Source of the DNA: Octopus vulgaris
Taxonomy: Eukaryota
Assembly: GCA_951406725.2 (NCBI GenBank)
Contig: OX597821.1
Coordinates: forward strand, 70,866,001 to 70,930,000
DNA length: 64,000 nt
Direction: 5' to 3'
Shown: positions 1-64,000 of the stretch, in pieces
Layout: every line of letters starts with the position of its first letter
Numbering within the stretch: position 1 is the stretch's first letter
Translations under genes and position numbers: made by a program
The notes under the pieces: model-generated
What the model saw: only the letters and a program-made list of their open reading frames with translations
What the model was told of the DNA's origin: nothing
Databases searched by the model: none

Positions 1-40
1 TTAACAAATGTTTACAGATCCGAATTTAGGGATATGGGAA

Positions 41-153
41 GGCAGCGAACTGGCAGAATCGTTAGCACGACGGCCAAGATGCTTAGTGCCATTTCATCCG
101 TCTTTACGTTCTGAGTTCAAATCCCGCCGGGGTCGTCGGCTATGCTTTTCATT
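41..153 (+). mobile_element. SINE family A (tRNA-like head), 3'-truncated
   Basis: GGCAGCGAACTGGCAGAATCGTTAGCACG...TTCTGAGTTCAAATCCCGCCGGGGTCG (A/B-box-like). The same sequence recurs many times in the window. Confidence 0.8.
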
Positions 154-486
154 GCCTGATTGATTCGATTGATATACTATGGTATCGATTTCTAACCGAA
201 GTCGATTGTTTGGCGATCGATCGGTCCAACTGATCTGTTTGTCTGTCTGTCTGTGTGTCTGGTATCTATTATGTTCTCTCCACGAATTTTGAAAATGAAC
301 GTTTATTTCTTACATTTACATTCAGAACGTAAAGACACGTGACTAGAGACCACAGCTGCAGTGAACGCTTTTGTGAAACGTTTCTTTAGCCCCAGGGCAG
401 GGAAACCAGGTAACCTCGGGCAGTTACCTGGCTTCCAAAGCGTATAAGTGACCGAGATCACATTTCCCCCCGAATGGCTCCGTTGC

Positions 487-647
487 AATTTTGAGGTGGG
501 GGAAGTTGATTACGTTGACATCATTATTTAATAGATAAGTTAATTTGTCGTCCTCTCAGCAGAATTTGAACTCAAACGGTAGATAGTCAGAAGGAATGCC
601 ATTGAACATTTTGTTCGACGCGCAACCGATTCTTTCAGTTCGCCGCT
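487..647 (-). mobile_element. SINE family A, decayed
   Basis: Contains GCAGAATTTGAACTCAAAC...GATTCTTTCAGTTCGCCGC, the reverse complement of the family A head. Confidence 0.65.
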
Positions 648-1051
648 TTGTTTGAATACATTTGCATCAAAATTGTTTGTTTGTAAGATTGTCCCATTTC
701 TATTTTGTTTAGGTTTCAGAAGAAGATGAAAGGGAAATGCCCATAATTTTAGCTGGACTTCGACGTTGGATTGGGAAAGAAGGACGGAAGAAACTGCTAG
801 TAATGTGTTGCGTTAGTTTGAAGTTGCGCATATTTCTCAGGGCCCTGATGATCTATAAAGGTCTAGTGACCTGTCCCTAGGGAGAGTTAACTATATTCTG
901 CTTAAAGTCATGAAGCCGGGGTTAGTTAGTTAACTGAACGGTTATTTCATTAGAGACCATGTAAGATGTTTTACATTTTTACATGGAATGTGGCCAATAA
1001 AATATGTATTTCTTTAGTGATTTCTTCTGTGTTTAAGCAATTATATATATA

Positions 1052-1232
1052 TAATTATTATTTGAGGGAATAAATCCAAACTTACAAGGAAAAATACTAA
1101 ATCAAATTTCACACAATATAATATATATATATATAATTAGAAAAAAACCCATCTTTTATCAATTCAAAATGAACAATTAAAAGTTTTAATTGCTCATTTT
1201 GAATTAATAAAAGGTGTTTATTTTCTCATTAT
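1052..1232 (-). mobile_element. Short hairpin element related to the 1721-2246 family
   Basis: AGGGAATAAATCCAAACTTACAAGGAAAAAT is the reverse complement of the family tail at ~2200-2235 and ~40450-40480. It is followed by an imperfect palindrome centred at 1183 (AATTCAAAATGAACAATTAAAA-G-TTTTAATTGCTCATTTTGAATT) and flanked by short (TA)n. Confidence 0.7.
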
Positions 1233-1252
1233 ATATATATATATATAAATAT

Positions 1253-1720
<468 letters not shown>

Positions 1721-1852
1721 TTATATTAAATTAGAGATAAAACCACTATTAGGCAAATCATACAATGAAAAACTTAAGCCAATACATAAGATTATTTAAT
1801 TTATATTATTTAAATATATAACAAAATTATTAAAAAACTATAATTAATATAA

Positions 1853-1916
1853 CACTACGATCGTTTCATGGCTGTTAATTTCTTTAAATTTTCGAGTTAC
1901 AGTCATTCATCAGGTG
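1853..1916 (-). ncRNA. Minimal type-I hammerhead ribozyme (antisense copy)
   Basis: Minus strand reads CAC-CUGAUGA-AUGACUGU...ACAGCCAU-GAAA-C-GAUC-G-UA-GUG. Confidence 0.7.
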
Positions 1917-1964
1917 GTTTAAATATTTAACTTGGCGAGGTTTAATCAAGTTAAATATTTAAGC

Positions 1965-2028
1965 CACCTGATGAATGACTGTAACTCGAAAATTTAAAGA
2001 AATTAACAGCCATGAAACGATCGTAGTG
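1965..2028 (+). ncRNA. Minimal type-I hammerhead ribozyme
   Basis: Stem I CAC(1965-67)/GUG(2026-28); CUGAUGA 1968-74; stem II AUGACUGU(1975-82)/ACAGCCAU(2006-13); GAAA 2014-17; stem III is a single C-G pair with palindromic GAUC loop; GUA cleavage triplet 2023-25. Confidence 0.75.
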
Positions 2029-2243
2029 TTATATTAATTATATTTTTTTAATAATTTTGTTATATATTTAAATAATATAAATTAAATAATCTCATGTATT
2101 GGCTTAAGTTTTTCATTGTATGATTTGCCTAATAGTGGTTTTATTTCTAATTTAATATAATATAATATTTTACTATAAAATTGGATTCAATCGTAAATCT
2201 GATTTTTTCCCTGTAAGTTTGGATCTATTCCCTAATATTTATT

Positions 2244-2310
<67 letters not shown>

Positions 2311-2351
2311 CATACATATATATATATATATATACATACATATATATATAT

Positions 2352-2396
<45 letters not shown>

Positions 2397-2401
2397 TATA
2401 C

Positions 2402-2434
<33 letters not shown>

Positions 2435-2440
2435 CGTATA

Positions 2441-2480
<40 letters not shown>

Positions 2481-2607
2481 CGCACACACACACACGTACA
2501 TAAATACATACGTATATATACACACACACATGTGTAAATGTACGCACTCATACATGCGTATATACATATGCATGTGCGTATGTATGTGCATGTACCTGTC
2601 TATTTGT

Positions 2608-2795
2608 TCTCCAACTGCTTGTCGACCGATGTTAGTTTGATTATGTTCTCTAACAACAGTTCGGCAAAACAGATCAATAGAATACCTACCAGATTTTGAC
2701 GAAAAATAGTACCGGGCTGATTTGTTCAACTAAAACCTTCCAGGCGGTGCCCCAGCATGGCCGCCGTTCTATGACTGAAACGAAGAATAAAAAAA
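2608..2795 (+). mobile_element. SINE family C, 3' half
   Basis: GCTTGTCGACCGATGTTAG...GGCGGTGCCCCAGCATGGCCGCC...TGACTGAAAC tail shared with copies at 4.8, 23.2, 34.3, 43.4 and 62.7 kb. Confidence 0.75.
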
Positions 2796-3244
2796 TTAAA
2801 GAATATGCGAAATCTTTTTAAAATCCATTTTGTGTGTTCCTATGGCAACAAAAACACATTTTTTAAAAGTAATGTTTAATCTGAGCCGAAGAAAAGATTT
2901 CAAACCTTGATGGGTTCATCTGGTTTTAAGATTTTGTTAATTTACATGTAGAAAAGAAACGGGTGGGGGAATGGGTGGATATTGTTAGGTTAATTGTGTC
3001 TCTTCGGCAAACGGTTGGGAAAATATGGAAGTTAAACTTAATAGACCTTACATGATGTGACGGGTTTTAATAAGTCATCATTTCGTAGGAGAGAATACAT
3101 CATTTACACACACACACACGTGTGTGTGTGTAACATGTTTGTATAGACATAAATGACGTGTGCTAAAGAATAATTGTATGAAAAATTCAGGGCGTGTGAA
3201 GTTGCTAGAAGCAAGAAATGCTTAATTACACACACACACATGTA

Positions 3245-3288
<44 letters not shown>

Positions 3289-3326
3289 CGACAGTTTATT
3301 AAGAAATGACACCAGAACACATATAT

Positions 3327-3398
<72 letters not shown>

Positions 3399-3679
3399 TT
3401 GTCTATGTGTGCATGAGTTTGTGTGTGTGTGTTTGTATACACATCATTATGATATTTTTTTAAACTGTTAAACAAATGCTATCGTTTACCCCGACTAGCT
3501 GCAACGGGGAACTGAAACCGCGCCTCTAATTTCACGGCTTAATGGTAGAGGAAACACGACGAACCAAGCAATTACTTCATGTAGACATCTTCATATCTAA
3601 ATTTGTGAAAACAAACACCAATAAATAAATAAAGCATAAGGTATACATACATATATACATACATACATACATATATCTC

Positions 3680-3769
<90 letters not shown>

Positions 3770-4509
3770 TATATACACATATATGTGTAGCAGTGGATCG
3801 GGCAGTGACGGGAACTAGAGATATGTGTGCGCGTGTGTGTGTTCTTTCTGAACGCCAGCTTTTCGCATTCGGCATCTTCCACCATTTCTTCTAATCTGCA
3901 ACAAATAGTAATCCGTTGACAGTTGCCAAACCGACATATTAAATGGCGAATAATTAACTTCTCATGGATATGTAACTTACAAAATGATTGATTGACATAA
4001 AAACGCTCAGGTTCTTCTCAGTTGTCTTCGCTGCCATCTTTTTTTTTATTATTATTGACGTTCATCATTTTTGCTGCTATATTTGTTGTTGTTGTTGTCG
4101 TTGGTGGTGCCATATCCGTTGTTGATGATGTCCGCGCTTGTAATTGTTCTTGTTACTAAAGTTAATAGTTGTTGACAAAGACACTACGAGAGAATTAACA
4201 TAAAAAAAATTAACAGAAATAAATTCTTTGTTTTTTCTTTCAATCCATCTCTCTCAGGTTCTCGTTTTCTCTTCCCCGACAACCCCACCAACCGCCGCCC
4301 ATTTCTCTCGTTCTTTCTCCGCTAATTGGGTTATCCTATCTTCTGCTGGTTAAGTATCTGCTAAATTGTCTGTGACATGAAAGCAGACTAGATTGACCAA
4401 GATTATCCAGTAAAAAACAAGACGTTCACATTTGTTATTTTCACAGACAACTACGTTCAATGTCCATATGTTGTTATCGGTAACACGCGCACCGCGTAAG
4501 CGGCAGTTA

Positions 4510-4658
4510 CATGGTTCGACTCGTGTTGAAGGATCCGGTTTTATTTTCTGTCTTAAGTAGCACTTATAAAATGCCGTGTGTGTTTGTGTTCGTGTGTGTC
4601 ACTCATAAGTGCGGGTTAAGCAGAAGATAGCACATCCCACTCCGCGAGTCGAACCATG
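4510..4658. mobile_element. 149-bp MITE with TA target-site duplication (Tc1/mariner-type)
   Basis: TA|CATGGTTCGACTCGTG ... CGCGAGTCGAACCATG|TA (16-bp TIR, 1 mismatch), plus an inner inverted pair TTCTGTCTTAAGTAGCACTTAT/ATAAGTGCGGGTTAAGCAGAA. Confidence 0.7.
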
Positions 4659-4699
4659 TAGAAATAAAATGAAATAGACTGTACTTATATATGTGTGCG

Positions 4700-4930
4700 T
4701 GGTGTGTGTGTGTGTCTGTTTGTGTGTCTGTGTCGCAGACACACACACACTCTCACCGCTTGACAACCAGTATTGGTTTGTTTACGTCCCCGTAACTGTG
4801 CTGTTCGAGAAAAGTGACCGATAAAATAAATAGCAGACTTTAAAATAAAATAAGTTCTAGGCTCGACCAAAACCCTTTATGGTGGCGCTCCAGCATGGCC
4901 ACAGTCCAATGAGTATAACAAGTAAAAGAT
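4700..4930 (+). mobile_element. SINE family C, 3' half
   Basis: CGCTTGACAACCAGTATTGGTTTGTTTACGTCCCCGTAAC...GCTCCAGCATGGCCACAGTC...CAAGTAAAAGA. Confidence 0.8.
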
Positions 4931-5802
4931 ACTCGAAACTAGCTGAAAAACAGCCGAAAAAGAAAAACATTTTTCTTTTTTTTTTCTAAATGAATGGAAG
5001 AGCAAAGTAAAGAAAGAAGGAGAGAAGAAGAGGAGGAAGAAGAGAGAGAAAGCTAGGGAAGCGGTGGTGTGAGGGGCGAGGGGAGTTAGAAAAAGAGAAA
5101 AAAGTCAGAAATGAGTGAAAGTATCTGAGAGAATATTCGGAGATCTGTTTGCGTTCAGAAATCTGGAGTCGAAACCTTTTTCAATTCATTTCTATCTGAT
5201 GTCTGTCTGTCTGTCTCTTCTGTTCTTCCAGATGTTTCTGTAATTACAGTATTTTTCTTTTCTTATTCTTTTTTATTACAGGGGATGCTGACGGGGGAGT
5301 TGTAAGGGACCACATGGAAAATATAGCTTGTTACATAGACCCCTAAAAAAATCTGTCAATAATTTTACAAGACCGCCATTATATCTGTATTACCATTCAT
5401 TATGACATATTCGGCGATGTCTGCCAACATATATTATAATTCCTAACTTTTTTTTTACTCCTTCATTTATTTTTCTGATTGTTTTCTTTCATTTCCCTCC
5501 GTTTATCACCCCCAACACACGCACTTTTTTTCCCCCTTTCTTATTCTGCACCGTTCGGTTCTTAAATGATATTTTTCTTTCGCCTTTCTATCGTATCATT
5601 TTTTTTTTTTTTTTGGTCTCTTTTTCCTTTCATGTATATATTTCCTTCCAGATTGGTCACGCAGAACGTGTTACAAATTGTCATACAAGTAAAACAGGCT
5701 GTCACCATATCTGTAAAAGAATTTCTCTTGGAAGTCAACGGGAGGGAGGAGTTTCTACGTGGTAACCCGAACTACTAGAAATAGCTAAATATCCTTCAAA
5801 GT

Positions 5803-6060
5803 TGTGAAGGCGCGTGGCCTAGTTGTTAGAGTATGGCACCACACGACCTTACAATCGTGATTTCGATTCTAGGACTAGGCGGTGTATCGTGTTCTTGGGA
5901 AAAACCTTTAATTTCACATTGCTTCAGCCTACTCAGTAGTAAATGAGTCCCTCTGCGATGGACCGGCGTCTTGTTCAGTGCCAGTGTTGTAACCCCAGTC
6001 CCAGATACGCCATGGAGATCGAGGAAACAGTCTGGTTAGTTCCCCGGCTCAAAGCAGACT
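5803..6060 (+). mobile_element. tRNA-derived SINE (family B-related)
   Basis: GTGAAGGCGCGTGGCCTAGTTGTTAGAG head, ATTTCGATTC B-box-like motif and central domain as in 1253-1596. Confidence 0.75.
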
Positions 6061-6229
6061 TATTTTTGCAGATTACACTGTACCTACTTTCAGAGAGAGA
6101 AATAAAGGAGTCATATATCGGACAATGTAGTGTTCAGCATATCAGACAACAATTGTTAGACTGTATAAAGATGTTTAAGAATTGGAAGTAGCGGGGGTGG
6201 GGACGGTTCTTAAAACCTTGGTATAGTTA

Positions 6230-6660
6230 TTTTTTGCATAAGCCCTTATTCCCCATTTTCTCAAATCTTCAGGTCACATAGAATACAGAGTCAGGTCAAG
6301 CAACACAATAACGATGGCTTTTTGTTTGGAGCATCTTTGTTCCATTTGGGCTGCTATTCATTGCTGGGACCAGCCTGACTTTGTTGACCCCCTTTCCCCA
6401 CTATACCCCGTTCTGGCCTCCATCGTCTTCTACATTTTCAATTGTCATCGCTGCTCCTCTAACTTGGCCTTTCCAAGGTAAGCGCGTTGGCTCTGCGTAA
6501 ATCTGTTTCAACTCTGGGAAGAGTCCGTATTGTTCTAGCCTCTACTCTTTGACCTATCCAACATGCGAGGCCCTATCAGGAGCTTCCATTCCATTGGCAC
6601 AACTCTCAAAGTCTTTCAGGTACACAATCCTCACACTACAGCAAGTGATGGACCCTGTGG
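6230..6660 (-). mobile_element. RTE-clade LINE 5'UTR remnant
   Basis: Minus strand GGGTCCATCACTTGCTGTAGTGTGAGG...GAGAGTTGTGCC...CTCCTGATAGGGCCTCGCATGTTGGATAGGTCAAAGAGTAGAGG resembles RTE/BovB-type 5'UTRs as I recall them. Confidence 0.55.
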
Positions 6661-8021
6661 TGGATTATTTTTTCCAGGGTTTTGTAATATTGCATTCTGT
6701 GGGATTCTGCACTTCTCTAAACCATTCAATTCCACTTTACTATCCTGCACTCGTCAACCTCGTTCTCTACTGGTTTTTATCTTATCCGAATCCCTTCTAT
6801 TCTGTAAAAGAGAATAGAACGGTAGAAAACCACCTGTTCACGGAATATAAGTTTGAAGCCGCAATCGGTGATCCCTTGTATTTTTTATTTTGATATTTTT
6901 TTTTTGTAGGAAACTGTATTCTCCATTACCTATTTTTATCGAGACGTTAGAAACAGTTACAAGAGTCGTTCCCTTGGGAAAAGGTTAATAGAGCTGATCT
7001 CCTATTGATACATGGTTCTGGTAAAAACTGCGACAAATATTAGGTCCATTTCATATGGCTATTTTGATGCTGAATAAAACTATGGCGTGAAATCGTCTCT
7101 GTTAACGCATATATTTATACACATAGTTATATACTTGCTCTATACGTAGGCACATATATATCATCATAGCATTTATGGAACCTCACGTGTATATTGTATA
7201 GTTACACTATCAGATGTATGTATCTATGAGCATACAACCTTATTTGTATGTATGTATGTATGTATGTATGTATGTATGTATGTACGTATATATGCTTTGT
7301 ATGTGAATGTGTGTTTTGTATGTGAATGTGTGTTTACACATAGACAGAAACGCACACATACACAAAACTACACGGATACATACAAAGACACATCTACTCA
7401 CACTCAGACACACACACACACACACACACACACACTCAGAGACGCACACACACATCCACAATAGAAAGAAATACACATCCAACCGCATGCATGTCGCTAA
7501 CGACATCACCAACTTCTCCCTTTCATTATTTTAATATTTACAGGAGTGAAAATCATCAAATCTTTTGATTCGTAACAACATTCACAAAAGGAAAAGAGAT
7601 TCTCTCCCTTCGCTGCTTTATTCTGTTACATGAAATATGGAGACCATTTTGAGTTTTTTATAACAGGAAGTCGGCTTCACTGCTGCTTGCTCACTGCTTC
7701 CGTTTTAAGGTCGTTTTTACTAAATGAATTTGTTATCTGTCTGTCTTTCAGCAGATTACAAGGATAATTACTATTACATGAACACGTAGATATGGGAACA
7801 CTTCTAGATATGGGATATGTATATGAAGGAGTGAGTATGGAGAATGGGATATGTAATGTCTTGAGCGGGTTCAAGTGACAGAGAGCGGGGACGGGGACTT
7901 TATGGCTATCACTGTGTATGTGTGAGTGTGCATGAAGAGTGTGTATATGAATGTGTAAATTTATAGATATGCATACACACATACACACACACATATATAT
8001 ACATACATATGCAAGCACACA

Positions 8022-8054
<33 letters not shown>

Positions 8055-8689
8055 ATATATATATATATAAATATATGAACGTATGTGTGTGTATGTGTCT
8101 ATGTGTCTGTGTACTAAAAGTGAGAATGATTAAGTCGTCTGTGTTGGACCATTAAACATTGAGTGTTGAAACTAGCTTAAGATTAGGGAAAACACATGTT
8201 TTCTCTCTCTCACACACATTCTCATCACATATTCATGTGTGTGTGTGTATGTGTGTGTGTATTTTCGTCTACCTCTTTACCAAGACCCTAACGCACTTTA
8301 TTTCATATCAACTCATCTTACAGTCATTTAAAGCCATCACCTGCCGGATTGATTCTATTTTCATAGAGATTTACAAGGATTTACTGCTGGTTCTGTTTGC
8401 AGTTTTCTTTCGGTTGGGTTATTATTATTTTTTTTTTTTGTTTGCTTTTAGCAGTTGGAGTGGGGTTTTGATATAGAAGAGGTATGTATGTGATATCCGT
8501 GAGAATGTACTGTCTGACATTCAGATGCATCGACTTCGTGGAAGATTCTGGAATCTTTATACCATAACATATTCCTTTCCATCTCAGGAAATCAATGACA
8601 GTGTTTGTTAATAGTTGAGATTCCTTTAAAAGTCATCATCCATTGGAATTTTATGGAACGCAGCGCTGAGATCAATTTCTGCAAAAATA

Positions 8690-8880
8690 GTACTTGCTAT
8701 TATAGATACAAGGCCTGCAAATTTGAGGGATGGGTTGAGTCGGCCACATCGACACCCGTGTTGAATTGACTCTTATTCTATGGACCCCAAAAAGGGTGAA
8801 ATACAACGGAATTTGAACTCAGAATGGAATGACGGACGAAATGCCGCAAAACATTTTGTACATCGTGCTAGCGATTCTAG
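8690..8880 (-). mobile_element. SINE family A
   Basis: ACAAGGCCTGCAAATTTGAGGG...GGAATTTGAACTCAGAATG...GCTAGCGATTCT. Confidence 0.75.
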
Positions 8881-8959
8881 GAGTCTAGGATTCTAGGATA
8901 CTAGCGATTCAAGGCTGTAGCCTATCATCATTGTTGTGTGTGGTTTGTATGATACCCTT

Positions 8960-10440
8960 CACACAGATATTACGGAAAGTGACATCGGGTACATCTGTTA
9001 TGTATGGATGATTAAAGATCTTTGGAAAGACCGAACGGGAAATAAATGGCCTAGTTTCAACAGTGCAGATATTCAGTAAGGACATCGGAATGGAATTTGG
9101 GACTGAAAAGTGTGGCTTGCTGTTAATACAAAGTAGAGTCGTCTGAACGTGTAGAGTTGCCCAACGGCGAGAAAATCAAGAATATTGAGACTAATGGATA
9201 TAAATATCTGGGGATTTTGGAATACGACAAAATCAAGGAAAGTGAAATGAAGGAAAGCTTTAGGTGAAAATATGCCAGAAGAGCCAAGTTAATTATGGGA
9301 AATAGACTCAATGGAAAAAAAGAAAATCAGGGCAATGAACACATGGACTGTTTTCTTAATGCGAGATGGCATAGGTGTTATTAAGTGGACAAAAAACGAA
9401 CTTGAGGAAATGGACAGGAAAACTAGAAAAGACATGACAATTAACAAGTTACTACATCCCAAAAGTGATACTGACAGACTGTATGTGCCTAGGAACAGGG
9501 GATGCAAAATCTGTGTTGTCAACGAGAAGAACATTCTGGGATGGTACATAAAAAAGCAGAATGAATCCTTCCTTGCCGCTGTTAGAATTAACAGTATAAT
9601 ACCTACCGAAAATGTGATGCACCCACAGACATTTCAGGAACAAGATGAAGAGGAAATAGAAAACAACTGGAAAATGAGACTACTGCATGGGCAATACCGC
9701 AGAGAAATCGAAGGAAAACACAAGATCAACACTTGGACATGGCTAATAAAAAGTGATCTGAAAGGGTACACTGATTCATCGATACGTAGCACCCAGGAAC
9801 AAGCTCCGAGAATTAATTACACCAATTCAAATAGATAAGAATAGTAAATTGCCTCTTTGTAGGATGAGTGGCAGCAGAAATGAAACAATCTCACATATTG
9901 TGAGTGAGTGTAGCAAGCTGGCCCAAAAGCACTTCAAAAGGAGGCATGATAACGTGGCTAAGTTCGTCCACTGGTGACCATGTGAAACGTACGGCCTGAA
10001 CAGAGCACGGAAATGGTACGAACATGAACCAGAAGGGGTCACCGAGAACAAGGAATTTTACAATCCAATGTGACTCCCTAATCGAGGCTCGAGGACCAGA
10101 TATTGTTGTGGTAGATGAGGAAAAAAAAAAAACCATGATCATAGATACTGCAATACCCAGAGATGCACGCATAAGTGACGAAGAACTAGAAATCATTGAA
10201 AAGTACAGACTACTAAAAGACAAAATTGCAAGAATATGGAGTACGTAGAAAGTGTCTGTCATTCAAGTAGATGTAGGGGCACTCGGAGCACTAACAACCA
10301 AGTTCGAGAAATATGTCAAAGAAATCGGAATTAACATTAGAGTAAAGCAAGCCCAAAACACTGCTCTGCTGGAGGCAGCTAGGATTTTGAGATTGGTATT
10401 TGGATACTGAATGTCTCCCACGATAAATAACGATCAAGTA
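8960..10440 (+). pseudogene. R4/Dong-type non-LTR retrotransposon ORF (RT C-terminus, CCHC knuckle, restriction-like endonuclease), disrupted
   Basis: Translates to HLLCMDD (YMDD-like), FSKDIGMEFGTEKC, YKYLGILE, WTKNELEEMDRKTRK..LHPKSDTDRLYVPR, CRM..NETISHIVSECSKLAQ..KRRHDNVAK, GPDIVVVD..MIIDTAIP..EKY and ARILRLVFGY*. Several stops and frameshifts. Confidence 0.9.
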
Positions 10441-10550
10441 TCAAAGCTTATAATGAGCAGAAAGCGACCCTGTGAGACCTCTGACAGAAGGATGGTGTCT
10501 GCTCTCACAGAATCTACCAGAACAAATAAGACTGAACGTTCTCAGAAAAC

Positions 10551-10563
10551 ATGATGATGATGG

Positions 10564-10606
<43 letters not shown>

Positions 10607-10610
10607 AATG

Positions 10611-10686
<76 letters not shown>

Positions 10687-10722
10687 TAATAATAATAATA
10701 ATAATAACAACAACAACAACAA
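10551..10722. repeat. Compound (GAT)n-(AAT)n-(AAC)n microsatellite
   Basis: Directly visible. Confidence 0.95.
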
Positions 10723-11387
10723 ACTTTACTCAGCAACTAGTAAGCGAAAGGCAGATTGGCTATAAAGGGTTGGATAAGCTTCCAAGCAAAAGTAATTAAT
10801 GTTCTATTCGTAATCACCCCACAAACGAAAATTTGGGTTTTGTACAAGTAAATTAGAAGACGTCCCCTTGCTGCTATTAGATAGAACCTGCTGCTTAATC
10901 GTTTCTCTTAACTTTACAACCGTTAATAGAAGAATATACATTGCAAGTTTTCGAGATTCACTGTTTTAATAGAAAAAAATCAATTTAATACAAGACTTGA
11001 GAATTTAATCATATTGATGTCCTTTACGTCAGGCACAGTTGATTGGTTTCAAGCTTTCGATTATTTTGTGCAATCATTCTGGTAAAGCAGCTCCAACAGG
11101 ACCTTGATCCCAAGTGGGTAAGTCAAGTTTGAGTAGGGGACTACTGTCTAAGCTTCTACTGCAAAGTAAGAGAACTTAGGATTTTTTAAAATGTCTGGTT
11201 GATAAAGAGCCATGTTATGTAATGGACGTTACATCGAGTATACACTGGAAATCATGGAAACATTTCTTCATAAATTTCATAGAGTGACCGGATCATTTCG
11301 TGGGGATTCGCCAAACTTAAGCTAACCTGAGTTGCATTACAGTCCATAACAACTTATATAATAGTTACACAACTAAATATTCCATTT

Positions 11388-11772
11388 TTTCTTTTCTACT
11401 TTAGGCACAATGCCCGAAATTTTGGGAGAGGGAGCCAGTCGATTAGATCGACCCCAGTACGCAATTGGTACTTAATTTATCGACTCCGAAAGGATGAAAG
11501 GCAAAGTCGACCCCGGCGGAATTTGAACTCAGAACGTAAAGCCAGGCGAAATACCTATTTCTTTCCTACCCACAATGGGCTAAACACAGAGAGGACAAAC
11601 AAGGACAGACACACAAATTAAGTCGATTATCTCGACCCCAGTGCGTAACTGGTACTTATTTAATCGACCCCGAAAGGATGAAAGGCAAAGTCGACCGCGG
11701 CGGAATTTGAACTCAGAACATAAAGACAGGCGAAATACCGCTAAGCATTTCGCCCGGTGCCAACTCGTCACC
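11388..11772 (-). mobile_element. Dimeric/composite SINE family A
   Basis: Two tandem copies of GACCCCAGT..GGTACTTA..CGAAAGGATGAAAGGCAAAGTCGACC..GGCGGAATTTGAACTCAGAAC..GGCGAAATACC with different tails. Confidence 0.85.
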
Positions 11773-12277
11773 TTTTACAACTAAATATCATATTATGATT
11801 CTTTTCGTCACTTCTTTTGTAAGTTAGCTCTGTGTTGGGCAGTTTTATAGTTTTCCCAGGTTTTTCTAGCTATTGGTATCTTCTCTTGGATGACGTTAAT
11901 GAATTAACATGATATACCATAATTTTGGTTCCTGTACAATAGATTCATCATCATCATCATCATCATCATCATTATCATCATCATCAGCTACAGCAGATTC
12001 TTCTGGTACATTCTACCAAATCGTGCAGGAAGTGCATGAAGATGTTTTACACTTGATAATTCAGTCTGCCTCAACACAATTACCATGCTTGAAATTGATA
12101 ATATTTAAAATATCTCCAAGAGTTTGTAGAGGACTACACCAGGCAATTTGAACGCCCCTTGAGCCAAGAAATTCTTTCAACGTCTATCCTATTTCTATTG
12201 GAGAAGAGTTTTTCAATAATTGTTCCAAACTGTGGCGAAATACATGACAATTAGCATGGTTATGTGCTTTGCAATAA

Positions 12278-12405
12278 GGCGAAAACCTGACAGAATCGTT
12301 GTAACGTTGGACAAAATGCTTAGCAGCATACCTTCTGTCTTCAGGTTCTCAGTTCAAATCCCGCTGAGGTCAACTTTCAGGGTCGATAAAATAAAGTATC
12401 AATCA
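12278..12405 (+). mobile_element. SINE family A fragment
   Basis: GGCGAAAACCTGACAGAATCGTT...GTTCAAATCCCGCTGAGGTCAAC...GGGTCGATAAAATAAAGTA. Confidence 0.7.
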
Positions 12406-12619
12406 ACGGCCTTGCATCCTGCAACGGATCGACATCTCGTTCAGTGGGAAATGCTGTGATCTGGGTCACTTACTCGCGATAGAAACAGGGTAATCGGCCT
12501 TATGATTCCTTGAGCTAAAAAAAAACCCTGTTTTTTTACAAGAGGATCATTACATAGAGACAGTAACTTGTTTATGTATTCAACTCGTCAGAACATGTTA
12601 TACAAGGTGACACTCACAC

Positions 12620-12905
12620 TTGATGCTTTCCCTTGAAACTGCATACGAATTGCTCCAAAAAAGAAAGCGATGTACATGAGGTGCGATGACAGTCAAGGCT
12701 GATCTGGAACCCAACCTAGGCCCCCATATCTACGGCGTTCGCCGCTGGAATAGGCAGTGGCTAGAGATCACGCGGTCGTTAACCTCAAATCACCAGGTCT
12801 AGTCGGCGTTTGTGAGAGATGCAGCATTGAGGATGAATGACGCCAGCCCCCCCCCCCCCCCACCACCACCACCACCACCGGGTGAATGGTGTCTCAAGGT
12901 CAAGA
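12620..12905 (+). mobile_element. RTE-clade LINE 3' end remnant
   Basis: Translates to MTVKADLEPNLGPHIYGVRRWNRQWLEI, resembling the C-terminus of flatworm/mollusc RTE (SR2-like) ORFs. Confidence 0.6.
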
Positions 12906-14354
12906 AGAACAAGAAAGCATATTGCTAGAGGGAATGAACGATGTACCAATCTTTTAAATCGTGTAAGTTACCCTCATTTATGATCATTAATCTCAAAATC
13001 CTTCCAGAATCTCCCTCGTCTTTTATATATATACACACATCTCTCTTCGTTTCCCCGTGGGGCCGACGAATGAACCCTGAAGTCTCATTTGTCGTCAATG
13101 AGTTTATGTGCTTCGTGTCTAATTTTCGTGCGAGTTTACAAAAATTAACTCTTGTCTTTTTTCCGGTGTTTTTGACAAGAGCACCGTCTCATCTTGGTTG
13201 CCTGCCGCCAAGTTCGTCTCCCCTGACTCGGCATCCAGAAAGTAAAGGACTAGAACACTTATAACAAAACATTTTGTCCGACGCTCTAACGAGTCCGCCA
13301 CTCCATTCTCCTCTATTGTTATTCTATTCTATAGACTCCGATTGGATGAAAGTCGAAGTGAACTACGGCAGGATTTGAACTCAGGATCTAATGAATCAAA
13401 ACATTTTTACCACACGGCACTTTGTTCTACGCTCTAACAGTTCTCCTAATTCATTTTCTTAGGCACACTTTTACTCATCTGCAGATACAATCATGTCTGC
13501 CGATAAATAGAGAAGTTAAAGTATACAGATTTAATCACTCACGTAACTGCATCCGATCATACAAACGTATACACATACAAGCACACATACATACATAAGT
13601 ACATACATACACCCACTTATAGGTATGCAAATACATAGACATAAACATACATGCATGCACACACACACATATATATGTACGTACGGATGTACGACACGGT
13701 AACTGATGTTGTTGAAATTCTAATGAAGAGGCTCTCTTACTGGTCAAACGTCCGGTTTATTCTGTATAGGAAAGAAATTTAAAAAAACAAAACCATATGA
13801 ACATAATACACACATACATACCTGTACACCTGTATACATACATCTTTACTTATTATATACACTGCACCAGTAAATGTTAAGTGTTTTGGTCAAGGACGCA
13901 GCTAAGTGCCGGTGACCAACGGGATAAGAGCCAAGCATCGCATCCGCTTCCTACTCTCGACTAGCGGCGGAATACCCTCTCCGATGGAACGGGTTTGCAG
14001 CTCTAAGTAACATGTAACAGCTGCGAAACGCAATACTCGTCGGTTCACATTGTTTGATATTATCGTGTGGCCGTCAGCGAAATTGGTTGGATAAGGAGCC
14101 TCGAGTGTTGAAACCACTTTTTAACCCGGAGGTGTCCAGCGTGCGACAAATATTGCTTACAACTTGCAAGGAAGCTACTCGAAAGCTTTTCAACATTTCT
14201 CTATTGCTCATAAAAACTTATCTATCTAACCAGCGATCTCATTTACCTATTTATCTGTCTGTTTTATTTTTTAGTTATTTATTCATTTATATCTCTCTCC
14301 CTCTCTCGCTTTCTCTCTATCTATCACTCACTCTCTTCCTTTCTCTATCTCTCC

Positions 14355-14387
<33 letters not shown>

Positions 14388-14474
14388 CTCCCTCAGAGAA
14401 AGCAAGAAAGATAAATGAATATGTGTATATATGTATTTAAATGTATATACATCTATGCATATACACATACATAT

Positions 14475-14524
<50 letters not shown>

Positions 14525-14581
14525 ATATATACACACACATCTATAAATGCATGTATGTATATATATATGTATGCATATATA

Positions 14582-14629
<48 letters not shown>

Positions 14630-14694
14630 AATGTGTGTATGGATATATATCTATATCTATATCTATCTATCTATCAATCTATATATATATATAG

Positions 14695-14734
<40 letters not shown>

Positions 14735-14866
14735 GTATACATACACACAGATATACATTCGTACATATACACACACATATATATATATGAGTATCTAGCT
14801 AGATATTTATCTCTGCAGTTTATTTATGTCAATATTTATAGATCATATGTCGGTATATTGTATATA

Positions 14867-14957
<91 letters not shown>

Positions 14958-15359
14958 ATCCACTATTCGGACATTTTGAGTGTGTGTGTTTGTGTGTGTT
15001 CTCAGATATTTCGTTAATTTCAACCAAAGTCATGTTTCTTTGCCGCACAATCTTGCCCGCGTCTTTGCTGTCCGTTCTCAAGTATGTCATTATCTTACAT
15101 TCAATACAACTGATCAACAACAACAACAAAAGAAACTAACAAGAAAATGGCTCTTGACAGACACACACGCATACATTCATACACACATAGACAAATAGAC
15201 GCTCACTTACATACACACACACAGACAGATATATACACATAGGAGCAGTGGACATTCAAATAATCGAAAATTGTGATTTCGACATATATTTTGATATTTA
15301 TATATACACATACGTTCACACACTTATACATGAACACACACATTCAAACACAGGTATAT

Positions 15360-15400
<41 letters not shown>

Positions 15401-15466
15401 TGACGTATATAATTAAATATAAATTGTAATTAGACTTATATGTATATATAAACATACATATTCTTG

Positions 15467-15505
<39 letters not shown>

Positions 15506-15522
15506 ATCTATCTATCTATCTA

Positions 15523-15602
<80 letters not shown>

Positions 15603-15676
15603 TAAAAACACACACACACATATATATATATCTGCAGTGACTTATATAATTAAATATAAATTGAAATTAGACATAA

Positions 15677-15767
<91 letters not shown>

Positions 15768-15962
15768 TATATACATATATATATATATACTCACATGTAT
15801 TCGTATGTATGTTTATGTGTGTATACATATATGTATACATGCAGTTATATATAAAACATGTATATGTTGTGTATATACATATTTACGAGTATGTGTATGT
15901 ATTAAATATGCTATACTATGCATATTTATTTATGTATACTTGTATATGAATATATATATCTG

Positions 15963-15997
<35 letters not shown>

Positions 15998-16517
15998 GTG
16001 TACATAATCACACACACATACACACACAGAGCTATATTCACATAGAGATGCACAAATATATCCTTCTTTCACAATTTCGCCCTCTTCTTTCCTCCTTTTG
16101 TTTCTCTTTCTGTTTTTCTCTGTTTTCTCTCTTTTTCACTTAAACTTCCTTCTCGTATCTTTTGTTTTACACTCTTGTTCTCTCCACACCTCTCCATCTC
16201 CTTCTCCCCTTCTATGTCGATCCTCACACATCCATATAAAATGATTGTGTGTCTCTCTCTCTCTGTCTCTGTGTACTGATATATTAATATATCCGTATGT
16301 ATATTTTCCTTTTTTTGTCTTCTTTTCATTCTTTCATGTAATGGTTCCTATTTATTCAAGTGCGATGCCACTGTCCATTTTGGATAGATCTTTCGAGTTC
16401 TGGCAGCGAATCGGGGGAGGAAAAAAATAAAACCGACAATTGGAAAATGGTTGTCATGTAACATCTTAAAACAAAACGTGGACAGTCGTGACTAAAGTGA
16501 TGATAATGATGATGTTC

Positions 16518-16581
<64 letters not shown>

Positions 16582-16771
16582 GTAATAAAAATAGTAATAG
16601 TAATGGAAATGGAAATGCCTACGGCCGTTTTGTCCAGCCAAATATATACTGAACATTGAACTAAGAGGAACCAAAGCAGCTTGATACAGAGCATGAAGAG
16701 CCTCCGGGTCAATTCGAACCCCTTGCCGGATATGAATTTCCTTTTACAACTAATAATAATAATGATGGTAA

Positions 16772-16852
<81 letters not shown>

Positions 16853-16889
16853 AAGTAATAATAATAATATCAATAATAATAATAATAAC

Positions 16890-16951
<62 letters not shown>

Positions 16952-17397
16952 TTTAAAAAACATGGCGCCTGAGTGTACAAACGTAGCATTACTATCGCCA
17001 ACATCCTTTCCTCACCGTGTTCGTCATTAACAAGCCATCCGCCATCATTGCTATCGAATCGTTCAAATACTTACGACCGCCGAAAAAAAAGAAAAGAAAA
17101 GAAAAACACAAGTTCCGAACCAACGAGTGAGATTTATGTGGTCGCTCCATCGGCTAGAAATAGCAGCCGTTAATCTCCCTCAAATTACGCCATACTTCCA
17201 TTCAAGGCGGGACGATGAGAGGTACAATGTTTTATTTATATATTTTTTATGTCGTAGGTGGTCTGCTAGATCGAGCTTGACCGAGGACGAAACAACAACA
17301 GCAGCAACAACAAACACATAGCACCGTATCACTGCCACCTTCATTTCTCTCAACATACTGACAACTACATCTTTGCTGCAACCACATCATTACTTTA

Positions 17398-17630
17398 ACC
17401 ACCACCACCATCACCACCACCATCATCACCACCACCACCACCACCACCGCCATCACCATCACCACCACCACCACCACCACCTCCACCACCACTACCACTA
17501 CCACCATCACCACCACCACCACCACCACCACCATTACCACCACCACCACCATTACCATCACCACCACCATCACCACCACCATCACCACCACCACCACCAC
17601 AGTTCTTATAACCACAATCACCATCACCAG
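17398..17630. repeat. Imperfect (CAC/CAT)n trinucleotide repeat
   Basis: Directly visible. It produces the poly-His/Gly/Val ORFs. Confidence 0.9.
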
Positions 17631-17789
17631 CAGCATCGATGACAACATAACAATTACCACTCACAAACCATCATTATCACCATCATGTTTGCTTCTCTTT
17701 TTTTACTTGCTATGTCTGAAGGAAGAGGAAAGGCCCATGATCTTTGCGGAAGCTCCAAGATCGGAAAATGCTGTTAAATGACTGGTACT

Positions 17790-18040
17790 CCGTCGATTAC
17801 GATGAATAGTGTTCCAGTTGATTCAATCAACGGCAAAAGCTTGTTCATGAAATTAACGTGCAAGTGGTTGAGTACACCGCAGACATGCGTATCCTTAACT
17901 TAATTCTCAGAGAGATTCAGTGTGACACAAAATGTGACAAAGCTGGCCCTTTTGAATTACAAGCGCAACCCATTTTTGTTACCTGAGAGGACTCTTCAGC
18001 AACGTGAAATAAAGTGCCTTGCTCAAGGACACAACGTTCC
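17790..18040 (-). mobile_element. SINE (family B centre plus family D-type tail)
   Basis: TGAAATTAACGTGCAAGTGG...GATTCAGTGTGACACAAAATGTGACAAAGCTGGCCC...AAATAAAGTGCCTTGCTCAAGGACACAAC, homologous to 32835-33125 and 38530-38700. Confidence 0.75.
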
Positions 18041-18099
18041 ACTGGGGAAAGGCCCTTGCTGGGATGCGGCAAAGGATTTCTGAGTCTGTAGTACCAATG

Positions 18100-19400
18100 C
18101 CCTGCCAGTGAGGGTGCATTGTCGACCTCGATAGGGATTTGTAGTATGTGAGTAGCTGTTGGAAACGGAAATATTTCTTGGTTTTGAAGGAAAGAGCAAG
18201 TCATTGAGAAACGAGTCTAGCTATATTATGGGGTGCTCCCGGCAGGAGAAATCTTTGATGATAGAAAGGTCTAGCATTGAAGCGACCCACGAGGGGCCTA
18301 GCTAAGTACCGCTCAAGTTTAGTGGGGATGTGACGCGTTAGAGTTTTTTTCCTATGAGTAATGCCTGAGTTTTATCACAGTTAAAAAAGATGAAGTTAGT
18401 TTGGTCCCACCAGGATGCGTTTAGGAGATCAGTTCCGGTTTAGCATGTCATGTCTAGGATATGTGTGGGTGATGCATAGTCCAGGAAGGTTAGGGTGGAA
18501 TGAAGAGTCGTATAAGTTGCATAAGAGTGGAGCGATGTGGATGTGGCGGGTCATAGGTTATTGATGTATTTAAGGAAGAGAGTTGAGGTATATCAGAGTT
18601 CATTGAAATAATCTCCGTCAACACATATCTGGGGTCTGATGGGAAGCTACCGATGAGAGACGGATGGCGCCCGTAGGCGAGAGGTTTTGACAGAATATCC
18701 GAAGGCCAGAGAAGGTCAACTACTTTGCTAATGTCCAAAGCAACAGCGTTGCTTTCACCGAACTTCTCTGAAGCGAGATCCTACAACTGAGTGACATAGA
18801 AAGTAGATGACCTGACTCTGAGGTAAGGAAGAGAATTTCAAAGTGTTGAAGGTAGTCATCGGGAATAGCTGTCTCCATTGCCTTGAAGATGTTACAAGTG
18901 GAAGCAAATCAATAATCCGAACGATTAATTTGAGTAACGCACTTCATCCGCTGCTCAGTTTATCCCCCTTACTTGGTACCTCCTCAGTTTATCCCCCTTA
19001 CTTGGTACCTCCTCAGTTTATCCCCCTTACCTGGTACCTCCTCAGTTTATCCCCCTTACCTGGTACCTCCTCAGTTTATCACCCTTAAATGGTACCTCCT
19101 CATTTTATCACCCTTACCTGGTACTTCCACAGTTTATCACCCCTACCTGGTACCTCCTCTAACTTTAACAGATTCTATTTTGCTCTATTCAGACGAGGTC
19201 TCCGATTTGAAGATAACAGCATCTTTCCCTTATCCTTCCTGTAGTCCTTATAAAGAGCCATAGACAATGGTTTCGCTCCTGGCTTGAAGATAACACTAAC
19301 GTTAGTCCAACTGTCAACGCCGCTGCCCAGGATACGCATGTCTGTGGGATAATCAATCATTTGTGCATTAATTTCTTAAATATGTAGTTCAGTTGTTTAA
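18100..19400 (-). pseudogene. Decayed CR1/L2/Jockey-type LINE reverse transcriptase
   Basis: Minus strand gives (VP)..KGD, then SKAMETA, then YVTQL*DLASEKFGESNAVALDISKVVD (the ALDISKAFD motif of RT domain 3). Heavily disrupted. Confidence 0.65.
18952..19158. repeat. 29-bp minisatellite, about 7 copies
   Basis: Unit CCTCCTCAGTTTATCCCCCTTACCTGGTA. Confidence 0.92.
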
Positions 19401-20361
19401 ACAACTAAATGTTCGTCGTCGAGATCGACGGAGAATCCACCAGCTTTATGCCTGAAAATAATACGGATGGTCGAAGATGGAAGTGGAGTCGACAAAATAT
19501 CTGTCAAGTTTTGAGATTGATTAAAACGATTATTGTTGTTCTGTAACTGGGGCGAGATTGTGAAAGAGTCAGAAAGTAGAGATTCTGTTATCAGAGTCAG
19601 AAGGTCCAGAACACATTCACAAGGCGTCCTGTGCGATGCCCTACTGACTCTACCAATGTAACGGCCTGGCTAGTTTATTTATCGACTCCTAAAGGATGAA
19701 ATGTGAAGTTGACATCGGCAGGAATTGAACTCAGAGAGCAAATAGCCGGAACAAATGTTACAAGTCCTTCCATCCGATGCTCCAGTGACTCGGCTAAGTT
19801 CATTGTCCTTAATATTCTCATATTGTATCTTTTATTTCATTTTCGACAACTGACCCAAAATTTATCTTTCATCATTCAGGAACCATAAACTGAAGGACCG
19901 ATCAAGTACCGAAGATCGATGGAACCAATCAGATCCGCGCAACCAACCAAACCTTCGATCTGTGGCAGTGGCCATCTTGAATAAATGACTATTATTATTG
20001 TTGCCGGAGTATTTATAGATGGCTCTTGTCATCGTCCTTTAATAATTCAGTTAGGAATCATCAACATCACCATCACTACAACCTACATCATCATCATCAT
20101 GATCATCATCGTCGTCGTCGTCGTCGTCGTCGTCATCATCATCATCATCATTGTAACGTTTGTCAATACAAGAAAATTACATGTTTCCTTAATTATTCAT
20201 TTAATTATTTATCTATTTATTTATTTATTTGTTTTTTTCAATTTGTTTATACGTTTATCAAAACCAACAAATATTTTAACAATGGCGAAAACATGAACAA
20301 AGAAACTTAATCAGAAATATCATAATATACAATAAAAACTAACACGGTAACGACAACAACA

Positions 20362-20441
<80 letters not shown>

Positions 20442-20556
20442 GGCTCCATTAATAATTATAACAACAATAATAATAAAATGATGATCATGATGATCATGAT
20501 GATGCAAAGCGCCGTTAACTGCTTACAAGGAAACAAAATAAAGGGACACAGTGAAT

Positions 20557-20656
<100 letters not shown>

Positions 20657-20721
20657 CGTATGTATGTATGTATATATGTATTCACACACACACGCATATA
20701 TCCATATACATACATACATAC

Positions 20722-20756
<35 letters not shown>

Positions 20757-20966
20757 TATATAGACATACATATGTGCGTACATACATTCATACATACATA
20801 CATACATACGTGTGTATATATATATATATATACATACATATATACAACATTCTAATGAATTACATAAACAAAAAATATAATCCTATACGAAATACAAAGC
20901 ATAAAACTCACACAACACAATAACATCCAGTTTTGTGAATATACGTGTGAATATACAAACATATGC

Positions 20967-21010
<44 letters not shown>

Positions 21011-21313
21011 TATTTATATATATATAGCTATTTATATATATATATATAGCTATTTATATATACTTATATATGTATATATAGATATAGAATATGTACATAC
21101 ATGTGTATGTGTATGTGTGTGTGTACGTAAATGTAAGTATGCGTATAAAATATATTTGTATATAAAACGATACTTGAATAATGAATAAGAGACAATCAAA
21201 TCTCTATAGAGTTTCGTCCAATTATCTTCTAACCTCAACAAAACAAATTTATTCGCATCCTTTAACAAATATGTGTGTGGGAGTGTGTATATATATACAT
21301 ATATATATCTGTG

Positions 21314-21400
<87 letters not shown>

Positions 21401-21805
21401 TATATATACATGTATATTTACATATATATATATATATATATATACACACGTTTATAAGTATATACACACATATATACGTGTGTGTGCGTGCGCACGTATG
21501 TGTGTATGTATATATTTATTTATATACCAATACATATACATATATACACGTATATACATATGTATTTGCATACATACATAAGTACACATATATAAATACA
21601 TATACATGCGTTCATGTATTTATATATACATAAATATACAAAGACAGATGTGCGTATATATATACATATGCCTATATATTTATACAGATATGCGTATTAA
21701 ATACTTCTGTGCATATGTATATATACATAGACGTGTATATATATATATGTATATATATATGCATATACATATGTATATATATATATATATGTACATATGT
21801 ATATA

Positions 21806-21846
<41 letters not shown>

Positions 21847-22268
21847 TTGTGAGTGTGTGTGCGGGAATATATGTGCGCCTGTATGCCTATGTGCGTGTTT
21901 ATCTATAAATATATATATATATATACACACGTGTGTGTGTGTGCATGAATATATATGTGTTTCTGTATGCTTATGTGTGTTTGTATATAATTACGTTCAA
22001 GCTTCCAGGTATCTGCTTTTTTCGTCTTCTTTCCGTATTTCCGCCATCTTTCTAATTTTCAATTCTCATAATGACCATTCGCATAGAAACTATTGTGCTT
22101 TGCTTGACTTCTTTTGCAATTGTTGATAACACAGCTCCGAGCGAACATTGCACCATTTATAAGGCTGACGGAAAGGTCATTGCACACAGAGATTAATATG
22201 TATACATATACATTATTCACAAACATACACACACACACATGCACATTCACACACTAAGATATATATAT

Positions 22269-22381
<113 letters not shown>

Positions 22382-22569
22382 TATATTTATTCATTTATTT
22401 TTTTTAGTTATACACACATACATACATGCATATATATATTCATACATATATATATACATACACACATACATACATATATACATACATATATATAAACATA
22501 CACGTTTTACATGTGTGTACGTATGTATGTATTTGCAGATAAGTAGATGGATACATTTGTAGACCGATA

Positions 22570-22570
22570 A

Positions 22571-22660
<90 letters not shown>
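22570..22660. repeat. (GATA)n microsatellite
   Basis: Directly visible. Confidence 0.95.
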
Positions 22661-22662
<2 letters not shown>

Positions 22663-22684
22663 ACAGGTACAATAGGTACATACA

Positions 22685-22717
<33 letters not shown>

Positions 22718-22963
22718 CGTTGGAGCGACAGAGAGGCAGTGTTTTAAACAGAAAGCGCAACTATCTTATTTTCTGCTCGTGTGTCTCTTTCATAACAGCC
22801 TCTCACTTTCTCTCACATCTTCTTTCTCCGTCGCTCTGAAGCTATATATCTATTTATCGATCTATTTACCAATGCATATACGTTTGGAAGTATATGTGCG
22901 CGTAATTCTATACACCCCACAAACACACATATATTGATATGTATACTAATATATATAAATGCA

Positions 22964-23020
<57 letters not shown>

Positions 23021-23271
23021 ATCGATATATATGTACGTACGTCTTCTTTGCCTTTCTCCTTCATCATCGCTTGACAAACAATGTTTTACTTGTTCTATGT
23101 CCCAGTAAATTAGCGGTTCAGCAAAAGAGATCGATACAGTAAGTACCAAACTAAGAAATAAGTTCTAGAATCGATTTCTTAGACTGAAACCTTCAAAGTG
23201 GCGCCCCAGCACGACTGAAGACACTCATTGAATTAAGTCAACAACAATATATATGTGCGTTGTGTATGCAT

Positions 23272-23341
<70 letters not shown>

Positions 23342-23502
23342 GTATGTATATATATATGCCCTTAATATAAATACATAAATATATTTGAAGGGAATAATTA
23401 ATTAAATTAATATATTTTCCCTTATGAAGTTTATCACACTAACTACTTGAAAATTTCTTATAAAGATTTTATCCTATTTTTAAATTGTATATATGCATAT
23501 AC

Positions 23503-23599
<97 letters not shown>

Positions 23600-23667
23600 T
23601 ATGTATATATATAAATATATATATATATATGTATGTATGTATGAATGTATGTATGTATGTATGTATG

Positions 23668-23719
<52 letters not shown>

Positions 23720-23756
23720 TATATACATATACACACATCCATGCATTCATATATAT

Positions 23757-23960
23757 ACATTATTTATATTATATACATTGGACGGATATGTGTCCTCATC
23801 TTTTTTGTTGCTACCAGGGTTCAAAATTCCCTCAGGACCCCTGATGAAGGTGGGGGAGTATATTAGCCGAAACGTTACAGAAGCAACAAACAAGATGAGG
23901 ACGCATATTCGTCGTCCAATGTAAATAATGTACAGAATCTCTCATCTCTAAAATACAGAA
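23757..23960 (+). mobile_element. Short Penelope-like derived element with inverted arms and decayed hammerhead core, in (TA)n
   Basis: ACATT..TACATTGGACGGATATGTGTCCTCATCTTTTTTGTTGCT is inverted relative to AGCAACAAACAAGATGAGGACGCATATTCGTCGTCCAATGTAAATAATGT. Between them: CTGATGA-A-GG..CC-GAAACGTT (23841-23876). Confidence 0.65.
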
Positions 23961-24440
23961 CATGTATATATACGTACACGCATGTGCATGTCTCTGGATG
24001 TGTGTACACGTGTATGTCGTGGGTGACGGTAGATTCCTGATGTTTCGGCCACACCATGAGTTGTTAAAAATAATTCCTATATAATTATAGTAAGATACAT
24101 ACATATGTGTGTGTGTGTGTGTGTTTTATAACGCATAAGGTCAAGAGATGAAACCAGATTATTCCACCGGCTTACTACCGTTTCGTAAGCTTCGGCATGT
24201 AATTAATTAATTTCTGTATGCAAAGAAATTGAAGAAATTATATGACCATGTTTGCACCAATGTTTGTGATGTGCTTTATACTCTACAATTCAATATTCAC
24301 AAACGGACGCAATTAAAAAAGCGAACTCATTCGGGCGCCACTACAAACATGGTTACATCTAAGATTCAACTCAGAGCTGATCAATTTGAATATTTATGTT
24401 TCTGTCATTATTTCATCTTCTATTTGCATTTGTATTTCCG

Positions 24441-24545
<105 letters not shown>

Positions 24546-24896
24546 CTTCCGTGCAGTGTATGTGTCCTCTCTTCGAAACTGGCAAGCATTTTTAGTTTTC
24601 TAATTGATACTGTTTCTTTAGGGTAGAGAATAATTGAGAAAAATCAAATTGATTTGAACAGGGCCATCACCAACTTGCATCAACATACATCAACAACGGT
24701 GATGGTTGCAACAGCGGACAAGCGTGATACAGCGAGGTTTGGAAGTAGAAACGGTTCAAAGGGAGGCACTGGGAATTTATCATAACTAGAGCCGCTAACG
24801 ACAACAACAAAAACAACCACAAAATAATCTACACTGTAAAGCAAATATAAGGATAACGGGATAATATTCACTACAATGGTAATTATTTCTTTTTAA

Positions 24897-24951
<55 letters not shown>

Positions 24952-24978
24952 GTAATAGTAATAATAATAATAATAGTA

Positions 24979-25054
<76 letters not shown>

Positions 25055-25087
25055 CAACAACAACAATAATAATGATGATGATGATGT

Positions 25088-25712
25088 GTGGTGAGAGGTT
25101 GAAACGTTATGGCACATCGTTAGCGAATGCCCGAAATTGGCATAACGCGGATACAAAAGCTCCATGACAATGTGGCAAGAATGATCGTGTAGGATCTCTG
25201 TGGAAATCACGGCCTACAGAGAACAAGAGCGTGGTATGAGAAAACTCCAGAAGGAATCACTGAGAATGAGAATTGCAAAAACCTTGTGGAATGCAATGAT
25301 TTGGTGCGATCGCCTGACCAGAACATTGTGGTAGTGAATAAAAAAGAAAGGACATGCCCCGGTGACAACAAGATCGATGTGATAGAAGAAGAAAAAATAA
25401 ACAACTATGACGATTTGAGGTGGGAAATACGAAGATTGTGGTCAATGAGGAGAGTAGACGAAATGCCAGAAGTAATTGGCGCACTTGGAAGTATCAGCAC
25501 TGAACTACCAGCATGGCTGAAAAAGATTGGTGCAAGGGTGAAGGGAGAACACTTACAAAAATCAGCATTGCTTGGAACTGCAAGAATTCTTCGCAGGGTT
25601 CTTGAAGCATGATCAATCAGTAAACAAGTGTCACCTTAGTCTGCGAGTTGTGGACAGCTGACACTTTCCATCATATCCAGCAAAGTAAGCTATGCGTTTT
25701 CATCACAAAACA
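25088..25712 (+). pseudogene. R4/Dong-type LINE 3' fragment (CCHC plus RLE plus 3'UTR) in (TAA)n
   Basis: ETLWHIVSECPKLA, ..NIVVVNKKERTC..EIRRLWSMRRV..VIGALGSI..LQKSALLGTARILRRVLEA*. Flanked on both sides by (AAT)n. Confidence 0.88.
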
Positions 25713-25727
25713 ATAATAATAATAATA

Positions 25728-25940
25728 ATCCTTTCTCCTAAAGGCACAAAGCCTGAAATTTGAGGAAAGGGCTTAAGTCGATTACACCGACCCTAGTGTT
25801 TCACTGGTATTTAATTTATCGACCCCTAAAGAATGAAAGGCAAAGTCGACTTCGGCAGAATTTGAACTCTGAACATAAAGGCGGACAAAATGCCGCTAAG
25901 TATTTTGCCCGGCATGATAACGATATTACCAGCTCGCCTG
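25728..25940 (-). mobile_element. SINE family A, near full length, between (TAA)n arrays
   Basis: CCTTTCTCCTAAAGGCACAAAGCCTG...GGCAAAGTCGACTTCGGCAGAATTTGAACTC...CCAGCTCGCC. Confidence 0.85.
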
Positions 25941-26081
<141 letters not shown>

Positions 26082-26230
26082 TCTTGATATGAGATCACCA
26101 TGTCGCGCACATATGGTTGTGATGCATGTGCCTGGTGTACCCTTATCAGACGGGTAGTCATGATGGGTATACTGGGCTTCGTACATTTTACCCCAGTGTC
26201 ACTTTGATGGCATGCTCTGCTCGCTCACTC
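26082..26230 (+). repeat. Dispersed repeat, probable LINE 3'UTR, ending in (AAT)n
   Basis: TCTTGATATGAGATCACCATGTCGCGCACATATGGTTGTGATGCATGTG is homologous to 31457-31527. Confidence 0.6.
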
Positions 26231-26252
26231 AATAATAATAATAATAATGATG

Positions 26253-26341
<89 letters not shown>

Positions 26342-26389
26342 AAGAAGAAGAAGAAGAAGAAAAACAACAACAACAACAACAACAACAAC

Positions 26390-26434
<45 letters not shown>

Positions 26435-26815
26435 TGCTTACTTATCGACCCCTCATGCCCGTTTGATTCCAAGATCGTAAAGAAAGAGGATGAAAAACAA
26501 AAAAGATTACAATCTCTTAAAATTTGATGTAGGAAGAATTTGGAGCGTGCGAACAGTATAGGTCGTGCCTATGATAAATGATGCGTAGGGAACAGTAAGC
26601 CAAGCTATAGACAAATGGCTGAAGGGGATTGGAAGAGAATGTCCGGTAGAGCTCCTACACAGAGTTTGTCTCTTAGGGACAGCAAGGATTATGAGGAGGG
26701 TCCTAAGCACTTGAAAGACTGCTAAAAACTTGTGGGTACCTAAGGTTACAGGTAGTAACCCGCTACCCACATAATTCCCACAAGGAATAAGACCGAACCT
26801 GAACCAAACCAAAAT
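26435..26815 (+). pseudogene. R4/Dong-type LINE 3' fragment (RLE C-terminus plus 3'UTR)
   Basis: CLLIDPSCPFDSKIVKKEDEK..., ELLHRVCLLGTARIMRRVLST*. Flanked by (AAT)n. Confidence 0.85.
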
Positions 26816-26929
26816 AATAATAATAATTAATAAATTTCAAATTTTGGCAGAAGGCCAGCAATTTCGCGGGATGGGTAAATCGATTACATCGATTCCAGTG
26901 CTTGGAATTTTATCGGAATGATGAAAGGC

Positions 26930-26965
<36 letters not shown>

Positions 26966-26968
<3 letters not shown>

Positions 26969-27487
26969 GGTGAGTCAAAAAGTAATGCCATTTTGTTTAG
27001 GACAAGTATAATTACCAACACAGGAGCATACATCAAAATGAAGCTGGTCCTCTGTGAATCACATCCCTACTTCTGAACAGCAATGTTCCACCTTCGAATG
27101 AGTGTATGTATCCCTGCCCCATAAAATTCTGTTAACTGTTCTTAGACCCACTTCTTCACTACAGTTTTCACTTCCTCGTCACTGGACAAACATTGTCACT
27201 GGATTATCATCTCTTCGGCCCCATGAATGAGGGTTTGAGAGGCAAACATTATTCCAGTGACGAGGAAGTGAAGACTGTAGTGATGAAGTAACTCAAATTT
27301 TACGGGGCAGGGATACATGCTTTCATTCAAAGGTGGAACGTTGCTACTGAGAGAAACGGTGACTATGTTGTGAAGTAGGGATGTGATCCACAGAGGACCA
27401 GGTTCATTTTGATGTATGATACATGTTCCTGTGTTGGTAATTATACCTATCCTAAACAAAATGGCATTACTTTTTGACTCACCCTCG
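26966..27487. mobile_element. Mariner-derived MITE made of two inverted 3' ends
   Basis: Terminal GAGGGTGAGTCAAAAAGTAATGCCATTTTGTTTAGGA and its reverse complement, TA-flanked, with inverted arms of about 220 bp. The right part encodes DYHLFGPMNEGLRGKHYSSDEEVKTVV..FYGAGIHAFIQRWN..RNGDYV, a mariner transposase C-terminus. Confidence 0.88.
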
Positions 27488-27527
27488 TATATATTAATGT
27501 GTGTGTTTGTGAGTGTGTGTGTGTGTT

Positions 27528-27618
<91 letters not shown>

Positions 27619-27789
27619 ATATACCTATGAATATATACACATCTGGCACTATGTATTTGTTCTTGAGAAGTTCTAATGGTTAATTTTTACCGCTGTCCAC
27701 CTGATAATACTGGGTAGAATTTTGCATGTTATAACATCTGTTTATCAATAAAAATACGTCTGAAATAGGTGCAGTGCATCAACATCTGT

Positions 27790-27891
<102 letters not shown>

Positions 27892-27994
27892 TATATATAT
27901 AAATATATATGTGTGTGTATGTATATGTATATATATTATATATATTACATATTATATATGTATATGTATACACACACACACACACACACATAAT

Positions 27995-28150
27995 TGGACA
28001 CATAGGTGCAAAACAAGGTGGAAGATAGTAATCGAATAACGAAGGTAGAGTAATATGATTTTTATTTAAACTGAAAATTTATCACAAGGCAATTTCTTAG
28101 TTTCATGAGTAAGTCTTGTGGTAATTTTGCAGCTTTAATAAAAAGCATTT
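27995..28150. repeat. Decayed hairpin element
   Basis: AATATGATTTTTATTTAAACTGAAAATTTATCACAAG is imperfectly inverted relative to CTTGTGGTAATTTTGCAGCTTTAATAAAAAGCATT. Confidence 0.5.
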
Positions 28151-28537
28151 ATATATAATTATTTTTATTTGTAGTTTGTTATTGTTGTTGCTTTACTTAA
28201 TATACATTCGCCACCGTTTATCTATTTACAAAACAACAGTATTATTCTCTTGAAATTCTTCTGAAAGTCCAACTCTCATATTATCTCCGACAAATGCGGG
28301 TCTCGCATTCGTCCTACTGACCAGGACGCCAGCAAACTTAAGGTTCAAGTGCTTTACTCACGATCACAAATCATTGATTTATTCAAGAATTGAACCGATT
28401 ATCTAGCAATCGAAAACCCAATGCTCAAACATTAAGCCACACACATACATACGTATAGGGATACATATGCATATATACATGTTTGTGTGTGTATTCAACA
28501 ATTATACGATCAATATGTATACATATATGCTTGTATG

Positions 28538-28576
<39 letters not shown>

Positions 28577-28825
28577 ATACGTATATATATATGTGTGTGT
28601 GTGTTCTTTATGTTGCTTGTCTTGTTTTCCATTTGTTTCTTTCGTTGTTCGCAAAAGAAATTCATATTCCATGTATTCGTATTTTGTATTTTATGTTGTT
28701 TACGTTCCGTGATGTCCTGTGCCCACATCTGCATATGCAAGTATGTACACATACGTATGTATATATGCATATATATATCATTTAAATTGTTATATATATA
28801 TATACACACATATATATATACATAC

Positions 28826-28857
<32 letters not shown>

Positions 28858-29110
28858 ATGTGTATGTATGTATGTATGCATGTATGTATGTAAGTATATA
28901 TATACATGAATACATATCGTTATGAAAGAAGCACTCCTGCAGGCATATACTGTAATGTAGACGAGGCAATATATAAACACTCAGAAAAGACTCAAAATAT
29001 GCAGATAAATATTAACTAAACCTCTCTATAAATGTCAATAAACACACACGTACGCACATTATATATATACACGCACACACACATATATATATTCTACATA
29101 CGCACATACA

Positions 29111-29146
<36 letters not shown>

Positions 29147-29820
29147 CGTACATATACTCTATATATACATAACTATATTTACACACACACACACATATAT
29201 GCATATATACAAATATATACACACACACATACATATATACATATGTATATAATACTTATATATTTATAAGAATATGTTTCTACGTGTATGTAAATATATA
29301 TATATTTATACATATATATGTATGTATATATATTTACATATGATATAATAAAATAAAATATTATATAAATATATATATATATACATATATATATATGTAT
29401 ATATGTATGTATGTGTATGTATATGTTCATGTATGCACTTATGTGTGTGTGTATATATATGTATGTGTGTGTGTGTCACACAAAAAAGAAGGGAATATTA
29501 ATGCTAGAGCAATGCCTGTCTGTCTGTTTATGTAAATATCGGAAAGACACCACACCTTCGATATGTAAAAAACATTAAATCATAGTCTTTGAAAGGTTTT
29601 ATTAAAAATCATTGTTCGCTCGGCTTCAGGGGACAGCAGAGTATATTTATTTATTTGCAATCGTACGGCTGGACATTCGCCTCTGAATATTACTTTTTAA
29701 CTTGACATGTAATTTTTTTACTTCTATCATATTTTATATTTCATCCTTGGTGACGTTGTAGCAACGTTACATTGCAATAAATTACATATTTTCCATTTTC
29801 TTTTTTCAAATAGTGATACA

Positions 29821-29890
<70 letters not shown>

Positions 29891-29907
29891 TAATAATAAT
29901 AATAGTA

Positions 29908-29955
<48 letters not shown>

Positions 29956-29967
29956 GTAATAATAATA

Positions 29968-30165
29968 ATCCTTTCTACTAAAGGCACAAAGCCTGCAATT
30001 TTGGGCGAGAGGTCCATTTCATCGACCCCAGTGTTCCGCTGGTATTTAATTTATCGACCCCCAAAGGATGAAAGGCAAAGTCGACCTCGGCGGAATTTGA
30101 TCTCAGAACGTGATGTCGCGCGAAATACCACAAAGCATTTTGTCCGGTGTGCTAACAATTCTGAG
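29968..30165 (-). mobile_element. SINE family A after (TAA)n
   Basis: CCTTTCTACTAAAGGCACAAAGCCTG...AAGGATGAAAGGCAAAGTCGACCTCGGCGGAATTTGA. Confidence 0.85.
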
Positions 30166-30697
30166 CTAATCGTTGAAGGTAAAAATGTCACTATTCTCTA
30201 GGATTTTCCAGTTAACACTGACAGAACGACCCAGGCTAATCGACCAGACATAATTATTAAAGACGGGGAAGAAAACACTTGTAGACTAATAGATGTAAGT
30301 GTTCCCACTGATAAAAATATATCTGTCAAGGAATTTGACAAACTAAGTAAATATAAAGACCTGAAAATTCAATTACAAAATATATGGCATCTTAAAACGA
30401 GAACTGTTCCTGTTATTGTGGGTGCACTAGGTATGATAAAAAAAGGGATATCAGAAACATCTAGATAAGATCCCAGGAGAACCATGTCTCAGAGAAATCC
30501 AAAGATTGTACTGACAAGTACTGCCAACATCGTTCGAAAAATCTTATCCATTTAAATGTCTGTTGTATTACATGAAGATATTTCTCTACATCCGCTCCAA
30601 AGCGTTCAGTTATACTGTAACATCTCTTATCCTTCACTCGCCCCAGGACACTGGATTTGTCTTGGCAAGTGACTGTAACAAACATGCAGATTAAAAG

Positions 30698-30700
<3 letters not shown>
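30166..30700 (+). pseudogene. R4/Dong-type LINE RLE domain plus 3'UTR
   Basis: EGKNVTIL*DFPVNTDRTTQANRPDIIIKDGEENTCRLIDVSVPTDKNISVKEFDKLSKYKDLKIQLQNIWHLKTRTVPVIVGALGMIKK (PD..D..K..KY signature). Ends at (AAT)n. Confidence 0.92.
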
Positions 30701-30788
<88 letters not shown>

Positions 30789-30795
30789 TGATGAT

Positions 30796-30899
<104 letters not shown>

Positions 30900-30907
30900 T
30901 GATAATA

Positions 30908-31145
30908 GGCCACAGTATCAGAAGACATCAAGAGGAATATAGAGAGAGGAAATTGGAATAGAGTGCCCAGTAGAACTGTTACAAAAGGTTTGCCTCACTG
31001 GCATGGACAGAATGATCAGGAAAGTATTAGATAACAGAAAAGAAACGGATAGCAAGGTACGGTAGGCTACGGGTAGTAAGCCCGCTACGTATGCACGTAT
31101 GTAAGACTCCAGAAGCTCCGACAAAACCCGTGATAAAAAGAAATA
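30908..31145 (+). mobile_element. R4/Dong-type LINE extreme 3' end
   Basis: IGIECPVELLQKVCL..RMIRKVLD plus 3'UTR. Same subfamily as 49042-49270 (minus) and 52900-53020. Confidence 0.85.
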
Positions 31146-31162
31146 CTTCTACTATTACTACA

Positions 31163-31230
<68 letters not shown>

Positions 31231-31233
31231 TAC

Positions 31234-31276
<43 letters not shown>

Positions 31277-31655
31277 GGTTCCAAATTTTGTCAGAAGGGC
31301 AGCAATTTCGGGGGAGGGGAGGAATCGACTCTATAACTGAAGTCTTACTTATTTGGTCGACCCCAAGAGAGTGAAAGACAAAGTAGACCTCGATGTAATT
31401 TGAACATAATTTGTCCAGTATGCTAAAGATTCTACCAGTAGGTCATGCGCTGTTTATCTTGATGCGAGATTACCATGTTGCGCACATGTGGTTGAGATGC
31501 ATGTGGCTAGTCTATCCTTATCAGATTTCTGATCAACATATATATATATGATTTCATCCGAATCATGGTCACAATGTTTTTTAACCTGTTACAAAAATTG
31601 AGACAAACACATGAATGCAAGTATAAATAGGCTTGCAAATGTATGCATCTATCTA

Positions 31656-31716
<61 letters not shown>

Positions 31717-31879
31717 CAACATATATGTATGTTTGTGTATATATATATATATATATATTTTACATGCATATATTATATATTTAGCTGTATATATGTATGC
31801 GCATGCAAATATATATTTACATTAATTAATATATGTATGTAAGTATATATACTTAAAGATACGTATATATGTATGTGCG

Positions 31880-31920
<41 letters not shown>

Positions 31921-31932
31921 ATTTATATATAT

Positions 31933-31966
<34 letters not shown>

Positions 31967-32213
31967 GTATGTATGTGTGTATGTATATATATTTGTGTGC
32001 TTATAAGTTTGTATTAGTGTGTTGCTGTATGTGTGAGTGTTGATGTGTTTGAATATATGAGCGAGTGAGAGTGTATGAACGGGTAATGCTGCACTCCTTA
32101 GGTGCATGTGATGTTCAGACATGCTTTGAAAATGTTATTAAAATCGTTCTTTGTCGCCGCTTCAGGGAGAAAGTTATATATTTTGTAGTTATTATCTGTA
32201 GCATATATGTGTG

Positions 32214-32315
<102 letters not shown>

Positions 32316-32432
32316 GCATATATATATATATACACACGGAGATATATATATATATATATATATACATACGCAGATATATATATATACGTAGATTAATATA
32401 TATGTGTATATATGCACGTGTGTGTGTGTGTG

Positions 32433-32484
<52 letters not shown>

Positions 32485-32794
32485 CATTTTCATATTTTGC
32501 ATCCGCTTACTTTGCCTTCGATATTCTGTTAAGAATATATTGACTTCACCTCTGTGTTACTGTTTCGTTTTGGGTTTTTTTTTTACTTTATTTCCCCCCT
32601 CCCCTTCTCTCGGTGTTAGACATTTATTGTTTTGTTTTGTTTTTCTTCTTAGTAGACGTGTTTACTGCTTTCTGGAAAAATATATTGATATATCGTCACA
32701 AAGTTACCACCATATTTGAAGCAAAAACCCCGTGGTGAGTTGTCTTACAACTATTCTATGTACGTACACAAATACATATCCATACATCTACGTA

Positions 32795-32830
<36 letters not shown>

Positions 32831-32834
32831 CATG

Positions 32835-33125
32835 GGTCTCCGTCGTTTGTGATGACGAACGTTTCTGTTGATCTGGTCGACGGAACAGCCAGCACGTGAA
32901 ATTAATGTGCAAGTAGCTGAGTACTCCACTGACACTCATAGACATTTCGTAGTTTAGAAGGAGATTCAGCGTGAGACAAAATGTGACAAGGCTTGCGTTT
33001 TGAAATACCGGTATTATTCATTTTTACCAGCTGAGTGGACTTGCACAACGGGAAATAAAGCGTTTTGCTCAAGTGCACAAACCGCTACCGGTATCGAACT
33101 CACAACCTTCTGATCGCGAGCCAAA
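32835..33125 (-). mobile_element. SINE (family B centre plus D-type tail)
   Basis: CGGAACAGCCAGCACGTGAAATTAATGTGCAAG...CCAGCTGAGTGGAC...TTGCTCAAG...ATCGAACTCACAACC. Confidence 0.78.
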
Positions 33126-33184
33126 AAAACCCCCACCACAAAGCTATGCTTCCTTTCACATACACACACACACACACATACATT

Positions 33185-33345
33185 GGTTCCAAATTGTGGC
33201 ACAAAACCAGCAATTCCAGGGACGGGGTAAAACGATAGCAACAGCTCCAGTGCTTAACTGGTACAAATGTTATCAACCCCGAAAAGGATACAAAATTAAA
33301 GTCAACGCCGGCGGTATTTGAATTCAATACATCAAGACGCACGAT
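33185..33345 (-). mobile_element. SINE family A fragment
   Basis: GGTTCCAAATTGTGGCACAAAACCAGC...AAAGTCAACGCCGGCGGTATTTGAATTC. Confidence 0.7.
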
Positions 33346-33704
33346 GTTTTTCTTATTTACTCCTCATCAGTGATTTACGTATTGAATGCTTGTAAATCTA
33401 GAAACCGTTTACAACATTGCAACGGAATCTGTCCCTCGCCATTCCTGCCTAAGTACTAAAATTTATTGTCACTAACGATATGATGTATTAAAACCGAACG
33501 AAACAGTGTTTATTTAACAAGATAGCCCTTATGCATCTCATGACGAGATACTTCTGTACTGAGAGGGATGTACCACAATCAGTGGTACAGTATCCCACCC
33601 GTGTGGGATCGATGCAAGATGGGTCGAAACGATTGTTCGGAGCAATAAAGTTTCTCGTATGTTCCTTTTCTGTCTCTATCATTTCTTATATGTGTATGTA
33701 CATA

Positions 33705-33772
<68 letters not shown>

Positions 33773-33984
33773 TGTGGATCTGTAGTCATCTAATCCTCTT
33801 TCCCCTTTCTGGTTTTGAGAAGCCTAATTTCTCAAGGCTGGTATTTAGGCAGTGTGTTACATACCCCAGTACCCCAATAATTACAGGTATAAACCTGAAC
33901 TTATGATTTAGATAGATTAACTGTATATTCCTGAATGGTTCAGCATATGTATGCATTTATGTATGTATGTATTATGCATTTATA

Positions 33985-34350
33985 TGGCTGTGCAATAAAA
34001 AGTTTGATTCTCAACCACATGGCACCTCTAGCAAGTGTCTTCTCCAATAGCCTCGGGCCGTCCAAAGCCTTTTGGGTGTATTTGGTAGATGGAAACTGAA
34101 AAAAGACAAAAAACTCATCGTATGTGTGTGTGTGCGTGTGCGTGTGTGTGTGTGTTTATCCCCCACTCACACCATTTGACAACTGGTGTTGGTTTGTTTA
34201 CGTCTCTGTAACACTAGCGGTTCGGCAAAAAAGAACAATAGAATAGATATCAGGTTTTAAAAATTAAGGGTTGTGTTCGTTTCTTTCCGCTAAAACATTC
34301 TTCAAGACGGTGCCCCAGCATGGCCGCAGTTTGTTGACTAAAAAGGTAAA
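33985..34350 (+). mobile_element. SINE family C, near full length
   Basis: GGCTGTG..CAACCACATGGCACC..AAGTGTCTTCTCCAATAGCCTCGGGCCG..GGAAACTGAAA..(GT)n..GGTGCCCCAGCATGGCCGCAGT. Confidence 0.8.
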
Positions 34351-34378
34351 TGATGAAAAAACACTTATATGATATATG

Positions 34379-34380
34379 TT

Positions 34381-34452
<72 letters not shown>
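34379..34452. repeat. (AGT)n microsatellite
   Basis: Directly visible. Abuts the Penelope-like remnant. Confidence 0.95.
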
Positions 34453-34464
34453 AACTTTAAAATT

Positions 34465-35825
34465 ATGCTAGGAAATAATCCAATATTAATAATGTTATTA
34501 CTAAGAAAAGTGTGTACATAAATAATAGAATGAATAAATCAAGTAATATTATTTGTATGATGGATGCACCATTCACATATTCAATAGCTGCTAATATTCC
34601 TCGAAAATTCTTTGCTACACTAGATAAGTATTTCCCACCGTCAAGTAGATATGGAAAGTTATTTAATCGCCATAGTATACAGTTTTCGTATTCAACCACT
34701 AGAAATTTAACTGAGATTATAGCAGCACACAATAAACAGAGAATTAGAGAATATCTCAAGTAAAAATCTGTAAGCAAGAGTAAGATCGATAATGTGTATT
34801 GTGATTTCGATTCTTTAAGTAATTCCGACTCTGATAATGTAGTTAACACCTAGTTTTGATATAATTATAATATTCCCAACTTAACGCTTAATTCTGAGAG
34901 GAGGAATGGTAGGAATTCTTTTAACCATGAGTACCAAATGCAAATGAATAAATCACATGTAATAGTAAAAACAAAATTCTTTGCCCTTTAGAAAATCATA
35001 GTTTTAGGAAAAATATAGTCTATCAGAGTAAGATAATAACAGGCAATCGTAGGTATTATTGCATTGGTTCATTTGCTGCAATTTGGAAATCTAAATTTCA
35101 TAATCATTCTCACTCATTTAAGTATAGAAGAAAGGGTAATTCTACAAACCTTATAAATGCATTTAAGTTTAAAAAGATAGGAACATTAAGTATGATTTAG
35201 AGCAGTCCATTATTGGTTACGCACCATCGTACAACATTGGCAATTCTACATGTGATCTTTGCTTTGAAGAAATGTATTACGTAATTACTTCTAAATGTAT
35301 TTTATTAAATTTTAATTGTAATTTTACAATCAAATGTTGCCACAAATCTCGAAAGGCATTTAAATATTTCAATTTTTTTTATTATAATTGCTTTTTATAT
35401 ATCATATAAGTGTATTTTTTCTAAAAAAAGTTTACTATATTTAATAGACAACTAATTGTCGTGGTGTAAAATCTCTATATATTTCTAATTGTCGTAACGT
35501 AAAATTCTTATGTTTGTTTTTATTCTTTCGTTGTCCATTGAGGTCGCCAATAGTTGAATACAAAAATAACTTTTCTTAGATTATATTTCTTCTTAACGTT
35601 CTTTTTTAGATGGTCGTCCACTGGAAATATTTCCTTGGTTCACTTTGGATTTAACTAATTTTGGATCACTTTTTTGGATCACCTTAAAAGCGTTGTGCTA
35701 ACAGGTATTTTCGGAAATATTAATCTTAATGATTTTTTTCGTATCTAAGTATGAAATACAACCGAAGCAATCGTCGGTTTTGCAAGGTGAATGCTACAAT
35801 CAAAGATGTGTTTTTCTCTACACGT
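34465..35825 (+). pseudogene. Penelope-like element remnant: RT thumb, Cys-rich linker, GIY-YIG endonuclease and 3' non-coding region
   Basis: APFTYSIAANIPRKFFATLDKYFP..KLFNRHSIQFSYSTTRNLTEIIAAHNK (matches PLE NPPF..NIG..F..KIFNR..SYS..N...II..HNK). Then CNSKNKILCPLE, IVY (35015-23), YCIG (35057-68) and WKSKFHNHSHSF. After a frameshift: YNIGNSTCDLCFEEMYYV..LLN..KCCHK. Confidence 0.88.
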
Positions 35826-35864
35826 ATTTTTGTTGTTGCATGTGTGTGTATGTATGTATATATG

Positions 35865-35923
<59 letters not shown>

Positions 35924-36201
35924 ATTTAGGAATGGTCAAATACAACAATATCTGTTTCAAAACACGATTTCACATCCAAAATCTTGCAAAACAAATATAT
36001 AAATATATAAAATATATAAACGTATATATATCATGATTTATATGTATGAATGTTAGTGTGTTTGTGTGTGTAATTGTGTGTAAACACGTTTCTTATCAGT
36101 GTAATATTTTGTTATATTCATATTGACTTACAGTCGCGCACTGCCCATCCCCACACACACGCACATACACACACACACAGACATGCTCTCACATTATTGG
36201 C

Positions 36202-36296
<95 letters not shown>

Positions 36297-36847
36297 CCCA
36301 AATGGAAACTTATTTTGAGAGTTTCTTAAAATTCGAGGACATAAAGAAATAAAATGTGAGAGTGAGAAAGCAAGAGAGCGAAAGATAGAGTTCGGAAAGT
36401 AAAGGAGGAAAAAAGGGACAAGAAAAGCGCCTGGGAAAAATAGATAGGTAGAGAGCTAGAGAGGGAGGAGTGGGAGAGAGAGATGTCGATAGAAAGAGAA
36501 GGATTTCCTAATCAGAGATAATATAAAGTCGTAGCTGCAGGCTCAACGTTGGACAAATAGACAATCGGAATAATGCAGGACTTTAATGACAAAGCTATGT
36601 CTTTCAGGGCGTAGATTAGGAAAATACAAAAAGAAGACTTTGTGAATGGTGGCGATGGCTTTAGTAATGAACCAGAAGTGTGATTGTGGATATATATTGG
36701 ATAATCGTGGATAGATTCTGATCTTATTTAGATTTGTCGAGTAGTGTGCATTTACTGGGTTCGTATACGGACTGCTTTTTTAGAAGTCTTGGTTTAAGTC
36801 GGACTCGAAGATCGAAAGAGACAGACAGACAGAGAGACAGACTGATT

Positions 36848-37135
<288 letters not shown>

Positions 37136-37350
37136 ATGTAGATAAGTATATTGACAGAGATGAGTGAGAAGCCAGGGTTAATTTGAAGAGTCTGAGACCA
37201 GTCAGCTGGGCTGTTATTTTTCTGTCCAGAATAAGTTTACAAACTTTTCTTTGAACAGAGCTAATGTGCAAAACTCCAGCTACTTCGGTGTAAATTTGAA
37301 CGACGCTTTTGTATGTATATTTACTCGGTCTATATGTATTTATACATGTG

Positions 37351-37426
<76 letters not shown>

Positions 37427-38529
37427 ATATAATCCGATTTCAATCGGGTCTACTCCGGCCACATTTTATAAGATGAGGAATTTTGTCCTAGAGGTCACGC
37501 CTTTCATTTGAGAAAAAAATAGTTGTATTTCAGATTTATAGATATTGATGATTGATCTAACATAACTGAAAGCCAGATGCGTTTCATACTGATGAAACCT
37601 CATCCATATATCTAAATCACCGATGCTGTTTCTGTAAAACTGATCAATATTTAATGATTAAAGCAGTTGGGTGTTTGGTAACAGAATGTGATATCGCCCA
37701 AAAACAGTAAAACACAGATGAGATGAGGGCAATGAAAACGACATCACGTTTAAACACATAAGCGTGTTGACTCCATTTGGCGATCCAGTGCAGTTTTTCT
37801 CTGTCTTTGAGTTATCGTTTGTTATTAAAGTGTAATTAAATATTTCTTCTCAATCTGTTAATGACTGCAGCCGATTGAACGAAGCCCTGGTCCGGTAAGA
37901 GCGTAATTCCGAAGGATAAAAAGCAAAGTATATGCTTCGATAGAGAATTCAATAAGCGCTTTAAAAGATACTAGAGTATTACCAATTTATAATAAATGAA
38001 AGCTGTTATTACTTCCAAACGTGTCCCGCTTTTGTCCAGCGATTATATTCAAAATAATAGTAAAACTAGTTAAGCAAAACACATATATATACACAGAGAC
38101 AAACATTTATTCGGATGGATAGGAGTGTATATACGTGTACGTGTGTAGTCTTATTAGGAAACGAAATAGCAAAGGTGAAAGGTTAACAGTGACGTAAGAT
38201 AACAGTTTGAACTCTTTCGATAGCTTCTTAGGGAACAGCGGTGCATATAACTACAACTTTCAAGTCATATATTGAGAATTAGGGCGATCGTGGGTACAGT
38301 TTGCTGACGCATTGTGTCACTTCGACATATGATGTGTGGCACAGATGTACATGCATATCTATGTATATATATTACTATACATTACATATATATATATACC
38401 AATTATATATACATTTGCACACATATATAAGCATATGTCTATTATGTATATATGTGTGAGTATACGTATATATGTGTGTATAAATATATATATATATATG
38501 CGTATATATATATATATATATATATATAT

Positions 38530-38905
38530 GCGTCGGTTACGACGATGAGGGTTCCGGTTGATCCGAATCAACGGAACAGCCTGCTCGTGAAATTAACGTG
38601 TAAGTGGATGAGCAATCCACAGGCACGTGCACCCTTAACGTAGTTCTCGGGGATATTCAGCGTGACACAGAGAGTGACAAGGCCGGCCCCTTGAAATACA
38701 GGTACAACAGAAACAAGAAGTAAGAGTGAGAGAAAGTTGTGGTGAAAGAGTACAGCAGGGATCACCACCATCCCCTGCCGGAGCCTCGTGGAGCTTTTAG
38801 GTGTTTTCGCTCAATAAACACTCACAACGCCCGGTCTGGGAATCGAAACCGCGATCCTATGACTGCAAGTCCGCTGCCCTAACCACTGGGCCATTGCGCC
38901 TCCAC
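38530..38905 (-). mobile_element. Full-length tRNA-derived SINE (family D)
   Basis: Minus strand GTGGAGGCGCAATGGCCCAGTGGTTAGGGCAGCGGACTTGCAGTC..GGTTTCGATTCCCAG (A/B boxes). Tail ends ..CTCATCGTCGTAACCGACG. Confidence 0.88.
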
Positions 38906-38921
38906 ACACACACATATATAT

Positions 38922-39973
38922 ATATATTAATAAATAAAATAAAACATATGCATATATATAAACATATATGTACGTACCTACCTCTACATGTACATACACA
39001 CGCATATATGAGTACAGGACACCAAAAGGACGTCGAACACAATTTGAAACGAAAACATAGATACAAACCAAAGGAACTGGACATTTATTAAAAACAGCAA
39101 CAAAAAAATAGAGTACAGGACAATTAACGCAAAGAAAAAACCCCTTCTTCAGTCGCTAAAGGTTTCATCTACTCAACGTTTCGAAGGATAAAAGCGAGAA
39201 GTATCTTCGACAAGAAAACTTTCCTTCCTGCGAAAAGCAAATCAATTAAAATTCTGAGATCTTTTCGCAGAGGGGTAAAAAATGGTAACAACAGGACAGT
39301 AACGACAGTACAAATTGTAAACAGTAAAAGACAGGTCAAGGAAAAACAAGATAAGAAGGACTGTTGACGCCGAACGAAAATAAGTATTGCAAACGCAGAA
39401 TTTTTTATGGACGACGAGCGGAGCAAAAAGAATGTCGTCCATTACCTTCAGAGAGCCAGGCGAAAGAGACAGCAGCGGAAGTGACGTCGCGGGTGAACGA
39501 CGGGAAGGGGGGAGGAGGAGCAAGAGAAAAGGAGAGAAGAAGGGGAATGACTGCGAGGAAATCATGAAGAATGGAGAGGGGGAGAGAGAGAGTGAAGAAT
39601 GAGAGAGAGAGGATGAGACAAGTTAAGTAGAGGAAAAGGAAAACAAAGAATGAAGGCTGAGAAAGGGATGGAACAGAAAGGTTAAGAGTGCGTGTGAGAG
39701 TTAATATCAAGAACAAAAACTTGATATAAAGAACAATCTTACTTAAGGGGGTGCGTGCGTTTCATCATATAATATATTAATAAATAAAATAAAACATATG
39801 CATATATATAAACATATATGTACGTACCTACCTCTACATGTACATATACACGCATATATGAGTACAGGACACCAAAAGGACGTCGAACACAATAAGAAAC
39901 GAAAACATAGACACAAACCAAAGGAACTGGACATTTATTTAAAAACAGCAAAAAAAAAATAGAGTACAGGACA
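38922..39973 (-). mobile_element. Non-coding element with ~200-bp terminal direct repeats (pseudo-LTR/partial tandem), in (TA)n
   Basis: 38922-39122 is near-identical to 39772-39973 (period 850 bp). No TG..CA ends, PBS or ORF seen. Strand is inferred from hammerhead-like half-cores. Confidence 0.8.
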
Positions 39974-40002
39974 TATATATATATATACTCACACCAACCC
40001 AC

Positions 40003-40041
<39 letters not shown>

Positions 40042-40079
40042 GAAATATTATTATTTCTAAATCTATCAAAGCGATACAT

Positions 40080-40271
40080 TCAGTAACAGTTCTCTAAAGT
40101 AATGGCTATCTGCCAACACAATGTGGCTGTCCCGAAATGGACGATGTAACTGTTGTTTTACCCCCAAGAAACATCGTTTCCAGCTGGACACACGACACAC
40201 TCTCTGTGTCCCCATATGGGACAACCACATTGTGTTGGCAGGTGGCCTTTACTCTAAAGAACTGTTACTGA
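40080..40271. repeat. Hairpin element with ~54-bp inverted arms
   Basis: TCAGTAACAGTTCTCTAAAGTAATGGCTATCTGCCAACACAATGTGGCTGTCCC (40080-40133) is inverted at 40218-40271. Confidence 0.85.
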
Positions 40272-40279
40272 TGTGCGTG

Positions 40280-40319
<40 letters not shown>

Positions 40320-40325
<6 letters not shown>

Positions 40326-40490
40326 TAAATTAGAGACAAAACCACTATTAGGCAAATCAAACAATGAAAAACTTAAGCCAATACATATTATTAATTTATA
40401 TTATTTGAATATATTTTACTATAAAATTGGATTCAATCCTAAATCTGATTTTTCCCTGTAAGTTTGGATTTATTCCCTAATATTTATTAT

Positions 40491-40533
<43 letters not shown>

Positions 40534-40697
40534 TAAATTAGAGACAAAACCACTATTAGGCAAATCAAACAATGAAAAACTTAAGCCAATACATATTATT
40601 AATTTATATTATTTGAATATATTTTACTATAAAATTGGATTCAATCCTAAATCTGATTTTTCCTGTAAGTTTGGATTTATTCCCTAATATTTATTAT

Positions 40698-40701
<4 letters not shown>
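40320..40701 (+). mobile_element. Two tandem internally deleted copies of the 1721-2246 family
   Basis: 40320-40494 and 40528-40701 each consist of the first ~90 bp of the left arm fused to the tail, separated by (TA)n. Confidence 0.88.
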
Positions 40702-40764
<63 letters not shown>

Positions 40765-40765
40765 T

Positions 40766-41188
40766 ATACAGTTTCTAGTTCGAATCACACGTGTCTCGAG
40801 ATGTGCCGAAGATTTTCTATTGTGGATATATTTGCGGTACTTAGGTCTGCTCAGGACTTAGTGCTTGCTTTTTCCATGGGTATGAGTAAGTATTTCACTT
40901 ATATCTCGCGTATTTGCCGCTGAAGAGGAGAAAATTCTTATGAATTAACTCCGAAATTGGACCAATACGGTAATAACGAATTTTTTAGAAATTTCTGTCG
41001 GTTTGTTTCGAGACACAAATTATAATGGTTATTGACAATTTTTGTTTCGGCATATTTGGCATTAGAATTTTTCTTTTGCCCTTACCTTGTAAATTATTTA
41101 TAAATTTAACATTTAAAGGTATTTTTTGATATGCTGGCCATTGATGAAATTTTTTTCTCGAAAAAAATTTTATCCTACATTAATTATA
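40766..41188 (+). mobile_element. ~420-bp non-coding element in (TA)n carrying a hammerhead ribozyme
   Basis: Unique sequence bounded by (TA)n on both sides, containing the motif at 40914-40973. Confidence 0.6.
40914..40973 (+). ncRNA. Type-I hammerhead ribozyme
   Basis: Stem I UUGCCG/CGGUAA; CUGAAGA 40920-26; stem II GGAG/CUCC extended by AAUUC/GAAUU; GAAA 40953-56; stem III UUGG-A-CCAA; AUA triplet, with cleavage predicted after 40967. Confidence 0.82.
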
Positions 41189-41399
41189 TATATATATATC
41201 TTTATAATGTCGTACAATGAATAAAATAACCGATTCCTTTATCGCTCTTTTTCTCGCACACAAAACCTCGATGTCGTTTGATTAAGTAAAATGTTACGAT
41301 ATTTCCTCCATATTATCCGGCAATGGTCTCTTTACAAACAGAATAGCAACTAGACTTCATTTCTTTATCTCAGTGTTTTTTTCTTGTTCAATATGCGAC

Positions 41400-41697
41400 T
41401 TTTTCTTCTTCTTCTTCTTCTTCTTCTTCTTCTTCTTCTTCTTCTTCTTCTTCTTCTTCTTCTTTTTCTTCTTCTTCATTTTCTTCTTCTTCATGTTCTT
41501 CTTCTTCTTCTTCTTCTTCTTCTTCTTCTTCTTCTTCTTCTTCTTCTTCTTCTTCTTCTTCTTCTTCTTCTTCTTCTTCTTCTTCTCCTTCTTCTTTTCC
41601 TTCATCTTCTTCTTCTTCTTCTTCTTCTTCTTCTCTTTCTTCTTCTTCTTCTTCTTCTCTTCTTCTTCTTCTCTCCTTTTTCTTCTCCTTTTTCTTC

Positions 41698-41733
<36 letters not shown>

Positions 41734-41770
41734 TTCTTCTTCTTCTTCATTTTCTTCTTCTTCTTCTACT
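41400..41770. repeat. (TTC)n/(TCA)n compound microsatellite
   Basis: Directly visible. Confidence 0.95.
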
Positions 41771-42195
41771 ACTACTATTTCTTCTTCTACTACTACCTCT
41801 TCTCCTCTTCCTCCCCCTCTGCCTTCTCTTCCTCTCTTTTCTCTTATCCTCTTCGCTTTTCTCCCTCGTCTTCCTCGTTTTATATTCTTCACTCTTCCAT
41901 TTGTCTTCTCTCTTCAAATTGCATTACTGATGCAATAAATCTTAGTGTTTTCAAAATACTTTAGGAGGGATTCGGAAACATTTTTTATGACATTATAAAC
42001 CATTTTTCATTCGCGTGCGTATGTACGTATGTGTGTGCGTGTGTCTGTGTGTGTGTGCGTGTGTGTGTGTTCCCTTTTTTTATTTTTTCATTCCGAAGTC
42101 TCTTTTCAACGATTGTTTACACTCATCATCATCACCACCATCTTCGCCGCCGTCGCCGTCGTTAATGGCGTCGTTATGATCGTGTTCATCATAGC

Positions 42196-42230
<35 letters not shown>

Positions 42231-42976
42231 GTATCATCATCATAATTGCTACTATACACGTCAGCTTTAGCGTTTATCTATACGTGTATGCCTGTGTGTA
42301 TGCATATACATATATATGTGTGTATACATATACATGTGTACATGTGTGCATACACGCGCGTAAATATACATACATACACACATACATACATACGTACATA
42401 TATATATATATATATATACACACACAAACACACACACATACATACACACATAGTTATATATACTTGCGTATAACTATTCCTGTTGCAGTTTTCCTCTTGA
42501 CGTTTTTCACCTCTTTCTGACTCCCCACCCCACCCCCATCCCAGCTTAAATTCTTCACACAAATGCTACATGTCTTAGAATCGTTTCTCTTTTTTTCTTT
42601 ATACCTTTTAAATCCAGTCTCCTTTTCATCATATCTAACTCTACTATTGAGATGAAGAACCGGGGGACAAACAGACAGACTCACTCAGCCGTTAAACTTA
42701 TACCATGTGTGATACTATTATTCATAAATAATATACAGATCAAGCATGCACCCCATACACACACGTTGGCCCCTCCCTTCAAATCCCATCCGTCCATTTA
42801 CCTAATCAGTTATCTCTGTTTAAATGTGTTTATGCGTGTGTGTTTGTACGTCTATCTATCTATCTTTCTATCTATCTATCTATCTGTCTGTCTGTTTGTC
42901 TATCTGTCTGTTTGTCTATATGTGTGTGTGCGTCCGTTTACACACATACACATGTATGTATGTGTATGTATGTATG

Positions 42977-43007
<31 letters not shown>

Positions 43008-43019
43008 GAATGTGTGTAT

Positions 43020-43440
43020 TTGCGGGCATGGCTATGTGGTTAGACGCCCGCTTGGCAACCACGTGTTTCGGGCTCAATCTCCCTGCGCAGCAACATGGGT
43101 GTCTTCTACTACAGCCGCGTGAGTGAATTTGGAAACTAGAAATTTGTGGGGTGTATGTGTCCGTGCGTGTGTGTGTGTGACTGTGCGAGAGCGTCTGTAC
43201 GTGTGTGTAAGTGCGTGTTTATGCATGAGTGTATATGTGTCTGTGTTTGTCAGCCGTCTTTCTAGCTTGACAACCGGTACTGGTTTGTTTATGTCCCCCT
43301 AACTTAGCGATTCGGCAAGAAATCACTTGAAAAAAGTACCAGCCTTCAAAAATTACTACTGGGTCGATTTCTTCGATTAAAACCATTCAATGTGGTACCC
43401 CAGCTTGGCCGATGCCCAATGTCTCAAACGAGTAAAAGAT
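43020..43440 (+). mobile_element. SINE family C
   Basis: GCGGGCATGGCTATGTGGTTAG head..(GT)n..GCTTGACAACCGGTACTGG..CCCCAGCTTGGCCG..GAGTAAAAGAT. Confidence 0.8.
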
Positions 43441-43699
43441 AAACGGTGTGTGTTTGTGTGTGTGTCTATGTGTGATCATGTGTATGTGTGTGTGTGTGTA
43501 CTAAGAAATCATAAGTCAGGAAAAATTGCACTCATATTTTGTCAGTTGAGTGAGTATATTAAGCGAAGTGTACAGTATCATATATCCATTACTGCTGATC
43601 TTTGCGAAATCGATCGCTAAGATCGGCCCTAATGGATATATAATACTGATTGACCGCTAACTCCAAAAGTTTTTTTTTTTCTCTCTCTCTCTCTCTGTT

Positions 43700-43842
43700 T
43701 ATTTTCTCTTCTTCCTTTCTGTCGAAGAGCGTAGGCTCGAAACGTAAAAGACTTTCTCACCTTTCTGAGCGTCAAACTAACACACCAGCTTGTTGTTTAT
43801 ACACCTGTCTTCGTCTTTTGTTTTTCTGTAAATTTCAACTAT
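43700..43842 (+). mobile_element. Short Penelope-like pLTR remnant with variant hammerhead-like core
   Basis: CUUU-CUGUCGA-A-GAGC-GUAG-GCUC-GAAACGUA-AAAG (43715-43750). Confidence 0.55.
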
Positions 43843-44395
43843 AATACTGTACACATGGATTATTGTATATATAAAATATACATATATATATATATATAGT
43901 AAGTTAGTTTACTCTCACGGATAGGATCAACGCAAAAAGTACTGCACCCAGTGAGAGATAAATATCATTTAAATACACAGTATTTAAAAATCAGCTGCTT
44001 TAATTTCAAGCTGTGCAAACACGATATTTCGCCAGTTTTATATAACGCATGTTATGTAAATGCATGCTTATTTCTTGGGCTTCGTAGATAGGAATGGCAA
44101 AATGATGAATACTGCTTGATATTCTTAAAGATGACAAAAAATTGATATAAAAAGAAATTCATAATAATTCGACAAAAATGACTACAATAGTAAGTTGTGC
44201 GAAAAAGGGTTTATTTTCTGGAGATACCTCTTGAACATCACGTGAAGCGACATATCTGTACCGAGAGATGCACCTCAACCAGTTTTACAGTGTCCACCTA
44301 TCTCTCTCATTATTTGCATACCCGATGAACAATGTAGAATTCCTAAGGTAAAACCAGTGACATTTATAATAATAATAATAACAATAATAATAATT

Positions 44396-44425
<30 letters not shown>

Positions 44426-44429
<4 letters not shown>

Positions 44430-44740
44430 AGCAGCTAAGCCAGGTTTCACCCAGTTGGTTTGGATGATGTGGCTGTAAAACCTGCTCTGTGTAAGCATTC
44501 GACTTGTTTGGGCACGCTTACGTTAAAAAACAATTTTAGAATTACTTTTTTCTGTAAAAATGCTAAAAATAACCAACCAACAAAAAAATTCAAGATTCAA
44601 CCAAGTTAAAAATTAAACCCAAATACTAAGCGAACAAAGATGAACTATCCAACTTCTATTGTGCGCGCACACGTGCACACACACTTACGCGCGTGTGCAC
44701 ATACACACACACACACACATTCACAGATCTTCCCTTTTAC
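44426..44740 (+). mobile_element. Helentron-associated (HINE/DINE-like) non-autonomous element, decayed
   Basis: 5' ACAAGCAGCTAAGCCAGGTTTCACCCAG and a 3' (CA)n microsatellite followed by TTCCCTTTTA. The match to HINE architecture is from recall only. Confidence 0.45.
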
Positions 44741-44819
44741 ATACACACACATATATTCACACACAGTTGAAACGCTGTTTGATTTATTTTTTGAGTATAC
44801 AGTTTTTATCATCCCACTA

Positions 44820-45035
44820 CCAAGTATGACATCACCCCTTCCTTTCTCATTCATAAACAGAAGAGTATCATTATAGTAGATTTTCCCGGTAACCATAGGA
44901 GCTATGAAGAAATACAAAGCCCAGCAATACCTACGGATCATTCTACATATCTGTGTAATATTTCGCGCAATTCCACCCACCCATTTGACCGTGAATCCCA
45001 AGACGAGAAAAAATCGCCCATGTCAAATATTTGCA
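44820..45035 (+). mobile_element. Probable second HINE-like fragment
   Basis: ..AATATTTCGCGCAATTCCACCCACCCATTTGACCGTGAAT.. ending in (TA)n. Confidence 0.35.
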
Positions 45036-45045
45036 TATATATATA

Positions 45046-45207
<162 letters not shown>

Positions 45208-45900
45208 TATATATATATATATTCTGACCGTGATCTATTATGCCTATAATGGATCACAGATGGAATAGAAAGTATATTTCATCTAGCTTAACAGTTGAAG
45301 TTAACTAGAAACCATCTGGATACTAAAAGAAATTTTGGCTGCTTTTGAGCAGACTCCATTGAGCTTGTATGTAAATACAGTCGCTAAAAGTGAGATTTGT
45401 CTATGGGTTCAAGTCCCAGATAGGTACCTCTCTGTGGTTTGTGCTGAAAGCTTTGTTGCATCTCATCAAATGACTGATAATTTCGTCACATTTAGTGTTG
45501 CGAGTTAAAGGGGGTTTTGGGTTTTTTTTTTGTTGCTAATGTTTGGGTCCACACAAAGATGTCGATGTAAGTGCAAAGGATTAGCTTTACATGAAAACAG
45601 GGGTTAGTATCAAAGTGAGCATTTAAACCTATCTTCTATTTGCTTTGTAGAGGTACATAGGTGTTATTTTCTTGGATTTCGGGAGGTTAACGACGCCAAT
45701 TGTAAACACACGCACTGTTTCGGGTTTACTTTTATATTTCTCAGTTGCAAAGCAAATACAAACGCGGAAAATGGTTGTTGTTGTCTTATAAATGTTGTTG
45801 CTAATAATGGAAACATTAGTAAAAAATACAGTATGTATGTGTATGTATGCATATCAGAATGTGTGTGTGTATGTTTCTATAATATATGTATATATTTATC

Positions 45901-45986
<86 letters not shown>

Positions 45987-46205
45987 CAGACAGATATACA
46001 AACGGACAGATATATATATATATATATATATGCATACATACATACATACATACATACATACATACATACATGCAAAAATACCCTGTTGATGTTGAAATTG
46101 CAATGAAGGAACCTGAATTCAACAAATTGAACCTGTTTCTGTTGCTCATCAGACAGTTGCTAGAATGCAAAACTGTCTGATCGAAAACTCAATCAGATTT
46201 GATAA

Positions 46206-46248
<43 letters not shown>

Positions 46249-46441
46249 TATATATGCATACATACATACATACATACATACATACATACATACATACATA
46301 CATACATACATACATACATACATACATACATGCAAAAATACCCTGTTGATGTTGAAATTGCAATGAAGGAACCTTGGATCCAGATTAGAAACCGTCTCTT
46401 TCTATCATGAAATAGAAGTGAATAATGACATACATACATAT

Positions 46442-46980
46442 ATGGTGGTTGTCCCCTCGTTATCGAGTATGGACATTGCACGAAGCTTAATCAATGTTGT
46501 TATCGTGCAATGCCTGTGCAAGATTTTTTTTTAAGTGAGTAAAGGCTGTGCACTGAGTCAATCCCACTCACTAAGCAACAGCAGCCATAATCCGAAAAGA
46601 AGAACAAGTCAACATCATCGGTAACCACTGAGCTGCAGGTTTTATGTCGGAGTTATCCCAGTTACCTCAGTTACCTTCTCCTAGAAGGATGCCCTAACAA
46701 AGGCTAGGTTTAACCGCGCGATCGGGTATTCAGTCCGATTATTTCTATGTTCCCGCGCATGATACAGCCTTAAGACATTTATTGGATGGCCGTTGACTCT
46801 CAAGAGTTCCTCCGCCCTTTGACGGGTTGTGGTTTTCCTCCCGCAGGGTGTCCAATAAACACCCTCCTCACCAAGCAAGCTTGGTGGGGTTGCCGGTTTA
46901 GTCGCCGACGACCCGACCATGCAACAGGTTGTACTGGGTTACATGTTACCAGTAACACTCGAAAGTGACCTGACATAACA
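46442..46980 (-). mobile_element. RTE-derived ~540-bp non-autonomous retroelement in (CATA)n
   Basis: Near-identical reverse complement of 56716-57216. The 3' end CATACTCGATAACGAGGGGACAACCACCAT is RTE-tail-like. Confidence 0.85.
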
Positions 46981-47111
46981 TACATACATACATACATACA
47001 TACATTATATATATATATGTATGTATATGTATATAAATATATATATTTTCCCATATGTATATATGTATATATATATTCACATATATATATATATGAATGT
47101 ATATATATAAG

Positions 47112-47150
<39 letters not shown>

Positions 47151-47214
47151 GGAGAGAGAGAGAGAGAGAGAGAGAGACAGATGTGAATATATATATACAT
47201 ATACATTTATATAC

Positions 47215-47257
<43 letters not shown>

Positions 47258-47259
<2 letters not shown>

Positions 47260-47645
47260 GGTAGTGGATAGCGATTTTATTCACTACTTCAGGGAGTGAC
47301 GACCCCGCCTGACACGAGTCCCGGGCTCAGCTGGCTTCGGCTGATAGTACCCGCTATAGGCCCCTATCCAAGGATACGGAAAGGAGACAACTTTCAAAGA
47401 AATCCGGAGTGGAGCCCCTTAAGCGGTTTAGTGTTCGACTTAACACTCTTTCGGCAGCTCCTGCAACCAAGCTGGTGCCAAACGTAATGCTCTGCACTCC
47501 TTTAAACCATGTCGAGAGAGGAATCCTGACGATTGGGCTACCCAGGATTTTCTTACATCTAGCCCAGGCCTGCGCAAAACTGGAGAGGATTATTTTATGC
47601 GCAACTCCATTGTCTCCCGAGACAAAGGGATGCCAATAACAACAT
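47258..47645 (+). mobile_element. RTE-derived short bipartite element (5'UTR plus 3' tail)
   Basis: AAATCCGGAGTGGAGCCCCT..GGCAGCTCCTGCAACCAAGCTGGTGCCAAACGTA and tail CCATTGTCTCCCGAGACAAAGGGATGCCAATAACAAC resemble RTE ends. Confidence 0.6.
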
Positions 47646-47935
47646 AGATATATATATACCTGTCTCTGTGTGTTTGTGTGTGTCTGTATCTATGTGCGAG
47701 TGTGCATTTGTACGCGCGCGCGCGAGCGTGTGTGTGCGTGTGCGTAGTGAGAGAGAATTGCCTAAATTATATGAAATTGACCTCGTATCACATATAGACT
47801 TTACAACACTAAAACCATTTATTTTTTCTCTGCTTTCTGAAGCCAATTCCGACTAAATAACTTTGACATGAAGCATTAATTAAATGAAATTATAAGCTCC
47901 CGGTTGTAAATATAATAGTAATAATAATGATGATG

Positions 47936-48075
<140 letters not shown>

Positions 48076-49041
48076 TTGTAATGCGAGACCGAAGACAGCA
48101 GTGAAAGATTAAACTTTTAACTTATCAACAGAGAAAGAAAACTCTGAAAAGACATACCATTGTGACAGAAATGTGAATGTAAAGAAGCGAGTGGGACCTG
48201 CTGAGGATTTCTAATGGTGTTGGTGAGGTAGTATTTCCAGTTAAAATGTAAATTACAAAGAGTGTACGTATTTTACCATATCTCTCTCTCTCCCCCTCTC
48301 TCTTCCCCTCTCTCTCTCCCTCTCTCTCTCCCTCTCTCTCTCCCTCTCTCTCTCTTTCTCTCTCTCTTTATTTCTCTCTTTCAAGTTCAAATTCCTGATA
48401 CCCCATATAATGGAAATATGTTTCCTATTACCCCACAGCCGTTTCTGCGACCAATGCTCTTCTGCCATTATTCACTTCACTAGTCGGTGTTAAAATGTTG
48501 ATTTTCTCTTTGACCAGAGAATATGTAACAGTCTGTCCCTTTATTGTGGGTTTTATTCTTATAGTTTTATGCAGTTACTTGTCTTTTAGTCTTGTATTTG
48601 TCTGGTAAATTCTTGACGTGAAATTTTCTGTTCGATCAAACGCTGTTGATCTTGAGATGGTCGTTTTGCTCATAAAAATTCGTACTATTTAATTATAAGC
48701 CAATTAACTAATCGATTGCTTGATAAATCGTTCGACAGGCCAATAAATCAGTTGGTTAGCTAGAGTCCTTTCACTGCCATTCTTAGTATCTAAAGCTTCG
48801 TGTTTCTATAAATGTTTAAGATGACCCCCAGCCCATACTTTCATTATATGACGTCAATTGCTCCATGCCACTGTGTTTGTGGTACATTTAGAACCTTCCC
48901 AAACATTTCTTTAAGTCTGCTGTCGAATATTCATCGTATTTTATCATATCTTTTGAGCCCTGAGTCTAAATAAAAACTGAAAAGATCATTATTATTATTG
49001 TTATTATTATTATTATTACTATTATTATTATTATTATTTAT

Positions 49042-49420
49042 TATTTCTCTTTATCACAGGCTGTGTTGGAACTCTTGGAGTCTTACATGCGTAGCGGGCA
49101 TGCTACCTGCAGCCTACGGTACCATACTATTCGATTCTTTTCAGCTATCTAATACTTTCCTGATTATTCTGGCCGTGCCAAGGAGACAAGGCTTTTATAA
49201 CAGTTCTACTGGACATTCTATTCCAATTTCCTTCATATTCCTCTTGACGCCCTCTAATACTGTTCCCAAGGATCTAGCACCCTCTTCATTTTCCATAGCC
49301 GGGCTATTTCGTACTTAAGAGGGTTATATTTATCTAATTTTTTAGCCTTCCTTCTTGTCTATTCGTGGGTCAAAGAGGCATGCAACATCAACTACATAGC
49401 ATATGTGGTCCACCTTTATG

Positions 49421-49500
<80 letters not shown>

Positions 49501-49520
49501 CATCATTATTATTATTATTG

Positions 49521-49585
<65 letters not shown>

Positions 49586-49904
49586 GCCTTTGCACAGCTT
49601 CTCAATTGAGACTATGTCTGGCTTCCTATTCTCTATATCATGGTGGCACTGAATCATAAAATCCTACAGGATCTTTGCATTATCATTTTCGATGATGCCT
49701 TCGAGTTTGTGGTCGTACCAGTTATTTTTCTCTTTCAAGTCCATACATGTTGCAAAGTGTCCAATGGACAATCCTTGCTATATTGTCATGACGTCTCTTA
49801 TATTCCTTCTGGGCTAGTGGCATACATTGGCTGCTAATATGCCATACGGTTTCACCATTTTGTCCACAAATTCTGCACTTATCACTTTCTGATGTGTTGT
49901 CTAT

Positions 49905-49905
<1 letters not shown>
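49042..49905 (-). pseudogene. R4/Dong-type LINE 3' fragment interrupted by (TTA)n
   Basis: Minus strand: CRICGQNGETVWHI, RRHDNIARIVHW, IL*DFMIQCHHDIENRKPDIVSIEK [array] CYVVDVACLFDPRIDKKEG, ECPVELL..CLLGTARIIRKVLDS. Confidence 0.88.
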
Positions 49906-49959
<54 letters not shown>

Positions 49960-49961
49960 CA

Positions 49962-50055
<94 letters not shown>

Positions 50056-50064
50056 CATTATTAT

Positions 50065-50240
50065 TGAGCTGACAGAATTATTAGCACGTCGGACGAAATG
50101 CTTAGCGGCTGTTTTATGATCTGAGTTCAAATTCTGCCAGGACAACGTTCAGTTCCAAGATCGATGAAATAAATACCATTGAAATACTGAAATTAGTATC
50201 ACAAAGCCTATTTGCCCCGTATTGTGTGGCCCACCTTAGA
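50065..50240 (+). mobile_element. SINE family A after (TTA)n
   Basis: GAGCTGACAGAATTATTAGCACGTCGGACGAAATGCTTAGCGG..CTGAGTTCAAATTCTGCC. Confidence 0.75.
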
Positions 50241-50504
50241 AAATCTTACTATTACTTTTCTTTGTTTTTGTTTTTCATTTATTTCTATTTCTTCGTTATT
50301 TTATTTCTATAATTTTTTTGTCTTACAGAAGGAATATTTAAAATGGATTAGACGCTTCGCCGACTGCTCAGGCCGTTCTAACAGTTTTCTCCATTAGAAA
50401 GATGTAAAACTATCTGACGTATTAATGCTACCAGTGAGTAATTTACTCGTTCAAATAATGGTAGAAGCTTTTTACAAAGGACACAAGATATATACATATA
50501 CATA

Positions 50505-50599
<95 letters not shown>

Positions 50600-50651
50600 C
50601 ACATACACACACACATATATATATACATACACATACATACATATATATACA

Positions 50652-50694
<43 letters not shown>

Positions 50695-51146
50695 CGTAAA
50701 TTTATGCATACGTGCATGTATATATAACTTCAAATATATATATATACACACACATTCATAATATGAATGTATATTATATACATATATGTATGTGTGTGTA
50801 TGTGTGTCTACACATATATACTTGTATATATATTAATATATCATGTATATGCATGCATATATGTGCGTATTTGTGTGAATGTGTGTGAGTGTGTGTATAT
50901 ATACATTTATAGACGTTCACACGTGCGCGCGCACACACATATACACACAAGCACAGACACGCACGCGCACTCTCATACATAACAGGAAACCAAGTTGTCA
51001 ACAAATTACACGTATCTTGTATTACGACTGAACTGCAATCATATTTAAAAGACGTTGCTTGGGAAATATATTAATGGGGGAAGGCTGTGTATGTCGGTAT
51101 GGGACTATGTCTGCGTGTGTGTGTGTGTGTGTATGTGTGTCTGTGT

Positions 51147-51203
<57 letters not shown>

Positions 51204-51949
51204 TATGCGTGTGTTTTGTATAATTTTTTTTATTCTTTTATTCTTGATTTTCTTTAATCCTTTCTTTGGACGGCTGAGATAGTTGACATCTCTCACTGCA
51301 AGTGTCTTCATATTCTGGCATAAATATCAAATACTAAGACCTAACGAGGCTTAACTAACTACAGTTCAGAAGGAGGAAATCCTGTGGGGGAATTAAACAG
51401 ATGTGCTTTGGATGGAATGCGGTACAAGCGAGTACAAACACTCAGCTATCAAGGGATGCGGTGATGTTGACGACGACTAACAGAGGGGTCCGAGGCTCTT
51501 ACATTTCGTGGGGACGGACAGCAAAGGATTATATAGACCTCAGTATTTGGCTAGCACTTTATTTTATTGAGCTCTGAGTTATAAATACAAAATCGATCTC
51601 GAGCTGAACCGAACTCAGAATGTAAAGAATTCAAATACTCCAAGCGTATTCGTGGGACACTCTAATGACTCCGCTTACCTCGCTCTCTTTCTTTCTCTCG
51701 AGTCCTCGGCCGCCTACTACACCTGAATGGGAAGGTAAAGTCAATTCAATCAACCCAATTATATGACTGCTATATTGCCAACTAAATCAGATACAGAAAA
51801 GTGACAATCATAGTCAAATAATAATGATAATAGCAACAACAACAATAATTATAATACTTTGTACTAAAGGCACAACGCCTGAAATTTGGGGGGAGGGGAC
51901 TGGTCGATTAGATCAACCCAGTACACAACTGGTACTTAATTTATTGACC

Positions 51950-53020
51950 TCGCGCGCAGTCGCAGTAGTTCGATATGGCGCTAGAAACCTGAAGTGGACA
52001 GAGGTGGAGCTAAAGGAGTTGAACAGGAAGTGAAGAAAACTCCTAACGATGCAGGGAGCCCATCATCCACGTAGACACTGATCGCCTATGAAGAAAGCAA
52101 ATGGAGGAATGGGACCGATAAGTGTGGAAGACTGCGTACGTATCGAACTCGAGAGCTTAATGAGAAACCTAGCCCAAAGTAAGGAAACCTTGCTAGTGTC
52201 AGTTAGGAATGAGGGAGTATTGAAAGCAGAGAAAAATGGAAAAACAAAGGAAGAAGTAGAAAAAGGACATGAAGAAGCATTACGCAACAAGTGATGAATT
52301 CCAAGTAGCCACAATAGAAATTGCTGGAAAACATTGGTGGGATCGCCTAAGGAATCGAACACTGAAAATGGAGATTGGGAGCAGTGTGCTGGCAACGCAA
52401 GACCAACTTTTGGCCACGAACTGGAGGGTCAACCGTAGGAATGAGCAAGTGTATCTACTGTGCTCCATCTGTAATACAGTGAACGAATCTATTGCTCATA
52501 TCAACGAACGAATGCCCTAGAATTGCCCAAAACCACTACGAGTCGTGGCGACGCGATTAGGTATCAAAAGTTGTACGTTGGAAACTGTGTCAAAAGTGGG
52601 GACTAGAGAGAGGCAAGACGTGGTATGAGCAGAAACTGCAGAGACTGATGGAGCCGCAGTCTTGCAAAATCCTCTGGGATCTTCCAGTGCAAACAGATCA
52701 GGTACTTGGCCATTACAGACCTATTGGACCTATACAGCACCACGAGCTGTATAGTGGATGCTGCATTTCCCTTTGACCCACGAATAGTCAAGAAGGAAGG
52801 TGAAAGAAAAGATAAATACATCACTCTTAAGTACGAAATAGCCAGGCTATGGAAAATGAAGGTGAAGATACTGCCAATTATTGTCGGGTCCTTGGGAACA
52901 GTATTAAAAGGCGTCAAGAGGAATATAAAGGATATTGTAATAAAGCGCCCAGTAGAACTGTTACAAAAGGTTTGCCTCCTTTGCACAGCTAGAATAATCA
53001 GGAAAGTATTAGATAGCTGA
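51950..53020 (+). pseudogene. R4/Dong-type LINE 3' ~1.1 kb, disrupted
   Basis: RAVAVVRYGARNLKWTEVELKELNRK*RKLLTM, GGMGPISVED, LATQDQLLAT, CSICNTVNESIAHI, CIVDAAFPFDPRIVKKEGERKDKY..LQKVCLLCTARIIRKVLDS*. Confidence 0.9.
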
Positions 53021-53101
53021 AACATCTTGAGATATTTTGTCCACGGACAAGCAAATATACAAACACGACTAATAACAATACCTCCGCCTTCGCTAAGGCG
53101 A

Positions 53102-53106
<5 letters not shown>
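53021..53106 (+). mobile_element. Helentron/HINE terminal fragment
   Basis: ..TTGAGATATTTTGTCCACGGAC..AACAATACCTCCGCCTT-CGCT-AAGGCGAGGTA, with a terminal hairpin at 53079-53105. Confidence 0.6.
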
Positions 53107-53150
<44 letters not shown>

Positions 53151-53167
53151 GTAATAATAATATAATA

Positions 53168-54245
<1,078 letters not shown>

Positions 54246-54413
54246 TTTAACTATGCATCCTAAAATAAAAAAGAATTTCGAACAGCCTGCCATTGTAATT
54301 TTGAGAACAATGGAACAAATATTGAAAATATAAATAAACTTTGGTGAAATGACAAATTAAGAACTCTTAAAAAAGATGCGTGTATGGGTGAGAGTGTGCG
54401 AGTGCGTGTGTGT

Positions 54414-54498
<85 letters not shown>

Positions 54499-54578
54499 TG
54501 TGTATGAAGATCTACACAAGTGTTTATACGTGTGAATCGTTACAGAAATTGTAAACATATATTTGTGTGAACGTATAT

Positions 54579-54635
<57 letters not shown>

Positions 54636-54916
54636 ATGTTATATCATATTATATATATTATATTTATATTATATATATATGTATGTATATATATGTATAT
54701 TAATGGTTACATAAACTGTAAATATGTATTTGTATCAATGAACATATATATAAATATATATATATACATATATACATACATATATATATGATATAAATAT
54801 AATATAAATATAATATAATGTATGTATATTAATATATATATATATATATGCGTGTGTGTGTGAGAGTATGTATGTGTCTGTGTGAATGTTTGTTTGTATA
54901 TACATATATATGCGTT

Positions 54917-54973
<57 letters not shown>

Positions 54974-55089
54974 TTATGTACATTTATGTGCGTATGTGTG
55001 TGTGTTTTTCTGCGCGTGCGTAATACTAAATACATTATTGCTAATATATATATATACGTATGTGAGCAGATACATTCTTAAATACATAG

Positions 55090-55155
<66 letters not shown>

Positions 55156-55395
55156 GCGCACATATAAATGTACACAAATATTTAAAAGTATTCACATACA
55201 TGTATACATATTCGCGTACGTGTATGTGCATGTGTACGAATGTATATATTTACGTATACATACATATACATGTATGTGTACACGAACATATACGTGGGTA
55301 CATATATGTGTTTGAGTTTGTGCATATGTATACATGTGTGTGTGTGCGTGTGTGTGTGTGTGTTTTAGTGCGTGTGTATTTATGAATTGTATATC

Positions 55396-55432
<37 letters not shown>

Positions 55433-55485
55433 AACACACACAAGTGTGTGTATAGGGTAGAAAATATTTTAGCAGAGAAACTCTT

Positions 55486-55566
<81 letters not shown>

Positions 55567-55952
55567 AATATATATATATATACATACATTGGTCATTGAC
55601 CATTAGATGCTTTTACGTGAATCATAGCGAATTAATTGCTATTGAAATAAACATTCTAGTTAAGAATCTAATACATTTTAAATTATCCTTCAGTATTTAT
55701 AGAACAACGATATTCAATGTATATTCGGAGTATATTGTTGTTCTATAAATAATATAGAGTTACAACACGATTCGTTGAACAAACTAATTTGAAAATGAAC
55801 TCGAAGCTTGTTTTAAGTAAATTTTAATTTGATAAATAGCAATGCGAAGAGTGGAAGCACTTTTCTTTCTTTCTCTCACTAAATACACACGCACACACAC
55901 GCGCACATACACATATATATTCAAATTTACATATATATACATACATACATAC

Positions 55953-55998
<46 letters not shown>

Positions 55999-56215
55999 AT
56001 ATATATATATATATACACGTATATATATATATACTTATATGTGTGTGTATACGTAGGTGTGTGTGTGTGTGTGTATGTGCGTGTGTGTGTGTGTGTGTGT
56101 GTGTTTGTGTGTGTGTGGAGCAAGAGACTATCAATGAAGATACCGATTTATATTTACTCGGCAGCACATCAATAAATGTATATTCGCCCAAACACAAAAT
56201 CACAGATTCATATGT

Positions 56216-56259
<44 letters not shown>

Positions 56260-56715
56260 GGTGTAAAGGAAGGGAGAGAGAGAAAGAGAGATGGAGATGG
56301 AGATGAAAGTTTGTGTTGTGCTATCAGTGTGTGGTTGACTGGGTGCATGTGTGTATATATATATCGGTACGTATGTATTTATGCATGTATGTATGTTTCT
56401 TCTATTTTGTAATTATTATAAATCTTCCACTGAGGAGGGAACCAGTTTCCAACAAAAATACAAGGCTCCATCTTTGGGATGTAATTAACACAGACAAATT
56501 CACATTTGGAACTCGAGAAAAGTCTTACATATTTTTATTGTTCTACTCACAGATTGCACTTGTAATGTGCGAATTAGCCGGTCGATTTCTCTTGAATGTA
56601 TGTATGTATGTATGTATGTATGTATGTATGTATGTATGTATGTATGTATGTATGTATGTATGTATGTATGTATGCATGTATGTATGTATGTATGTATGTA
56701 TGTATGTATGTATGT

Positions 56716-57216
56716 GGGTACAACCTGTTGCATGGTCGGGTCGTTGGCGTCTAAACCAGCAACCCCACCATGCTTGCTTGGTGAGGAGGGTGTTTATTGG
56801 ACACCCTGCGGGATGAAAAACAAAACCCGTCAAAGGGCGGAGGAACTCTTGAGAATCAACGGCCATCCAATAAATGCCTTAAGGTTGTATCATGCGCGGG
56901 GACATAGAAATAGTCGGACTGAATACCCGATCGCGCGGTTAAACCATTGGGAGTGAAGGACTCCTAGCCTTTGTTAGGGCATCCTTCTCGGAAAAGGTAA
57001 CTCAGGAAACTGGGATAACTCCGACATAAAACGTGTGGCTCAGTGGTTACCGATGATGTTGACTTGTTCTTCTTTTCGGATTATGGCTGGTGTTGCTTAG
57101 TGAGTGGGATTGACTCAGTGCACAGATATTGCACATATATTGCACTGATATTGCACGATAACATTGATTAAGCTTCGTGCAATGGCCATACTCGATAACG
57201 AAGGGACAGCCACCAT
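56716..57216 (+). mobile_element. RTE-derived non-autonomous retroelement in (TATG)n, 5'-truncated
   Basis: Near-identical to the reverse complement of 46442-46935. Flanked on both sides by (TATG)n. Confidence 0.85.
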
Positions 57217-57221
57217 GTATG

Positions 57222-57255
<34 letters not shown>

Positions 57256-57899
57256 TGTATGTATGTATGTATGTATGTATGTATGTATGCATGTATGTAT
57301 GTATGTATGTATGTATGTATGTATGTGTCTATGTATGTATTTATGTGTCTATGTATGTATGCATGCATGTATATATGTATGTATGCATGTATGTATGTAT
57401 GTATAATATTGTATAAAAAGTAAACTTGACCAATTCTAAGGACAAAGACTTCATTGTATTTGATGCTGTAATAATGTAAGTTTCATTACGTTTTTTCATT
57501 CATTTATTAATCTTGAAATAAAGTGAAAGAGAGAAATTCTCCGCATTCGCTCGATCTTTTTTTTTTTCTGTAGTTTCAGCTCAGAGCTGCGGCTATGCTG
57601 ATGCACCGCCGTTAATGATTTACACGTGCAGAGAGATCTTGTAGAAATATTCACCGAATATGCATTACATCAGACCCTACTATCTTAAGGAGCGGGACAC
57701 ACTGGAGAATGTAATACTAGTTACACAAAAGAAGCGGGAAGGTCACAGCTTCTGAGCTTTGATCATAGGTCTGCTCAATAATGACTTCTGTGGATTGGCT
57801 AAATATCAACAGCTTTAGAAATGCGATGTCTAAACCAACCACTTTATTCCTGGTCATTGCGTTCAGTTTTTATATAAATTTGAATGTTCCGTTTATTTT

Positions 57900-59150
57900 A
57901 TTATTTTTCCCCCTTTCATTGTATTTTATCACTTTGCAATAATTCTAAATATAAAATTCTGTCATTCTGGTCTAATTTTCTAATTGCAATGTCTCGATCT
58001 AATTTAATATTCTTAATTTTAATTAATTTACTAAGTTCGACCAACTTTAACGTATTTTGTCGCGCTCCATATTCAATTTAATATCTTAACTGAATACATG
58101 AACAAGTTTTAATACATAACCCAGATAGGCCTTATCCTTTGCAAAGATCTTCTATTTCATCTCTTGAATAAATTATTCATAATTTATTCGTAATATTTAT
58201 AACTATGGGTTATTAACTATTTATAACCAAATTTTTTTAACAGAGTCATAATGAAGCGAATCGAATGGATATTAGGTTTTCCTTGAAAGTCTCCTTTTAT
58301 TATCAGCTTGGTTGTATCTGTTTGGCCTGCAGGGATACCACTGAGTTCCATTTCAACATGGCAACAATGAGATACTGTGTTAATATTACGGCTGCTTTAT
58401 TTATATGCAGTTCTCAATATCCAACAGCGTATAATGTTATCAAATGCTTTTCGGTAATCATTCCATGACATACTAAGGCTTTTTTTATTATCTCTTTTTG
58501 CTATCTTCGATAATTGCTCGCTTAACCCGAAATTACTCTTTACAAGCATCCATGTTTTTCCGACACATCTTCTGATCAAGTAAAGTCTTATGACTTTCAA
58601 GTTAAGCAGACATCTTGTTGCAGTGTAGGTGTAATTTTTGCATGTTATTGAGAAATAAAATATATCTCTTAGTCTCAGGGCTCCATTGTAATTTTGATTC
58701 GAGAAATCAATATTATTTTCCCCTCTAATAACCATAAGGTAGATGTTAATTCTAGTCTGCTTACAAATTCATTTAAAGATGTTGCCGCACATGCATAAAT
58801 ATCGATTAACTCTTTCAGCCAGAAACTAGAACTTTTCTCAATTCCGGAATCTTTCCATTTCTTTCCACTATTTATAGTGCCGTTGAATTCCTCCCTGGCA
58901 TAGATGAGCCTTGCTTGCGGTGTTATTGTATTTTCGTATCTCTTTCTTTTCTAAAACCATTCTACTTTCGACTGTACTGAATATTTTTCTCCCAATAAAC
59001 CTCAACTTCCGCTACATCGGTGGATCATGGTGGAGATGATATCTGTGAAATTTTCATTATTTATTTCAATAAACTTCTCACACTTCTCGAAGATTCATAA
59101 TCAGAATGACTTTGCTGATATAATCGGATGAAGTCATTTATTTAAGCTCT
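57900..59150 (-). pseudogene. Highly decayed R4/Dong-type LINE RT fragment
   Basis: Minus strand: SITCKNYTY, KKSLSMSWNDYRKAFDNI (WIDY.KAFD motif), and downstream SYKY. Confidence 0.7.
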
Positions 59151-59184
59151 TGGACATCTTTGTTTTTAATATTATGTTGTTTTT

Positions 59185-59400
59185 TTTATTTTACCTATTT
59201 TTGTCATTGGACAGCAGCCACCAGGCTTTTGGGGCTTCCACATAGTTTCCGCCCACCAAAATCACTCACAAGGCACTGGTCGTCCCGAGGTTTCAATAGA
59301 AGACACTTGCTCAAGGCGTCGCACCGTGGCACTGAACCTAAAATCACGTTATTTGGAAATGAGCTTTTCTTTAGATTTCGATTCACAACCAAACCTTTTC
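59185..59400 (-). mobile_element. SINE family C, internally deleted
   Basis: CCAAAATCACTCACAAGGCACTGGTCGTCCCGAGG..AGAAGACACTTGCTCAAGGCGTCGCACCGTGGCACTGAACC. Confidence 0.7.
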
Positions 59401-59851
59401 ATATGAGAAAGAAATGCAAGTCAGAATTATGCACTCAGTGCCAAGCGCATGTAAAGACGGAATTCGCCGCCGCTCATATTGACAACCAATGCCTGGATAA
59501 TCACCGGCCTTGCAATTAGCCGCTCGGCTGAATATAATACAATATGCTACATCAAATATTATACTATATTATGTTATAATATATTATATTTTATTATTAT
59601 ATCATATCATATCATATAGTGAAATATAATATAATACGATATGAAATATAACAGCCTTCCGTCTGATCGTCATTACTCAAAGAATTTCAAAGAATCAGGA
59701 AATGACTGTGAAAATATTGAAGATATTTGTTGTTGGTGTCATCCTCTTGTTGGCTGTTTTAATGCAGCCATTAAACGGAAAGGGTCACGTGTCACAAAAA
59801 CAAAAGATCAAGTTCAGAAGATTTCTAAACTGTTCATTATTGTTGTTGTTG

Positions 59852-59882
<31 letters not shown>

Positions 59883-60072
59883 CAATGATTTCTTAACATG
59901 TATCCTTTCAGTTTGTGCCTCCCCACTCACCTTGTCCTATATTACCATTGGATCCAGCGAAATTCCGGACTCGCACGCGCACAGGCGTACTCACGCACGG
60001 ATGCGCGCACCCTTAGTGAGTGAAATAGATAGAACAATGATTGTCTTGCTATCACTTTCAATAATTTGCCTT

Positions 60073-60112
<40 letters not shown>

Positions 60113-60360
60113 GTCTCTCTTTTTCTCTCTTTCTCTTTCTCTCTCTCTCTCCCTCCCTCGCGCTCTCTCTCTTCCTCCCTCTCCCTCGCTCAGGTTCTCT
60201 CTTTCTCTCTCCCAATTCTTAATCTATATTCATTGAGTCAAATAGTCTAAAGACAACAGTATTATATATGTGGGTTTTTATAAATACATACATACATACA
60301 TACATACATATATTCATGCATGCATACATACATACATACATACATACATACATACATACA

Positions 60361-60394
<34 letters not shown>

Positions 60395-60632
60395 CATACA
60401 TACATACATCAACTATTTTGAAACTAAAAGATCGAAAGAATATTAGTGGAACTTAAAAATTGAAACCTTCACAAAGTGAAAACAGAATTGGCTTAGATGT
60501 CGTTGTGTGGGATCACAAGGAAAAAGCATGCTTTGTTGGGGAAACCAGTTGGACACAAATGTGGTTGGAAAAACACAGGAGGGGGAAACAAACAACCGCA
60601 ACCAATCGAGATTCTCGCTAGGATTTGTAATA

Positions 60633-61921
60633 TTGGGTTGGCAACTAAGTCCTCACCGTTTTTTTTTTTATTTAAATTTTTAAAAGGTTTAATAAAAAAA
60701 ATAACAACTAATTAATCAATAATGTATTCACCCTTGTTGTTTACAACTTCTTCCCAACGTTCAACAAGATTTTCAATACCTCGTTGGCAGAAATCACCTG
60801 ATTTCGACTCGAAAAATTGATCCAACCAAGCTCTCAATTCTGCATCAGTATTGGACGAAACTCCGCGCATAGCATTTGAAAGATATCGAAAGAGGTGGAA
60901 ATCCGTTGGTGCCAAATCAGAAGAGTACAGCGGATATGGCAACACTTCCCCGCCATGCGTTTGAATGGCTTCCTTGGTCATATTGGCGATATGAGAGCGG
61001 GCGTTGTCGTGCAGCACAAGAACCCCATGCTGGTGATTAGGTCTTTTCTCTTGAATAGCCGTGTTGAGTCGTTCCATCTGCTGAACATAGAGTTCCATGT
61101 TGACTGTTTGGTTCTGTTCAAACAATTCGTAATGGATAATCCCTTCCCAGTCCCACCATACGCACAACATCGTTTTACGCGGATGAAGATCTTGTTTCAC
61201 ACGCGGTGTCGCTTGTTTACCGGGGGCTATGCTATTCCTTACGCTGCTTCATATTGATGCACAGGCACCATTTTTCATCGCCAGTAACAATTCGGTAAAG
61301 AAATCGTTGCTTGTGTCCATGAGTTGAGTGGTGACTAGAAAGCAAACCAGCAGAGATTGTGGCTTGTTGATTTTTGTTGTTGTCACTTAAAGCATGCGGA
61401 ACACATGCTCCATAATTCTGAACCTTTCCCGTCAAGTGAAGATGCTTTTCTATAGCAGTGTGGGAGCGTTCCATTTTCTCTGACAGTTCCCTTGTCGTCT
61501 GGTGAGAATTTTTGTGCAAAAGTTGGTTTAATCGCTCTTCATCGAACTCAACTGGACGGCCAGAACGAGGTGTGTCTTTCAGGTCAAAATTTCCATTTTT
61601 GCACTTGGCATTCAAATCAGGAGCGGTTCTTTCATCTATGGCACCCTCTCCATATACAGCACAAATGTCCCGAGCAGCTTTTGCGGCCTTAGAATCTTGA
61701 TTAAAAGCAAAAAGGAGGTGTCAAAAATGCTCGTTTTTCTTAACTTGACATTCCGTTTTAATGATCTTAAAATAAACAAAAATTAACTAGAAAAAAAAAA
61801 AAACAAAACAGATTTCAAAATGATTCAAAAATAGAATTCTCGAAAAAATAGATTCCAAAATTTAAAAACGCAATAAATTCCAAAATTTAAAAAAACCGCG
61901 GGAACTTAGTTGCCAACCCAA
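60633..61921 (-). mobile_element. Full-length (1289 bp) mariner transposon, mellifera-subfamily-like, TA target-site duplication
   Basis: TA|TTGGGTTGGCAACTAAGT ... ACTTAGTTGCCAACCCAA|TA, with an internal transposase. Confidence 0.95.
60712..61756 (-). pseudogene. Mariner D,D34D transposase, inactivated
   Basis: (ACG)ECQVKKNEHF*HLL..PRSGRP..CVPHAL..IVTGDEKW..HPRKTMLCVWWD..HDNARSH-[34 aa]-YSSDLAPTDFHLF. Start codon is lost, there are two in-frame stops, and a frameshift lies near 61200-61232. Confidence 0.93.
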
Positions 61922-61939
61922 TATTTTTCATTTCGGTTG

Positions 61940-62166
61940 CTGAATAAAAAAACATGGCTCGGGAGACCTCGGTTCGGGTGATTCTTCTGAGTCACCTTCT
62001 CATCCTTGTACGACATTCTGTCACCCATATACAGTCGTGCGGACTGGATCAGGAGAAATGAAGTGCTTTGCGCTCGAGAACACAATGCACAGCCGGTCAC
62101 GGAATCGACACCGTGATCTAGGGATCGCAAGAACGTCGCCGTAACCACTAATCCACGTGCCTTCAC
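61940..62166 (-). mobile_element. tRNA-derived SINE (family B-related)
   Basis: Minus strand GTGAAGGCACGTGGATTAGTGGTTACGG..GTGTCGATTCCG..TGTGTTCTCGAGCGCAAAGCACTTCATTTC. Confidence 0.72.
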
Positions 62167-62309
62167 TTATTCGAGAACCAGGATGCACAGCAAGCCGCCT
62201 GGGTTGAACTTCGATTCTTGAAGAGAGAAGGTTATTCCTTAATTCATAAACTACAAATGATCACGATATCAAGGAACAAAAAATCCGAAAGACCTCCGAA
62301 AGATTGAAA

Positions 62310-62498
62310 AGCGCATACGTGGCTGTATGGTTCCGGGTTCAGTCCCACTGCGTAGCACTTTGGGCAAATATCTTCTACTATAGCCCCGCTCTACGAAAGA
62401 CTTGTGAGTGGATTTGGTACACAGAAACTGAAAAGAAGCCCATCGTATACATGTGTGTGCTGTGTATGTGTATGTGCGTGTGTATGTGCGTGTGCGTA

Positions 62499-62529
<31 letters not shown>

Positions 62530-62710
62530 CTTTGTGTCTTTGCTTGACAACAGGTGTTAGTATGTTTACGTTCCCGTAACTTGCCATTTCAACTAGAAAG
62601 AATAAGAACCAGAGTTTAAAACCTATCAGTGCTGAGCTGATCGTTCAATTAGAATTCTTCTACGCGGTGCTCCAGCATGGCAGCAGTTTTATGACTAAAA
62701 CAAGTAAGAA
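62310..62710 (+). mobile_element. SINE family C
   Basis: CGTGGCTGTATGGTTCCGGGTTCAGTCCCACTGCGTAGCAC..(GT)n..GCGGTGCTCCAGCATGGCAGCAG..ACAAGTAAGA. Confidence 0.82.
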
Positions 62711-62817
62711 AAAGAAACGGAAAACAAGATGACTTCCTTCACAACTTTGCAACCAAGAAAGTAAATGACTGCTCAAATTTAACTGTAAATTAAAATTAGA
62801 AAGAGAAGTAATGCACA

Positions 62818-62878
<61 letters not shown>

Positions 62879-62887
62879 AGGTTATGA

Positions 62888-63044
62888 GAGGTAATGGTGT
62901 CAGTAAGACCCAAAGGTGTCAGGTAAGGCTGAGTAAGTGCTATGGATAGACCACAGTTAAGCTCCAGGTTCGGGGATTATGCGAATAAGGAGTCTTACTG
63001 ACACCATAACCTCCATTTCTCGCTATTGTAAGCACTTATCTCAG
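62888..63044. repeat. Two interleaved inverted-repeat pairs next to (TA)n
   Basis: Pair A: 62888-62909 with 62992-63013 (21/22 match). Pair B: 62929-62941 with 63031-63044 (13 bp, one bulge). Confidence 0.75.
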
Positions 63045-63315
63045 TAATGGATAAACAATTCCTTGGCATTTCTCTTAAGAACACACCTATTCCTTCACAA
63101 AAGACTTTCCTCTTACTCCTCCTTACCAAAACTTAGGATCTCATCCGAAGAATGGGATGGAAGGCTTTCTTCCACGACAATCAAAAATGCAGAACTGAAC
63201 CATTTTCTCACACCGTCTCCGATGAAGGGATATAATAAATATCCTGGAAACAGCAGTAAGACGTTCTATAGATGTTCTAAAATCCTCACAGCCTTGTTTT
63301 TTTATTTCATTCTGA

Positions 63316-63346
<31 letters not shown>

Positions 63347-63570
63347 TATATATATATATGTATGTATGTATATAAGTATGTATATATGTGTATATATATA
63401 TGAATAGATATGTATATATACATATATATATATATACTATTTTCTTAAATAGATGCGAACTCTTTTCTCCATGTGATCGGCTTGAAAAAATGTTAAGACA
63501 CTAGGACATGTTGCTACTTTTCTTATCATGAAACTAATGGTAGCCTTGATTCACAAATAAAGATATTTAT

Positions 63571-63658
<88 letters not shown>

Positions 63659-63751
63659 ATATATATATTATATATTATATATATGTGTGTGTGTATAAAC
63701 AAGTTTGTATGCATGTATGTATGCATGTATGTATGTATATATGTATATATG

Positions 63752-63786
<35 letters not shown>

Positions 63787-64000
63787 GCATACACATACAT
63801 GGAAATCCCTACAGAATGTGTATACATACATCTTAGTGCACACATCACACGCTACGAACACATATACAACCACATAGTAATCCTACCTCGTCAGATGCAC
63901 CCGTATACACGCACACTCATAAACGCACACATTATACACATAATCTAACATTGGCAAACATTCACCAACAATCATAGATATACCCTGATAGATATATACA

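What the first reader, a model, noticed from the sequence alone, without database searches (positions are those of the whole stretch)
1721..2246. Giant hairpin element carrying a sense/antisense pair of hammerhead ribozymes
Seen: 214-bp near-perfect inverted arms around a 12-nt loop, an ~85-bp unique tail and (TA)n on both sides. Each arm has a complete minimal hammerhead core (CUGAUGA, 7/8-bp stem II, GAAA, C-GAUC-G, GUA), one per strand. Established: Penelope-like elements carry minimal type-I hammerheads with a 1-bp stem III and palindromic loop, thought to act as dimers, and often have inverted 5'-truncated pseudo-LTRs. Inference: this is a young non-autonomous, ribozyme-bearing Penelope-dependent element that could be mistaken for a MITE. 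A transcript from either strand would hold one ribozyme plus its full antisense, so cleavage competes with long dsRNA formation.
Basis: partly seen in the sequence, partly recalled or inferred. Interest (0 to 1): 0.82.

Follow-up and report, generated by a model that had tools for sequence, protein, structure and literature searches.

The report
Head-to-head Penelope-type hammerhead insertion
This hairpin is two back-to-back copies of a very common short repeat that carries a predicted self-cutting RNA motif, likely pasted into a TA microsatellite by the enzyme of a Penelope-type jumping gene, so it is an ordinary example of a known insertion shape rather than a new ribozyme switch.

Summary
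The hairpin and both hammerhead cores are real, but the hairpin is not the mobile unit. It is two head-to-head copies of an abundant short repeat. The left copy (1949 to 1717) stops at a short 3' end. The right copy (1947 to 2246) runs 82 nt further, to a long 3' end. The '12-nt loop' is ordinary family sequence and the 'unique tail' is the family's 3' end. Two more insertions in the window show the same short-end/long-end anatomy with other arm lengths and no ribozyme. Public contigs show 5' decay, (TA)n junctions and five other inversion points. An inverted 5'-truncated copy, a tail and a (TA)n target are the published footprint of Penelope-like elements, and opposite-strand hammerhead pairs were reported in 2014. 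Family variation spares the core except N7 and includes one compensatory stem II change. In a read-through transcript the antisense arm is made first and the ribozyme fold has about zero predicted probability, so there is no real competition. No partner ORF was found, so solo pLTR versus non-autonomous unit stays open. The scan noted this anatomy before on other DNA of this genome.

The parts
1717..1949 (-). Left copy of the repeat unit: from the apparent fixed 5' end (1949) to the short 3' end (1717); 233 nt; includes the so-called loop
   Evidence: (family depth continues through 1937-1952 with no variant rows; loose ends behind 1949 begin TATATA in 3 contigs)
1947..2246 (+). Right copy: starts at unit nt 16 and runs to the long 3' end; 300 nt
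1935..1949 (.). Inversion junction: 12 nt present only in the left copy, plus a 3-nt CAA microhomology (1947-1949) shared by both copies
   Evidence: (depth about 0 at 1935-1945 in the right-arm frame)
1965..2028 (+). Minimal type I hammerhead motif: stem I 1965-67/2026-28, CUGAUGA 1968-74, stem II 1975-82/2006-13, GAAA 2014-17, 8-nt palindrome 2017-24, predicted cut after 2025
   Evidence: family variants; cleavage untested
1853..1916 (-). The same hammerhead motif in the left copy, predicted cut after 1856
2165..2246 (+). PLE-type 'tail' between the short and long 3' ends (82 nt), with an 11-bp stem-loop 2177-87/2196-2206
   Evidence: ((TA)n loose ends behind 2164 in 38, 23 and 27 contigs), 33, 39, 40
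1597..1716 (.). (TA)n target microsatellite, left
2247..2480 (.). (TA)n/(TACA)n target microsatellite, right
40311..40500 (+). Second insertion of the family (C1): about 100 nt inverted from the short end, joined through ATAT microhomology straight to the tail; no hammerhead
40519..40707 (+). Tandem duplicate of C1 (C2), same junction, one base shorter
1042..1232 (-). Diverged relative (copy B): 41-nt arms (85% complementary) meeting 1 nt apart, plus a tail ending in the same motif, in (TA)n; no hammerhead
   Evidence: (I18, I20)

Best explanation
The hairpin is one insertion of two head-to-head copies of an abundant, non-coding repeat bearing a predicted hammerhead, likely written into a (TA)n microsatellite by a Penelope-like RT/GIY-YIG enzyme priming from both cut strands. 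Shown: two 3' ends 82 nt apart, each abutting TA-rich repeat sequence; decay of family depth towards the 5' end; different inversion points in different copies; the same short-end-inverted plus long-end-direct anatomy in 3 of 3 independent insertions in the window; variation that spares the hammerhead core except N7. Inferred, by analogy with the anole PLE studied in vitro: the protein nicks both strands of AT-rich DNA; one 3'-OH starts cDNA at the short site (2164-equivalent) and the other at the long site (2246); both cDNAs run towards the RNA's 5' end and join at a few bases of microhomology. Here both ran almost full length and met at CAA/TTG, so both copies kept the ribozyme and the product is a near-perfect 218-bp palindrome. 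In C1/C2 and B they stopped early and the ribozyme was lost. The ribozyme's selected role is likely in the template RNA (dimer- or protein-assisted processing). At this locus it is predicted to be locked in dsRNA if transcribed through. The template is either a short non-autonomous unit with its own 5' end at 1949 (about 55%) or the pseudo-LTR/5' part of an autonomous PLE not seen here (about 45%).
For: Anatomy in the window. Family evidence: 8451, 2588, 2537 and 552 contigs laid in four runs; X1 depth peaks at 2133-43 (3.19M) and 2210-20 (1.28M), falling to 0.19M at 1968-78; (TA)n loose ends behind 2164 in 38, 23 and 27 contigs and ATT/TA-rich ones behind 2239 in 33 and 22. Five opposite-strand joints, each in one contig and each at a different pair of positions (3, 2). 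Junction depth of 0, 5.7, 0.7 and 0 and 80 against 38,857 just before it (X3). Ribozyme selection: in X3 the only core position with a variant at 2% or more is N7 (1909; 18,389 of 117,367; 24 contigs); variants at 2 of 38 paired or core positions against 9 of 26 free ones (Fisher p=0.003); the two are the partners of one stem II pair and appear at the same depth (10.7) in X19, read as one contig, U-A to C-G. Literature: inverted 5'-truncated copy, tail and (TA)n bias (PMC8557442 passages); dual minimal hammerheads 100-700 bp apart on opposite strands (PMC4209133); both strands cut and extended, two internal RT start sites delimiting the tail, predicted dimer, ORF starting at stem II (PMC11167929). 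An ATG also sits at the first base of stem II here (1975).
Against: No PLE protein was linked to the family: 150 of 211 complexity-filtered reading frames of the window gave only mariner domains in Pfam, and no genome was held. The tail is 82 nt, against the 30-40 bp usually given. The frame from the stem II ATG closes after 20 codons, unlike the anole PLE. The hammerhead lacks the G10.1-C11.1 pair and the extra base of the published consensus, and its fold is weak: stems I and II have probability 0.5-0.8 in isolation but under 0.1 in the whole unit, and monomer stem III is 0.002. The core alone is not significantly better conserved than the 3' flank (0 of 12 against 12 of 132, p=0.34), and the 5' flank shows no variants either. 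The constrained/free classes were drawn after seeing the data, and the variants come from a few subfamilies. Contig depth is not a copy number.
Confidence: 0.82

Rival explanations
1. The whole hairpin is a dedicated non-autonomous element whose transcript holds a ribozyme and its antisense as a regulatory switch.
For: Both arms keep an intact core and are 98% complementary. Of the five other opposite-strand joints, four have one side within about 20 nt of the unit's 5' end (1947, 1957 and 1960; 1939), so long hairpins do recur.
Against: This junction is near-absent in five deep runs. Other insertions invert elsewhere or lack the ribozyme. The antisense arm precedes the ribozyme on both strands, and hammerhead pairs have probability 0.000 in read-through RNA, whose fold is -319 kcal/mol against -1.4 for the constrained ribozyme fold.
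Confidence: 0.05
2. A retrozyme: the unit propagates as a tandem array or circular RNA, and this locus is a fragment of it.
For: Size (about 315 nt), low GC (22%), non-coding, type I hammerhead with a palindromic helix III; animal retrozymes are proposed PLE derivatives (bioRxiv 10.64898/2026.07.22.740005, part 1 of 5; PMC7229834 passages).
Against: No head-to-tail joint from the 3' end back to the 5' end is listed in either lay. The 3 contigs that pass the 5' end go into TATATA and then differ from each other and from the tail. A linear unit with one ribozyme cannot be cut at both ends to circularise. The hammerhead is of the minimal PLE type.
Confidence: 0.08
3. A MITE or foldback DNA transposon whose long TIRs happen to hold a hammerhead-like string, or a palindrome made after insertion by fold-back repair.
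For: Long near-perfect inverted repeat in TA context; the 3-bp CAA/TTG fold-back with a 12-nt loop is what snap-back priming would leave.
Against: The ends are asymmetric (82 nt of family sequence lie outside the repeat on one side only); arm lengths vary; depth decays 5'-ward; motif chance is 4 of 40,000 or less. Fold-back of the left copy alone cannot supply the tail. No similarity to the window's mariner remnant beyond one low-complexity match at E 0.008.
Confidence: 0.05

Closest known systems
Minimal hammerheads in pseudo-LTRs of metazoan PLEs (Cervera and De la Pena 2014, PMC4209133; parts 1-2 of 4 read)
   Same: Type I core, long helix II (7-8 bp), short helix I, palindromic 15.2-16.2/loop 3, predicted dimer; mostly solo motifs from truncated PLEs; dual motifs 100-700 bp apart on opposite strands already reported in Schistosoma mansoni.
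   Different: A10.1-U11.1 instead of the highly conserved G-C, no extra base after A9, 23-nt loop II; no ORF-bearing copy seen here.
EN+ PLE insertions with an inverted 5'-truncated copy and tail (Craig et al. 2021, PMC8557442; passages; also PMC8969392 passages)
   Same: Inverted 5'-truncated copy, tail at one end, heavy 5' truncation, (TA)n target (Hydra and Naiad clades; microsatellite bias also discussed for Neptune).
   Different: Tail of 82 nt rather than 30-40; clade cannot be assigned without the protein. Naiads lack canonical hammerheads, so a Hydra or Neptune partner is more likely (inference).
Poseidon element PAc of Anolis carolinensis (Frangieh et al. 2024, PMC11167929; parts 1-2 of 4 read)
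   Same: Two internal RT start sites downstream of the hammerhead delimit the tail; AT-rich target; both strands cut and extended; start codon at stem II; a stem-loop near the start sites.
   Different: In PAc the sequence after the ribozyme is the ORF and the start sites lie 111-118 nt into it; here it is non-coding (18% GC) and the ends lie about 140 and 220 nt after the cut site.
Animal non-LTR retrozymes (PMC7229834 passages; bioRxiv 10.64898/2026.07.22.740005 part 1 of 5)
   Same: Short, low-GC, protein-free, type I hammerhead, presumed PLE-dependent.
   Different: No tandem arrangement seen; minimal rather than canonical hammerhead; no evidence of a circle.

Membership tests
Minimal type I hammerhead (PLE type) | Core CUGANGA...GAAA...UH in type I order | tested here: met
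   N7 is the only core position that varies in X3
Minimal type I hammerhead (PLE type) | Helix II of 7-8 bp with covariation | tested here: met
   7 of 8 pairs; one compensatory U-A to C-G change at the outer pair, both halves at equal depth in X19; a single pair only
Minimal type I hammerhead (PLE type) | Palindromic helix III/loop 3 allowing a dimer | tested here: met
   8-nt perfect palindrome 2017-2024, duplex -10.0 kcal/mol; variant at 1859 in only 48 of 38,804 depth in X3
Minimal type I hammerhead (PLE type) | Helix I of 4-5 bp | tested here: inconclusive
   3 contiguous pairs; 5 if one C is bulged (read by eye)
Minimal type I hammerhead (PLE type) | G10.1-C11.1 pair and an extra base after A9 (consensus traits in PMC4209133, not part of its search descriptor) | tested here: not met
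   A1975-U2013 directly after A9; no family variant listed at either position
Minimal type I hammerhead (PLE type) | Self-cleavage at the NUH site | not testable with these tools
   only contigs were available; no raw RNA reads
EN+ Penelope-like element insertion | 5' truncation with an inverted 5'-truncated copy | tested here: met
   3 of 3 window insertions; 5 opposite-strand joints; depth decay
EN+ Penelope-like element insertion | Optional tail defined by two fixed 3' ends | tested here: met
   ends at 2164 and about 2239-2246; 82 nt, longer than the usual 30-40
EN+ Penelope-like element insertion | Hammerhead in the terminal repeat; AT-rich or microsatellite target | tested here: met
EN+ Penelope-like element (autonomous) | ORF with PLE RT and GIY-YIG endonuclease attached to this end | tested here: inconclusive
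   none in the window (150 of 211 frames scanned); no genome held; loose ends give only 30 letters
Non-autonomous PLE derivative | Short unit with its own fixed 5' end and no ORF | tested here: inconclusive
   3 contigs end at 1949 into TATATA; 4 contigs in X4 give a mixed upstream consensus (agreement 0.7); a pLTR transcription start could give the same end
Non-LTR retrozyme | Head-to-tail tandem units, each with a hammerhead | tested here: not met
   no such joint listed, none in the window; a (TA)n spacer could hide it
Non-LTR retrozyme | Expressed circular RNA | not testable with these tools
   contigs only
MITE | Uniform copies bounded by terminal inverted repeats at both ends | tested here: not met
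   asymmetric tail, variable arms and junctions
MITE | TIRs shared with a transposase-coding partner | tested here: inconclusive
   no match to the window's mariner remnant; rest of the genome not available

The most novel reading that the evidence does not exclude
The family is a linear, roughly 315-nt, hammerhead-bearing non-autonomous partner of a PLE (a 'Penelope SINE', neither a tandem retrozyme nor a truncated pLTR). It is inserted by near-obligate twin priming from two start sites 82 nt apart that bracket a conserved stem-loop, and it carries a variant A10.1-U11.1 hammerhead under selection. Its many head-to-head insertions would be a standing source of long dsRNA for A-to-I editing, and the short RNA would be a minimal ready-made template for testing how PLEs build inverted ends and tails.
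Probability: 0.3. Interest if true: 0.5.

Novelty: new member of a known kind. Interest (0 to 1): 0.27.

Why it matters
The locus itself is most likely inert debris. Its value is as a clean natural footprint. It shows, with C1/C2 and B beside it, that the inverted copy starts at the short 3' end and the direct copy at the long one in all three insertions of this window, as two-site, two-strand priming predicts. How PLEs make inverted ends and tails is still called an open question in PMC8557442 (passages), and a search for 'Penelope' with 'twin priming' listed 3 papers, none about this by their titles and abstract openings. It also warns annotators that such palindromes are not MITEs or miRNA precursors.

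Tried and rejected
Whole genome: none held, so no assembly-based family consensus or partner search. Rfam: no hammerhead family hit; only sub-threshold miRNA and low-complexity matches. Metagenome pattern scan: 2 hits, both on the antisense strand of bacterial ORFs that read like NADH dehydrogenase subunit D (name from my reading of the translation), rejected as chance. Pfam on 150 of 211 filtered frames (of 780 frames of 45 aa or more): only mariner domains. Sequencing runs: no RNA holder listed on record; X8, X14 and X19 are only guessed to be RNA and hold contigs, so expression, strand and cleavage could not be read. A possible editing hint was considered and not counted as evidence: 10 of the 14 differences seen in X19 but under 2% in X3 are A>G or T>C, most from one contig of depth 2; error, alleles or genomically edited copies can explain it. 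In one search the lack of variants in CUGAUGA was not trusted, because the private change at 1963 probably clips alignments there; one search was used instead. Two joints in table 5c (2196/2150, 2229/2112) have no stated kind and were left out of the count of five. Copy number from contig depth was not attempted beyond 'very abundant'. Sequence look-ups in the scan's notes found no look-alike. No paper on A10.1-U11.1 was found; the PAc supplements held as text (3 files, 7,325 characters) had no match for the core motif, so its hammerhead could not be compared base by base; figures were not visible. Unconstrained cofolding of two ribozyme copies did not give the dimer fold; the constrained dimer script crashed and that part was not redone.

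Full report
Observation. The sequence is as described. The arms are 1717-1934 and 1947-2164, 98% complementary with four mismatches, 12 nt apart, followed by 82 nt of further sequence and set between TA microsatellites. Each arm holds a type I hammerhead core: CUGAUGA at 1968-1974, stem II 1975-82/2006-13 with 7 of 8 pairs and a 23-nt loop, GAAA, C-GAUC-G and GUA, with a predicted cut after 2025, mirrored at 1913-1856 on the minus strand. Positions 2017-2024 form a perfect 8-nt palindrome, which would give a dimer helix III of -10.0 kcal/mol. A relaxed descriptor matched 4 of 40,000 shuffles of the unit, none with a palindromic helix III, and 0 of 30 window shuffles. Rfam has no matching hammerhead model.

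What the unit is. No genome was held, so I used the window and public runs. The stretch 1935-2246 is held wholly or partly by 20 of 24 listed runs, from 9 studies and 4 organism labels. Laid on the right arm and tail, four runs gave 8451, 2588, 2537 and 552 contigs. Depth peaks just inside 2164 and again in the tail, falls about 17-fold to the hammerhead in X1, and is 0, 5.7, 0.7 and 0 over the 'loop'. Loose ends behind 2164 are (TA)n in 38, 23 and 27 contigs, and those behind 2239 are ATT/TA-rich in 33 and 22, so the family has two 3' ends. Laid on the left arm, depth carries on through the loop (38,857 at 1937-44, 13,315 at 1945-52, 80 at 1953-60 in X3) with no variants listed, and the three contigs shown leaving at 1949 run into TATATA and then into different sequence. 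So the loop is family sequence belonging to the left copy, the left copy is a 233-nt unit from an apparent 5' end at 1949 to the short 3' end, and the right copy begins at unit nt 16 through a 3-nt CAA microhomology and runs to the long 3' end. The tools warn that contig depth is no copy number; I use it only for the shape of the profile.

The hairpin is one outcome among many. The window has two more insertions. C1 (40311-40500, duplicated in tandem as C2) has about 100 nt inverted from the same short end, joined through ATAT directly to the tail. Copy B (1042-1232, minus strand, diverged) has 41-nt arms and a tail ending in the same motif. Neither has a hammerhead. In 3 of 3 independent insertions the inverted copy starts at the short end and the direct copy at the long end. 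Public contigs add five opposite-strand joints, each in one contig and each at different positions: 1947/1997, 1957/2120 and 1960/2036, 1801/1876 and 1865/1939. Four of these have one side near the 5' end, so other long hairpins exist, but this locus's junction is not amplified. Against the family, 1838 is private to the left arm and 2093 and 2145 to the right; 1963 is inferred private to the right because 1918 shows no variant. Both arms share the minor base at 2120/1761 (the family has the other base at 66-87%), which fits one template or one subfamily and a little decay since insertion.

Is the ribozyme under selection? In X3, whose 25 variant calls at 2% or more are all shown, the only core position that varies is N7 (18,389 of 117,367 depth, 24 contigs). 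Variants fall on 2 of 38 paired or core positions and on 9 of 26 free ones (p=0.003), and those two are the partners of the outer stem II pair, changing U-A to C-G, at identical depth in X19. Against this: the core alone is not better conserved than the 3' flank (0 of 12 against 12 of 132, p=0.34), the 5' flank is also invariant, I drew the classes after seeing the data, and a few subfamilies supply the variants. The motif lacks the G10.1-C11.1 pair and the extra base after A9 that PMC4209133 lists as recurring traits, and its predicted fold is weak inside the whole unit. I rate it a real but possibly slow, helper-dependent ribozyme; cleavage is untested.

Mechanism. PMC8557442 (passages) and PMC8969392 (passages) describe PLE insertions as 5'-truncated, often with an inverted truncated copy and a tail, with a (TA)n bias in some clades. 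PMC4209133 (parts 1-2 of 4) reports dual minimal hammerheads 100-700 bp apart on opposite strands in Schistosoma. PMC11167929 (parts 1-2 of 4) shows that a purified anole PLE protein cuts and extends both strands of AT-rich DNA, starts cDNA at two internal sites that delimit the tail, is predicted to dimerise, and needs protein for hammerhead cleavage. The simplest reading, which is inference, is that the two target 3'-OH ends primed cDNA at the short and long sites, and that both cDNAs ran nearly to the RNA's 5' end and joined at CAA/TTG. Fold-back of the left copy alone cannot supply the tail. What the template is remains open. A fixed 5' end 19 nt upstream of the core and a non-coding, 18%-GC downstream part favour a short non-autonomous unit. 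Four contigs in X4 with a mixed upstream consensus, the thin support for the 5' end, and the ATG at the start of stem II as in the anole element leave a solo pLTR nearly as likely. No PLE protein lies in the window (150 of 211 filtered frames scanned).

The proposed switch. Because the copies are head to head, a read-through transcript of either strand makes the antisense arm first. The hairpin folds at -319 and -312 kcal/mol against -1.4 and -1.2 for the constrained ribozyme, and all hammerhead pairs have probability 0.000 in both full read-through RNAs and in the nascent + strand RNA ending at 2035. Cleavage would not compete; the RNA would simply be long dsRNA. Only transcripts starting at the apex would expose a ribozyme. 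Expression could not be tested.

Novelty. The parts and their arrangement are in print. The scan's own notes report the same two-ended, head-to-head, (TA)n-targeted anatomy for other hammerhead families of this genome, including single palindromes judged to be ordinary PLE ends. These are unchecked AI notes and not independent support; my reading was written down before I saw them. Two of them name the genome as octopus, which fits my recall of its SINEs but was not tested; PMC13282606 (passages) lists 31 recently active PLE families in Octopus vulgaris and does not mention hammerheads. This particular family had no look-alike in the notes. Literature searches were made, seen as listings. Verdict: a new member of a known kind, interest 0.27. 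The long tail, the A-U closing pair and the possible fixed 5' end are the only points a specialist might follow up.

Noticed in passing
window 40913-40973 (+): A second, unrelated hammerhead: CUGAAGA core, G10.1-C11.1, near-palindromic longer helix III, 6-bp stem I, predicted cut after 40967. It lies in an AT-rich element of about 420 nt (40770-41190) between TA runs, right beside C1/C2; likely another PLE end. No ORF in its six frames.
   Followed up: partly
window 40080-40275: Foldback of about 200 nt (-117 kcal/mol for 40030-40295) next to TA/TG runs; MITE-like or rod-like; no hammerhead match.
   Followed up: no
window 40311-40707: C1 and C2 are a tandem duplicate of one inverted insertion including its junction, differing by one base and separated by (TA)n; probably unequal exchange in the microsatellite or an assembly duplicate.
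   Followed up: partly
window 2177-2206: 11-bp stem-loop in the tail; two of the three family substitutions listed for the tail (2188, 2193) lie in its loop, while 1-2 nt length variants occur in the T run at 2202-2203. Candidate signal for the RT start sites; not evident in copy B.
   Followed up: partly
window 2199-2220: CTGAT, a pyrimidine run and GTAAG-T read either as branch point plus acceptor or as a GTAAGT donor; the motif is kept in diverged copy B. May be a retained PLE intron boundary.
   Followed up: no
window 1757-1875 (run X19): One depth-2 contig carries a cluster of T>C changes (A>G on the ribozyme strand) nearly absent from the DNA run X3; looks like hyper-editing but is too thin to count.
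   Followed up: partly
window 60715-61720 (-): Mariner transposase remnants (Pfam Transposase_1, HTH_48).
   Followed up: no
window 9293-9838, 25193-25612, 52649-53020: Reading frames that look by eye like C-terminal fragments of LINE ORFs; no Pfam hit; label from recall.
   Followed up: no
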